Origin: Pseudomonadota bacterium
Lineage (GTDB): Bacteria > Pseudomonadota > Alphaproteobacteria > Caulobacterales > Aquidulcibacteraceae
Assembly (NCBI GenBank): GCA_023410295.1
Contig: JAEYPY010000053.1
Coordinates: forward strand, 1 to 57,885
Direction: 5' to 3'
DNA: 57,885 nucleotides
In this document: positions 1 to 57,885 of the stretch, piece by piece
Numbering within the stretch: the first letter of the stretch is position 1
Layout of the letters: every line of letters begins with the position of its first letter
The notes under the pieces: model-generated
Databases searched by the model: none
Told to the model about the DNA's origin: nothing
What the model saw: only the letters and a program-made list of their open reading frames with translations
Translations under genes and position numbers: made by a program

Positions 1-284
1 GGGCCCGGCCGCCCCCGGGGCGCGCGGCCGCGGAGTTGGCGCTCGATGCGGTGGCGACGAGTTTTCGCGTCGGTTTCCAGATCGCCATGCCGATTATCGC
101 CGCTGGGCTCATTTTTCGCGTCGGCCTTGGCGTGCTGTCGCGGCTCATTCCGCAGATTCAAGTCTTCTTCGTCGCACTGCCGCTGCAGATCATGGGCGGC
201 TTGGTCGTGATCGCGCTTGGGCTCTCGACCGGCATGCTAATCTGGCTCGATAGCCTCGAGCGCTACGCAACGTGGCTGAGGTAG
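1..284 (+). CDS. fliR: Flagellar biosynthetic protein FliR (5' truncated)
   Basis: C-terminal motif GLGVLSRLIPQIQVFFVALPLQI; directly upstream of flhB. Confidence 0.9.
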   Translation, partial: ARPPPGRAAAELALDAVATSFRVGFQIAMPIIAAGLIFRVGLGVLSRLIPQIQVFFVALPLQIMGGLVVIALGLSTGMLIWLDSLERYATWLR

Positions 285-288
285 CGCG

Positions 289-1374
289 ATGGCTGGCTCA
301 GACGACGACGACAAAACAGAAGAGCCCACACCGCGAAAGCTGGAGCAAGCGCGTGAGAAGGGCGACATTGTTTATACGCCGGAAGTGGGCGCGGCGCTTT
401 CGCTGATTGCCGCGACCGGCATCGTCGCCTTTATGTCAGGCCCGATCGTCAGCGAGATGGCGCGCGGCTTCATCGGCTTCATCGCCATGCCGGACCAGTT
501 CTCCTCCGATCCCGGCTCGCTGCGCGCGATCATGACGAGCATCATCCTGAAGCTCATGGCCATCTTCGGCCTCACCGCGCTCGCGCTCGCCGCCGCCGGC
601 ATCGCCGCGCGCTACGTGCAGGACCGCCCGACCTTCAGCGGCGAAAAGCTGACGCCCAAACTGAACAAACTCAATCCGGTCGAAGGCTTCAAACGCGTCT
701 TCGGCAAGCAGGCGTTTGCATCGTTCGTCAAATCGCTGGCCAAGCTGGTGTTGGTAGGTTTCGTATTGGCCTGGGTGCTGTGGCCGAACGATTCCACTAT
801 CGACAACATGGCGCTGCTCGATCCCGGCGCGCTGCTGCCCTTCATCAAGGACAAAGTCGTTTCGATGCTGATCGCGCTCGCCAGCGCGGCGGCGCTGCTC
901 GCGGCTGTGGACTACGTCTTCACGCGCCAGAGCTACATGAAGCGCATGCGCATGAGCCGGCGCGAGATCAAGGAAGAGATGCGCCAGAGCGACGGCGACC
1001 CGATGGTCAAGGCCAAGCTGCGCCAGATCCGTATGGAGCGCTCCCGCAAGCGCATGCTGGCGAACGTGCCGCAGGCCTCGGTCGTTATCACCAACCCGAC
1101 CCATTATGCCGTCGCGCTCAAGTACGATCCGCTGGAAACGCCCGCGCCAATCTGCTTGGCCATGGGCGTCGATGCCGTGGCGCAACGGATTCGCGAGGCG
1201 GCGGAAGAGCACAATATTCCGATCGTGGAAGATCCGCCGCTGGCGCGCGCGCTCTTCGCCACGGCGGAGATCGACCGGCCTATCCCCAAGGAACATTACG
1301 AAGCGGTGGCGAAGGTCATCGGCTTCGTCATGCGCCTGGCGCGCCGTCGTGGCCGCCAGCGCGTGCAATTGTGA
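289..1374 (+). CDS. flhB: Flagellar export substrate-specificity switch FlhB
   Basis: N-terminal DKTEEPTPRKL, NPTH autocleavage motif, EIKEEMRQSDGDP. Confidence 0.97.
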   Translation: MAGSDDDDKTEEPTPRKLEQAREKGDIVYTPEVGAALSLIAATGIVAFMSGPIVSEMARGFIGFIAMPDQFSSDPGSLRAIMTSIILKLMAIFGLTALALAAAGIAARYVQDRPTFSGEKLTPKLNKLNPVEGFKRVFGKQAFASFVKSLAKLVLVGFVLAWVLWPNDSTIDNMALLDPGALLPFIKDKVVSMLIALASAAALLAAVDYVFTRQSYMKRMRMSRREIKEEMRQSDGDPMVKAKLRQIRMERSRKRMLANVPQASVVITNPTHYAVALKYDPLETPAPICLAMGVDAVAQRIREAAEEHNIPIVEDPPLARALFATAEIDRPIPKEHYEAVAKVIGFVMRLARRRGRQRVQL

Positions 1375-1468
1375 ATGGAGCTGCCCAATGGCGGATGGTT
1401 TTCGCTTGAGCCAGCAACGTGATCGGGACCCCGAATCGGGGTCAAGTGCGCCCTCAACAGGCGCGCCA

Positions 1469-3997
1469 ATGACTGACCACGCAGAACTCCCACCCCGCGC
1501 GAGCGGCGGGCGGCTCGATCCGCTTCAGATCCTGTTTTGGGTCTCGGTGACCGTTGGCATTGCCGCCGCGGGCGTTGCAATCACGGCCGGCCCCAGCGTC
1601 GGGCAGGCGGGCGCGGTGCTGCTCGTGCTTTTGGCCGCGGCGGGGATGGTGCTGTTTTTCTGGATGTCACGCGGCGCGGGCCGCAAGGTCGGCGCGTTTC
1701 CGGAGCGCGGCGCGATCGCGGCTACGGCGCTGCTGGGCGGCCGCAACGAGTTCGGGCTGATCGAAGCGCTGGATGAAGCCGCGCTCATCACCGACAGCCA
1801 TTTGTCGCCGATCGTCGCCAATGCGGCGTATGTCGATATCGCGGCGGCTGCCGGCGTGCTGGGCGACAGCGATCGCCCGCCGATGCTGAGCCGCTTGTTC
1901 GGCGCTGATCCGATGTTGTCCGCGCCGATGTTCCGGTTGTCCAAAGCGGCGCAGCTTGGCCAGTCGCGGCGTGAGGATTTGCCGGCGACGGCGGCGCTCA
2001 ACGGCAAGCACACGCGCTATGAAGCCTCCGTCGGACCCATGCCGGGCGGCTATGTGCTGTGGCGCTTGCGCGAAGTCGCGGGTGCGCATGGTGAAGCCGA
2101 CGCAAGCGGCGACGATGGCCGCCAGCTTTTTCTCGATGATTCTCCAGTCGGATTCTTCGCTGCGCGCGCCGACGGCACGATCGTCTACATGAACAGGGCG
2201 CTGCGTTCGGTGCTCGGCCTCGGCGACGATCCTTCGCTGCTGCGGGTCAAGGATTTCGTCAAAGAAGACGCCGCGCGCCTCCTGCGCCGCGATCGCCGCG
2301 GCTTCGGCCCCGCGCGCACGCGCGTCACGTTGCGCGGCATCGACGGGCACGAAACCCAGGCCTCCGCGCTTTCGTTCTGGCCGGTCGAGGACGTGGATGG
2401 CGCGGCGCGCACGTTCGTGTTCTTCGCCGATGCCGAAGCGCCTGACGCGCAAGCGCCGGTGCGGACTGAAACCATCAGCGATGGCGGCGTTTTCGCCAAC
2501 GCCCCGTTCGGCATGGCTGTGCTCGATGGCGGCGACCCCGCGTCTGCGGCGCTGCTTGACGCCAACGGCGCGCTGATGGAGATGACCCAGGGCCGCGCCA
2601 CGCCCAGCGCCGCCTTCGCTGACCTGTTCGAAGCATCCGAAGGTCCGGCGGCGCTTGGTCATCGTTTGCGCCAATCGTTGAATGACCCGATCGAGATGAC
2701 GCTGGCGACATCCCCGCCGACTGCGGTGCACGTGCAGTTCGCGCGCACGCCGGAAGGGCGCGGCATCGCCTATGTTCTGAACGTCACGCAGCAGCGTGAA
2801 CTCGAAACGCGCCTGGCGCAGAGCGAAAAGATGCGGGAGATCGGCGAACTCGCCGCGGGCGTCGCGCACGACTTCAACAATCTGCTGACGGTGGTGATGC
2901 AGACCTGCTCGACGCTGCTGCGCCGTCACCCGGTGGGCGATGCGGACTATCCGATGCTGCGTGAGATTTCCGACCACGCCGTCACGGCCAAGGAGCTCTC
3001 GGAAATGCTGCGCGCCTATGCGCGTCAGCAGACCTTCGCGCGCGAAGTGTTCGATGTCGGTGACTTCATCGGCTCCAAGCAGGAGTTGATCCGCCGCATC
3101 ATGGGCTCGGCGATCCCCTACGAAATCCGGCATGGCCGCGATTTGCCGTACGTGAAGGTCGATAAGACGCAGCTTGAGCGGGTGCTGGTCAACCTCGCCA
3201 CCAATGCGCGCGATGCAATGACGCCGAAGGGTTCGCCGATGGCGAAAGACGGCAAGCTCACGGTGCGGACGTCGGTCGTCACTGCGGAGACCGCGCGCGG
3301 CTTTGGCCACAACCCGATCGAAGATGGCCGCTATGTGATGATCGAGGTGGAAGACACCGGCGGCGGCATCAAGCCGGAGCATCAGGCCAAGATCTTCCGT
3401 CCGTATCACTCGACCAAGGAAGCCGGCAAAGGTACGGGCCTCGGCCTTGCCACCAGCTATGGCATCATCAAGCAATCGGGCGGCTACATCTTTTTCACCT
3501 CAAAGCTGGGCGTCGGCACCACGTTCCGCATCTTCCTGCCGGAATACACGCCGACGCCGGAAGAGCTGGAAGAGATCGCGGCGAAGGAACGCGAGCTGAT
3601 TGCGCCGGCGCCTAAGGATGTCTCCGGCCGCGGCAAGATTCTGTTCGTCGAGGACCTCGTGCCCGTGCGCCGCGCCACCGTGCGCAACTTGAAAGAGTGC
3701 GGTTACGAAGTCGAAGAGGCCGGTGACGGTCAGGAAGCGCTCGACATCATGGCCGCCAAGCCCGGCGCGTTCGACATCATCATTTCCGACGTGTCGATGC
3801 CGATCATGACCGGCCCCGAAATGCTCGAAGAAGCCGATCCCGCGATGATCGGCAACGCGAAGGTGCTCTTTCTTTCCGGCTATGCGCCGGAAAGCTTCAG
3901 TCACATGCTCGAGCGCTACCCGGTGCACTATCTCAGCAAGCCGGTGACGATGGAGCAGTTGGTCGGGCGCGTGAAGGAGCTGCTGAGCGCCGCGTGA
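1469..3997 (+). CDS. cckA: Hybrid cell-cycle histidine kinase CckA (2 TM, PAS-like, HisKA, HATPase, receiver); alternative start 1388
   Basis: H-box AGVAHDFNNLL, GKGTGLGL, receiver IISDVSMP...SKP; flhB-cckA-recA order typical of Alphaproteobacteria. Confidence 0.88.
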   Translation: MTDHAELPPRASGGRLDPLQILFWVSVTVGIAAAGVAITAGPSVGQAGAVLLVLLAAAGMVLFFWMSRGAGRKVGAFPERGAIAATALLGGRNEFGLIEALDEAALITDSHLSPIVANAAYVDIAAAAGVLGDSDRPPMLSRLFGADPMLSAPMFRLSKAAQLGQSRREDLPATAALNGKHTRYEASVGPMPGGYVLWRLREVAGAHGEADASGDDGRQLFLDDSPVGFFAARADGTIVYMNRALRSVLGLGDDPSLLRVKDFVKEDAARLLRRDRRGFGPARTRVTLRGIDGHETQASALSFWPVEDVDGAARTFVFFADAEAPDAQAPVRTETISDGGVFANAPFGMAVLDGGDPASAALLDANGALMEMTQGRATPSAAFADLFEASEGPAALGHRLRQSLNDPIEMTLATSPPTAVHVQFARTPEGRGIAYVLNVTQQRELETRLAQSEKMREIGELAAGVAHDFNNLLTVVMQTCSTLLRRHPVGDADYPMLREISDHAVTAKELSEMLRAYARQQTFAREVFDVGDFIGSKQELIRRIMGSAIPYEIRHGRDLPYVKVDKTQLERVLVNLATNARDAMTPKGSPMAKDGKLTVRTSVVTAETARGFGHNPIEDGRYVMIEVEDTGGGIKPEHQAKIFRPYHSTKEAGKGTGLGLATSYGIIKQSGGYIFFTSKLGVGTTFRIFLPEYTPTPEELEEIAAKERELIAPAPKDVSGRGKILFVEDLVPVRRATVRNLKECGYEVEEAGDGQEALDIMAAKPGAFDIIISDVSMPIMTGPEMLEEADPAMIGNAKVLFLSGYAPESFSHMLERYPVHYLSKPVTMEQLVGRVKELLSAA

Positions 3998-4066
3998 TGC
4001 GGCGCGCCGTGTTGATCCGTGTGCGTTGCGAGCTAGTTACGCTGGAATTCCGCTTAGGCGCACTGG

Positions 4067-4282
4067 ATGAAAATCGTCGTCTTCATTATCGGCGCCATCC
4101 TTGTCCTGCTGGGCGGGCTTTGGCTGGTGCAGGGATTAGGCCTCGCGCAGATCGAGCCCATCGCCTGCGTTGCGGAATGCACGCCGCTGGAAGGACCATC
4201 GCTCACTTGGGCCGTGATCGGCGCCGCGACACTCGCGGTCGGCGTCGCGGTCATCCTCTATGGTCGAAAACACCGCAGCTAG
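4067..4282 (+). CDS. Small two-TM membrane protein with CxxxC loop
   Basis: Two hydrophobic helices flanking PIACVAECTP, basic C-terminus. Confidence 0.65.
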   Translation: MKIVVFIIGAILVLLGGLWLVQGLGLAQIEPIACVAECTPLEGPSLTWAVIGAATLAVGVAVILYGRKHRS

Positions 4283-4355
4283 GCTTCCAGAGTGCAGGCG
4301 AGCGCGTGCCGCTCTCTTGACGGGCAATCATGGCCGCTGGCCTCAAACGCGTGAG

Positions 4356-4589
4356 TCAGCGCGCGCTTTTGCGTTCGCGCTTGGCGGCAAGGATGGCGAG
4401 CTTTTCGCTGGGGGGATAAACGACGACGCCGCCATCGGGAGCGGTGACGATCACGATGTCGGGGTTGGGCTTCTGGATGAAGCCGGCCGGGCGCGACAGC
4501 GCGGCAGTGTGGACGCGGAAAGAAGCGACGCCCTCAAGCGTTGCGGGATGACTGCCGCGGGGTGGCAGCGGCGCCAGGGACGATGCCAT
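4356..4589 (-). CDS. Hypothetical protein
   Basis: 77 aa ORF in an otherwise empty gap, GGAGAGG upstream on the minus strand. Confidence 0.45.
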   Translation of the reverse strand: MASSLAPLPPRGSHPATLEGVASFRVHTAALSRPAGFIQKPNPDIVIVTAPDGGVVVYPPSEKLAILAAKRERKSAR

Positions 4590-4768
4590 CGCGCGATCCT
4601 CTCCGTTTTCCCCTCGGAACTACTTAACGCCGAACTTGGCGGTTAGGGAATAGCGATTGCTGATCGGGGCTCGGGATTGGGGCGCTGAGGTTAGTGGTCG
4701 TTTCGCCCGGCCGCACATTATCTAGCGCGTTCCGATCCCCGGCGTGGAATACGCAATCCTACGCGTAT

Positions 4769-4801
4769 GTTCTACTTGTGTTCTTAGAACAAAGGCGGTA
4801 C
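4769..4801. promoter_or_regulatory. Two alphaproteobacterial LexA (SOS) boxes
   Basis: GTTC-tacttgt-GTTC (4769-4783) and GAAC-aaaggcg-GTAC (4787-4801) upstream of recA. Confidence 0.9.
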
Positions 4802-4877
4802 ATACGATTCCTGATCGAGGTGATGACGAGGCCGGTGGCGCGAGCGCTGGACTCAGGGCCTAAGGGAGGCGGAAACC

Positions 4878-5960
4878 ATGGCGACCAAGCTGAAGCTTGT
4901 TGAGGCGGAAGTGGAAACGGACAAGCAGAAGGCGTTGGCCGCAGCGCTGAAGCAGATCGATCAGGCCTTCGGCAAAGGCTCGGTCATGCGTCTCGGCGAA
5001 AAGCCGGTGGTGGAGGTCGAGGCGGTCTCGACCGGCTCGCTCTCGCTCGACATCGCGCTCGGCATCGGCGGGCTGCCCAAGGGCCGCATCGTTGAAATCT
5101 ACGGTCCCGAGAGCTCGGGCAAGACCACTCTGGCGCTGCACTGCATCGCCGAAGCGCAGAAGTCCGGCGGCGTGTGCGCCTTCGTCGATGCTGAACACGC
5201 GCTCGATCCGATCTATGCGCGCAAGCTCGGCGTCGATCTCGACGATCTCCTGGTCTCGCAGCCCGACACGGGCGAACAGGCGCTCGAAATCACCGACACA
5301 CTGGTGCGCTCCGGCGCGATCGATGTGCTGGTCGTCGACTCGGTTGCGGCGCTGACGCCGCGCGCGGAAATCGAAGGCGAGATGGGCGACAGCCTGCCGG
5401 GTCTGCAGGCGCGCCTTATGAGCCAGGCGCTGCGCAAGCTGACGGCCTCGATCAACAAGTCGAAGACGCTGGTCATCTTCATCAACCAGATCCGCATGAA
5501 GATCGGCGTCATGTACGGCAACCCGGAAACAACGACGGGCGGCAACGCGCTGAAGTTCTACGCCTCGGTCCGTCTCGACATCCGCCGCACCGGCCAGATC
5601 AAGGAACGCGACGAGGTGATCGGCTCGGAAACGCGCGTGAAGGTGGTCAAGAACAAGGTCGCGCCGCCGTTCAAGCAGGTTTCGTTCGACATCATCTATG
5701 GCGAAGGCGTCTCCAAGACCGGCGAACTGATTGAGCTCGGCGTCAAGGCCGGCGTGATCGACAAGTCCGGCGCCTGGTACGCCTACGGCTCGCAGAAGAT
5801 CGGCCAAGGCAAGGAAGCCGCGCGCCGCTTCTTGAAGGAAAACCGCGCCGTGGCGCTCGAGATCGAGGACCGCATCCGCGGCAAGTCCAATGCGGTGGCG
5901 GATGCGATGTATTCGCCGCCGACGGACGATGAAGCCAAGGACGCCGCCGAAGGCGAGTGA
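4878..5960 (+). CDS. recA: Recombinase RecA
   Basis: GPESSGKTT Walker [39 protein letters not shown]. Confidence 0.99.
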
Positions 5961-6070
5961 TCTTGCGGCGCATGAGTTTTCGCTGGCCGGTTCGGGGCGT
6001 GTAGCCGACCCGACCCCATGCCCTGGCCCATGACCCCGGGCCGGCCGGCGAATTCCGAACGGAGGCCGCC

Positions 6071-6496
6071 ATGGAGCCGCGCGTTTCTCTGATCACCTTG
6101 GGTGTTGAGGATTTGGCGCGGGCGCGCGCCTTCTACGAGCGCCTTGGTTTCAAGGCTTCCTCGGTCGGGGGCGGTGAGGTGGTGTTCTTTCAGGCCGGCG
6201 CGCTCGCGTTATGCCTTTTCCCGCGCAAGAGCCTCGCCTGTGATGCGAACGTCCCCGTTGACGGCGCCGGTTTCCGCGCCATCGCGCTTGCTCACAATGT
6301 CCGCACTAAGGATGGGGTCGACGCCAGTATCGCGGAGGCCGAAGCGGCAGGGGCTACGGTCGTGAAGCCGGCGGAGGACGCGCCCTGGGGCGGTCGTTCA
6401 GGTTATTTCGCCGATCCTGACGGGCACCTCTGGGAAGTCGCCTGGAATCCGCACTTCCCATTGGCCGAAGACGGGGCGCTGTCGCTGCCGGCGTGA
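6071..6496 (+). CDS. VOC/glyoxalase family protein
   Basis: SLITLGVEDLARARAFY ... WGGRSGYFADPDGHLWEVAWNP. Confidence 0.9.
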   Translation: MEPRVSLITLGVEDLARARAFYERLGFKASSVGGGEVVFFQAGALALCLFPRKSLACDANVPVDGAGFRAIALAHNVRTKDGVDASIAEAEAAGATVVKPAEDAPWGGRSGYFADPDGHLWEVAWNPHFPLAEDGALSLPA

Positions 6497-6568
6497 CGGT
6501 CCAGCGCTTGGCGCGCCCCGGCGCACTACCTATACCAAGCCCCGCACCTCTGATTTGGCTTGGGTTAC

Positions 6569-9234
<2,666 letters not shown>

Positions 9235-9238
<4 letters not shown>

Positions 9239-9750
9239 CCGCGTTCAGGTATCGCGACGCGGTTGAAAGCGATGCTGCAGCGCTTGCCGCCTTTGCAAGC
9301 GAGAGCTGGGCGCGCACGTTCGCGCATGTCGGCTATCCGCCGGCGGACCTCCAAGCCTATTTGAGCAAGAGCTTTGGCGCAGAGATTCAGCGCGCGGAGA
9401 TTGCGGATCCCGAGGTGCGCTATCGCCTTGCGTTCGATAATCAGGGCGTCGCCGGCTATTGCATGATGGGCGTGCTGGCAATGCCGGTCGATGACGCCAA
9501 TGCGCTTGAGCTGCATCGGCTCTATGTGGATGAGCGCGCGAAAGGCAAAGGCGTCGCCGATGCGCTTATGCAAGACTGTATCGCCTGGGCGAAGGCCAAG
9601 GGCGCGAAGACGCTTTATCTCAGCGTCTGGGAGAACAACGAACGCGCGCAGCGCTTCTATCGCCGCTTCGGATTCGAAGATTTCAGCGAGTGGGATTTCA
9701 TGGTCGGCGAGACCGCGGACCGTGATTTGATCTGGCGATTGAGTCTTTAG
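9235..9750 (+). CDS. GNAT family N-acetyltransferase
   Basis: [39 protein letters not shown] overlap with alaS stop. Confidence 0.9.
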
Positions 9751-9843
9751 AGGGTGGTCTGAAGACCGCGCTCCACTCAGTAACGTCTCCGAAACCAAAT
9801 CAGTCGCTTTTGGACGACTCGATTCGGTTGTGGGGACGCCGAC

Positions 9844-10185
9844 ATGACGCAAAACGATGCACTGGCCGCTTATCTCGGGCCAGAGCTTTTCGAGCGGCTG
9901 CAATGGAGCCAGCTCAACTGTGAACAACGTGAAGCGATTCTCTCGGTGTTCCGAGTCGGATTGAGCGCCGGGGCGCAGTCGGGGTCGGTGGCGACCATCG
10001 ATTGCGTGCTTGGCCGCGGCAAGGTGATGATCACCGAAGACGGCTCGCGCTGGGCCGCGCGCGAGCGCGACGATGCCGAACTGATCGAGGACTGGGGCGC
10101 CGGCGCGCTGGTGGCGATCCACCGCCAGCTGATCTACCGGCTGGATCCGTATCAGGCGGCGGAAGTGGAGCTGCTGCAGCTGTAA
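9844..10185 (+). CDS. Hypothetical protein
   Basis: 113 aa ORF filling the gap with normal codon usage. Confidence 0.65.
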   Translation: MTQNDALAAYLGPELFERLQWSQLNCEQREAILSVFRVGLSAGAQSGSVATIDCVLGRGKVMITEDGSRWAARERDDAELIEDWGAGALVAIHRQLIYRLDPYQAAEVELLQL

Positions 10186-10274
10186 CGGCGGCAGTCGGCG
10201 GTGCTTTTATTTGGCTTGCGGAACGTAACGGCAAGAGCGTTAACGTTCGACCATCGACTGCCGAAGAGGCCGCC

Positions 10275-11156
10275 ATGACTTACGAAACGATCACGCTCAC
10301 AATCGCCGACAAGATCGCGACGCTCACACTCAACCGGCCCGACCGGATGAATGCGTTCACCGATCAGATGGTGCGCGACATGGTGGCGGCGTTCAATGAA
10401 ACCGACGCCAACGACGATGTGCGCGTCGTCATCGTCACCGGCGCGGGGCGCGCGTTTTGCGCCGGCGCGGATCTGGGCGCGGGCGGGGCGACGTTCGATT
10501 ACGAAAAGCGTTTCGCCGCGCGCGGCGGCCAAGGCGCGTTCGACATTGAGCGATCGCGAGATGGCGGCGGCATTGTCGGCGTGCGCATCTATGAAAGCTT
10601 GAAGCCGGTGATCGCCGCGATCAACGGCGCGGCGGTCGGCGTCGGCGCGACGATGACGTTGCCTATGGACATTCGCCTTGCCGTCGAAGGCGCGAAGATG
10701 GGCTTTGTGTTCGCGCGGCGCGGCATCGTGCCGGAGACGCTCTCGTCCTATTTCCTGCCGCGCCTCGTCGGCGTGCAGACCGCGCTTGAGTGGACCATGA
10801 CCGGCCGCGTGTTTACGAGCGAGGAGGCGCATCAGCGCGGGCTGGTGCGCTCGCTGCATAAGCCGGATGAGCTTTTGCCGGCTGCGCATGCGCTGGCGCG
10901 CGAGATTGCGGACAACACGGCGCCGGTTTCGGTCGCGTTGGCGCGGCGGATGATGCTGGACATGCTGGATGCGAGCCATCCGATGGAAGCACATCGGCTT
11001 GAAAGCCGTTTGATGGTGGCGCGCGGGCAGTCAGGCGACGCTAAAGAGGGCGTGACATCGTTCTTGGAAAAGCGTGCGCCGGCTTATCCCGACAAGGTTT
11101 CGCGCGACTTGCCGCAGCCGTTCCCCTGGCGGCCGACGCCGCCGTTTAAGGAATAG
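10275..11156 (+). CDS. Crotonase/enoyl-CoA hydratase family protein
   Basis: LNRPDRMNAF, TGAGRAFCAGADL, KPVIAAINGAAVGVG. Confidence 0.93.
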   Translation: MTYETITLTIADKIATLTLNRPDRMNAFTDQMVRDMVAAFNETDANDDVRVVIVTGAGRAFCAGADLGAGGATFDYEKRFAARGGQGAFDIERSRDGGGIVGVRIYESLKPVIAAINGAAVGVGATMTLPMDIRLAVEGAKMGFVFARRGIVPETLSSYFLPRLVGVQTALEWTMTGRVFTSEEAHQRGLVRSLHKPDELLPAAHALAREIADNTAPVSVALARRMMLDMLDASHPMEAHRLESRLMVARGQSGDAKEGVTSFLEKRAPAYPDKVSRDLPQPFPWRPTPPFKE

Positions 11157-11163
11157 TGTGGCG

Positions 11164-11595
11164 TCAGCGTCGATACTGGATGAAGCCCAGATTGCGCGCG
11201 ACTTTGTCATAAAGCCTCCGCGCGGTCGTGTTGCTCTCGTGCGTCAGCCAATAGACGCGTTCGCAGCCGCGGCGGTCGGCTTCGGCGTAGACGGCTTCGA
11301 TCAGCGCGCGGCCGGCGCCTGGCCCGCGCGCGGACGCCGTAACGAAGAGATCTTCGAGATAGCAAAAATCACCGATCGCCCAGGTGCCGCGATGGAGCAC
11401 GCAATTGACGAAGCCGATCACTTCGCCGTCGTGTTCGGCAAGCAGGCAGAACATCGGTTCGCTGGGATCGAGGAGGCGCGACCACGTGGTTGCGCTGACC
11501 TCGGGCGCCAAGTCCGTTTCGTAGAAGGTGAGATAATCGCCCCACAGCGCGCTCCAGGCATCGCGATCGGCGGCGCGGGCTTCGCGGATGATCAT
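11164..11595 (-). CDS. GNAT family N-acetyltransferase
   Basis: CYLEDLFV..SARGPGAGRALI, VYWLTHESNTTARRLYD. Confidence 0.9.
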   Translation of the reverse strand: MIIREARAADRDAWSALWGDYLTFYETDLAPEVSATTWSRLLDPSEPMFCLLAEHDGEVIGFVNCVLHRGTWAIGDFCYLEDLFVTASARGPGAGRALIEAVYAEADRRGCERVYWLTHESNTTARRLYDKVARNLGFIQYRR

Positions 11596-12005
11596 ATGTG
11601 CTTTCCGATCGCTGCTTCGGCTTCGACCTCTTCGGCGACCGCTTCGCCGTCATCGTCGCGCGTCATGAAGAACGTGCCGGACCATTCGCCAGGGATGCTC
11701 CACTGGCCTTCGATGCGCGTCAGCGCTTCATCGACCGCCCCTTCATAGCGCACGGCGTGGCGGATGCCGGCGTCATTGTAGAATTTGGAGAACGTCACGG
11801 CGCTGCCGACGCGCACGCCTTCGATCTCGGCGATCAGCACCGTCGCAAGCGATTGCGAGAACGTGTTCGGCTCTTGCGTCGAGCCGACGAAGGCACCGCC
11901 GACTTCCTCGAGTTGTGCGTTGAACACGGTTTCTGACGAAGCATCGCCCGGATAGCGATAAGCGCCACTCCATGCGCCCGTGAGCGTGGAGCGGCGCTTT
12001 GTCAT
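11592..12005 (-). CDS. Hypothetical protein, beta-rich
   Basis: ATG 1 nt after the icd stop and ATGA overlap with the GNAT gene. Confidence 0.75.
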   Translation of the reverse strand: MTKRRSTLTGAWSGAYRYPGDASSETVFNAQLEEVGGAFVGSTQEPNTFSQSLATVLIAEIEGVRVGSAVTFSKFYNDAGIRHAVRYEGAVDEALTRIEGQWSIPGEWSGTFFMTRDDDGEAVAEEVEAEAAIGKHI

Positions 12006-12006
12006 G

Positions 12007-13224
12007 TCACGCGTTGGCCATCGCGCGGTCGAGATTGTCGCCAACCGCGTCGAGGAAGCCTTCGGTGGTGAGCCAGGCCTGCTTATCGCCGACGAGCAGG
12101 GCGAGGTCCTTGGTCATCTGGCCGCTCTCGACCGTATCGACGACAACCTTCTCCAGCAGCAGCGCGTAGTCGATGAGCTTCTGGTTGTTGTCGAGCTTGC
12201 CGCGATGGGCGAGGCCGCGCGTCCAGGCGAAGATCGAGGCGACGGAATTGGTGCTGGTCGGCTCGCCCTTCTGGTGCTGGCGATAGTGGCGCGTCACCGT
12301 GCCGTGCGCGGCTTCTGCTTCCATGGTCTTGCCGTCGGGGGTCAAGAGCACGCTGGTCATGAGACCGAGCGAGCCGAAGCCTTGCGCGACGGTGTCGGAC
12401 TGGACGTCACCATCGTAGTTCTTGCAGGCCCAGACGAAGCCGCCCGACCATTTCAGAGCAGAGGCGACCATGTCGTCGATCAGGCGGTGTTCATAGGTGA
12501 TCTTGCGTTTGTCGAACTCGGCCTTGAACTCGGCGTTGAACACCTCTTCGAAGATGTCCTTGAAGCGCCCATCATAGGCCTTGAGGATCGTGTTCTTGGT
12601 CGAGAGATAGACCGGCCAGTTCTTCATCAGGCCGTAATTGAACGAGGCGCGGGCGAAGTCGCGGATCGAGTCGTCGAGATTGTACATCGCCATGGTGACG
12701 CCAGCCCCCGGCGCCTTGAACACTTCCTTCTCGATCGTCTGTCCGTCTTCGCCGACGAACTTGATCGTGAGCGTACCCTTGCCCGGGAATTTGAAATCGG
12801 TCGCGCGGTACTGGTCGCCGAAGGCGTGTCGGCCGACGACGATGGGCTGGGTCCAGCCGGGCACGAGGCGCGGCACGTTCTTCATGATGATCGGTTCGCG
12901 GAAGATGACCCCGCCCAGGATGTTGCGGATGGTGCCGTTCGGGCTCTTCCACATTTCTTTGAGGCCGAACTCCTTCACCCGCGCTTCGTCCGGGGTGATG
13001 GTCGCGCACTTGACGGCGACGCCGTACTGCTTGGTGGCGTTGGCGGCGTCGATGGTGATCTGATCGTTGGTCTCGTCGCGCTTTTCGACGCCGAGATCGA
13101 AATACTTAAGATCGATGTCGAGATAGGGGTGGATCAGCCGGTCCTTGATCAGGGCCCAGATGATGCGGGTCATCTCGTCGCCATCCATTTCAACGATCGG
13201 GTTGTCGACCTTGATCTTCGCCAT
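12007..13224 (-). CDS. icd: NADP-dependent isocitrate dehydrogenase
   Basis: [42 protein letters not shown]. Confidence 0.98.
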
Positions 13225-13297
13225 CGCTTCAGCACCTCGCGTTCGGGGAAATTGCGGGGCGTGGTAGCAGCTTGGGCGGGCCGCGCAATGCGGCGGC

Positions 13298-13672
13298 TTA
13301 GTCCCGCGCTTGGCTGATGGCGGCTAGTTCGGCTTCGCCCAGGATTTCGTAGCCGAGCGGTTCGGGCTCGGCCGCGGCCGGCAGGGAAGGCCGTGCGCGG
13401 GTGCGCCGACGTGGTGGCTGCGGGACGGAGAGATCTAGCCGGATATCGACCTCGGCCAGTTCTGGCAGCGGCGGCGGCGGCATGGGGTGCTCGTCAGCAA
13501 TCGGAGCCGCTTCGGGAAACGACGCTGACCGGCCGAGATAGGGCAAAAGCAAGTGCGCCGTGGCGAGGCCGGCTAGCGTTACGCCAAGCGCGGCCAGCCG
13601 GCGCAGGGTTGAACCCCACGCGCGCCTGCGCTTGCCGCGCGCGCCGCTATCGGAAATGACGTCGGCCTTCAT
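13298..13672 (-). CDS. Hypothetical membrane-anchored Pro-rich protein
   Basis: One hydrophobic helix then a Pro-rich tail; fills the icd-trmJ gap. Confidence 0.5.
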
Positions 13673-13693
13673 GTCCCGTATCAGACTTCGCCG

Positions 13694-14476
13694 ATGACCC
13701 GCGCACGAAACATGCCGCCGCCGATCGAGGAGGAATGGCCAGCAATCTGTCTTGTGCGTCCCCAGATGGGCGAAAACATCGGCGCGGCTGCACGCGCGAT
13801 GTTGAATTTTGGCCTGATTTCGCTCCGCCTCGTCGCCCCGCGCGACCGCTGGCCAAACCCGAAGGCCGAAGTGGTGGCGGTCGGCGCCGACAAGGTGCTG
13901 AAGAACGCGCGCGTGGAGTGGAAGCTGGAAGACGCGCTGGCGGACGCAACGCTGGTGATCGCGGCGACGGCGCGGCCGCGCGAGCTGGAAAAGCCGGTCT
14001 GGGGGCCGCGCGAGGCGGCGCTGAAGATGCGCGCGGCGCTGGCGCAGGGCGAGCGGCCGCTGATCATGTTCGGGCCGGAGGCGGCCGGGATGGAGACCGA
14101 GGAAGTGGCGCGCGCCGATGCGATCGTGACGCTGCCGGTCAATCCGGGCTTTGCCTCGCTCAACCTCGCCAACGCGGTTTCAGTGGTCGCCTTCGCTTAC
14201 GCCGAGGCGCGTCAGGCGCACGATCTGCCGTCTTGGTTTCGCGACCAGAGCCCGCCGGCGACCCAGGCCGAACTCGAAGCCATGTTCATCCACCTCGAGG
14301 AAGAGCTTGAACGCGGGCGCTTTTTCCACCCGATGGACAAGGCCCCGCTGATGAAGCGCAACATCCGTTCGATCTTCCTACGCGCGCGGTTAACCCAGCA
14401 GGAAGCGCAGACGATGCGCGGGATCATCAAGGCGCTCACCATCGGCCGGGGCGGGCGCAAGAGGGACGATCTGTAG
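13694..14476 (+). CDS. trmJ: SPOUT RNA methyltransferase, TrmJ/LasT family
   Basis: PQMGENIGAAARAMLNFG, FGPEAAGM, FASLNLANAV. Confidence 0.9.
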   Translation: MTRARNMPPPIEEEWPAICLVRPQMGENIGAAARAMLNFGLISLRLVAPRDRWPNPKAEVVAVGADKVLKNARVEWKLEDALADATLVIAATARPRELEKPVWGPREAALKMRAALAQGERPLIMFGPEAAGMETEEVARADAIVTLPVNPGFASLNLANAVSVVAFAYAEARQAHDLPSWFRDQSPPATQAELEAMFIHLEEELERGRFFHPMDKAPLMKRNIRSIFLRARLTQQEAQTMRGIIKALTIGRGGRKRDDL

Positions 14477-14534
14477 GGCGGGGCTTCCCCCGTCCGGGTG
14501 AAGTCGATTATCCACACCCGGAACCAGGGACGAC

Positions 14535-15068
14535 ATGGCCGCCGCCAAAGCCAAGCGACGCACCCAAGAAACGCCGCGTGCGACCGCGCGTGACCTCGTC
14601 CCGTGGGGCGGGGAGGCGGTCGATGTCGATCGCTTCTGGGCCGAGAGCTGGGTCGATCTCTTGAACCGCCAACGCTGGCTGTCGAAGAAGCTGAAGCTCG
14701 ATAGCGCGCCGTGGCTGGTCGATCAGAACGCCGGCATCATCCAGTTCGAGCGCAAGGACGGGGCGATCGTCACGGCGCCGGTGCAGATCATCGGGGCCTG
14801 GAATCCGCGCACGCAGATGTTCCGCTGGGCCTGGGATCACCCGATGGTGGCGCAGCGCCTGAAGAACGACGCCGAACGCACGCGCTGGTTCGGCGACAAG
14901 CATGGGCTGGAAGAGCTCACGGTGAAGTCGCTCAAGATGAGCGAGCAGGAAGCCTGGCAGATGACGGCGCTCGCCATGAAAGTGAACGGCGCCTACGGCG
15001 TCTATCGCGCGCCGACGGAAGGGCCGGTGATCTTCATGACGCTCGGCGAGCCGAAGGTGAAGAAGTAG
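14535..15068 (+). CDS. Hypothetical protein (resembles DUF6882)
   Basis: QIIGAW...FRWAWDHP motif; host-like codon usage. Confidence 0.7.
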   Translation: MAAAKAKRRTQETPRATARDLVPWGGEAVDVDRFWAESWVDLLNRQRWLSKKLKLDSAPWLVDQNAGIIQFERKDGAIVTAPVQIIGAWNPRTQMFRWAWDHPMVAQRLKNDAERTRWFGDKHGLEELTVKSLKMSEQEAWQMTALAMKVNGAYGVYRAPTEGPVIFMTLGEPKVKK

Positions 15069-15129
15069 GGGCGGGGCTAACTTGTCTGCCTTGAGTAGAC
15101 CCGCCAATCAGTCACGCTAAAGTCTGGGG

Positions 15130-15411
15130 ATGAGCCTCTACCTGCTTGCTGGCCGCTTCTCGCAGCTGACTGGCCTTGTCGTAGCGATTCTGTTTGGCTG
15201 CATGTGGGTTGGCTCGCGCGTGCAACTCCCAGTTCTTAGCTCAATGTCTCAGGCATTTTTGAATGCGAACGGGACGCCCGGCGACATGTTGTTTGCCAGT
15301 GCGATTGGTACCCTTATTTTTGTCGGCATGACGATCGCCTTCGTCTTTATCGGCGATGTGAGCAACGCCGCTGCTAACGGACGTGACCTGCGCAAGTCAG
15401 GATGGCGATAG
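15130..15411 (+). CDS. Small two-TM hypothetical protein
   Basis: Two hydrophobic segments; visibly lower GC than its flanks. Confidence 0.5.
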   Translation: MSLYLLAGRFSQLTGLVVAILFGCMWVGSRVQLPVLSSMSQAFLNANGTPGDMLFASAIGTLIFVGMTIAFVFIGDVSNAAANGRDLRKSGWR

Positions 15412-15434
15412 GCCTCGGTCGGCTCTCGATGGAA

Positions 15435-15842
15435 TCAGTGCGCCGTAATGCTGGGGGCGGCTTCGCGGCAGGCGGTTTCGCAGGCGCGGCAGGTTTCGGC
15501 GCAGATGCGGCAATGCTCGTGCATTTGCGCATGACGCTCGCATTCCTCCGCGCACATGGCGCAGGCGCGTTCGCAGAGCTGCAGCATTTCGACGATGAGC
15601 TCTTCGTTCGAACCGGTGCGGCGGGCGGCGAGGCCCGCGGTGGTTTCGCAAATATCGGCGCAGTCGAGATTGAGGCGGATGCATTGGCGCAGTTCGGCGA
15701 CCATCTCCTCGGCCAGGCATGCGTCGGCGCAGGATTGGCAGATTTGTGCGCATTCCAGGCACTGCTCGATGCAGCGGATCAGCACGTCATTGGTGCTGCC
15801 ACGGACATCAGGATGCGTCGAGATCATTTGATGCACGTGCAT
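15435..15842 (-). CDS. Cys-rich four-helix-bundle copper storage protein (Csp3/DUF326-like)
   Basis: Repeated CxxC/CxxxC ([42 protein letters not shown]); no signal peptide. Confidence 0.9.
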
Positions 15843-15874
15843 GGCCGGTGCTCCTCGATGGGTGAGACCAGCGC

Positions 15875-15899
15875 AACGATGCGGCGGCGGCGATGTTCC
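15875..15899 (-). promoter_or_regulatory. SigT/EcfG general stress response promoter
   Basis: Minus strand GGAAC-N16-CGTT, 32 nt upstream of the Csp3-like start. Confidence 0.8.
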
Positions 15900-15902
15900 C
15901 TG

Positions 15903-17666
15903 CTAGCCGCGCAACGCTTCGATGACGCGCTCCGTGTGCGTCAGATGTAGGAAGCGCCCTGCGTCGGCGATGGTTTCAAGCCGCGCGTTGGGCAAGCGCT
16001 TGGCCCAGTAGGCCGCCATGTCGGGCGCGTGGTGCAGAGGATCGTGCGCGCCAAGGAGAACGGTCCAATTTGCGGCGTCAGCGAGCGGCGGATCGTTGAT
16101 GCCGCAGGCGTAGGCGCGCTGTTCGCGGATGAAGCCCTCAACGCGGCCGGTGGCGAACATCATCACGGCGCGCTGATAATCGGCGACCGCTTCAGGATCT
16201 TCGAACGCCAGCATGTCAGGCTGGCTCGTGCCGAGCGTTGCGCGGATGAGTTGGCGCACACGTTCCGGCGTCGCTTGCGCGCCGACGATGCGGGCAAGGT
16301 AGGAAAGACGTTGCGGGTGATCGAAGAAGGCGTCCTTCACAGCGCCCAGGATGCCGACGCGCTTGGCGCGGTCGTCGATGGTGGGGTCAGGGTTGAGCAG
16401 CACGATCGGCTCGCGTGCGCGTTCAGGATAGAGCCGCGCGAACGCCAGCGCCGCGTGTGCGCCGCCGCGGGCGATCAGCGCGACGCTCGCAAAGCCAAGC
16501 GCGGCGCAGACATGATTCATATCGCGCGCTGCGTCTTCGAACGGGCAGGCGTCAGTTGTGGGCGCCGGATCGCTCAGGCCGAATCCCGGGCGGTCGATGG
16601 CGATCGGGCGCCAGCCATCGGCCTGGAGCGCGCGCACGAGTTTGCGCGAAGGATGGCGCGTGGTGCCGCTGGAATGAAGGATGATGACGGGCGCAGCGCT
16701 CGTAGGGCCGAAATCGCTGATGGCAATGAAGCCGGCATTAACTGGACGTGCGATGAAGCGCAGCGGATCGTGATCGGCGGCGTAGAGCAGGAGCTCGCCG
16801 CCGCTTGCTTCGGCCACCAGCGAACCGGCGAGAGCTTCGAGTACCACGCGGCTGAGTTCTGCGGCGCTGGAGACGCCTAGTTGCGTGAAAATGCGTTCGA
16901 ATGCGTCTTTGGCGACAGCTTCTGAAATGTGCGCCGTCTTCGCCGCTTCGCCGCGCGTCAGGCCATCGCTGACCAGCAGCGCGAGGCGCGCGTCGCGGGC
17001 GCGCAGGCCCAGCGCATCCATCAACACGGCTTCGGCTTGATCGCGGTCGAGCCGGAAGCTCGCGGCTTTCTGCGAGAGCAGCGCGATCAACGCCGGCTGG
17101 CGCGCGGCGCCGGTTTTGCGCAGCGCGGTTTTGAGCGCTTGGCGCCCGGATTCGTAGCTGAGGCCGGCGAGTTCGGCGGCGCGGCGTAGATTGGCGGTGG
17201 CGAGCAGGGCTTCGGCGAGACGCGCCTCAGACTGCGTCAGGCCATACGCGCGCGCGGCCGCCATGAGCGGACGTTGGGCGCGCGCCGTTGAGATCGCCAT
17301 TGCCAGCGTGCGTGCGTTGCGGTGCGCGAGCGCGGCGCGTGTTTCGTCTGGCAAAGGCCAATTCTGCACATCGGCGGCGGGCGTCTGCACGAGCAGTACG
17401 GGCGGGCCGTTTTCGCTGCGCACGACCGACGACCGCTTATCGCGCTCTATGGGTGCACCGCCGAGCCAGTGTTCGAAGCGTTCGTCGCTCCAGAGCACGC
17501 CGGCGTCGCCATCGAGCACTGCGAGCGCGAGCGCGTCCGCGTCGAGCACCGGGCGCGGCAAGAGCCTCTCTGCCGTGTCGCGCCAGCGCGGCGCCCCGGG
17601 GTCGCGCAGCATCGCTTCGAAAAGCGTGTCCTGGTCGGACCGTTTGATGCCTGCGCCTGAATCCAT
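15903..17666 (-). CDS. Transcriptional regulator: two LuxR-type HTH domains plus C-terminal alpha/beta-hydrolase fold
   Basis: YGLTQSEARLA...LRKTGAARQPAL; LGLRARDARLA...IFTQLGVSSAAEL; IAIDRPGFGLSD. Confidence 0.85.
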   Translation of the reverse strand: MDSGAGIKRSDQDTLFEAMLRDPGAPRWRDTAERLLPRPVLDADALALAVLDGDAGVLWSDERFEHWLGGAPIERDKRSSVVRSENGPPVLLVQTPAADVQNWPLPDETRAALAHRNARTLAMAISTARAQRPLMAAARAYGLTQSEARLAEALLATANLRRAAELAGLSYESGRQALKTALRKTGAARQPALIALLSQKAASFRLDRDQAEAVLMDALGLRARDARLALLVSDGLTRGEAAKTAHISEAVAKDAFERIFTQLGVSSAAELSRVVLEALAGSLVAEASGGELLLYAADHDPLRFIARPVNAGFIAISDFGPTSAAPVIILHSSGTTRHPSRKLVRALQADGWRPIAIDRPGFGLSDPAPTTDACPFEDAARDMNHVCAALGFASVALIARGGAHAALAFARLYPERAREPIVLLNPDPTIDDRAKRVGILGAVKDAFFDHPQRLSYLARIVGAQATPERVRQLIRATLGTSQPDMLAFEDPEAVADYQRAVMMFATGRVEGFIREQRAYACGINDPPLADAANWTVLLGAHDPLHHAPDMAAYWAKRLPNARLETIADAGRFLHLTHTERVIEALRG

Positions 17667-17777
17667 CGCGCAAACATGCCGTCCGCTGCTGGCCGCGTCA
17701 CTCCCAAATGGGGGCGCCGCGGGGGGCGCAGACTCGGCACAAGGGGTGCGAGGGATCAGCTCGATTTCGAGGAGGGG

Positions 17778-18230
17778 ATGATGAAAAAATTTGCTATTTT
17801 GGCCGCGGTTTCGCTGCTGGCGCTGGCCGCGCCGGCAGCCGCGCAGGAGGCGCAGATCATTCGTCTCGGCGATGAAGCGCTCACATGCGAGGCCATCGTC
17901 GCGCAGGCGGGCGAAGCGGAAACGGTAATGGGCGCCGCGCCGGTCGGTGGTGTTTTTGGATCAAGCGCGGCGGTGAGCGCGGCGACGAGCGTCGCGGTGC
18001 AGGGCGCGATTGTTTCGGGCGCTGGGCGCGCCATTCCAGGGCTTGGCCTTGCCGGCAACATGCTGGGCGCGGCTGCGCGCCGCCGCGAAGAGCAGCAAGC
18101 CGCCGCACGCGAAGTTGCGGAGAAGCGCTGGTACTATCTCAACGGGCTCTATCAGGGCCGTAATTGCGCAAGCTCGGCAGCCGCGCCGAACGAGGGGGCT
18201 GCGCCAACGCCTGCCGCGGCAGGTGAATGA
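17778..18230 (+). CDS. Secreted hypothetical protein with glycine-zipper-like segment
   Basis: GGAGG SD, signal peptide MMKKFAILAAVSLLALAAPAAA, two Cys, IPGLGLAGNMLG. Confidence 0.8.
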   Translation: MMKKFAILAAVSLLALAAPAAAQEAQIIRLGDEALTCEAIVAQAGEAETVMGAAPVGGVFGSSAAVSAATSVAVQGAIVSGAGRAIPGLGLAGNMLGAAARRREEQQAAAREVAEKRWYYLNGLYQGRNCASSAAAPNEGAAPTPAAAGE

Positions 18231-18274
18231 GCGGGGCAGGCCGGGCGCGCCACCTCGCGTCCGGCCAACCCGCA

Positions 18275-19600
18275 CTAAGCTTTTAACGCGCCGACCAGTT
18301 CGTGGCCTTCGCTGCCGAGGATTTCGAGCTGGGTGATCGTGCCGGGGGCGATTTCGCTGTCGCTATCGACATAGACAATGCCGTCGATTTCGGGCGCATC
18401 GGCCTTGGTGCGGAAGGCGTAGGCTCCGGCGTCTTCGTCCCAGCCGTCGCAGATGGCGTCGACGGTTTTGCCGATCATGGCTTGGCCGCGGGCGTGAGCG
18501 AGATTAGTCTGCACTTCCATGAAGCGGTCGTAGCGATCGTTCACTTCGTCTTCATCGACATGCCCAGGCAGATCGCGTGAGGGCGCGCCTTCAACGTTTT
18601 CGTATTTGAACACGCCGGCGCGATCGATCTCGGCTTCTTCGATGAAGTCGAGCAGGGTCTCGAAATCGTCTTCGGTCTCACCGGGGAAGCCGACGATGAA
18701 GCTCGAGCGGATAGTGAGATCGGGGCAGATCGCGCGCCACTTCTTGATGCGGTCGAGGACTTTGTCCTGGTTCGCTGGCCGGCGCATGGCTTTGAGCACG
18801 TTCGGCGAAGCGTGCTGGAACGGGATGTCGAGGTAGGGCAGCACTTTGCCTTCGGCCATCAGGCTGACGACCTCGTCGACGTGCGGATAGGGATAGACGT
18901 AGTGGAGGCGCACCCAGGCGCCGAGTTCGCCGAGCTCCTTGCAGAGATCGTAGAAGCGGGCGCGGACCATGCGGTCCTTCCACTTGCTTTCGGCGTATTT
19001 GACGTCGACGCCGTAAGCGCTCGTGTCCTGCGAGATGACGAGCAATTCCTTGACGCCGGCTTTGACCAATTGCTCGGCCTCGCGCAGCACGGCGTTGGCG
19101 GGGCGGGAGGCGAGATCGCCGCGAATGCTTGGGATGATGCAGAAGGTGCAGCGATTGTTGCAGCCTTCGGAGATTTTCAAATACGCGTAGTGGCGCGGCG
19201 TGAGACGAAAGCCGCCCTCGGGCACAAGATCGATTTTGGGATCGTGCAGCTGGGGCAGATGCGTGTGCACCGCGCCGACGACGGCTTCGTATTGGTGCGG
19301 GCCGGTGACTTCGAGCACCTTGGGATGTGTCTCGCGGATCAGACCTTCCTCTTTGCCAAGACAGCCGGTGACGATGACCTTGCCGTTCTCGGCGATGGCT
19401 TCGCCGATGGCGTCGAGGCTCTCGGCCTTGGCGCTATCGAGAAAGCCGCAGGTGTTCACGACGACAAGGTCAGCGCCTTCGTAGGAGCCGCTGAGCTGAT
19501 AGCCTTCAGAGCGCAGACGCGTGATGATGCGCTCGCTGTCGACGAGTGCCTTGGGGCAGCCGAGGCTGACCACGCCGATGGTTGGGGCTTTGGCAGACAT
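18275..19600 (-). CDS. rimO: Ribosomal protein S12 methylthiotransferase RimO
   Basis: [30 protein letters not shown] radical SAM motif, DAPEIDG TRAM domain. Confidence 0.97.
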
Positions 19601-19704
19601 GAAGGCGCGGCTTCTAGCGCAGGGTGTGAACTAAATGAAGGCGTCCGGAAATGGCCAGCGCAGCAGCGCGCTTCGCGCGAGCATGGGGCCAAAGGAGACG
19701 AGTC

Positions 19705-20094
19705 ATGGCCACAATCCGTAAGGAATTGCGTTCGCCGCGTTCGGCCGATGAGGTCTGGGCGCTGCTGAAGCGCTTTGAGGCGGTGCACGAGTTGGCGAAG
19801 GGCTTCGTGACGGCGACGAGGATGGAGCCGCCCGGGGCGCGGGTGGTGACGTTCGCCAATGGCATGGAGGTGCGCGAGTGGCTGGTCTCCAGCGACGATG
19901 CGGAGCGGCGGCTATGCTACGCGATCACGGATAACCCGGCCTACGCCCACTACAGCGCCGTGGCCCAGGTGTTCGAGGATGGAGCGGGCAGCCGCTTCGT
20001 CTGGACCGTCGACTTCCTGCCGGACGAGATGGCTGGGCTGCAGGACAAATCGATGGAGGCCGGGGCCGCAGCCATTCGGGCGAACTTGGCCTGA
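19705..20094 (+). CDS. SRPBCC (polyketide cyclase-like) family protein
   Basis: ADEVWALL...ARVVTFANG...RRLCYAI...SRFVWTVD; AAGGAG SD. Confidence 0.85.
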   Translation: MATIRKELRSPRSADEVWALLKRFEAVHELAKGFVTATRMEPPGARVVTFANGMEVREWLVSSDDAERRLCYAITDNPAYAHYSAVAQVFEDGAGSRFVWTVDFLPDEMAGLQDKSMEAGAAAIRANLA

Positions 20095-20142
20095 GGGGCC
20101 GCCCGGCAAGCGAAAGCCAGTGACCTGCGTCATTGTTGATGC

Positions 20143-20157
20143 TGAGAATGACTTGCA
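20143..20157. promoter_or_regulatory. Putative Fur-type iron box upstream of bfd-bfr
   Basis: TGAGAATGACTTGCA, imperfect palindrome resembling alphaproteobacterial Fur sites, in iron-gene context. Confidence 0.6.
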
Positions 20158-20239
20158 GAAACTGTAGGGCGCGATAAACTTCGATCCTGCGGCTGCGAGG
20201 CATTCGCTCGTTTCCGCTTTGCTTTCAGAGAAGTACCGG

Positions 20240-20437
20240 ATGTACGTCTGCAATTGTAACGGCGTGACTCGCAACGAGGTGGACGAAGCCATCTCTGCGG
20301 GGGCGCAAGGTCCGGAAGAGGTGCTCGCCCATCATGGCTGTGAGCCTTGTTGCGGGCGTTGTCTGCCTGAGATCGCCGAAGGCATTTCATGCGGCGGGAT
20401 GGCCGGTAAGCCCCGGAGCCTCGTCGCGGCGGAGTAA
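20240..20437 (+). CDS. bfd: Bacterioferritin-associated ferredoxin
   Basis: MYVCNCNGV...CCGRC; directly upstream of bfr. Confidence 0.92.
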   Translation: MYVCNCNGVTRNEVDEAISAGAQGPEEVLAHHGCEPCCGRCLPEIAEGISCGGMAGKPRSLVAAE

Positions 20438-20445
20438 GGCGCGCG

Positions 20446-20934
20446 ATGAAGGGCGATCCGGACGTCATCAAGAAGCTCAATCAGATCCTCACCAATGAGC
20501 TCACCTCGATAAACCAGTACTTCCTGCATGCGCGGATGTACCAAAGCGACGGCTATGGGCGTCTCGGCAAGAAGACGTACGAAGAATCCATCGAAGAGAT
20601 GAAGCACGCGGACCGGATCATAAACCGGATCCTGCTGCTCGAGGGTTTTCCGAACCTGCAAAACCTCAACAAGCTGCAGATCGGCGAAGCCGTACCTGAG
20701 CGGCTTCAGGCGGACCTAAACGCCGAGCGCACGGGTCACCAGGCGATCAAGGAAGGCATCACCCTCTGCGAAGAGAAGAAGGACTACGTCTCACGCGACA
20801 TGCTGACGGACCTTCTCGACGATACCGAGGAGCACATCGATTTCCTCGAAACCCAGATCAAGAATCTCGGCGAGATGGGCCTGCAGAATTACCTGCAGAG
20901 CCAGTACGAGCTCGACAGTCAGCCTGAGGACTAG
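20446..20934 (+). CDS. bfr: Bacterioferritin
   Basis: MKGD, ELTSINQYFLHARM, ESIEEMKHAD, EEHIDFLETQ. Confidence 0.97.
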   Translation: MKGDPDVIKKLNQILTNELTSINQYFLHARMYQSDGYGRLGKKTYEESIEEMKHADRIINRILLLEGFPNLQNLNKLQIGEAVPERLQADLNAERTGHQAIKEGITLCEEKKDYVSRDMLTDLLDDTEEHIDFLETQIKNLGEMGLQNYLQSQYELDSQPED

Positions 20935-21413
20935 AGCGCCAAAGTGCTCTTGTTCGGCAGATCGAAGCTGACGAGGCCTTCAAAGCCGTCGCGGCGTTCG
21001 ACGCGTGCGATCTCGCCCTGATTAAGCAGGAGCCACTCGCCGGCGTCGGAAAGGTTTGTGAAGTCGCGGACCGTGCTGGAGAGGGCTTCGCGCGCGTCGC
21101 GGCCGGTCATCCAATAGCGCACGTGCTCCATCGCATCGGCGCTCTCGCAGAGCCAGGCGGAGCGGCGGAAGATCTGGAAATCCATCGGTGCGAAGAGCTT
21201 GCGGTAGTGGTCGTAAAGCGCGTCGAGTCGGGCGAAATCGATCTCTCGGAAATGGGCGCCCGGGAGCACCCAGCTTAGCGTATCTCGACGCAAATGCTCC
21301 GGATTGCGTGCGCCGAACGAGGCAAGTTGCTTCAGTTCCTCCCACGTCACGGCGCCCTGGTACTCGACCAGGTTCAGCTCAAGCACCTCGTTATGACGCA
21401 CCGTAATCGGCAC
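20931..21413 (-). CDS. Hypothetical protein
   Basis: GTG start with AAGGAG SD; converges on bfr with a 4-nt overlap. Confidence 0.7.
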   Translation of the reverse strand: MPITVRHNEVLELNLVEYQGAVTWEELKQLASFGARNPEHLRRDTLSWVLPGAHFREIDFARLDALYDHYRKLFAPMDFQIFRRSAWLCESADAMEHVRYWMTGRDAREALSSTVRDFTNLSDAGEWLLLNQGEIARVERRDGFEGLVSFDLPNKSTLAL

Positions 21414-21550
21414 CGCATGACTCCTTCGGGAACAACCGTGCGATGTGTAATTTGCGTTTTGGTTAAGATGTGTGCGTCATACGACGAAGAGGCTCGGCAG
21501 GACGGCGCTTGACCGTTGACATTCACGTCAGAGCGGTGCGCCGTCGGCAT

Positions 21551-22420
21551 ATGCGTACCGTTGGGCTCCTTTTCTCCGTTCTTTTCCTATTGGGCTGCGG
21601 CCAAGCGAGCGAAACGCCGCCGGACGCCGCGCCGGTGATTGCCGCGGAACGGGCGTTTGCGGCCGAGGCGCAGGAGATTGGCTGGGTTGAGGCCTTCGAG
21701 CGGCATTCGACCGCCGAGGCGATTGTGCTGGGCGCGCGGCCGCGCAACGCCCACGAGGCTATGGCCGGGATCGATCCGGCCAATCGCGGCGACACGTCTT
21801 TGAACTGGGCGCCAGAGTTTGCGGGCGTCTCGCGCGGAGGCGACATTGGCTTCACAACGGGCCCGTACAACGGCGGCGATACTGCGTTCGGTCAGTACTT
21901 CACGGTTTGGCGGCGCCACGCCGATGGGTCGTGGAAGTGGATTTACGACGGCGGGACCAATCAGACGACGCCAACCCGGCCCGATCCGGCGTTCTCGGTC
22001 GAGCAATTGATGGTCGGCGCGCGCGGGGCCGGCTCGGCTGAGGCGGCGCTGGAGGCGGTGCATCGCCGGGAAGAGGCGCTGGCGGCCGCGGCGGCGGAAA
22101 ATGCTGGCGAGGCTTACGCTGAGCTGTTCGCGGCCACGGGGCGGATGAACCGGGACGAACAGCCGACGGCGGTTGGGCCTGAGGCGGCGGAGGTGTTGGC
22201 GGGGGCCGGCCCGGTCCGCTTTTCGCCGCCGCAAATGGCGGAGGCCGGATTGGCGGGGGATTTGGTGTTCACGCTCGGCGAGGCGCGCTGGGAAGGCGGC
22301 TCGGGCTATTACCAGCGTATCTGGGTGCTGCAGCGGGATGGTTGGCGCATCGGCTATGACCAGATCCTGCTCCGCTCACTGGAGGAAATGGCCGCTCCCA
22401 CTGAGCCGGCGGCGCCCTGA
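21551..22420 (+). CDS. Lipoprotein with two NTF2-like (DUF4440-like) domains
   Basis: Lipobox LLGC; AAERAFA...GDIGFTTGP...YFTVWRR..DGSWKWIYD echoed by GDLVFTLG...YQRIWVLQRDGWRIGYD. Confidence 0.8.
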   Translation: MRTVGLLFSVLFLLGCGQASETPPDAAPVIAAERAFAAEAQEIGWVEAFERHSTAEAIVLGARPRNAHEAMAGIDPANRGDTSLNWAPEFAGVSRGGDIGFTTGPYNGGDTAFGQYFTVWRRHADGSWKWIYDGGTNQTTPTRPDPAFSVEQLMVGARGAGSAEAALEAVHRREEALAAAAAENAGEAYAELFAATGRMNRDEQPTAVGPEAAEVLAGAGPVRFSPPQMAEAGLAGDLVFTLGEARWEGGSGYYQRIWVLQRDGWRIGYDQILLRSLEEMAAPTEPAAP

Positions 22421-22580
22421 GATTTGACTTTTACGGGGGCATCCGCCAGAAGCCCCGCTTTCCTGCGACCCGGCTCGTTTCGGGTGCGCACGATGCTGGA
22501 CGACGGGCGAACCGCCAGGGAAGTCGCCGCCTCATTGGGAGGTAGCCGGGCCCCGTCATGGAAGAAGGCGCTCACAGCGC

Positions 22581-23198
22581 ATGACGAAGCGTATCCAAGC
22601 TAAATACAAGTCGGACCGCCGTTTCGGCCAGAACCTCTGGGGCCGTCCGAAATCTCCGGTCAACAAGCGCCAGTATGGCCCGGGCCAACACGGCCAGCGC
22701 CGCAAGGGCAAGACCTCTGACTTCGGCCTACAGCTCGTGGCCAAGCAGAAGCTGCGCCTCTACTACGGCAACATCACCGAAAAGCAGTTCCGCAAGACCT
22801 ACGAGGAAGCCGCGCGCCGGAAGGGCAACACGGCTGAAAACCTCATCGGCCTGCTCGAAAGCCGGCTCGACGCGGTGGTCTATCGCTCGAAGTTCGCGCC
22901 GACGCCGTTCGCAGCGCGCCAGCTCGTCAATCACGGCCACGTCAAGGTGAACGGCCGCCGTGTGACGATCGCCTCGTATCTAGTGAAGGCCGGCGATCTC
23001 ATCGAACTCCGTGACAAGGCCAAGGCCATGGCGCTGGTGCTCGAGGCGGTGCAAAGCCAGGAGCGCGACACGCCGGACTATATCGAGGTCGATCCCAAAG
23101 CGATGGCCGCGCGTTACGCGCGCGTGCCGACGCTCGCCGACGTGCCGTATCCGGTGCAAATGGAACCGAACCTCGTCGTCGAATACTACGCCTCGTAA
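22581..23198 (+). CDS. rpsD: 30S ribosomal protein S4
   Basis: [40 protein letters not shown]. Confidence 0.99.
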
Positions 23199-23224
23199 GG
23201 CGCTCGACAAGGAGCGGGGGATTT

Positions 23225-23260
23225 GAGGCCGGCGCGGGCGACGCGCCGGTCTTTCCTTTT
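23225..23260 (+). terminator. Intrinsic terminator of rpsD
   Basis: Hairpin GAGGCCGGCGCG-ggcga-CGCGCCGGTCTT followed by TCCTTTT. Confidence 0.8.
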
Positions 23261-23307
23261 GCGCGTGTTCTCTTGCGTATCAGTCCTAGTGGGGCGCCTA
23301 TGGCCGG

Positions 23308-24135
23308 ATGGGCAAATTGACTTGGAACGCCATCGATAAAGCTTTGCGCGTCGAGCCGGGAGCCGAAGCGGCGCTCGCGCAGCGGGATTGCGTCGGGGAC
23401 GACTTCTTTCCCGACAAGGATGAAGCCAAGGCGATCCTCAAAGACAACGCCAAGGCGATCGATGCGTTGCAGGATCGTCTCTACGCCGAGCAGAAGCGCG
23501 CGCTATTGGTGGTGCTGCAGGGCATCGATACCTCCGGCAAGGACGGCACGGTGCGCGGTGTTTTCAACGCGTGCGGGCCGCTCGGCGTCAACGTAAAGGC
23601 CTTCGGCAAGCCCACCGAACTTGAGTTGCGGCACGACTATCTTTGGCGCGTGCATCAAGCCGCGCCGCGCACCGGCATGATCGGCATCTTCAACCGCTCG
23701 CATTATGAAGATGTGCTGGTGGTGAAGGTGAAGAAGCTGGCGCCGGAAGAGGCGATCGAGCAGCGCTACGAACAGATCAACGCGTTCGAAAAGCATCTCA
23801 CCGAGAACGGCGTCACAATCCTCAAATTCATGCTCCACATCTCGAAGGAGGAGCAGCGCGAACGCCTTCAGCAACGCCTTGAGGATCCAGCCAAGCATTG
23901 GAAATTCAATCCGAGCGATCTGGAAGACCGCGCGCTTTGGGACGAGTTCGCCGCGGCTTACGAGACGATGCTCAACCGCTGTTCGACGGAGTATGCGCCG
24001 TGGCGTGTCATTCCGGCGGATAAGAAGTGGCGGCGGAATGTGATCATCTCCGCGATCGTGCGCGGCGTGCTCGAAGAGATGAATCCGCAATATCCGGAGA
24101 TGGATTGGGAGCCCTCGGACTTCACCATCATTTAG
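23308..24135 (+). CDS. ppk2: Polyphosphate kinase 2 (class III-like)
   Basis: LQGIDTSGKDG Walker A, HDYLWR, FNRSHYEDVL. Confidence 0.93.
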   Translation: MGKLTWNAIDKALRVEPGAEAALAQRDCVGDDFFPDKDEAKAILKDNAKAIDALQDRLYAEQKRALLVVLQGIDTSGKDGTVRGVFNACGPLGVNVKAFGKPTELELRHDYLWRVHQAAPRTGMIGIFNRSHYEDVLVVKVKKLAPEEAIEQRYEQINAFEKHLTENGVTILKFMLHISKEEQRERLQQRLEDPAKHWKFNPSDLEDRALWDEFAAAYETMLNRCSTEYAPWRVIPADKKWRRNVIISAIVRGVLEEMNPQYPEMDWEPSDFTII

Positions 24136-24760
24136 CGCTGATATCGTCGGCCTTGCGAATGATGCCGAGCGAGATGACGCGTTTTAGCGCTTCGTCGGGG
24201 CCAATCGAGAGCGGCTTCATCGCCGTGCGCGGCAGATAGAGCAGAAAGCCCGAGGTCGGGATCGGCGCCTGCGGCACGTAGACGGCGATCAGCTCTTGGC
24301 CAATGTCGCTGACCACCTCCGCCGTGTTTTCATTGGTGATGAAGCCGATGGCGTAACAGCCGGGCAACGGAAACTCGACCAGCACCGCCTGCTTGAAGGA
24401 GGTTCGCTCGGGGGCGGCGACCTGCTTGAACACTTGCTTGGCGCCGCCATAGATGGTGCGCACCAGCGGCAGGTTGGCGATGCCCTTGTCCGCAGCGTCA
24501 ACGAACCAGCGCCCAATGAGGTTGCCGGCGAGCGCGCCGACAAGCGTCAACGCGGCGATGGCCAGGAGCAGCCCCCCGCCAGGGAAGCGGGTCAGTATCT
24601 CGAAAGTTGGCGGGACCAACGGCTCGACCCGCGTGTCGATGAAGGTGACGACAAGCCAAATCAGCCAGGCCGTGACCACGAACGGCAGCACCAGCGCGAC
24701 GCCGGCCAGGAACGAGTTTCGGAGCCAGAGCAGAATTTTGGGACGGCGGGGAGAATCCAT
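24128..24760 (-). CDS. DUF502 family membrane protein
   Basis: LRNSFLAG..LVLP, PLVRTIY...KQV, VLVEFP, VYVP..P.PTSGFL. Confidence 0.88.
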   Translation of the reverse strand: MDSPRRPKILLWLRNSFLAGVALVLPFVVTAWLIWLVVTFIDTRVEPLVPPTFEILTRFPGGGLLLAIAALTLVGALAGNLIGRWFVDAADKGIANLPLVRTIYGGAKQVFKQVAAPERTSFKQAVLVEFPLPGCYAIGFITNENTAEVVSDIGQELIAVYVPQAPIPTSGFLLYLPRTAMKPLSIGPDEALKRVISLGIIRKADDISAK

Positions 24761-24840
24761 CGGCTCGATGTAGGCGATGGGGGAGCGCACCGAAAGCCGG
24801 CCCCTAGCAGAGGGCCTGCGGCGTGCTTATTTTAGCGCGC

Positions 24841-25821
24841 ATGTTCGGTCGCAAGGCTCCTTCCGTCTCAGCGCCCAAGCGTCGCGGTCCGCGCGATGGG
24901 TTTTCCGAAACGGTCATTCGCGTGGTCGACCAGATCGGACCGGCGGTCATCGGCGTGCGACGCACCAGCCGCATGCGTGAATTGTATGATGGCGCCGGCT
25001 CAGGCGTCATCATCTCCGCGGACGGCTATGCGCTGACGAACAATCACGTTGTCCGCGGCGCGGGGCGCATCGAAGGCATTCTGCATGATGGTTCGGTGAC
25101 GACGGCAGAGATCGTCGGCACGGACCCTGATACGGATTTGGCGCTGCTACGCCTTAACGGCGGCAGGCACGCGGCGGCGCATCTGGGCAATTCAGACGAT
25201 CTGAAGGTCGGGGAGCTTTCGATCGCGATCGGCAATCCGCTGGGGCTGCAGGCGACGGTGACGGTCGGCGTCATCTCGGCTTTGCGCCGGACGCTGCGCG
25301 GCGAAAGTGGTCGGCTGATCGAGGACGTTATTCAGACCGATGCTGCGCTTAATCCAGGCAATTCCGGCGGCGCGCTGGTCGATAGCGATGGCAATGTCGT
25401 CGGCATCAACACCGCCATAATTGGCGGCGCGCAGGGGCTTTGCTTTGCCGTGCCCAGCAATACGGCAAAGCTCATTGTGCCGGATCTGATGCGCAATGGC
25501 CGGGTGGCGCGCGGCTGGTTCGGCATTGCCGGGCAGACGCAGGAATTGTCGCGCGCCTTGGCGCGGCGGCTGGGGCTCGATGTCGAGGGGGGCGTGCTGG
25601 TGGCGGCGATCAGCACTGGCGGGCCTGCGGACGAGGCGGGCCTGCGCGTCGGAGATGTTGTGCTGAAGCTCGATGGCGTGGCGACGCCGTCCGTCGATGC
25701 CATTCACAAACTGCTCACGCGCGAACGCATTGGACGCAAGATTGCGCTCGACGTGCTTCGCGATGGCGTAATCGTGAAGCTCAATCTGCTGGTGACCGAG
25801 CGACCGGAGCGCGCGGCTTAA
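24841..25821 (+). CDS. HtrA/DegP-like trypsin serine protease with one PDZ domain
   Basis: Triad motifs TNNHV, DTDLA, IQTDAALNPGNSGG; GPADEAGLRVGDV. Confidence 0.92.
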   Translation: MFGRKAPSVSAPKRRGPRDGFSETVIRVVDQIGPAVIGVRRTSRMRELYDGAGSGVIISADGYALTNNHVVRGAGRIEGILHDGSVTTAEIVGTDPDTDLALLRLNGGRHAAAHLGNSDDLKVGELSIAIGNPLGLQATVTVGVISALRRTLRGESGRLIEDVIQTDAALNPGNSGGALVDSDGNVVGINTAIIGGAQGLCFAVPSNTAKLIVPDLMRNGRVARGWFGIAGQTQELSRALARRLGLDVEGGVLVAAISTGGPADEAGLRVGDVVLKLDGVATPSVDAIHKLLTRERIGRKIALDVLRDGVIVKLNLLVTERPERAA

Positions 25822-26147
25822 GCGACGACGCCGACACCCTTGTCGGCGAACAGCGCCTTGAGTTCGCCGCTCTGAAACATTTCGCGGACAATGTCGCAGC
25901 CGCCGATGAATTCGCCTTTGACGTAGAGCTGGGGAATGGTCGGCCAGCTGGCGAATTCCTTGACGCCTTGGCGAATGTCTTCGTCGGCCAGGACGTTCAC
26001 GTCCGTATAATCGACGCCCATGTGGTCGAGGATGCGCACGACCTGGTTGGAGAAGCCGCACATCGGCTGATCGGCCGTGCCCTTCAAGAAGAGCACCACG
26101 TCGTTCTCGGCGACGGTGCGGCGGATGGTTTCAAGCGCGTCGGTCAT
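25818..26147 (-). CDS. grxD: Monothiol glutaredoxin Grx4
   Basis: CGFS, WPTIPQLYVKGEFIGGCDI. Confidence 0.96.
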   Translation of the reverse strand: MTDALETIRRTVAENDVVLFLKGTADQPMCGFSNQVVRILDHMGVDYTDVNVLADEDIRQGVKEFASWPTIPQLYVKGEFIGGCDIVREMFQSGELKALFADKGVGVVA

Positions 26148-26189
26148 GTCTGCTCCTTCGCCCGCACTTAAGCGCCGATCGCTTGCGCA

Positions 26190-26429
26190 TCAAGGCGCGC
26201 TCTTCGGTCCCGTTTCGAGCGCGAGGGCGTGTAATTGGCCGCCCATACGCCCTTTGAGGGCTGCGTAGACCATCTGGTGCTGGGCCACACGCGATTTGCC
26301 AACGAAAGCGTCTGAGCGGACTACGGCGCGATAGTGATCACCGTCGCCGGCGAGATCGTCGATGCGTATTTCCGCATCGGCGAAGGCTTCGCGGAGCAGC
26401 GCCTCAAGCTCTTGTGTAGTCATGGCCAT
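26190..26429 (-). CDS. bolA: BolA family protein
   Basis: DLAGDGDHY, SRVAQHQMVY, LHALAL; adjacent to grxD. Confidence 0.93.
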   Translation of the reverse strand: MAMTTQELEALLREAFADAEIRIDDLAGDGDHYRAVVRSDAFVGKSRVAQHQMVYAALKGRMGGQLHALALETGPKSAP

Positions 26430-26864
26430 GGTGTCGCCCCGTCAAGGTCCGGATTTTGGCGCGAGAACCCAGGTTACAACTAGCGATACTGTGCCGGCCT
26501 GCGACAAATGGAACGTATGACGATCACGAAAGTTTTGATTGCGCCCCCTCGCGCCTTTCGGGCATCAGCGCAGTTTGGGGGACGGGTGGCCGCAAAGGTC
26601 GCCCACTGCGTGGGAGACGTTGACAAGCGCACTATTTCCGAAAATTTAGGCGCCGGCGACAGCCGCACCCTGGTGGAAGACCGCGGTCACAAGCGGACGA
26701 TCCAGAGCGGACCTGGTGGGCGGAAGCGGCCGATAGGTTCAATTTCTCCGGACCAGGCCATCCAACCGCCATCACGCAATGAGTGAGTTTTAGGGCGGCG
26801 ACGCCGACGGCTCAGGCCGTAACGATCGCCAGAGAACAACAAGGCAGAGGCAAAAGGGCAGACT

Positions 26865-27722
26865 ATGAGCTTGATTTATTCGCTGCTGACGGTGGCGCAG
26901 CAAGGTGCGGCTCCAGCCGCTCAAACGGGCGCGGCTCCGGCCACGCCGACGCCGCCTCCGGCCGTCGCGCCGTCTGCGGCCGAGCTGGAAGCTGCTAAAG
27001 AGCGCGGCGCGGCCGCCGCGGCTGAGGCCGCCGGCCATTCCGAAGTCAGCATGATGGAGCTGCTGCAGCACCTCAACGCTGTCGAAATGGGCGTCATGAT
27101 CATTCTCGGCCTCTGCGCGATCTACGCTGTCGCGCTTCTGTTCGAGAAGATTTACGTGATGCGTAAGGCATCGAAGCAGACGAAGGACTTCCTCGCCTCT
27201 TTCCGTAAGGCCAACTCGGTCGAGGAAGCCGAAGCGATCGTCCGCAAGTTGCCGAACTCCGGCGTCAAGTCGATGTTCGACGCGGGCATGGCGGAAGTCC
27301 GCCGCACGCAGGACCTCGGCCTCTACACTATGCGTGACGCGCGCGACCACACCATGCAGCGTGTCGCCGCCGCCATGACCACCCGCCAAAACGAGCACCT
27401 TGAAGATCTCGGCTCTTCGATGACCTTCCTCGCCTCGATCGGCGCCAACGCGCCGTTCATCGGTCTGTTCGGCACGGTGTGGGGCATCATGGTCGCCTTC
27501 GTCGGTATCGCGAAGACGCAAACCACCTCGCTCGCGGTCGTCGCGCCCGGTATCGCCGGCGCTCTGCTCGCGACCGCTGCGGGTCTCGCCGCCGCTATTC
27601 CGGCGGTGCTGATCTACAACTTCGCCGCCAAGCAAATCTCCAAGCAGGCCACCAAGCTCGATGACTTCGCTGCCGAATTCATCGCGCTCGTCTCGCGCGA
27701 CATGGATCGTCGCGCAGGCTGA
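26865..27722 (+). CDS. exbB: MotA/TolQ/ExbB proton channel protein
   Basis: [38 protein letters not shown]. Confidence 0.88.
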
Positions 27723-27752
27723 ACCTGGCCGTAGCTTTGGAGGAATACGCCT

Positions 27753-28223
27753 ATGGCGGGTAAAGTATCATCTGGAGGGGGCAAAAAAGGCCGCCTCGAG
27801 GTGACGGCAGATCCGAACGTGATTCCGTTTATCGACGTCATGCTCGTGCTGCTGATCATCTTTATGATCGCCGCGCCGATTTCGAGTGTCGATATCGAGG
27901 TGGAAATGCCCACCGCGCGTATCGACCCCTCGAAGCGGCCGCCGCGACCGACCTGGATCTCGCTCACAGCCGGCTCGTCTGGCGTCGAGGTCTATGTGAT
28001 GAACGATCTGGTGGCGATGGATCGGCTTGGCGAGGCGACCTTCGAAGCCGTCAAGCTTAACTCTCCGCAGATCGCGGACGACGAGTTCGAGATCAAGGAT
28101 CAGCGCATCTACATCCGCGCCGATGCCGGTCTCGAATATCGCCACGTCGTGCGGACGATGAATCGCCTGCAGGAAAAAGGCTTCACCAAGATCGGCTTCG
28201 TCGCCGAAGACCGGAGGAGCTAA
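27753..28223 (+). CDS. exbD: ExbD/TolR family protein (copy 1)
   Basis: PNVIPFIDVMLVLLIIFM, IYIRAD. Confidence 0.88.
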   Translation: MAGKVSSGGGKKGRLEVTADPNVIPFIDVMLVLLIIFMIAAPISSVDIEVEMPTARIDPSKRPPRPTWISLTAGSSGVEVYVMNDLVAMDRLGEATFEAVKLNSPQIADDEFEIKDQRIYIRADAGLEYRHVVRTMNRLQEKGFTKIGFVAEDRRS

Positions 28224-28226
28224 GCC

Positions 28227-28700
28227 ATGGGTGCTAAAGTTTCCTCAGGCGGAGGCGGCGGTCGCGGCGGATCCACGATGTCGGATCCGAACGTCATCCC
28301 GTTCATCGACATCCTGCTCGTGCTGCTGATCATTTTCATGGTCACGGCGCCGATCCCAACTGTCGACATTCGCGTTGACCTGCCGCCGCCGAACCCGGTT
28401 CCGATCCGACTTGAGGGTCTGAACCCGACGTTCGTCGGCATTCGCGAAACCTCGGCGGGCATGGTGATCTTCGTGGACGAAGAGACGGTGCAACTTTCGC
28501 AATTGGGGCAGAAGGCGCTTGATCACGCCATCCGCAACAATCCGGCTCTCAATGTCGAGGACATCTATGCCGAAGCGCGCATCTTCGTGCGCGCTGATCA
28601 AAGCACGGCCTACGGCAACGTGGTCAATGTCATGAGCCAACTTCAGCAAGAAGGGTTCGCGAAAGTGGGCATCTTCTCTGAACTTGCGAGCGAAGGATAA
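28227..28700 (+). CDS. exbD: ExbD/TolR family protein (copy 2)
   Basis: PNVIPFIDILLVLLIIFM, IFVRAD. Confidence 0.88.
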   Translation: MGAKVSSGGGGGRGGSTMSDPNVIPFIDILLVLLIIFMVTAPIPTVDIRVDLPPPNPVPIRLEGLNPTFVGIRETSAGMVIFVDEETVQLSQLGQKALDHAIRNNPALNVEDIYAEARIFVRADQSTAYGNVVNVMSQLQQEGFAKVGIFSELASEG

Positions 28701-28708
28701 CGATCACC

Positions 28709-29302
28709 ATGATGCGCCTTCGTCTCCTATCGTTTGCGCTGGCGGGCCTTATCTGCGCGAGCTTGGTCTACATGGCCCTGACGCGCCGGTTCAGCGCGAT
28801 CAGCGATCTCTTCGAGGACACCGACGCTGTAAAGGTGGAAATCGAAGAGAAGGAAAAGCCGCCGCCACCACCGCCGCCGCCGCCGGATCGTCCGCCGCCG
28901 CCGCCGCCGCCTGAACAGCGCGTGCCGCCGCCGGATTTATCCGCGCCGCCGACCCCGACGCCGATCCCGGTCGCCGTCGATCCCCCGCCCGCGCCGCCGA
29001 CGCCGTCGGTGCTCACGGGCGTCACCTGGCTCGAACAGCCGAATGGACGCGACTACGCGCGTTACTATCCATCACGCGCGATGGACCGCGAGCAGGAAGG
29101 GCGTGTCACGCTCGACTGCCTAGTGTCTGCAGACGGCCGGATTTCGTGCTCGGTCACATCGGAGGATCCCCCGAACTGGGGCTTCGGTGAAGCTTCGCTG
29201 CGGATCGCGCGTCACTTCCGGGTCGCGCCGCAGACGGCCGATGGCCGCGCTACAACGGGCGGCCGCATTCGTCGGACGATCGTCTGGCGCTTGGGCAGCT
29301 GA
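28709..29302 (+). CDS. tonB: Energy transducer TonB
   Basis: N-terminal TM, poly-Pro linker, YYPSRAMDREQEGRVTLDC. Confidence 0.9.
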   Translation: MMRLRLLSFALAGLICASLVYMALTRRFSAISDLFEDTDAVKVEIEEKEKPPPPPPPPPDRPPPPPPPEQRVPPPDLSAPPTPTPIPVAVDPPPAPPTPSVLTGVTWLEQPNGRDYARYYPSRAMDREQEGRVTLDCLVSADGRISCSVTSEDPPNWGFGEASLRIARHFRVAPQTADGRATTGGRIRRTIVWRLGS

Positions 29303-29308
29303 TTTAGA

Positions 29309-29344
29309 GCAGGCCGCGTGCTCCAGCGCGCGGCCTGTCTTTAT
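29309..29344 (+). terminator. Putative intrinsic terminator after tonB
   Basis: GCAGGCCGCGTGC-tcca-GCGCGCGGCCTGT then CTTTAT. Confidence 0.65.
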
Positions 29345-29426
29345 GCCGGTTTGAACCGCATTTTGGCCCGGTTTACCCGGCACACGCTGCCGCGGGACGA
29401 CTGACGACCAGCTTAGGAGCAATTTG

Positions 29427-29792
29427 ATGAAGTTCCTTGTAGGCGCCGCCGTGGGCGCGCTCCTCCTCGCCACGCCCAGCTTCGCCCAGACGTCGCCGTC
29501 GTTGCCGGCGTCCGCGTGCGCCCAGCCGCCAGCCGCCCCGAGCTTGCCGGATGGCGCGAGCGCCAACCGTCAGCGCATGGAAGAAGGCAACGAGGCTTAT
29601 CAAACCTGGTATGCTGCTTCGACGGCGTACGTGCAGTGCCGGACGGCTGAAGTCGAAGCGTTGCGTACGCAACTCGATGCCCAGGTCGCGGCTCACAATG
29701 CTGCTGTTCAAGCCGCCAACACGACGACCGAGGCGTGGCGCGCTGAAGTCGAAGAGTTCAACGCGCGCGGCACGACCGAACGCCGTCGCTAG
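29427..29792 (+). CDS. Secreted helical hypothetical protein (paralog A)
   Basis: AGGAG SD, signal peptide, LPDGASA motif shared with the next gene. Confidence 0.8.
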   Translation: MKFLVGAAVGALLLATPSFAQTSPSLPASACAQPPAAPSLPDGASANRQRMEEGNEAYQTWYAASTAYVQCRTAEVEALRTQLDAQVAAHNAAVQAANTTTEAWRAEVEEFNARGTTERRR

Positions 29793-29867
29793 AAGTTGAT
29801 GCGCAAGAGCGATTGCAGGCGCACCGGCGAGTAGTAATGTCAGTTCTCCTTTAGTTGGGGGAAACTG

Positions 29868-30263
29868 ATGAAAATTGCCGTTGCCGCCGCCGCTGTCGCT
29901 CTTCTTTTAGGTTCTGCTGCTTGGGCGCAAACCGCGCCCGCGCCGGTGACTTCGCAGTGCGGCGCTGCCCCGGAGCTGCCGAACCTGCCGGATGGCGCGA
30001 ACGCCACGCGCGAGCAGATGACGCGCGCCAATGACCGCTTCAATGAGTGGAACGCCGCGGCGCGCGCCGTCATCGAGTGCCGCAACAACGAGGCTGCCGC
30101 CCTGCAAGCGCAGTGGCAAGCGCTCGTTAGCGAGCACAACGCGATGGTGGAATCGGTCAACGGCGCAAACAACACCTGGCGCACGGAAGCGGATGAATTC
30201 AACACGCGCAGCGCCAACCGCAATGAGCGCCAACTGCGCCAACCATCGGTCAACGGCGGCTAA
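29868..30263 (+). CDS. Secreted helical hypothetical protein (paralog B)
   Basis: Signal peptide ending AWA, LPDGANA motif, two aligned Cys. Confidence 0.8.
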   Translation: MKIAVAAAAVALLLGSAAWAQTAPAPVTSQCGAAPELPNLPDGANATREQMTRANDRFNEWNAAARAVIECRNNEAAALQAQWQALVSEHNAMVESVNGANNTWRTEADEFNTRSANRNERQLRQPSVNGG

Positions 30264-31546
30264 GCGAAATCCTCGCCGGTATGTTCGCCGGCGTAGCGCC
30301 AGAGCGGCGTGAAGATCGCAAGACCCAGTGCGGCGAGCGTTAGTCCCACAGCTGGGATCAGCGCCGCCGCGCGCGGGCCAAGTTCGCTCGCGGCGAAGCC
30401 CACGATGGCTGAGCCGAGCGGCGCGCCGCCCATGAAGCCCATCGAATAGACCGCGAGCACGCGGCCGAGGTAACGCTGCCCGGCCGCGCTTTGCACGATG
30501 GTGCGGCTCATTGAGATAGCGACGCCCGCCGCCAAGCCCCAGAACACGACAACGGCGATAAACCAGTAGAAGGGCTTTTCCGCCGCGAAGGTGAAGAGCG
30601 CCGCCGCGCCCGCTAGGTGCGAGAGGATCATCGCGCGCCCGGGATGGCGCAGTGGTTTGGCGCGGCTCAAGATGAGGGCCGAGACGAACGAAGCGCTCCA
30701 GAAGGCAGCCAGGAGCGCCGCCAGCCGGCCAGCCTGCATCTCGGCGTCGCCGCCATAGGCGTCGCGCACAATGAGCGGAAACAGCACCTGCAATGAGCCG
30801 ATGACGAACACGCCGACATAAGCGGCGGAGATCAGCATCGGCGACATGATCGGATTGCGGAAAGCGTAGTTGAGGCCAGCCTTGAGATCGCGCACGGCGC
30901 CGGCAACGCTATGTTCGTGGCCCGTCGGTTTAGGCGCGCGCAGCAGCAGCGCGATGAGGCCGCCCAGCGCCAACGCCACCGCTTGCAGCGCAAGATAGGC
31001 CGCGGGCTCGGCGCCGGCGTCGCGCGCAACAAGGATGCCGGCGATCTGTGCGCCGATCTGCACGGCAGTTGTGGTGGCGGCGGCGGTGGCGAGGGGCGTG
31101 TGGCGGCCGCGTTCGGCCTCGCGTTGCACGACGCCGTTGAGCGCCGCGTCACGCACCGGCATCAGAAACGCTGCGCAGCTGCCGACGAGCACGGCGTAGC
31201 CAACGAGAATTGTGTAGGTCAGCGCCTCGGCGGCGACGATGAAGTAAAGCCCGAACGTGGCGATCGCGAAGATGAAATGGAGCTGGCCCAAGGTTGGTCC
31301 CGCTTTCGCGCGCTCGGCGAGCAGGCCGCCGAAAAGGAGAAAGCAGAACATCGGCGCAGAGAGGGCCGATTGTGCGAGACCGACGCCCTGCGCGGTGGCT
31401 CCGAGGAAGAATGCGACCAACGCCGGAAACACCACGAACTGCATGCCGAAGGCGAAGAAGTAACAGCCGACCATCGCGTAATAGAGTGCGAGTTCCGGCG
31501 GCTGCCAACTGCGCTGAGGCGCGGGCGGATCCCCCACTTGGTCCAT
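30260..31546 (-). CDS. MFS transporter
   Basis: About 12 hydrophobic segments; LFGGLLAER, YLGRVLAVY. Confidence 0.88.
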   Translation of the reverse strand: MDQVGDPPAPQRSWQPPELALYYAMVGCYFFAFGMQFVVFPALVAFFLGATAQGVGLAQSALSAPMFCFLLFGGLLAERAKAGPTLGQLHFIFAIATFGLYFIVAAEALTYTILVGYAVLVGSCAAFLMPVRDAALNGVVQREAERGRHTPLATAAATTTAVQIGAQIAGILVARDAGAEPAAYLALQAVALALGGLIALLLRAPKPTGHEHSVAGAVRDLKAGLNYAFRNPIMSPMLISAAYVGVFVIGSLQVLFPLIVRDAYGGDAEMQAGRLAALLAAFWSASFVSALILSRAKPLRHPGRAMILSHLAGAAALFTFAAEKPFYWFIAVVVFWGLAAGVAISMSRTIVQSAAGQRYLGRVLAVYSMGFMGGAPLGSAIVGFAASELGPRAAALIPAVGLTLAALGLAIFTPLWRYAGEHTGEDFA

Positions 31547-31602
31547 GGAGAGTTGCAATAGGGGCGCGTGGGCGCCCTCGTCCAGCGGCAAGAAAGGTTT
31601 TG

Positions 31603-31618
31603 TTGACCATAGCTTAAC
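31603..31618 (+). promoter_or_regulatory. Candidate CtrA binding site
   Basis: TTGA-ccatagc-TTAAC, one mismatch to TTAA-N7-TTAAC, upstream of a DUF2336 gene. Confidence 0.55.
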
Positions 31619-31645
31619 ATGGGCCGTGCTGACCTCGCTGTTGGA

Positions 31646-32860
31646 ATGCTCCGCCCGAATCACAATCCCGCAGAGCCGGCGCAGCCGCTCGAACTCAGCG
31701 CCGCGCACGAGCCGCGTGCGCGCACCGCGCTGGTGCAGCGGTTGTGCGACGTGGTCTCATGGCCGGAGAGCCGGATTCCAACGCATGAACGCCAGCTGGC
31801 GGCGGACATCCTTGTCGGCTTGTTGCGGACCAGCAACGCTGAGCTGAGACGTCGCTGCGCGCTTGGGCTCGTGCGCATCAATGACGCGCCGAAATCGTTG
31901 CTGAGGTATCTGGCGCGCGACGACATCAGCGTCGCTCAACCGTTGCTTGAGGGCGGCGCGGGGTTTGACGATTCAGATCTCGTGGCGACAGTGCGCGCAG
32001 GGATTGCGCCGCATTGGATGGCGATCGCGCGCAGGCGCGGCGTCAGTGAGGCGGTGACTGACGCGCTGCTCCAGACGGGCGATCCGGACGTCATCGAGGC
32101 GGTCCTACGCAACCAGACGACGCGCCTCTCCACCCAGGGCGTCGATCTCATCGTCGCGCGTTCGCGTCAGGCGCCGCGGCTGGCGCCGCTGCTCGTTCCG
32201 CGTCCGGAATTGCGGACGACGCAGGCGCTGGTGCTGTTCTGGTGGGCGACGTTCGAGGCGCGGCTGCAGATCTTGCGGCGCTTCGCGATCGACCGAGGCG
32301 TACTGCTGCAGGAGCTCGGCGACGTGTTCGCGCTGGCGGCGGCCGAGGGATGGTCCGATCCCGATACACGCAAGACGCTGCAGGTGATCGAACGGCGTCA
32401 GCGCAATCGCGCTGCGGCGGCGCAGAGTCCGTATGGCTCGCTCGAAGGGGCGTTGGCGGTGGCGGCCGAGCGGGGCCTCGACCGGCAATTGCTGAACGAG
32501 ATCGCGCACTTGTCAGGCGTGAAGCCGACCACGGCGTCGCAGATTTTTTCGGACGCCGGCGGTGAGGCGATCGGCGTCTTGTGCAAAGCGGTGGGGTTGA
32601 AGCGGCCGGCGCTCATCGCGCTCTGGCGCGCGCTGCGGCGCCCACATGGCGATCCGGACGCTCTGGATAACTCGCTCGGCCGCACGGTTTACGTGTTTGA
32701 CACGTTGGCGACGGCGAAGGCGCAGACGGTTTTGCGATACTGGAATTGGTCGTTCACCGCGGATGCGGCCGGCGTTGAACGCATTGCCTACGACGATCCT
32801 GGGCTCGAGCTTTCCTTGGCGCGCCGTAATGCGGCGTTGTTGTTCCACCGCAACGTCTAG
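31646..32860 (+). CDS. DUF2336 domain protein
   Basis: LARDDISVAQPLL, AIARRRGVSEAVTDALL..GD..VIEAVLRN. Confidence 0.8.
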   Translation: MLRPNHNPAEPAQPLELSAAHEPRARTALVQRLCDVVSWPESRIPTHERQLAADILVGLLRTSNAELRRRCALGLVRINDAPKSLLRYLARDDISVAQPLLEGGAGFDDSDLVATVRAGIAPHWMAIARRRGVSEAVTDALLQTGDPDVIEAVLRNQTTRLSTQGVDLIVARSRQAPRLAPLLVPRPELRTTQALVLFWWATFEARLQILRRFAIDRGVLLQELGDVFALAAAEGWSDPDTRKTLQVIERRQRNRAAAAQSPYGSLEGALAVAAERGLDRQLLNEIAHLSGVKPTTASQIFSDAGGEAIGVLCKAVGLKRPALIALWRALRRPHGDPDALDNSLGRTVYVFDTLATAKAQTVLRYWNWSFTADAAGVERIAYDDPGLELSLARRNAALLFHRNV

Positions 32861-32943
32861 CCAAGCGCCGCTTGGAGGTGGCGAATCCCACGCTGCAAAG
32901 CTAAGGCTTGATCCGCGCGCCGGCGGCGCGGGGAGGCGCAATT

Positions 32944-33423
32944 ATGCTTCACGCCGCAGCGATGCTGATCGGCATTTTCGTACTTGCTGTCGCGGTGCTC
33001 GGACGCGGGGCCACACCTGAAGCTTTGCTCGCGGCGGCGCTGATTGCCGCGGCGTGCACGCTGTTCGCCGTGCGCTTTGGCGGCGTGGGCAAGAACGTGT
33101 TCGCTGCGCCGCAGCTTGGCGTGCTGGGTCTCTCGCGGACCGGAGCGGTGTTGCGCGGTGCGCTGGCGACATTGCGCGCGGCGGTGGCGGCCGACGTGAC
33201 GCTGAAACCGGCCCTGGTGCGCGTGAAGACGCGGAGCGACGACGGCTTTGTGCGCGCAGCGCTGGCGACGCAGATGAGCGCCGCGCCTGGCGGCGCCGTA
33301 GTGGAGACCGACGACGATGGCTTTCTCGTTCACGTCATCAACGAAGACGGCGTCGATGCGAGCGGGATCGGCGCTCTGGAGGGCCGCGTGCGCGGCGCCT
33401 TGGGCGAGAGGAGCACAGCATGA
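32944..33423 (+). CDS. mnhE: Divergent Mrp/Mnh subunit E
   Basis: KPALVRVK...PG.AVVE....FLVHVI; first gene of an E-F-G-B-C-D series. Confidence 0.72.
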   Translation: MLHAAAMLIGIFVLAVAVLGRGATPEALLAAALIAAACTLFAVRFGGVGKNVFAAPQLGVLGLSRTGAVLRGALATLRAAVAADVTLKPALVRVKTRSDDGFVRAALATQMSAAPGGAVVETDDDGFLVHVINEDGVDASGIGALEGRVRGALGERSTA

Positions 33424-33707
33424 TCGCGCTCATCGCAGCCGCGGCGCTCTCACCGCTTACCGCTCTGGTTTTAGTGCGCCTTTATGCGGGGCCGACGATC
33501 TATGATCGCGCGCTGGCGGTGAACGCGTTGCTGACGAAGGCGGCGCTCTTATGTGCGGCGATCGCGGTTGGGCTTGGACGCAGCGAGGGTGTGGAAGCGG
33601 CGATTGTGCTGGTGCTGTGCTGTTTTGTGCTGAACGTCGCGGTGCTCAAATTCTTTCGCTCCCACACCTTCCAGGCGCCGCTGGCGCGCGAGGAGCGTGG
33701 CTCATGA
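33420..33707 (+). CDS. mnhF: Divergent Mrp/Mnh subunit F
   Basis: RLYAGPTIYDRALAVN, AVLKFF; ATGA coupling. Confidence 0.8.
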   Translation: MIALIAAAALSPLTALVLVRLYAGPTIYDRALAVNALLTKAALLCAAIAVGLGRSEGVEAAIVLVLCCFVLNVAVLKFFRSHTFQAPLAREERGS

Positions 33708-34063
33708 GCACGGCGCTGGATCTGGTGTGCGCGGGGCTTGGTGGCGCGGTGCTCGCGGTGGCGTTGGCGATTATGGCCGGCGGTGTGCTCGGCATGTTGC
33801 GATTTCCTGATTTCTACACGCGGCTTCATGCGTTGCGCGCAGGCGAAACGGCGGGCGCGGTGCTGTTCTTGATTGGGCTCGCGATTGTCGCGGACGATGG
33901 CCGCACGGCGCTGCTGTTGCTGCTGCTTGCAGCGCTAATTGCAGCGCTGGGGCCGACGCTGGCGCAGCTGCAGGCGAACGCGGCGCACTCGGCGGGGCTT
34001 GCGCCGCTGGCGGGACGCTACGTTGCGCCGCGGCCTGGTGTGAAGCGGGGGACGCCGAGATGA
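33704..34063 (+). CDS. mnhG: Mrp/Mnh subunit G
   Basis: GMLRFPDFYTRLHA. Confidence 0.85.
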   Translation: MSTALDLVCAGLGGAVLAVALAIMAGGVLGMLRFPDFYTRLHALRAGETAGAVLFLIGLAIVADDGRTALLLLLLAALIAALGPTLAQLQANAAHSAGLAPLAGRYVAPRPGVKRGTPR

Positions 34064-34545
34064 GCGCCGCTGCGTTGACGCCGTGGCTCGTGCTGGTGCT
34101 GACCCTGCTGCTTGCGGGGGTCGCGATCGCCGTGCTCCGGGCGCGTTCGCTGTTCGTGATGTGTGTCGGGCTCGCTGCGGCTGCGGCGCTGGCGGCGGCG
34201 ACGATGCTTGCGGGTGGCGTGGGCGATGGCGCGTTGGCGCTGATTGTATTCGGCGTTGCGATTGCGCCGGTGTGGCTGCTGGCATCCGTGCTGCTCAGCG
34301 CGCGCGCGGCCAAGCCGGGCAAGCGCGTTCTCGCCATCACCGTCCTCGCCGCAGCAATCGGCGGGGCGCTGGCGACGGGATTTGTGGCGCCTGAGTTTGC
34401 GTTGACCGAGCGCGCTGCGCATGCCGGCGCATCGCCTGCGTTATGGCTGGCGCTGATCGTGTTCAGCGCCGCGATCGGCGCAGCGGGGCTGGTCGGATAC
34501 GGCGAACGCGGCGCGTTTCAGCCGCGGCGTGGTGCGGAGCCATGA
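34060..34545 (+). CDS. Divergent DUF4040-like Mrp-associated membrane subunit
   Basis: AVLRARSLF motif, position between mnhG and mnhB, ATGA coupling. Confidence 0.65.
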   Translation: MSAAALTPWLVLVLTLLLAGVAIAVLRARSLFVMCVGLAAAAALAAATMLAGGVGDGALALIVFGVAIAPVWLLASVLLSARAAKPGKRVLAITVLAAAIGGALATGFVAPEFALTERAAHAGASPALWLALIVFSAAIGAAGLVGYGERGAFQPRRGAEP

Positions 34546-34928
34546 GAACGACCGGCCATATCGTCGCGCTCGCGGCGGCGCGCTTCTATGCGCCGCTGAT
34601 CGTGTTTGTCGCGCTCGCAGCGCTTGTCTTGCGCACGCCCGGAGCGGGCGTCGGCTTGTTGGCGGGACTTGTGTTTGCGGCGGCGCTCGCGGTGCATCTG
34701 CTCGTTTTCGGCGCTGGCGCGGCGCGCAGAGCGTTGCCGGCATTCGCGGCGCGGGCGTTGCTTTGTCTTGGCGTTGGGGCGGCGCTTTTGGGCGCGGGCG
34801 CGCCACGTTTGCCGGGCGCGGTGATGCTCCTGGAAGCAGGCTCGTTTGCAGCGACCGCGGCCGGTGCAGCGCTGGTGCTCGCGGCTTTGGCCGGACGCGC
34901 GCCGACCTTGCGCGATGAGGGCGAGTAA
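34542..34928 (+). CDS. mnhB: Divergent Mrp/Mnh subunit B
   Basis: Four TM; TPGAGVGLLAG where SPGGGFQAG is expected; operon position. Confidence 0.65.
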   Translation: MRTTGHIVALAAARFYAPLIVFVALAALVLRTPGAGVGLLAGLVFAAALAVHLLVFGAGAARRALPAFAARALLCLGVGAALLGAGAPRLPGAVMLLEAGSFAATAAGAALVLAALAGRAPTLRDEGE

Positions 34929-35251
34929 TGGCGCCTGAACACATCGCCGAAGCTTTGACGCTCGCGATCGCCGTCGCGCTGATGATGGCGGGTTCGGTCA
35001 CGGCGTGGGCCGCCAGCGCTGCCGCTAAGCGCGTTGCTGGCGTACTCATCGTCCTGATCGCCGCGATGGTGGCGCTTGCGGCGTTTGGCGCGCCGGCGGG
35101 CGCCTACATGACGGCGGTTGCGATCGCGTTCGGCTATTGCGCGCTCGGCGCCGCGCTCACGGTGCGGCTGCAGGAAGCCTACGCCAGCACCGAGGCGCGT
35201 GAGATCGACGCCGCCGACGATCGCGATGAGCCGCCGGAGCAGAGCGGGTGA
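34928..35251 (+). CDS. mnhC: Divergent Mrp/Mnh subunit C
   Basis: Three TM; TAVAI....ALGAALTVRLQEAYASTE..EI; TAATG coupling. Confidence 0.72.
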   Translation: MAPEHIAEALTLAIAVALMMAGSVTAWAASAAAKRVAGVLIVLIAAMVALAAFGAPAGAYMTAVAIAFGYCALGAALTVRLQEAYASTEAREIDAADDRDEPPEQSG

Positions 35252-36708
35252 TCGCGGCTTACGCTGAACTTGCGCGCGCGAATGCGCCGGTCTTGACGCT
35301 TGTCCTACTGTTCGGCGGCGCGGGTGCGGCGGTGCTTGTCCCGCACGCGCGGGTGAGCTGGGCGCTTGCGTTGCTCGCGGCGTTTGCTGCGCTCGGCGTG
35401 GCGTTGCTTGGAGCGGGCGCCATGTTCGGTGCGGAGCCGCCCGCGTTCGCCGAAGCGGGCGTCGCGCTGACGCTCGAAGGCGGCGCGGGGCTCATGTCTT
35501 CGCTGCTGGCGGCGCTCGCGGTGCTTATCGTGCTGGCGGCTGCGGCGCGGCTTGACGAACTGGAGCGCGCTACGCCTTACGCGCTGGCGCTGATCCTGTG
35601 TTGTGCAGGCGGTTGGACCGGGGCGCTTTTCGCGCGCGACTGGTTTGGCGCGCTGGGCGCAGCGCAGATCGGCGCGTTGAGCGCGGTGGCGTTGATCGGG
35701 CTTGGCGGGGCGCGCGACCGCGGCGCGCTGAACGGCGCGCTGCGGCTCTGGGCGATTGCCGGCGCCGGCGCGGGCGCGATGTTGCTGGGCGCGGGGCTTA
35801 TCACGCGCGCCACGGGCGGCGATGGCGTCGCTGAACTCGACGCCGCGCTGATCGACGCGCCGAACATGGCGACGCTTGGCTTTGTGCTGGTCGCCTTGCC
35901 GCTTCTGGCTGCCGCCGGCGCGGCGCCGCTGCACGGCTGGGCGGGCGCGACGCTGGGGCGGAGCCGGGACAGCGTTGCGCTCGCGGTGGGCGCGCTCAGC
36001 GTTATTGGCGCGATCAGCGTGCTGGCGCGGCTTTCCGTGCACGCCGAGCGCGCGCCAGCTGTGGCTGGCGGCGTTTCTGCCGTGTTCGTCGCGTTAGGCG
36101 CGGTGACGGTGGCGTATGGCGCGGTGCAATCAGTGGGCGCGACCAACGTGCGCCGGCTCGTGGCGTACGCCGGCGCGATGCAGGTGGGCTGTATCTTGAT
36201 TGCGTTGGCGCTCGGCTCGCCGGCGGGTTTTGCCGCGGCGTTGTTGCAGATCTTGGCCTGGGCGGCGGCGGCGCTGGCGCTATTGGTTGGTGCGGCGGCG
36301 GCGAAGGACGCGCAATTCGCTTCGTTCAATGGGCTGGTGCGCCGCGCGCCGTTCGCGAGCATTGCGGTGACGATGGGCGCGCTGAGTTTCATGGGCGCAC
36401 CGCTGACGCTGGGCTTCCTCGGCCGCTGGCGCTTGATCGAGGCGAGCGTCGGCGCCGGCTGGTGGTGGGCGACGGGGGCGACGATCGTGGCGTCGCTCGC
36501 GGCTGTGTTCTTCGGCGGGCGATTGATCGAGCGGATGTATTTCCGCCGCGCCACCGAGACCGCGGAGATCGATCGCGATGGCTGGCGCTGGACGCGCGCG
36601 GCTGTGGCCCTGGTGTCCATTGCGGCGATCGCGCTCGGGATTGCGCCGGAGTTTCTGTTGCAGGCGGTGGCGCGCGCGGCTGAGCTGGCTCTGGGGCATG
36701 GCTCATGA
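35248..36708 (+). CDS. Divergent MrpD-like antiporter subunit 1
   Basis: PLHGW, NVRRLVAY, MGAPLTLGF remnants of the MrpD/NuoN fold. Confidence 0.8.
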   Translation: MIAAYAELARANAPVLTLVLLFGGAGAAVLVPHARVSWALALLAAFAALGVALLGAGAMFGAEPPAFAEAGVALTLEGGAGLMSSLLAALAVLIVLAAAARLDELERATPYALALILCCAGGWTGALFARDWFGALGAAQIGALSAVALIGLGGARDRGALNGALRLWAIAGAGAGAMLLGAGLITRATGGDGVAELDAALIDAPNMATLGFVLVALPLLAAAGAAPLHGWAGATLGRSRDSVALAVGALSVIGAISVLARLSVHAERAPAVAGGVSAVFVALGAVTVAYGAVQSVGATNVRRLVAYAGAMQVGCILIALALGSPAGFAAALLQILAWAAAALALLVGAAAAKDAQFASFNGLVRRAPFASIAVTMGALSFMGAPLTLGFLGRWRLIEASVGAGWWWATGATIVASLAAVFFGGRLIERMYFRRATETAEIDRDGWRWTRAAVALVSIAAIALGIAPEFLLQAVARAAELALGHGS

Positions 36709-38168
36709 GCGCGACGACCGCCCTCATCGGCGTGCTGGCCATGCCGCTCGTGCACGCGGCGCTGGTGCTTGCGTTCGCGCGTCCGCCGGGCTTGCGCGAT
36801 GTGGCGCACATCGGCGGCGCGCTGGCGACGGCGGTGTTCGCGACCGTGGTGTTTCGCGCGGTGGCGGCGGGCGAAAGCGCGCGCCTCGTGCTCGCGCATC
36901 CGCTGCCCAATGTGGATTTGGCGTTCAGCCTCGAGCCGCTGGGCGCGCTCTTCGCGCTGGTGATGTCGCTGTTGGCTGTGCTGCAGGCGGCGCACAATTC
37001 GGGCTCGGTGCGCGCGGCGCATGAGCGGTCGCCGGCGCGGCTGATGGCGTTCGTGGCGCTGACGACAGCGGCGGCGATGGCGGTGGCGTTCTCGGCCAAT
37101 CTATTCAGCTTGTTGGTGGCGTATCAGGCGTTGGCGCTGGCGGCATTTCCGCTGGTGGCGCATCGCGGCGACGAAGAAGGGCGGCGCGCGGCGCGGCGGC
37201 TGCTGGCGGTGTTGCTGGCGGCGTCAATCGGATTGCTTTTGCCGGCAATGGTGTGGACGTACTCGCTCGCAGGCGCCCTCGATTTTCAGCCGGGCGGGAT
37301 GCTCGCGGGGCGCGTGACGCCGCTGACCGCGAACGTGCTTCTGGTGCTGTTCGTGCTGGGTATTGCGGCGGCGGTTGTGCCGCCGATGCACCGTTGGCTG
37401 GCGGCTTCCTACGTCGCGCCTTATCCGGCGCTGATTTCTATTCAAGCCATCGCCGTGCTGCCGGCGGGGTGCTTGGGCCTGCTCAAAGTATTCGCCTACG
37501 TATTCGGCGCTGCGCTGGCGGCGGCGTCGCCTGCGCGGCATGTGCTGCTGGCGCTGTGCGGCGTCGCCATGTGTGCGGCGGCGGTGATTGCGCTTTCCAA
37601 GTCTGACATCCGCGAACGCATTTCGTATTCGCTGCTGGCGCAAGCTCTGGCGGCGAACGTGGGTGGCTTACTGGCGGCGCCGGCTGGGCTGTTCGCGGCG
37701 GCGCTGCAGATCGTGGCGACGAGTTGCGCGGCGGCGACGCTGCTGATGGCGGTGGGCACCACCGCGGCGGTGACGCTGCGCCAGGAGACGACGGACTATC
37801 CGGGCCTGGGCCGCGTCATGCCGTGGACGTTCGCGGGGTTCGCCATCGCCTGCGCGAGCTTGATCGGCATGCCGCCATTTTCCGGCGCCTGGTCGAAACT
37901 CTGGCTGATTACCGCGTCGGCGAGCACGGGCCTCGTATGGGCCGCGGCGCTGCTCGGCGCGGCGGCGGTGCTGACGTTTGCGCATTTGGGGCCGCTCGCG
38001 GCGAACGCTTTCGCCGGGCGTCCGCCGACGGATGCGTTCAAGCGCCCGGACGGCGCTTCGATCCTGCTCGTGGCGCCAGTTATCCTTGGGGCGGCGGCGA
38101 CGCTCTGGCTGCTGGTGCTCGCCGATCCGCTCGCCGCTTTCCTCTCACCGGTATGGACGCCGCGATGA
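36705..38168 (+). CDS. Divergent MrpD-like antiporter subunit 2
   Basis: SANLF, PMHRWL, RERISYS, GLGRVMPWT, SLIGMPP.SG.WSK. Confidence 0.85.
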   Translation: MSATTALIGVLAMPLVHAALVLAFARPPGLRDVAHIGGALATAVFATVVFRAVAAGESARLVLAHPLPNVDLAFSLEPLGALFALVMSLLAVLQAAHNSGSVRAAHERSPARLMAFVALTTAAAMAVAFSANLFSLLVAYQALALAAFPLVAHRGDEEGRRAARRLLAVLLAASIGLLLPAMVWTYSLAGALDFQPGGMLAGRVTPLTANVLLVLFVLGIAAAVVPPMHRWLAASYVAPYPALISIQAIAVLPAGCLGLLKVFAYVFGAALAAASPARHVLLALCGVAMCAAAVIALSKSDIRERISYSLLAQALAANVGGLLAAPAGLFAAALQIVATSCAAATLLMAVGTTAAVTLRQETTDYPGLGRVMPWTFAGFAIACASLIGMPPFSGAWSKLWLITASASTGLVWAAALLGAAAVLTFAHLGPLAANAFAGRPPTDAFKRPDGASILLVAPVILGAAATLWLLVLADPLAAFLSPVWTPR

Positions 38169-38419
38169 TCAAACCTGCGCCTCCGCAACCGACAGGCATC
38201 GCTGGGCTGCTGCTGCTCTTCTGCGTCGTCGCCGCTGCTATTGGCGTGGGCGCGGATCTGCTGCTGGGCGGTTCGCGCTTCAGTGTGATCTCTGAACCGG
38301 GCGGACGCGCTGTGCTGGGCGTTGGTGTGGCGGCGGGTGCAGTGTTGATTGCCCACGCGATGCGGTTGCTGCTGGGGCGGCGTGAAGACGAGAAGCGTGA
38401 TGCTGGCGATCACGCTTAA
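38165..38419 (+). CDS. Small two-TM accessory protein of the Mrp-like operon
   Basis: ATGA coupling to the previous gene, overlap with the next, C-terminal LLGRRED. Confidence 0.7.
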   Translation: MIKPAPPQPTGIAGLLLLFCVVAAAIGVGADLLLGGSRFSVISEPGGRAVLGVGVAAGAVLIAHAMRLLLGRREDEKRDAGDHA

Positions 38420-40100
38420 CCCCGGCTTCGTTTGCATCCTTGCGGCGCTGATTGCGCTGGCAAGCCCGCGCGGCGTGCGCGCGCCGCTGATCGGCGGTGC
38501 GGCGCTGGCGGCGCTTTGGCTGATGCTCGACCGCGACTTCGGCGCGGCGGAGGCGGCGCGGCAGATGGGACTTCCTGTCGTGCTGCTCAGTCTCGATGCG
38601 CTCAACCGCATCTTCGGCATCGCCATGCTGCTGGCGCTCATCATCATCGCCATTTGCAGCGGCGCGAGGCGCAGCCGTTCGGAGGACGCCGCGATCCTGC
38701 TTCTGGCGGGCGGGGCCGTGTCGGCGCTGTTCGTGGGCGATCTGGTGAGCTTCGTCGCCGCGGCGGCGCTTTCCGGACTTGCCTCGGCGTGGCTGGTATT
38801 TGCCTCGCCCTTGCCCGGCTCTGCGCAGAGCGGCGTGCGTCTCTTGGTGTGGCATGGCCTTGAGGGGCTGCTCTTCCTGATAGGCGTTGCGTTTTTGCTT
38901 TCGGCGGGCGCGGCGAGTTCGATCTTCGCGCGGCTCGATGTGAAGACGATCGGCGGCGCCGCGATTTTCGGCGCGCTGATGCTGCGTGTCGGCGCACCGT
39001 TGGCGCACGTGTGGCTGAAAGATGCGGCGGCGAACGCTTCACCCGTGGGCGCGGGCGCGCTCGCGGTGTTTTCGCCGATGCTCGGGGTTTACGCGCTGGC
39101 GCGGCTTTTTCCGGCGGAACTGCTGCTGTTGCCGATCGGCATGAGCATGGTTGTGCTTGGACTTTGCTATGCGCTTGCGGAAGACGACGCGCGCCGCGCT
39201 GCGGTGGCGGGGCAAAGCGCGCAGATCGGTGTTTGCCTGATGCTGATCGGCGTCGGCTCGCCGCTGGCGATGGCGGCGGCGGAGGGGCACGCGTTCACGA
39301 TTATCTTCGCGTTCCTGGCGTTGCAGCTGGTGCTGGGCGCCATCGTCGGCCGGCGCGGAGAGGCGCGCGTATCAACATTGGAAGGCACGTCGCGGCTGAT
39401 GCCGTTGACAGCGGTCCTGCTTGCGGCGGCGGGGCTTGCGGCGTCGGCAGCCCCGGGCTTTGCCCTCTACGCGACGACCGCCGTTGCGCTCGACGCGACG
39501 CAGCAATGGGATCTGCAGGGCGCCTGGGCGTTGATCGGGGTCGCCTCTGCCGCGTCCTTCATTGCGTTGATGCTCCGGCCGACGCTGGCTGCGTTCCGCG
39601 GCGCGGGGAAACCCCCGCGTTTGCAGGAAGCACCGTTCCCGATGCTGCTAGGTTGTGCGTTGGCCGCGTTCTTCTGCCTCTCAGTGGGCTTGGCGCCGGG
39701 CTGGCTGTTCGGATTGTTGCCGACGGAAGTGGCGTTCGCACCATACGCGCTGGAGCGCATCGGGCCGCAGCTGCAATTGCTGGGTGCAACGGGCGCGGCA
39801 TACATCCTGATGCGTGCAGCCAAGCTCGTACCCGCGGAGCGCACAATGCGCGTACTCGACGCCGACAGCTTCTATCGCGGCCCAGCTGCGGGCGCCGGGC
39901 GCTGGATAGGCGTGGTGCTGCTGCGCGTTTACGGCACGGCGCAAGCCGCGCTGTCGCGCACCGGCGCCGCGGCGGGGCGAAGCTTTGCGCAGATCACGCA
40001 AGCGTTCGACCGCCCCTACCGCCGCCAAGCTGCTGCGTTGGCGCATCTGCTGACACTGGCGCTTGCCGTCGCGCTGGCCATGTTCTGGCGTCACGTGTGA
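38400..40100 (+). CDS. Divergent MrpD/NuoL-like antiporter subunit 3
   Basis: LSLDALNRIFG, VGDLVS, AHVWLKDA, VYALARLFP, EAPFPML, LDADSFYR. Confidence 0.82.
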   Translation: MLAITLNPGFVCILAALIALASPRGVRAPLIGGAALAALWLMLDRDFGAAEAARQMGLPVVLLSLDALNRIFGIAMLLALIIIAICSGARRSRSEDAAILLLAGGAVSALFVGDLVSFVAAAALSGLASAWLVFASPLPGSAQSGVRLLVWHGLEGLLFLIGVAFLLSAGAASSIFARLDVKTIGGAAIFGALMLRVGAPLAHVWLKDAAANASPVGAGALAVFSPMLGVYALARLFPAELLLLPIGMSMVVLGLCYALAEDDARRAAVAGQSAQIGVCLMLIGVGSPLAMAAAEGHAFTIIFAFLALQLVLGAIVGRRGEARVSTLEGTSRLMPLTAVLLAAAGLAASAAPGFALYATTAVALDATQQWDLQGAWALIGVASAASFIALMLRPTLAAFRGAGKPPRLQEAPFPMLLGCALAAFFCLSVGLAPGWLFGLLPTEVAFAPYALERIGPQLQLLGATGAAYILMRAAKLVPAERTMRVLDADSFYRGPAAGAGRWIGVVLLRVYGTAQAALSRTGAAAGRSFAQITQAFDRPYRRQAAALAHLLTLALAVALAMFWRHV

Positions 40101-40245
40101 CGGCCAGATGATACCGCGCGTCGGGTGTTGATTATTACTGCCGTAGTAATCGTTCGGCCAATATTTGAAGCGTGCTATGGGTTGCGCTAAGCTGTGCTGG
40201 CATTAGATTGTCGCACCTTTTATTTTCTTTCCCCGGCGCGCTCCA

Positions 40246-40650
40246 ATGGAAACGAAGAATGACTTGGTAGAGATGGCGGCGGGCATAGTATCTGCCTATG
40301 TCTCGGCCAATCAGGTGCCGTCGCAGGACCTGCCAGGCCTGATCCGGACAGTTCACACTGCTTTGCGAGACGTCTCGGGGAATTCGGCGGCTTCGCCTGA
40401 GGCGCCGCAGGAGCCGGCGGTGGCGGTGAAGAAGTCAATCACGCCGGATTTCATCATTTGCCTGGAAGACGGCAAGAAATTCAAATCCTTGAAGCGACAT
40501 TTGCGGACCCGTTACGGCATGTCGCCTGAGGATTACCGAGCCAAGTGGGGCCTGCCGCACGACTACCCGATGGTCGCGCCCAACTACGCCAAGGAGCGCT
40601 CAAACTTGGCTAAGCGCATGGGGCTCGGTCATGCTCGCCGCGGTGAATAG
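40246..40650 (+). CDS. mucR: Ros/MucR family regulator
   Basis: [43 protein letters not shown]-rich upstream region. Confidence 0.96.
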
Positions 40651-40667
40651 GAAAAAAATCCGCGTAA

Positions 40668-40686
40668 TAGGATAAAATCTATCCTA
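40668..40686. promoter_or_regulatory. Perfect inverted repeat, candidate operator of the gafYZ-like operon
   Basis: TAGGATA-aaatc-TATCCTA in an AT-rich patch between mucR and the next gene. Confidence 0.6.
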
Positions 40687-40751
40687 CACCGCTTTGGTGG
40701 CTGTATCCTGCGTCTCAGGCCATGGGCATGGCGGGATGGAGAACAGAGGAC

Positions 40752-41108
40752 ATGGTGGTGTTGGAAGCGCTGGCGCGCGACCAGGCGCGGGTGCGCCTCG
40801 CCGCGGGGGTGGCCAGCTTCGCGCTCGGGGTGGGCGTCGAGGAGATTTTGAGCAAGGCGCGGGGCGCGACGCAGGTGGCCTTCGCGCGACAGATCGCGGT
40901 CTATCTCTGCCACACATCGTTCGAGTGGAGCTTGGCGCGTGTGGCGCTGGCGTTCGGGCGCGACCGGTCGACGGTGGCGCACGCGTGCCATGCTGTCGAG
41001 GACCGGCGTGACGAGCCGCAATTTGACCGTTGGCTGGCGTCGCTGGAAGCAATCCTGCGCGATGCGCCGCCGCCAGCCATGGTCGGCGCGGCGGAGCGCG
41101 CGCCATGA
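40752..41108 (+). CDS. gafY: DnaA C-terminal-like HTH protein, GafY-like GTA activator (alternative start 40722)
   Basis: VAFARQIAVYLC, RVALAFGRDRSTVAHAC..VEDRRD; ATGA-coupled to a DUF6456-like gene between mucR and sufE. Confidence 0.72.
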   Translation: MVVLEALARDQARVRLAAGVASFALGVGVEEILSKARGATQVAFARQIAVYLCHTSFEWSLARVALAFGRDRSTVAHACHAVEDRRDEPQFDRWLASLEAILRDAPPPAMVGAAERAP

Positions 41109-41839
41109 GCGCAACGGGTCTTGATCGCGCGCTCGATCGTCTGAGCTCGGATGGCGCTATTCTCGCGCCGCTGCGCGCCGGCGCAGGCTATGGCGTCTTT
41201 CCCCGCGGCGATCGGCGTAGGCGGCCTGTGGCGCGCATCCCCGCTTCCGCACTGCGCGCGCTAGAGGCGGAAGGCGCGTTGGAAAAGCACGGAGAGGGCT
41301 TTGTGCTCAGCGCGGCCGGTTACGCGCGCGTGCGGCGTGCCGCGGCGCTGCCGGATGAGGCCTTCGCAGCTCAACATCGTCCGGTCATTGAGCGCGTCAT
41401 TCTCGATCGTGACGGCGATCTGCGCCGCGTGCGCGGGCACGATGCGGACGCTGTGATGCGCCGCCTCGCGGCGTTGCGCGATGCGAACGGCGCGCGCTGG
41501 CTGAGCGGTGCAGAGCTCGCGGCAGCGGCGCAGTTGCGCGCGGACTGGGACTGTGGACAGCAAGGCTTGGTGCGCGGGTCTGATTGGAGCGCGCCGCCGC
41601 AGGGCGGCTCGCCGCGCGGCCCGGGCAATGTGATGGAGCGCCTGATGAGCGCGCAGTGCGATGCGCGCCGGCGTGTGGAGGAAGCTTTGGCTAGGCTGGC
41701 GCCTGGGTTGCGACGTGTGGTCGAGCACGTGTGTCTGCGTGAGGATGGATTGGAGTCGCTTGAGCGCGCCGAAAGCTGGCCAGCTCGGTCGGGGAAAATT
41801 GCGCTGAAGCTCGCTTTGGCGCAGCTTGCGCGGGCTTAA
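41105..41839 (+). CDS. gafZ: DUF6456-like protein, GafZ-like GTA activator
   Basis: AAAQLRADW, VVEHVCLREDGLESLERAESWPARSGKIALKLAL C-terminus typical of GafA/GafZ. Confidence 0.75.
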   Translation: MSATGLDRALDRLSSDGAILAPLRAGAGYGVFPRGDRRRRPVARIPASALRALEAEGALEKHGEGFVLSAAGYARVRRAAALPDEAFAAQHRPVIERVILDRDGDLRRVRGHDADAVMRRLAALRDANGARWLSGAELAAAAQLRADWDCGQQGLVRGSDWSAPPQGGSPRGPGNVMERLMSAQCDARRRVEEALARLAPGLRRVVEHVCLREDGLESLERAESWPARSGKIALKLALAQLARA

Positions 41840-42267
41840 GCTTCGAGCGCGCGCCGTGCCTCGTTTTGGATGCGGCTGATCATGGAGAAGAGACCGTTCG
41901 AGCGCTGCGCGGTCAGCGCGTCCTTGAGGCCGAGGCGGGCAAACATGGCTTGCGGATCGATGGCGAGGATCTCTTCCGGTGTTCGCCCGGAGAAAACCCG
42001 CAGCAGCATGGCAACCTCGCCGCGCACCAGATGCGCGTCAGAATCGCCGCGAAAATAGAGCTTTTCGGGCGCTTCGGGTCGCCGTTCGGAGACGAGCCAG
42101 ACTTGGCTGGTGCAGCCTCGCACGCGCGTCGTCTCGTTGCGTTCTTCACCGCGCAGCGGTTCCAAAGAGCGCCCAAGGTCGATCACGTACGAAATGCGCT
42201 CCTCCCAGTCGGGAAGGAGCGCAAATTCGTCTGCAAGTTCTTGGATAGAAGCTTCTGCGCCGGACAT
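41836..42267 (-). CDS. sufE: Fe-S cluster sulfur acceptor SufE
   Basis: VRGCTSQVW, GDSDAHLVRG, LTAQRSNGL. Confidence 0.93.
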   Translation of the reverse strand: MSGAEASIQELADEFALLPDWEERISYVIDLGRSLEPLRGEERNETTRVRGCTSQVWLVSERRPEAPEKLYFRGDSDAHLVRGEVAMLLRVFSGRTPEEILAIDPQAMFARLGLKDALTAQRSNGLFSMISRIQNEARRALEA

Positions 42268-42309
42268 GGCTAGCACATGCGCCTTCGCGCCGTGCCGGGC
42301 AAGTCTAGC

Positions 42310-43356
42310 TCAGTCGCGTCCGCGCGCCGCGGCAGGCGCGGGCGCAGCTGCGGCGGCGTCGGGCTGGCCGACCGCGCCGATGCACGTACCAATGTCGCGC
42401 AGGCCATGTTGGCCAAGGCAGAACGCGTTCTCATAGCGGAAGCGCGCGGCCGACATGCATTGATAGAGCTGCAGCTGCGCCATCTCGAAGCAATCGCGCG
42501 AGCGCGGATCGGCGATGAGGCGGCTGACGGCGCTTTGGTTGGTGTCGACGGCGTCGAGCGCTTGCAGCGCAGCGACGGCGGCCATGCGGTCGAGTGCTTC
42601 GGCGCGCGTGTGGTTGGCGCGCCACTGATGCGAAGCAGGCGTCGCCGCCACTTCGACAACTTCAGAGTTGCCGCGCAGGGCATCCCAGAAGCGACGCCCG
42701 CCATAGGCGGTCGGATCCGAGCTCGGTTGCACGCTGAGCGTCGCCACCATGAGGCGCGGCGCAAGTTCGGCCGACACGGCGCTGTCCGGCGCGCCTTCGC
42801 GGCCGAGTGTGCGGACGCGCTGGACGCGGTCGTTCTGACGTGGGGCGACGGCGTTGGCCCAGCGCTGACGCTGCAGCGAGTAGGCGAGTTCCTGGTAACG
42901 ATCGGCGACGTTGATGATGCGGGCGGAGTCGGCGTTAGCCGATTCAAGCATCAGGCGAGTGGCTTCCTGGCCGCCGCGTAGGCCGCGAGCGTATGCCGGA
43001 TCGACGGTGACGGCCCAAATGACCGCATCGCGGCCGTAATATTCCGCCGCGTTGCGTACGCCTTCGACGAAGGCCGGCGACTGCGCCGCGACCTGGGCGC
43101 CATAGGCGATCCAGCCGCGGGTGAGTTCGTCGCGATTGTGACGAGCGACGCGGTCCAGGGCCTGCTCCAGCTGATCGGCGTTGCTGACCGAATCCGCACG
43201 CAGGTCTGAGACGTCGTTGTGATAGGCGGCGTAGGCGGTGACGGCGGTGCGGATGTCCGTGGGCCCGGCGTCGCCGGACTGGCCCGCAGATTGTGCGCTG
43301 GCCGCGCCCATCAGCGCGACTGCAGCCGTGGTCGTCCAAACGGCGAGGCTCCGCAT
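42310..43356 (-). CDS. Secreted hypothetical protein with C-terminal four-Cys helical region
   Basis: Signal peptide; RDCFEMAQLQLYQCMSAA...AFCLGQHG..DIGTCI. Confidence 0.8.
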   Translation of the reverse strand: MRSLAVWTTTAAVALMGAASAQSAGQSGDAGPTDIRTAVTAYAAYHNDVSDLRADSVSNADQLEQALDRVARHNRDELTRGWIAYGAQVAAQSPAFVEGVRNAAEYYGRDAVIWAVTVDPAYARGLRGGQEATRLMLESANADSARIINVADRYQELAYSLQRQRWANAVAPRQNDRVQRVRTLGREGAPDSAVSAELAPRLMVATLSVQPSSDPTAYGGRRFWDALRGNSEVVEVAATPASHQWRANHTRAEALDRMAAVAALQALDAVDTNQSAVSRLIADPRSRDCFEMAQLQLYQCMSAARFRYENAFCLGQHGLRDIGTCIGAVGQPDAAAAAPAPAAARGRD

Positions 43357-43436
43357 CGGCTCTACTCCCTCTCATCCTGATATGGCGAGTCCGCTTCCGA
43401 GTGCGACTCAGAGCGGGCAGCATGTCCGCCACCGCG

Positions 43437-43452
43437 TTAAGAAGTCTTTTAC
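43437..43452 (+). promoter_or_regulatory. Candidate CtrA binding site
   Basis: TTAA-gaagtct-TTTAC in the divergent intergenic region. Confidence 0.5.
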
Positions 43453-43469
43453 TCGCCGACAGCCTTTCC

Positions 43470-44684
43470 GTGTCAACACAACACGCAGCAACTTCCCCTG
43501 CAATAGCAGCGCCAAGCGCAGTAACCCTGTTACTGGCGTGCTGGGCGTGGCTGGTTGCGGCGCTGGCGATTGCGTTCATCGCTTACGTTAATGGCGGCGC
43601 TGCACGCGATCTTGCAGGCGCAACGGCGTTGGCGACTGCGCCGGCGTTCGCCGGCTTTGTGCTTGCGCCACGATTTGGCCACGCTGTTGCGGACGCGGGC
43701 TGGCTCGCGGTTTGGCTAACAGCGCTGACAGGTTTGATCGCGGGTACGGGCGGGGCGGCGTCGCCCTTGGTTGCGTCGCTGTTAATTGTTCCTGCTTTGG
43801 CGCTGGCGCTCGAGCGACCATGGGCGCCGGAGGCCGGCGCTGCGGCGGTGCTAGCTTATGCGCTGGCGGCGTTTGTTGCGCAGTTCGAACGCTATTCGGT
43901 CGGACCTTACGCAGAGCTTATGACCGTGGCTGCGATCGCGTTTGCGGCGGCGGTGATGGCGATCTGGCGGCGCGCGCCGCAGCGCGAGGCAGCGATGGGG
44001 CAGCGCATCGCTGAAGTTTCGCACGAATTGCGCACGCCGCTGAACCACATCCTCGGCTTCGCCGAGATGATCGAGCGTCAGATCTTCGGCGAGATCGGCG
44101 CGCGCTATGTCGAGTACGCTGCGCTAATACGCACTAGCGGCACGCACTTGCTGGGGTTGGTGAACGATCTGCTCGATCTCTCGCGCATCGAGGCGGGGCG
44201 CTATGAGCTCGAGCTGGAGACCATCGACGTGCGCAGCATTGTCGATGAAGTAGTGAGGCTTTCTGCGGACGCGGCGCAGAAGAAGAACATCGAGCTTGGC
44301 ATGGTGACGCCGGAGGCGCCGCTGATGGTGCATGCCGACGCGCGTTCAATCCGGCGCATGCTGATCAATACGCTGGGCAACGCCGTGAAGTTCACGCCCG
44401 ACGGCGGGCGCGTCATTGTGCGGGCGCGGGCCGAGGGCGGCGTGCTTCTCTTGGAGACGATCGACAACGGCCCCGGCATTCCGGAGGCCGAGCGCGCGAG
44501 GTTGGGGGTTGCCTACGAGCGCGGCTCAGGCGGGGCGCGCGCGGAGGGCACCGGGCTTGGCCTGTCGCTGGTGCGCGCGTTGGCTGCGCTGCATGGCGGC
44601 GCGCTGAGCTTTCACGATGCGCCGGGCGGCGGCGCGCTGGTGCGTATCGCGATGCCGGTGCTCGCGGGCTCTAGCGCAGTGTAA
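43470..44684 (+). CDS. divJ: Membrane histidine kinase, DivJ-like (start uncertain; 43422 possible)
   Basis: Multi-TM N-terminus; SHELRTPLN..LGF, LVNDLLDLSRIEAG, NAVKFTP, DNGPGI, GTGLGL. Confidence 0.6.
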   Translation: MSTQHAATSPAIAAPSAVTLLLACWAWLVAALAIAFIAYVNGGAARDLAGATALATAPAFAGFVLAPRFGHAVADAGWLAVWLTALTGLIAGTGGAASPLVASLLIVPALALALERPWAPEAGAAAVLAYALAAFVAQFERYSVGPYAELMTVAAIAFAAAVMAIWRRAPQREAAMGQRIAEVSHELRTPLNHILGFAEMIERQIFGEIGARYVEYAALIRTSGTHLLGLVNDLLDLSRIEAGRYELELETIDVRSIVDEVVRLSADAAQKKNIELGMVTPEAPLMVHADARSIRRMLINTLGNAVKFTPDGGRVIVRARAEGGVLLLETIDNGPGIPEAERARLGVAYERGSGGARAEGTGLGLSLVRALAALHGGALSFHDAPGGGALVRIAMPVLAGSSAV

Positions 44685-45519
44685 GAAACGCGCGCGCGGC
44701 GGCGATGTCGCCGACTTCGATGTAGAGGGTTTGCGCGCCGCGCGCCGTGGCGAGGCGCACGGCAATGCTTTCGCGCGGATCGAGCGCGAGCAGATCGCGG
44801 AAGGCGCTGTCGGGGAAGGTGAAGACCGCTTGCGAGCGGCCTTGGTCGAGGCGTTCTATGGCGCGCGTTGAAGGAATGTCGGTTGCAGCGTTCGGCGGCG
44901 GCGCGCCAGCGGCAAGGCCATAGGCGACGCGTTGCGGCAGCGTCACTTCGATGGCGCTGACGCGGCTTGCGTCGCGCATGGTCAGCGTCGCGCTGCGCGG
45001 GCCGGTTTCGCCGCGCGCGATGGGCACGATCAGTGCGAGACGCTGCGTGTCGCCGACTTGGCGCACGCCGAAGACGGCGGTGAGCGGTGCGTCGATGGCT
45101 TGGCTCAGGCGCCAGGTCGGGCCAGACGCGGCGGTGCGGCGCGCGATCCAGCTGCGCTCCCAGCCGGGAAACTCCATCGTGCCGGCATTGACCCAGCTGG
45201 CAAAGGCGCTGCGCGCATCGGCGGCGGCCGTGAGCGTGCGTTGATCGCTGCAAGCGCGGGCGCGCGCGGCGGAGACGGCAGCGGCTTCCAGTTCGCGCGT
45301 TTGCGCGCTGCTCCAACCCGCGCGCAGCAAAGCGCCCCGGGCTTGGGCGGCGCCGACCTGAAGGGCGCCGCGCAGCGAGGGGGTAAAGAGTTGGCAAGCG
45401 GTATCGGCTTCCAAGAGGCCGCGGCGTTCGACATAGGCTTCACGCGCGTTCGGCGGATCGGCCGAAGTGGCGCTGGCGCAAAGAAGCGCGAAGGCGGCGG
45501 AAAGGAAGATGAGGCGCAT
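44671..45519 (-). CDS. Secreted hypothetical protein
   Basis: Signal peptide MRLIFLSAAFALLCASATSA; LDPRE and EVGDIAAARAFL near the C-terminus. Confidence 0.75.
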   Translation of the reverse strand: MRLIFLSAAFALLCASATSADPPNAREAYVERRGLLEADTACQLFTPSLRGALQVGAAQARGALLRAGWSSAQTRELEAAAVSAARARACSDQRTLTAAADARSAFASWVNAGTMEFPGWERSWIARRTAASGPTWRLSQAIDAPLTAVFGVRQVGDTQRLALIVPIARGETGPRSATLTMRDASRVSAIEVTLPQRVAYGLAAGAPPPNAATDIPSTRAIERLDQGRSQAVFTFPDSAFRDLLALDPRESIAVRLATARGAQTLYIEVGDIAAARAFLTLR

Positions 45520-45577
45520 GCGAGCGGCAAAGGTTAAGCTCACCGGTGTTGCCTTCTGGTGAACGGCCCGGTGCGAC

Positions 45578-45925
45578 ATGGATGAGCTGAAGACAGATTT
45601 TTGGGCCTCGGCGCTGCTGCGGCGGGCGGCGGTGGGCGGCGCTTTCGGGGCGGTGGTGCGCAAGGGCGACACCGACGCCGGCGCGGTGCTGGTGAAGGTG
45701 GCCACGCTGGACGGCCGTGCGCGGCTTTACGCGCCGGCGCGAAATGGCGACAGCGAGCGCATTTTTTTGGACCTTTCCGCGGGTCAGTTGGGCGAGGATG
45801 AGCGGGATGTGGACGCCTACGTGCGCAAGCGCGCCGAGACCGATCCTGATCTCTGGGTGATCGAGATCGAGGACCGGCACGGGCGCCATTTCCTAATGGA
45901 GCCGGTCGATAGCGGCGGCCGGTAG
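45578..45925 (+). CDS. DUF1491 family protein
   Basis: LKTDFWASALLRR, RKGDTDAGAVLVK, DPDLWVIEIEDRHGRH. Confidence 0.88.
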   Translation: MDELKTDFWASALLRRAAVGGAFGAVVRKGDTDAGAVLVKVATLDGRARLYAPARNGDSERIFLDLSAGQLGEDERDVDAYVRKRAETDPDLWVIEIEDRHGRHFLMEPVDSGGR

Positions 45926-45990
45926 CCCCGCCGGTTGCCCTTGGGCGGCGCACAGCGTAAACGCGCCGCTTCGCCAAACCTCCAGGTTCC

Positions 45991-47618
<1,628 letters not shown>

Positions 47619-47622
<4 letters not shown>

Positions 47623-48692
47623 GCCGCTTTGCGCACCTTCAAGAAGCGCATGGCGCGCTGTGCGGCTTCCACTGGCACCGAATTGTAGAGCCGACCGAAC
47701 TCCTCGGCTTTGTCCATCGCGGTTTCGCCGCCGCAGGTGAGCACGGCGAGCGTCACGAACAGCGGGCGCTCGATGTTCGAGGCGCGGCAGATCATGGCGA
47801 GGCCGTCAATATCCTGACGTTCGAGGATGTTTGCGACTGTCTCGTGATCGAGATGAGTGATCTCGGCCAGGCCGTACAGAAAGTGCATGCGCTTGGCTTC
47901 ACGGTAGAGCGAGACGAGCAGGCGCGCGTTGAGTTCGCCATTGTTCTTCTTCGATTGGATGAAGGACATCGCATTGCGCGCTTCGGCGCTCAAATCACCA
48001 ACGGCGCGGTTGAGGCGTTCGCGCGCCTTCGAGAGCGCGGCGTCCAGTGTGGCGGCGTCGACGGATGCGTTGCGCTGCAGAATCTGATCGCGCAGGCGCG
48101 ACTCCACGACGAAGTACATTTCGTTGAGGAGGTCGAGCGGCAAGTCGCGGCGCGTGACGACGGCTTCGTGCAGGAGTGCATTGCGGCGGGCGCGGTCGAC
48201 AGCAGCTTCCATGCTGGTGCGCGAAACGCTCGCGGTTTCGTTGCGCATCAGCGCGTCGAGCGCCTGATCGTCGCCGAAGCGGACGATGGCGTCGGAAAGC
48301 GTTTCGCTGACGTGTTCGCGCTGGGCGACAGCGGCGATGTGCTGCTGGCTCTGATAATTGATGATTTGCAGCAGGGTTTGTTCGTCGAGCACTTTGCTCT
48401 CGCGCAGCACCGGGCCAGCGACTTCGAACGAATGGTTGGCGAGATCGCGCATGAGACCGACGGGCGCGTCCTCGGCGCCGGCGAAGCGCTCGGCCAATTC
48501 GGCCAGAACCCCCTCCTGCATCTCGGCGGCGACCAACTGCAGCACGTCGCCGAAGAGGGCGTCTTCGCGTTCGTTGCGGATGCCGGATGTGGCGAAGAAC
48601 ATGTCGGTGACTTCGCGCAACAACTCACGGCGTTTCTCGCTGTCGGTGGTGCGCGCTAGGTCGAGGAGCTTCGCGAACTGGGATTGTGACAT
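47619..48692 (-). CDS. DUF2336 domain protein
   Basis: RRELLREVTDMF, EVAGPVLRESKVL, AVAQREHVSETLSDAIV; ends KAA. Confidence 0.85.
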
Positions 48693-48757
48693 GCCGAACG
48701 GGCTCCAGAATCAGGCGAAAGCTACTGCAGATTGAGTTAACAAAAGCTGCGTTGGGA

Positions 48758-49198
48758 TTAGTGCGGGGCGCTGATCTGCCGCCGCAAATCGTCCTCCTCG
48801 GGCCCGCCGAGCAGCACCAGCGCGCCATCTTCCGTGGGCGCGGATTCGAGCGCCGGCGGCGCGGGCGGCGTTAGCGTTTGCACGGGCGGCGGCTCGATAG
48901 CGGCCAGCATTTGAGGCGGCGGCGGCGGCGGCGCGCTGAGCGCGCGCATCTGCGCGAAAGCGGGCGCGCGAGGTGAAAGGCCGAAGGCGGCGGCGTCCGC
49001 GGGCGCGGCTGTCGGCACGTTGGCGGCGAGTTCGCAGGCGTTTTCGGCGCGGTAGGTCCAGGCCATGCAGATGCCGTCTTCGGCGCAGGCGCGGGCACAA
49101 GCGGCGGCGTCGCGGGCGGCCATGCGCGTGTAGGCGCCGGCTGGGGATGCGGCGAAGGCGGCGCAGATGACGATGAGCGGCGTGATGAGGCGAAGCAT
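48758..49198 (-). CDS. Secreted PAN/apple-like domain protein with Pro-rich tail
   Basis: Signal peptide; ACARACAEDGICMAWTY....CEL Cys pattern. Confidence 0.7.
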   Translation of the reverse strand: MLRLITPLIVICAAFAASPAGAYTRMAARDAAACARACAEDGICMAWTYRAENACELAANVPTAAPADAAAFGLSPRAPAFAQMRALSAPPPPPPQMLAAIEPPPVQTLTPPAPPALESAPTEDGALVLLGGPEEDDLRRQISAPH

Positions 49199-49235
49199 GC
49201 GCGGGAGGCTGCACGCGCGTTGGTTAACAGAGGAT

Positions 49236-51065
49236 TCACTCCTCGGCGGTGAGCGCCTCGCGCTTGAGCTCAATTTCCAGCCACTCGGCTTCGGCGTCAG
49301 CCTGCTGTGCGCGCGCGGCTTCGAGACGAGCGGCGGCGGTTTCGAAAGCAGCCGGATCGCGGCTGAAGAGATCGTGTTCGGCCAAGGTAGCTTCGAGCGC
49401 TTGGATTTCGCCTTGCAGTTTCGGCAATAGCGCGTCGATCTCGGCGGCGCGGCGTTCGTCCTTGTAGCCAAGCTTCGTGGCCTTGCGCGGCGCCGTTGGC
49501 GCCGGCCTAGCGGGTGTTTGCGTCGGGGCGCGCGCACGCGGACGCACGCCGCCATACTCGCGCTCGAAATCGGACCAGCCGCCAGGGGTTTCGACCCAGC
49601 GGCCATCGCCGATCGGGCCGACCACTTGCGTGGCGACACCATCGAGGAAGGCGCGGTCGTGGCTGACGATCAGCACCGTGCCGTCATAGGCGGCGAGCAT
49701 GTCCTCGAGCGCATCGAGCGTATCCATGTCGAGGTCGTTGGTGGGCTCGTCGAGCACGAGCAGATTGGCGGGCCGTGCGAGCGCAACGGCCAGCGCGAGA
49801 CGGTTGCGTTCGCCGCCGGAAAGCGCGGCGATAGGCTGGCGCAGCTGCGCGGAGGTGAAGAGGAAATCGCCCGCATACGCGGCAACGTGCCTTGGCCTGC
49901 CGTGCACCACGACTTGATCGCCGCCCAGCGGCGCCAAGGCGCTCCAGATCGTCTCGTTCGGATCGAGGATGGCGCGTGACTGATCGACGTAAGCGATCTC
50001 AAGATTGCCGCCGAGGCGTACATCGCCGGAATCCGGCTCGCGCTGCTTGAGTAAAAGTTCGAGCAGCGTGGTTTTGCCGGCGCCGTTCGGGCCGACAACG
50101 CCGACGCGGTCGCCGCGCATGATGCGCAGCGAGAAGTCGGCGATGATCGAACGATCGCCATAGCTCTTTGAAATACGCTTGGCGTCGATGACGAGGCGCG
50201 AGGAATCCGCGCCCTTCTCCGCTTGCAGCGCCGCCTTTGGGGAAGCTGAGAGCGCTTTGCGCTCGCGCCGCTCGCTGCGCATGGACTCAAGACGCCGGCG
50301 GCGGCCTTCGTTGCGGGAGCGCCGGGCGGTGACGCCGCGACGGAGCCAATGTTCTTCGGCTTTGAGGTGCGTTTCGAGACGCGCGGCGACGCGTTCTTCC
50401 TCAGCTTCGATGCGCTCAGCCCAGTCTTCGAAACGCGCGAAGCCGGCATCGAGCGTCAGTACGCGGCGCTGGCGCAACCAGAGCGTGGCGTCGGTGACGC
50501 GTTCTAGGAAGCGCCGGTCGTGGCTGACGATGAGGCAGGCGCCGTTGAAACTCGCGATGCGTTGTTCGAGCGCTTCGATGGCGGCGATGTCGAGGTGGTT
50601 GGTCGGCTCATCGAGCAGCAGCACGTCCGGCTCGGCCGCGAAGGCGCGGGCGAGTGAAGCGCGGCGGGTCTCGCCGCCGGAAAGGCCGGATGGCGCGCGG
50701 TCGGGGTCGAGGCCGGCGAGATGGAGTTCGGCTTCGGCGGCGTGTTCGGCAATGGAGCGGTCGCTGCCGGCGCGCGACACCGACGGCGCACGCGCATAGT
50801 CGCGCAGTGTCGCGAACGCGGCCAGATCCGGCTCCTGGCGCGCAAGCGCGACCACGGCGCCGGAGGCGTAGGCGATCTCGCCGCTGTCGCTTTCGGCGAG
50901 GCCCGCGAGCATGCGGATGAGCGTCGACTTGCCAGCGCCATTGGCGCCGATCAGTGCTGCGCACTCGCCCTTGTGCAGCGTAAAGGAGACGCCTTCGAAC
51001 AAGGGCGCGCCGCCGAGCGACAGACGCAAATCCTTGACGTGAACAAGCGCAGGCCCCCGTGCCAT
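49236..51065 (-). CDS. uup: ABC-F family ATPase (Uup-like)
   Basis: Two NBDs ([27 protein letters not shown]), [13 protein letters not shown]-terminal coiled coil. Confidence 0.88.
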
Positions 51066-51070
51066 CGGCG

Positions 51071-53092
51071 CTAGTTGAAGATGTCTTGGATGACTTGGCC
51101 GAGACTTTGCGGCTCACCATCGCCGAAGGCATTGGCGAGATCGTCGAAGAAGGTCGCTTTCTCTTCTTCGATCGGCGAACGCACTGGCTGTTCGATGCCC
51201 GGCAGCGGGTGGTTCTCCACGCCCTCGTGCGCGACGCGCATCGAGTCGGCCCAGATTTGCGCCGGCAGCGTGCCGCCTGTGGTGCGGCCCATCGAAGTGA
51301 AGTCGTCGTGGCCAACCCAGACGCCGGCGGTGTAGTCGGCGGTGTAGCCGACGAACCAGGCGTCGCGCCAATCGGAGCTAGTGCCGGTCTTGCCGGCGAC
51401 GTCGCGATTGCCGAGCGCTGCGCCCGTGCCGGTGCCGCGGATGACGACAGCGCCCATCATGCTGGTCATGCGATGGACCACATCGGGATCGAGCACGCGC
51501 GGCGCCTCATACGGCGGGCGGCGATAGAGTTCTTGGCCCGCCGAATTGGAGACGCTGCGGATGATGTGCGGATCGATGCGGCGCCCTTCATTCATGAAAA
51601 CGGCGAACGAGGAGGTCATGTCCCAAAGCGTCGTCTCGATCGAGCCTAGCGCGATGGAGGGCGGCACGAATGCGTTGCGTTCAGGCATCGTTGTGATGCC
51701 GAGGCGCGAGGCGACATCGGCCACCCGGCGCGGGCCGACTTCGGCGGCGACGCTGGCGGCGACGGTGTTGATGGATTGGGCCATAGCAGTGCGCAAGGTG
51801 ACAGCGCCGCGATAGCCTTCGTCATAATTGCGCGGCCGCCAGCCATCGATGACGACAGGCTCGTCGTAGCGGACGTCTTCGGTATCCAGCCCCGCTTCAA
51901 GCGCCGCGGTGTAAACGAACGTCTTGAATGTCGAGCCCGGTTGGCGCCGGGCTTGGGTCACGCGGTTGAACTTCGACTCGCCATAATCCGTCCCGCCGAC
52001 GAGGGCGACGATCTCGCCTTGGCGGTTGACGGCCATGTAAGCGGCCTGCAGGGGCCGGCGTCCGAAGGCGCGATTGCCGAGGCGGCGACGGATCGAATTG
52101 GCGGCGGCGTCCTGGACGTCGCGCTCGATCGTCATCTGGATGACGAGGTCCGGGGTTTCACGGCCGACAGCGTTTCGCGCCTGTTCGACAGCGAGATCGA
52201 AGGCGTAGCCGAGCGAACGCTCGGTGTTCGGGCGTTCAACGACGCGGATTTCCTCCGCGCGCGCTTCGTCGCGCTGTTCAGGCGTGATGAAGCCAGCTTC
52301 GACCATCGCCTCCAGCACTACGCGTTGACGCGCTGTGGCGCGTTCAAGGCTTTCGGTAGGCGCCGAGCGTGAGGGCGCTTTGGGTAGGCCGGCCAGCATG
52401 GCCGCTTCGGCCAGCGTCAGTTCGCTCGCCGGCTTGCCGAAGAAGCGGCGCGCGGCGGCGTCAACGCCGTAGGCCTGGTCGCCGAGATAGACGCGGTTGA
52501 GATAGAGCTCGAGAATCTCGTCCTTGGTCAGACGCCGCTCGATGCGCGAGGCCAGCACCATTTCGCGCAGCTTGCGGTTGATGGTTTGCGCTGGCGTAAG
52601 GAAGAGATTGCGCGAGAGCTGCTGCGTGATGGTCGAGCCGCCCTGCACGGTTTCGCCGGCGCGGAGGTTGGCGAGCAGCGCGCGGAAGATCGCCATCCGG
52701 TCGACGCCCTCGTGTTGGTAGAATCGCCGGTCCTCGATGGCGAGGAACGCCTGCGGCACATAGTCTGGTAGTTCGGCCAGCTGCGTGCGCCGGCCATAGA
52801 AAGGCCCGCGCGTGCCGAGAATCTGACCCTCGGAATCCACGAACGTGATCGAGGGCTGACGGTTGAGCGCCCAGAGCGTGTCGGCGTCCGGCACGCGCGG
52901 CAGACCCCAATATATCCACACCCAGAGTCCCAGCACGGCCAGAAGGACGAAACCGGCGGCAAAACTCGCCGCCCGCCGCCAAGTAAAGCGCGAGCGTTCG
53001 CTCAGCATCTGCGCGATCTGTTGCTGGGCGGCGGCAGCACGAAGCTTCGCCCAGTCGATGCCGCGGCGAAAATCAGGCGGTTCGTTCGGCAA
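51071..53092 (-). CDS. Class A penicillin-binding protein (PBP1A family); start uncertain
   Basis: EDRRFYQH, GGSTITQQL, RKLRE, STFK, SIN, KTG; TTG start with GGAG SD chosen. Confidence 0.92.
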   Translation of the reverse strand: MPNEPPDFRRGIDWAKLRAAAAQQQIAQMLSERSRFTWRRAASFAAGFVLLAVLGLWVWIYWGLPRVPDADTLWALNRQPSITFVDSEGQILGTRGPFYGRRTQLAELPDYVPQAFLAIEDRRFYQHEGVDRMAIFRALLANLRAGETVQGGSTITQQLSRNLFLTPAQTINRKLREMVLASRIERRLTKDEILELYLNRVYLGDQAYGVDAAARRFFGKPASELTLAEAAMLAGLPKAPSRSAPTESLERATARQRVVLEAMVEAGFITPEQRDEARAEEIRVVERPNTERSLGYAFDLAVEQARNAVGRETPDLVIQMTIERDVQDAAANSIRRRLGNRAFGRRPLQAAYMAVNRQGEIVALVGGTDYGESKFNRVTQARRQPGSTFKTFVYTAALEAGLDTEDVRYDEPVVIDGWRPRNYDEGYRGAVTLRTAMAQSINTVAASVAAEVGPRRVADVASRLGITTMPERNAFVPPSIALGSIETTLWDMTSSFAVFMNEGRRIDPHIIRSVSNSAGQELYRRPPYEAPRVLDPDVVHRMTSMMGAVVIRGTGTGAALGNRDVAGKTGTSSDWRDAWFVGYTADYTAGVWVGHDDFTSMGRTTGGTLPAQIWADSMRVAHEGVENHPLPGIEQPVRSPIEEEKATFFDDLANAFGDGEPQSLGQVIQDIFN

Positions 53093-53293
53093 AGATGACT
53101 CCGGAGCGGTGTGTCCAATAAGGGTATGGCCGAATTCTGGCCATGGGAAACGCGGATAGCGCCCCTGCGTATCCCTCAACCGTACGCCTCAAAGCACAGA
53201 TTCGGGGCGACTTCTTGAAAATCAATCCGACCGACCCGGCGCTGAGGTAGCGTTCAGGCACGGTCGAGATGGCAGGACGGAAGGAGGCGAACG

Positions 53294-53581
53294 GTGACGG
53301 AGGCGGCGGAGCCGCTGCGCGCGCTGCTGCAGGCGGCGCTGGCGCTGGCCGACAGCGACGCGGCGGAAGCGGAACGGCGCGCGAAGGCCGTTTCGGCTCT
53401 GGTCCGAGCCACGCGGGAGGTGGCTGAGCTGGAGGCGGCGACCGGCGCGTCATCGTGGGAAGATGAAGAAGCTAAGCGCGCCGAACTGCGTCGCCGCATC
53501 GCCGTTTTTGCGCAAGCAGATCTTGATGATGCTCCAGCTGGGGTTGTTGAGTGGCTCGGACGCGGAAATCCTGCTGTCTGA
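53294..53581 (+). CDS. Putative GTA small terminase / first gene of the GTA cluster
   Basis: AAGGAGG SD, helical 95 aa ORF overlapping the large terminase start; call is positional. Confidence 0.6.
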   Translation: MTEAAEPLRALLQAALALADSDAAEAERRAKAVSALVRATREVAELEAATGASSWEDEEAKRAELRRRIAVFAQADLDDAPAGVVEWLGRGNPAV

Positions 53582-54773
53582 CTGGTCGCTGTTCGGGCGC
53601 GGCGAACAGAGAGGGCCTGCGGGCGATTGGCGAACTTGGGTGTTCTTGGGCGGTCGCGGGGCGGGCAAGACCCGCGCCGGCGCCGAATGGGTCACCGAAC
53701 TGGCCCGCTCGGGGGTGGCGGGCCGCATAGCGCTGGTCGCGCCGACGTTTCACGATGTGCGCGAGGTGATGGTCGAAGGCGCCTCGGGCCTGCGCGCGCT
53801 GCCTTACGCGCCGCCCGGCTACGAACCCAGCCGCCGGCGGCTGGTGTGGCCAAACGGGGCGCAGGCTTATTGTTTTTCGGCGGAGGATCCTGAGAGCCTG
53901 CGCGGGCCGCAGTTCGACGCCGCCTGGGTCGATGAAGTGTGTTTTTGGGCGGCGCCGGATGAAACGCTGGCGACGCTGGGGCATGCGTTGCGGCTTGGCG
54001 CGCAGCCGCGGCTGATGGTGACGACGACGCCAAAGCCGATCGCGGCGCTGAAGCGGTTGATGGAGGCGTCCGACACGGTGGTGACGCACGCGGCGTCCTT
54101 TGAGAACCGCCATAACGTGGCGCGCGATTTCATAATGGCGTTACGCGAGCGGTGGGCCGGGACGGCGTTGCATCGCCAAGAAGTGCTCGGTCAGCTGATC
54201 GAAGACGTCGAAGGGGCGCTGTGGCGTCGCGCGCAGCTGGAGGCGCTGCGCACAGACGAGCGCGTCGCGTGCGAGCGCATCGTCGTCGCCGTCGATCCGC
54301 CCGCTTCCGTTGGCGCTGAAGCGGCGACCTGCGGAATTGTTGCAGCTGGCGCCTGGGACGACTTTCCGCACCGGCGCGCGCTAGTGTTGGCGGACGCCAG
54401 CATCCAGGGCGCGGCGCCGCAGGTGTGGGCAGAGCGTGCAGCCGATCTGGCGCGGTCGCTCAACGCCAATGCGATCGTGGCCGAGGCCAACAATGGCGGG
54501 GAGATGGTGCGTGCGGTGCTGCGTGCGGCCGCGCCGGACATTTACGTCAAGCTGGTGCGCGCAAGCGCGGGCAAGCGAGCGCGGGCCGAGCCGATCGCCT
54601 CCTACTACGACCAAGGCCGCGTGCGGCACGCAGCGGCCTTCGCCGAACTGGAAGATGAAATGTGTGCGTTCGATGTGGGGCTGAAGAAGAGTCCCGACCG
54701 CGTCGATGCGCTGGTGTGGGCGCTAACCGAATTGTTCGGCGCTGGCTTGGGCCCGCGCGCGCGGATGGCCTGA
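53526..54773 (+). CDS. GTA large terminase (start uncertain)
   Basis: DWRTWVFLGGRGAGKTRAGAEWV, LRGPQFDAAWVDE, VAVDPP, SPDRVDALVWA. Confidence 0.93.
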   Translation: MMLQLGLLSGSDAEILLSDWSLFGRGEQRGPAGDWRTWVFLGGRGAGKTRAGAEWVTELARSGVAGRIALVAPTFHDVREVMVEGASGLRALPYAPPGYEPSRRRLVWPNGAQAYCFSAEDPESLRGPQFDAAWVDEVCFWAAPDETLATLGHALRLGAQPRLMVTTTPKPIAALKRLMEASDTVVTHAASFENRHNVARDFIMALRERWAGTALHRQEVLGQLIEDVEGALWRRAQLEALRTDERVACERIVVAVDPPASVGAEAATCGIVAAGAWDDFPHRRALVLADASIQGAAPQVWAERAADLARSLNANAIVAEANNGGEMVRAVLRAAAPDIYVKLVRASAGKRARAEPIASYYDQGRVRHAAAFAELEDEMCAFDVGLKKSPDRVDALVWALTELFGAGLGPRARMA

Positions 54774-54784
54774 AGGAAAACGAG

Positions 54785-55936
54785 ATGTTCGAGTGGTGGA
54801 AACGCCTCCGCGCGCCGCGCGCGGAGCGAAAACTCATGGCTTGGCATACGCCAGGCCGGCCCGTGTGGCCGATGCGCGATTCAGCAGCGTTCGCGCGCGA
54901 AGGCTATGCGCGCAATGCGGTTGCTTATCGCTGTGTGCGCATGATCGCCGAAGCTGCGGCGAGCGCGCCGCTGAAGGTTGGCCCTGCCGATCACCCGCTG
55001 GCGCGTCTCTTGGCGCGGCCCAACCCGGAGCAAACCGGCGGCGAGTTGATGGAGGCGTTTTACGGCCACCTCCAAGTCAGCGGCAACGCGTATCTGGAAA
55101 TGGCGAGCATCGGCGAAGCGGCGCCGAGCGAACTTTATGTGCTGCGGCCTGACCGCATGAGCGTTGTGCCTGGCGCAGATGGCTGGCCGGTGGGCTGGGA
55201 GCATCGCGTCGGCGCCCAGGTGCGCCGCTTCGAGCGCGATCCGGTAACGGGCGAGGCGCCCATTCTGCACCTCAAGCTCTTTCATCCGAACGATGACTGG
55301 TACGGCCTCTCGCCGATGGAGGCGGCAGGCTATGCCATCGACATCCACAATGCAGGCGGCGCCTGGAACAAAGCGCTGATCGACAACGCGGCGCGGCCGA
55401 GCGGGGCGCTGGTATTCACGGGCGTCGGCGGCGCCGACCGGCTGAGCGAGGAGCAGTTCCGGCGCTTGAAGCAGGAGCTCGACGAAATGCACGCCGGCGC
55501 AGCCAATGCGGGCCGGCCGATGGTGCTGGAAGGCGGGCTCGATTGGCGGCCGATGTCGCTGACGCCCGCGGATATGGATTTTATCGACGCACGTCACGCC
55601 GCCGCGCGCGACATTGCGCTGGCGTTCGGCGTGCCGCCGATGCTGCTCGGCATTCCGGGCGACAACACTTACTCGAATTACCGCGAAGCAAACCTCGCCT
55701 TCTGGCGCCAGACCGCGCTGCCGTTGGCGATGAAAGCCGCGCGTGGGCTTGAAGCCTGGATCGGCGATCGCTGGCCGGAGCATGGGCCGGCGGCGGTCAG
55801 TGTCGATGTGGAGGCCGTTCCGGCGCTTGCGGTTGAACGCGAGGCGCTGTGGGCGCGGCTCGGCGCAGCTGACTTCTTGGACACAAATGAGAAGCGCCGC
55901 CTCGCCGGCGTTGAAGAGCCGGAGCGCGCGCGATGA
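54785..55936 (+). CDS. GTA/HK97-family portal protein
   Basis: REGYARNAVAYRCVRMIAEA, NAARPSGAL, FGVPPMLLGIPGDNTYSNY. Confidence 0.95.
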   Translation: MFEWWKRLRAPRAERKLMAWHTPGRPVWPMRDSAAFAREGYARNAVAYRCVRMIAEAAASAPLKVGPADHPLARLLARPNPEQTGGELMEAFYGHLQVSGNAYLEMASIGEAAPSELYVLRPDRMSVVPGADGWPVGWEHRVGAQVRRFERDPVTGEAPILHLKLFHPNDDWYGLSPMEAAGYAIDIHNAGGAWNKALIDNAARPSGALVFTGVGGADRLSEEQFRRLKQELDEMHAGAANAGRPMVLEGGLDWRPMSLTPADMDFIDARHAAARDIALAFGVPPMLLGIPGDNTYSNYREANLAFWRQTALPLAMKAARGLEAWIGDRWPEHGPAAVSVDVEAVPALAVEREALWARLGAADFLDTNEKRRLAGVEEPERAR

Positions 55937-56160
55937 AAGTGGCCGTAGATCCGCGAGTCACGCTCGCACTCATCGTAGCGCTGTTTCTTGAAACAGCTGG
56001 CGGCTTGATCTGGGCAGGGCGCGCTGCGGCGCGGCTTGAAGAGGTCGAGCGCGCGGTGGCGACGCAGCCTGAAGTGGCCGAGCGGCTGGCGCGGCTCGAA
56101 GAGCAGGTGACCGACGCGCGCCGGTCGCTGGCGCGCATCGAGCGGCGGCTCGACGAATGA
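55933..56160 (+). CDS. Small GTA-cluster protein (one TM plus coiled coil)
   Basis: ATGA-coupled on both sides, between portal and protease. Confidence 0.7.
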   Translation: MKVAVDPRVTLALIVALFLETAGGLIWAGRAAARLEEVERAVATQPEVAERLARLEEQVTDARRSLARIERRLDE

Positions 56161-56570
56161 TTATCGAAGGCTACGCCGCTTTGTTCGGCGTGGAAGATCA
56201 GATGCACGACATCGTGCGCGCCGGCGCGTTTGCAGCGTCCTTGGCGAAGCGCACGGCGCCTTTGCCGTTGCTGGTCGAGCACGAGCCACGCCTGCTCGCG
56301 GGTCATTGGAGCGAAGTGCGCGAAGATGGACGCGGGCTCTGGCTGCGCGGCGAGGTGCGTGACGATCAGCCGGGCGCGGCGCGTGCGCGGCGCCTGCTGG
56401 CGCGGGGAATCGATGGGCTCTCCATCGGCTTCATCCCGCTTGGCGCTCACCGGGTCGGCGCGCATCGCGTGCTAACCGAGGTCGAACTTCTGGAGGTGTC
56501 GATCGTGACACATCCGATGCAGCCGCAGGCGCGGCTCAACTTCGCGCGAGAGTTCATCCGCGCTGCTTAA
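56157..56570 (+). CDS. HK97-family prohead protease
   Basis: IEGYAALF, LLVEH, DGLSIGF, LLEVSIVTHPM. Confidence 0.92.
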   Translation: MIIEGYAALFGVEDQMHDIVRAGAFAASLAKRTAPLPLLVEHEPRLLAGHWSEVREDGRGLWLRGEVRDDQPGAARARRLLARGIDGLSIGFIPLGAHRVGAHRVLTEVELLEVSIVTHPMQPQARLNFAREFIRAA

Positions 56571-56580
56571 GGAGAGAAAC

Positions 56581-57783
56581 GTGAGGAAAGAAACCAAAGC
56601 CGCGCCGGCTGGCGGCGCGGATGCGCTGATGCGCGCGTTCGAGGAATTCAAGTCGACCAACGATGCGCGGCTCGACGCGATCGAGAAAAGGCGCGGCGAC
56701 GTGCTGCTTGAAGAGAAGGTCGATCGTATCGATCGCGCGCTGGCCGAGCAGAAATCGCTGATCGAGAAGGCGGCGCTCGCCGGCCGTCGCCCGGCGCTTG
56801 CAGCCGATCCGGCGGTGAGCGAGCACAAATCCGCGTGGAGCGCCTATCTGCGGCGCGGCGATGTTTCGGCGCTGGCGCAGTTCGAAGCCAAGGCGCTCTC
56901 GGTCGGCTCGGACGCCGACGGCGGCTATGTCGCCCCGCCGGAACTCGACCGCATGATCGAGAGCCGCCTGAAGCAAGTCTCGCCGATGCGCTCGATTGCG
57001 ACGGTGCGGACGACGGGGGCCAACGTGTTCAAGAAGCCGATCAGCCTGACGGCGGCTGGCACGGGCTGGATCAGCGAAACCGGCGCGCGCACGCAGACTT
57101 CGACGCCGACGCTCGCCTTGCTCGAATTCCCGACCGCCGAGCTCTACGCCAATCTCGCCGCGACGCAGACGCTGCTCGACGACAGCTTCGTCAATCTCGA
57201 GGAATGGATCGCCAGCGAAGTGGAAGAAGCTTTCGCCGGCCAGGAGCGCGCCGCGTTCGTCACGGGCGATGGCGATAATAAGCCGAAGGGCTTCCTCGAT
57301 TACGACATGGTCGCTGAAGGCAGTCATGTTTGGGGCAAGATCGGCTATATCGCGACAGGCGTCGACGGTGGCTTCGCGGCGTCCGATCCGGTCGATGACC
57401 TGATCGATCTCATCTACACGCCGAAAACGCAGTTCCGGCAAAACGCGCGCTTCGTCATGAACCGCAAGACGGTCTCGGCGGTGCGCAAACTGAAGGATGC
57501 GGACGATCGCTACATCTGGTCGCCGGATGAGTCCGGCGGTTCGACGCTGCTCGGCTATCCGATCACCGAGATCGAAGACATGCCGGACATGGCCGCGGAT
57601 TCGTTCTCGATCGCTTTCGGCGATTTTGCACGCGGCTATCTCATCGTCGATCGCGCCGGCGTCCGGGTGTTGCGCGATCCGTACTCCGCCAAGCCGTACG
57701 TCTTGTTCTACGTGACCAAACGCGTCGGCGGCGGCGTGCAGAACTTCGACGCGATCAAAGCGCTGAAGTTCGGGGAGTCGTGA
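56581..57783 (+). CDS. GTA/HK97-fold major capsid protein
   Basis: DGGYVAP, TQTLLDDS, IAFGDF, LRDPYSAKPYVLFYVTKRVGG. Confidence 0.96.
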   Translation: MRKETKAAPAGGADALMRAFEEFKSTNDARLDAIEKRRGDVLLEEKVDRIDRALAEQKSLIEKAALAGRRPALAADPAVSEHKSAWSAYLRRGDVSALAQFEAKALSVGSDADGGYVAPPELDRMIESRLKQVSPMRSIATVRTTGANVFKKPISLTAAGTGWISETGARTQTSTPTLALLEFPTAELYANLAATQTLLDDSFVNLEEWIASEVEEAFAGQERAAFVTGDGDNKPKGFLDYDMVAEGSHVWGKIGYIATGVDGGFAASDPVDDLIDLIYTPKTQFRQNARFVMNRKTVSAVRKLKDADDRYIWSPDESGGSTLLGYPITEIEDMPDMAADSFSIAFGDFARGYLIVDRAGVRVLRDPYSAKPYVLFYVTKRVGGGVQNFDAIKALKFGES

Positions 57784-57790
57784 AGCGAGG

Positions 57791-57838
57791 CTCCCCCGCT
57801 TGCGGGGGAGCTGTCAGCGAAGCTGACTGAGGGGGGAG
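57791..57838. repeat. REP-like double-hairpin palindromic element
   Basis: CTCCCCCGC-tt-GCGGGGGAG (57791-57810), GTCAGC-gaa-GCTGAC (57813-57827), then TGAGGGGGGAG. Confidence 0.7.
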
Positions 57839-57885
57839 TTGCGCCCGCCTCGCACACCTTCCCCCTCCCCCAGCCTTAGGTCGCG

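Follow-up and report, generated by a model that had tools for sequence, protein, structure and literature searches.

An intact ten-gene Mrp-type operon stripped of nearly all its ion-translocating residues in one family of Alphaproteobacteria

Our combined findings suggest that a ten-gene membrane operon in the window (the whole stretch of 57,885 nucleotides analysed here) probably encodes a former antiporter, retained for another role that depends on its fold. The three antiporter-like subunits of the encoded Mrp/MBH-type complex, D1, D2 and D3, have together lost nearly all of the charged axis that serves proton movement in this superfamily. The loss is lineage-specific and also takes in Na+-path residues in the subunits that resemble MrpA^C and MrpC.

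The operon, a local form of the ten-gene Mrp/MBH-type operon, lies at 32944-40100 and consists of ten overlapping genes on the + strand, in the order E-F-G-MrpA^C-B-C-D1-D2-x9-D3. Its genes and immediate neighbours are as follows (Pfam PF00361 cut-off, 21.5 bits):

31619..32860, + strand: DUF2336 gene directly upstream of the operon; Pfam 183.7 bits
32944..33423, + strand: MrpE/MbhA-like subunit (E), 159 aa; Pfam MNHE 41.9 bits, cut-off 27
33420..33707, + strand: MrpF/MbhB-like subunit (F), 95 aa; Pfam MrpF_PhaF 35.9 bits, cut-off 23.3
33704..34063, + strand: MrpG/MbhC-like subunit (G), 119 aa; Pfam PhaG_MnhG_YufB 54 bits, cut-off 23.4
34060..34545, + strand: X4, eroded MrpA^C (MbhD+MbhE)-like subunit, 161 aa; by hhalign to canonical X4
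34542..34928, + strand: X5, eroded MrpB/MbhF-like subunit, 128 aa; by tblastn to canonical loci and by position
34928..35251, + strand: X6, eroded MrpC/MbhG/NuoK-like subunit, 107 aa; by tblastn to canonical X6 and by position
35248..36708, + strand: D1, NuoN/MrpD/MbhH-like antiporter-like subunit, 486 aa; PF00361 87 bits
36705..38168, + strand: D2, MrpA^N-like antiporter-like subunit, 487 aa; PF00361 80 bits
38165..38419, + strand: x9, small subunit, 84 aa; by position between D2 and D3
38400..40100, + strand: D3, distal antiporter-like subunit with lateral helix, 566 aa; PF00361 36 bits
40246..40650, + strand: Ros/MucR regulator gene directly downstream of the operon; Pfam 179.3 bits

None of the ten frames contains an internal stop, and neighbouring genes overlap by ATGA or GTGA at seven junctions, by TAATG at one, and by 20 shared nucleotides between x9 and D3. 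The ORF coordinates thus bear out the intact gene order, stop-free frames and overlapping junctions described in an initial annotation of this DNA. Stop-free frames are weak evidence on their own because of the G+C content of about 70% (67-72%), at which an antisense ORF of 481 aa (35577-37022) also runs inside the operon; dN/dS values and the conservation of full-length proteins are stronger evidence that the genes are real. The operon is flanked by MFS, DUF2336, MucR and DUF6456 genes, and no redox or NuoH/NuoBCD-like module was found in the flanks examined. The NuoL/M/N genes of this genome are on a separate contig (C152).

In Mrp, the pairs of TM5 Glu and TM7 Lys are termed 'invariant and essential', and the TM8 and TM12 Lys are key residues of the proton path (PMC7419157). 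We assigned these positions in D1, D2 and D3, all of which align over their full length to MrpD and MrpA chains, by phmmer comparison to solved MrpD, NuoN and MBS chains and by MAFFT alignment with orthologues and with the genome's own NuoL/M/N and MrpA. The TM5/TM7/TM8/TM12 axis reads Q/A/I/R in D1 (Glu to Q140, Lys to A222, Lys to V252/I253, Lys to R393), Q/A/P/K in D2 (Glu to Q141, Lys to A222, Lys to P253, with K398 retained) and A/R/M/T in D3 (Glu to A123, Lys to R196, Lys to M227, Lys to T360). The TM8 Lys/His, the connecting His and the connecting Lys are gone from all three subunits, and the TM12 Lys is gone from D1 and D3, leaving that of D2 as the sole axis residue. Canonical D2 orthologues carry both a His and a Lys in TM8 (LHAVAVVK), as does MrpA; the D2 of the window has neither (Q247, P253). 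The initial annotation had read these substitutions by eye, and the alignments reproduced its calls; its count of a single Lys in the 486 aa of D1 is also correct (D2 and D3 have four each), and the parallel loss of the axis that it claimed for the three paralogues is real.

Conserved charged residues are retained at 4/15 positions in D1, 10/18 in D2 and 13/17 in D3, invariant Gly and Pro at 19/28, 24/29 and 21/29, and invariant polar residues at 6/29, 13/34 and 6/19, respectively. The four conserved charges missing from D3 are exactly its axis residues; all 13 off-axis charges are kept, 11 of them throughout the genus (10/10 sequences) and the other two in 8-9/10. D2 K398 is invariant within the genus, as are new residues such as GRWRLIE in D1, Q141, Q247 and P253 in D2, and R196, E155 and K207 in D3. 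The score of D3 against NCBIfam PRK12668 (267 bits) falls below the cut-off of 564.

MrpE, MrpF and MrpG homologues are each above their Pfam cut-off. Their charged motifs, proposed to form the cation entry site (PMC7419157), are found in 10/10 genus sequences: D29/R30 in F, R33, D36, R40 and H42 in the RFPDxYxRxH block of G, and H130 in E, where the conserved R44 is also retained in the window. The F subunit, which aligns to chains 6z16_F and 6cfw_B, retains the equivalent of D29f and has Asn at the position of D35f, as do canonical alphaproteobacterial orthologues. X4, X5 and X6 had been labelled DUF4040, B and C in the initial annotation. As Pfam assignments these labels did not hold (a profile search of the window sequence matched X4 to no family, DUF4040 included; X5 reached only E 0.87 to MnhB and X6 E 0.099 to Oxidored_q2), but homology to the corresponding gene of canonical operons was recovered for X4, and weak matches, together with position, identify X5 and X6 as putative B and C subunits. 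X4 matches canonical X4 with an hhalign probability of 95.6% (E 1.3e-8), and canonical X4 in turn matches 6cfw_D, 6cfw_E and residues 658-810 of 6z16_A. X5, at 22 bits far under the cut-offs of the NCBIfam subunit B models, has 26-36% tblastn identity to canonical X5 at 8/20 loci. X6 matches the canonical X6 of locus L022 (tblastn E 1.6e-10), and canonical X6 scores 84 bits against 6u8y_G.

Na+-path residues of Mrp, in A. flavithermus numbering, are E706a, D792a and E796a, the polar/His site of MrpC, D29f/D35f, P86g and P114e/H131e, the first three being named essential (PMC7419157). Equivalents of all three are present in canonical X4 and missing in the X4 of the window, where the Glu of FTEAAVG is Leu (the E706 equivalent) and the RGxDTLGE block (D792/E796) is absent. 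The PGGGFQ motif is degraded in X5, and the His of NPLPH is Ala in X6. Conserved polar residues are retained at 0/8 positions in X4, 0/8 in X5 and 2/9 in X6. Overall, the window operon does not have the complete Na+-path set; it keeps F D29, G H42 and E H130. The remaining subunit, x9, has two hydrophobic stretches (read by eye) and belongs to no known family, with sub-threshold Pfam matches only; most operons, canonical or eroded, have an ORF of 75-121 aa in its place.

We traced the ten-gene operon through its D3-type protein, which was found in 84 of the 301 class-level genomes sampled and in 105/151 genomes at order level. D1-D2-D3 were together in 20/20 of the class-level loci fetched, with E/F/G upstream in 19/20 (the last is cut by a contig end). 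Among the 29 operons inspected outside the window's family (f1), D1 was E/K/K/K in all 28 usable sequences, D2 in 28/29 (the exception has Asn in TM8), and D3 was fully canonical in 18/29. Within f1, 17/17 operons were eroded, and among the operons compared erosion was confined to this family; sister families have canonical orthologues at this locus. A DUF2336 gene lies upstream of eroded and canonical loci in three families of the order, and MucR lies downstream in f1 and f204 loci. Since they share this DUF2336…MucR locus, eroded and canonical operons are orthologues rather than paralogues. The f1 clade forms one starred branch in a tree of concatenated D1+D2+D3 (SH-aLRT 100).

Erosion within f1 is graded and differs between lineages, with the window operon at the far end. 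In 120 clusters of D3 homologues (at least 58% identity), TM5 was Ala, Ser or Thr in 118, TM7 was Arg in 119 and TM8 was Met in 111. In 120 D1 clusters, the TM8 Lys was lost and TM12 was Arg in every case, and the connecting His was Gln in 119. In D1, the Glu of TM5 and the Lys of TM7 were both present in 77 clusters and both absent in 40, with Glu+Arg in three and a single member of the pair in none, which shows that the two are kept or lost jointly. The charges that remain centrally (D2 K398, D1 R393, D3 R196 and the Glu/Lys pair of 77/120 D1 relatives) could support an altered ion path.

The dN/dS values (NG86) in four within-genus pairs were 0.19-0.41 for D1, 0.08-0.27 for D2, 0.17-0.34 for D3 and 0.10-0.53 for the small subunits, rough figures because dS values (0.8-1.8) approach saturation. 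The matched genome pairs gave 0.08-0.16 for NuoM, whose dN was exceeded by that of the operon genes by a factor of 2-4. Gene calls were full length in 9/9 congeners for every operon gene except x9, which was called in 8/9; D1-D3 were full length in all fetched f1 loci not cut by a contig end. These values indicate that the operon genes are under purifying selection, and simple decay is not indicated. As the genes are under such selection, neither the dN/dS near 1 nor the broken orthologues that the initial annotation had named as signs of decay were found. Elevated dN relative to NuoM, together with the lack of a match to the D3 query in 12/30 sampled family genomes, is also expected of a slowly dispensable system.

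A canonical fold is confidently predicted for D1 and D3. The AF2 model of D1 (mean pLDDT 90) has broken TM7 and TM12 and Foldseek TM-scores of 0.76-0.87 against NuoN and MrpD chains. In that of D3 (mean pLDDT 82), a helix of 43 residues (495-537) lies between TM15 (451-473) and TM16 (543-565), and Foldseek gave its longest alignments with NuoL, MrpA and MbsH'. Because the AF2 alignments included canonical homologues, this confidence derives partly from the family as a whole and does not count as independent support for the window sequence.

Among known systems, the operon resembles group 3 Mrp (CPA3) clusters, which have irregular order and duplicated mrpD (e.g., cyanobacterial mrpCD1D2EFGAB and Microbacterium mrpFGBCDDAE; PMC5703873), in having what appear to be all Mrp subunit types in a non-standard order, several MrpD-like genes and no adjacent redox module. 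It differs from them in its three antiporter-like subunits and extra small x9, in the split of MrpA between two genes, the N-like D2 and the MrpA^C-like X4, and in its lack of the TM5/TM7/TM8/TM12 axis and the MrpA^C acidic residues; no charge-stripped cluster appears in the available text of that review (PMC5703873). The order E-F-G-(D+E)-F-G-H mirrors MbhA-H of the archaeal MBH/MBS membrane arms (6CFW, 6U8Y; PMC7684303), MBS chains H and X are the best PDB sequence matches of D1, D2 and D3, and D3 is predicted to share TM15, lateral helix and TM16 with MbsH'. Unlike MBH/MBS, the operon has no adjacent hydrogenase-like or ferredoxin module, and MbsH and MbsH' retain the charged axis (E138/K250/H330 etc.; PMC7684303) that it has lost. 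Bacillus/Anoxybacillus Mrp (7QRU, 6Z16) has homologous E, F, G, D and A subunits, a putatively homologous C subunit and the fold predicted for D1; of its key proton-path residues only the D2 TM12 Lys remains in the window, and most Na+-path residues are gone (PMC7419157). The canonical alphaproteobacterial orthologues (e.g., loci L021, L022 and L057) have the same ten genes, similar lengths and, within the order, the same neighbours, but with E/K/K/K in D1, D2 and mostly D3, FTEAAVG and RGxDTLGE in X4, PGGGFQ in X5 and NPLPH in X6. Their source annotation is 'multicomponent Na+:H+ antiporter subunit D', and our literature search found no paper on them and no experimental test of them.

The ten genes descend vertically from an Mrp/MBH-type membrane module that is widespread in Alphaproteobacteria, with a likely subunit order, by homology to solved Mrp and MBS complexes, of D3-D2-D1-[MrpC, MrpA^C, MrpB-like]-F-G-E and a putative lateral clamp helix on D3. 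In f1, the protonatable chain that moves H+ (TM5 Glu, TM7 Lys, TM8 Lys/His, connecting His and Lys, TM12 Lys) was swapped for non-titratable residues or fixed charges, and the acidic Na+-path residues in MrpA^C were exchanged too, as were polar residues in MrpC. Because the fold, broken-helix Gly/Pro, surface charges and E/F/G motifs are kept under selection, the complex most likely assembles without carrying out cation/proton antiport; we infer the assembly, the loss of antiport and the other role alike, and candidates for that role include a structural or organising element of the membrane, a sensor and a passive path. Of the repurposed complex proposed by the initial annotation, the axis loss stands and the genes prove to be under selection; its scaffold, sensor or carrier role is something that we, too, can only infer. 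More specifically, and tentatively, the ion machine may have become a 'pseudo-transporter' in one family, with a core of small or hydrophobic residues and fixed Arg and a new architecture-dependent role (e.g., to shape or organise the membrane, to act as a sensor or to conduct an uncharged species).

We consider it unlikely that the complex still transports ions by another mechanism or with another substrate, for instance by a passive or uniport-like route for cations through the E/F/G site or by way of water wires between small residues, where the D2 Lys and fixed Arg would tune the electrostatics. The genus-wide conservation of the E/F/G motifs and of D2 K398 fits this explanation, as does the Glu/Lys pair in 77/120 D1 relatives, and substrate shifts do occur, since Thermomicrobium Mrp exchanges Ca2+/H+ rather than Na+/H+ (PMC5703873). 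Against it stand the loss of the TM8 and connecting residues in all three subunits, with the TM12 Lys left in D2 only, the loss of the three essential MrpA^C acidic residues, and the near-complete loss of conserved polar residues in X4, X5 and X6. The D1 of the window has also lost the Glu/Lys pair, and Arg is unable to shuttle protons.

It seems rather improbable that the operon is a relic in slow decay, in which antiport became dispensable in the family ancestor and weak constraints (e.g., avoidance of toxic misfolded membrane proteins) act until the genes are lost. Such decay would agree with the variable erosion between lineages and with the 12 of 30 sampled family genomes (two genera) in which the D3 query found no match; identity within the genus is 42-75% for D1-D3 vs 83-86% for NuoM, and genus tree paths are 0.31-0.92 vs 0.16-0.19 in two same-genus canonical pairs. 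However, dN/dS is 0.08-0.53 rather than about 1, full-length genes with overlapping junctions persist in congeners, and D3 has shed its four axis residues while keeping 13 other conserved charges. The replacements are themselves fixed (D3 R196 in 119/120 and D1 R393 in 120/120 clusters), new invariant motifs have arisen, and flanking genes diverge comparably (MFS, 63-72% identity; DUF6456, 37-59%). That the losses are an artefact of misalignment or of high-G+C bias (Lys to Arg, enrichment of Ala/Gly) is hardly credible. Lys is indeed rare and Arg common in the proteins of this G+C-rich operon, and the PF00361 match of D3 is weak, but four independent kinds of alignment concur (phmmer to PDB chains, MAFFT with orthologues, family-wide, and hhalign for X4), the genome's own NuoM, NuoN and MrpA are canonical wherever their families are, and most changes are to Gln, Ala, Pro, Met, Ile or Thr. 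We rejected this reading on the concordance of the alignments and the types of substitution.

The Glu/Lys axis is held to be invariant and essential across Mrp, MBH/MBS and complex I, and the lineage described here departs from it. The lineage amounts to a natural mutagenesis series, in dozens of genomes under selection, that can separate residues needed for the fold from those needed for transport only: broken-helix Gly/Pro, surface charges and E/F/G motifs are kept, and axis residues are lost. If the pseudo-transporter proposal is true, the graded intermediates that survive in sister genera would show in what order an Mrp/complex-I-type machine can be stripped of its coupling sites. If made and assembled, this would be the first example found of an Mrp-type complex kept without its ion path, none having emerged from a search of titles and abstracts, and would raise the question of a non-transport role. 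The public labels 'Na+:H+ antiporter subunit D' and 'proton-conducting transporter' are probably wrong for the f1 clade.

The search for a second, canonical mrp suggested by the initial annotation succeeded: the assembly has one, spread over two contigs (5.3-5.8 kb). None of 30 other genomes of the family yielded a match to its MrpA, and the cluster may therefore be acquired or mis-binned. Contigs from soil metatranscriptomes, all from runs of a single study, cover the operon (90-100% identity) and, equally, its flanks; depth is low and DNA carry-over is possible. The host itself is a soil-type alphaproteobacterium.

The operon, ten plus-strand genes at 32944-40100, had been described in the initial annotation as an intact run in which every junction overlaps, and the map of open reading frames (ORFs) bore this out, each of the following genes being an ORF without an internal stop:

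32944-33423, + strand, E (MrpE-like)
33420-33707, + strand, F (MrpF-like)
33704-34063, + strand, G (MrpG-like)
34060-34545, + strand, X4 (MrpA^C-like)
34542-34928, + strand, X5 (MrpB-like)
34928-35251, + strand, X6 (MrpC/NuoK-like)
35248-36708, + strand, D1 (antiporter-like subunit)
36705-38168, + strand, D2 (antiporter-like subunit)
38165-38419, + strand, x9 (small gene between D2 and D3)
38400-40100, + strand, D3 (antiporter-like subunit)

Seven junctions are 4-nt ATGA/GTGA overlaps, one is TAATG, and x9 and D3 overlap by 20 nt. Pfam families matched E, F and G, none matched X4, X5, X6 or x9, and the scores to PF00361 were unusually low (87 bits for D1, 80 for D2 and 36 for D3). NCBIfam matches were sub-threshold only, the top ones being D2 to PRK08375.1-1 (262 bits) and D3 to PRK12668 (267 bits). 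The flanking genes encode an MFS protein (minus strand), DUF2336 (31619-32860), Ros/MucR (40246-40650) and DUF6456, with no redox module among them. Scans of 31400-40400 gave nothing usable, with 0 promoter-like sites and 13 terminator-like sites where chance alone would give 12.5. An antisense ORF of 481 aa on the minus strand (35577-37022) runs across D1 and D2; such ORFs are typical of ~70% G+C DNA and it was not counted as a gene. Because the G+C content of the operon is 67-72% and so long an antisense ORF occurs in it, open frames prove little here and we relied on comparative evidence.

Canonical antiporter-like subunits carry an axis of TM5 Glu, TM7 Lys, TM8 Lys and TM12 Lys (E/K/K/K). 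In an excerpt of PMC7419157 the pairs of TM7 Lys and TM5 Glu are described as ‘invariant and essential’, and TM8 Lys and TM12 Lys as key proton-pathway residues. The corresponding positions in the window are Q140, A222, V252/I253 and R393 in D1, Q141, A222, P253 and a retained K398 in D2, and A123, R196, M227 and T360 in D3. These losses in all three paralogues, initially called by eye, were reproduced by phmmer alignment to solved MBS, MrpD, NuoN and ND5 chains. The single Lys in the 486 residues of D1 was likewise confirmed by residue count, with four Lys each in D2 and D3. In the same alignment NuoM, NuoN and a group-2 MrpA from the same genome were canonical at the sites where their family has these residues; thus the losses are not explained by G+C bias, and with the phmmer agreement we rejected an alignment or composition artefact as their source.

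Of 301 genomes sampled from the class, 84 contained a D3-type protein, and 20 of these loci were fetched, with genes in high-G+C loci called by homology anchoring. All 20 carried D1-D2-D3, and 19 had E/F/G upstream, the remaining locus ending at a contig edge; the homology-anchored calls gave the same ten genes, of similar lengths, in canonical operons. In solved-structure searches, canonical X4 corresponded to MbhD plus MbhE, that is, MrpA^C (6cfw_D, 6cfw_E and residues 658-810 of 6z16_A), and canonical X6 to MrpC/MbhG (84 bits to 6u8y_G). TM8 of canonical D2 has His and Lys (LHAVAVVK), the MrpA^N signature, and the nearest relatives of D1 are NuoN and MrpD. In the AF2 model of the window's D3 (mean pLDDT 82), a lateral helix of 43 residues lies between TM15 and TM16, and the structures that aligned with it over the greatest length were NuoL, MrpA and MbsH'. 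From the ten-gene content, the structure matches and the D3 model, the canonical operon is an Mrp that stands alone and belongs to the irregular ‘group 3’, a class of Mrp gene clusters described in the excerpted text of PMC5703873, and it has the same layout as the membrane arm of MBH/MBS. Profile-profile comparison shows X4 of the window to be a homologue of its canonical counterpart (probability 95.6%, E 1.3e-8).

The axis is largely intact across these class-level loci, which lie outside the window's family: D1 was E/K/K/K in all 19 usable sequences (that of L036 was left out, its extracted sequence being its D2), D2 in 19 of 20, and D3 was fully canonical in 16 of 20. Sister families in the same order (L021, L057-L059) were canonical in D1, D2 and D3. 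Erosion elsewhere in the class was considered for five more loci with low D3 scores in the class search (L068-L072) and rejected, since their D1 and D2 are canonical and D3 is changed only at TM7, to Asn, which looks like a subtype rather than erosion. The same D3 form, with TM5 Glu, TM8 Lys and TM12 Lys kept and canonical D1 and D2, also occurs in other alphaproteobacteria (L037, L038). Independent partial erosion was seen outside the window's family in D3 of L039 (E/K/T/L) and in L036 (D3 Q/S/K/K; D2 TM8 Asn).

Within the window's own family, Aquidulcibacteraceae, 18 of 30 genomes gave a match to a D3 query; the other 12 belong to two genera in which nothing matched. Every operon examined there was eroded (17/17), to a varying extent; in two genera D3 retains E/K/K and TM12 is gone. 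Within the genus of the window, the D2 sites are Q, M or A, P and K in 10/10 sequences, D3 has TM7 Arg in 10/10 and TM8 Met in 9/10, and D1 retains both TM5 Glu and TM7 Lys in 7/10, both being gone in the window and two others. Among 120 clusters of D3 homologues (at least 58% identity), TM5 was A/S/T in 118, TM7 Arg in 119 and TM8 Met in 111, with TM12 variable. In the 120 D1 clusters (P0121-P0240), TM8 Lys was gone and TM12 was Arg throughout, and the connecting His had become Gln in 119. The TM5 Glu/TM7 Lys pair (window D1 positions 140 and 222) was wholly present in 77 of these clusters, wholly absent in 40, Glu/Arg in 3 and half-present in none. The K342 column of the D1 cluster alignment was left out, being shifted by one position relative to the canonical rows. 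The two residues of the pair are kept or lost together, a natural covariation signal. The axis loss is lineage-specific and graded, and it affects the ion paths.

Retention was scored at residues conserved to 90% or more among 18-22 canonical operons. Charged residues were kept at 4/15 positions in D1, 10/18 in D2 and 13/17 in D3, polar residues at 6/29, 13/34 and 6/19, and Gly/Pro at 19/28, 24/29 and 21/29, respectively. The four charged positions that D3 has lost coincide with its four axis sites. In X4, the Glu of FTEAAVG (E706a equivalent) is gone, as is the entire RGxDTLGE block, including the D792a and E796a equivalents; conserved polar residues were kept at 0/8 positions in X5 and 2/9 in X6. 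By contrast, E, F and G largely retain their charged motifs (F D29/R30; G R33/D36/R40/H42; E H130). At D35f of F, an Asp given as invariably conserved in MrpF in the excerpt of PMC7419157, the window has Asn, and so do the canonical F genes that were read (L022, e.g. L022:692-976; L032). This change thus does not belong to the erosion, and at this site the canonical alphaproteobacterial operons read already differ from Bacillus-type Mrp.

The DUF2336-operon-MucR neighbourhood is common to eroded and canonical operons, and the family's clade forms one starred branch of the concatenated D1+D2+D3 tree (a quick IQ-TREE search under LG+G4, with the midpoint root for drawing only). Together these indicate that eroded and canonical operons are orthologues, and not a paralogous second copy. 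DUF2336 directly upstream and Ros/MucR directly downstream accompany the operon in three or more families of the order (L021, L041-L058). Source annotations list Terricaulis silvestris among the organisms with homologues.

Identities to other genomes of the genus were 42-52% for D1, 64-75% for D2 and 54-68% for D3, 83-86% for NuoM, and 73-79%, 71-81% and 63-72% for the flanking DUF2336, MucR and MFS genes. Tree paths were 0.31-0.92 in the window's genus and 0.16-0.19 for canonical operons in two same-genus pairs. Nei-Gojobori dN/dS from four within-genus pairs was 0.19-0.41 for D1, 0.08-0.27 for D2, 0.17-0.34 for D3 and 0.10-0.53 for the small subunits, and 0.08-0.16 for NuoM from three matched genome pairs; dS is near saturation, so that these figures are rough, though clearly not 1. 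Third-position differences were about twice the first- and second-position differences. The initial annotation had named dN/dS near 1 with broken orthologues in relatives as the mark of simple decay, and the 0.08-0.53 of the operon genes does not fit it. Nine of the ten genes were called full-length in 9/9 congeners and x9 in 8/9. Genus-invariant columns (84/485 in D1, 188/488 in D2, 134/564 in D3) include new polar or charged residues without counterpart in the canonical set. Selection on the operon is thus relaxed relative to NuoM, yet real and partly new.

Could a second, canonical Mrp have permitted the erosion? The initial annotation had proposed looking for such a system, and one of group-2 type was found on two short contigs of the assembly (covered by L004, L006 and L066): a 5.8-kb contig with an MrpA of ~907 aa bearing E/K/K/K and an MrpD truncated at the contig end, and a 5.3-kb contig with a second MrpG. 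This MrpA was found in 0/30 other genomes of the family, including 0/9 congeners, and its closest match was the MrpA of a different family in the order (65-68% identity); neither contig is an outlier in composition. They represent either a recent acquisition or mis-binned contigs. Since erosion is family-wide, redundancy was rejected as an explanation. Contigs from soil RNA libraries (four runs of one study) match every part of the operon and the flanks with 90-100% identity, at a depth of 2-5. As coverage does not differ between genes and spacers and DNA carry-over is possible, they do not establish transcription.

The AF2 model of D1 (mean pLDDT 90, pTM 0.92) has the broken helices TM7 (205-222 / 230-238) and TM12 (368-382 / 388-402), and Foldseek placed it on NuoN and MrpD chains with TM-scores of 0.76-0.87. 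The input alignments included canonical homologues, so the models show that the D1 and D3 sequences are compatible with the canonical fold rather than proving it independently.

The best-supported reading is that the operon would encode an Mrp/MBH-type membrane complex with its fold retained, and the ten subunits presumably assemble. With neither a continuous protonatable chain nor an acidic Na+ path, this complex is an unlikely cation/proton exchanger. The Arg residues fixed at D1 TM12 and D3 TM7 lie at helix breaks and may retain a structural charge there without proton shuttling. One rival reading is an altered ion path through residues still present. A slow relic is the other, against which the dN/dS values, however rough, speak. 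The initial observation of axis loss is confirmed and the proposal of a repurposed complex partly supported; a role such as scaffold, sensor or carrier would be conjecture. Among the papers listed by full-text searches, none, judged by title or abstract, describes an Mrp-type cluster without the axis or this alphaproteobacterial ten-gene operon. Most operons carry a short gene (75-121 aa) at the position of x9, between D2 and D3; it shows two hydrophobic stretches by eye, matches no known family and is probably an undescribed subunit.
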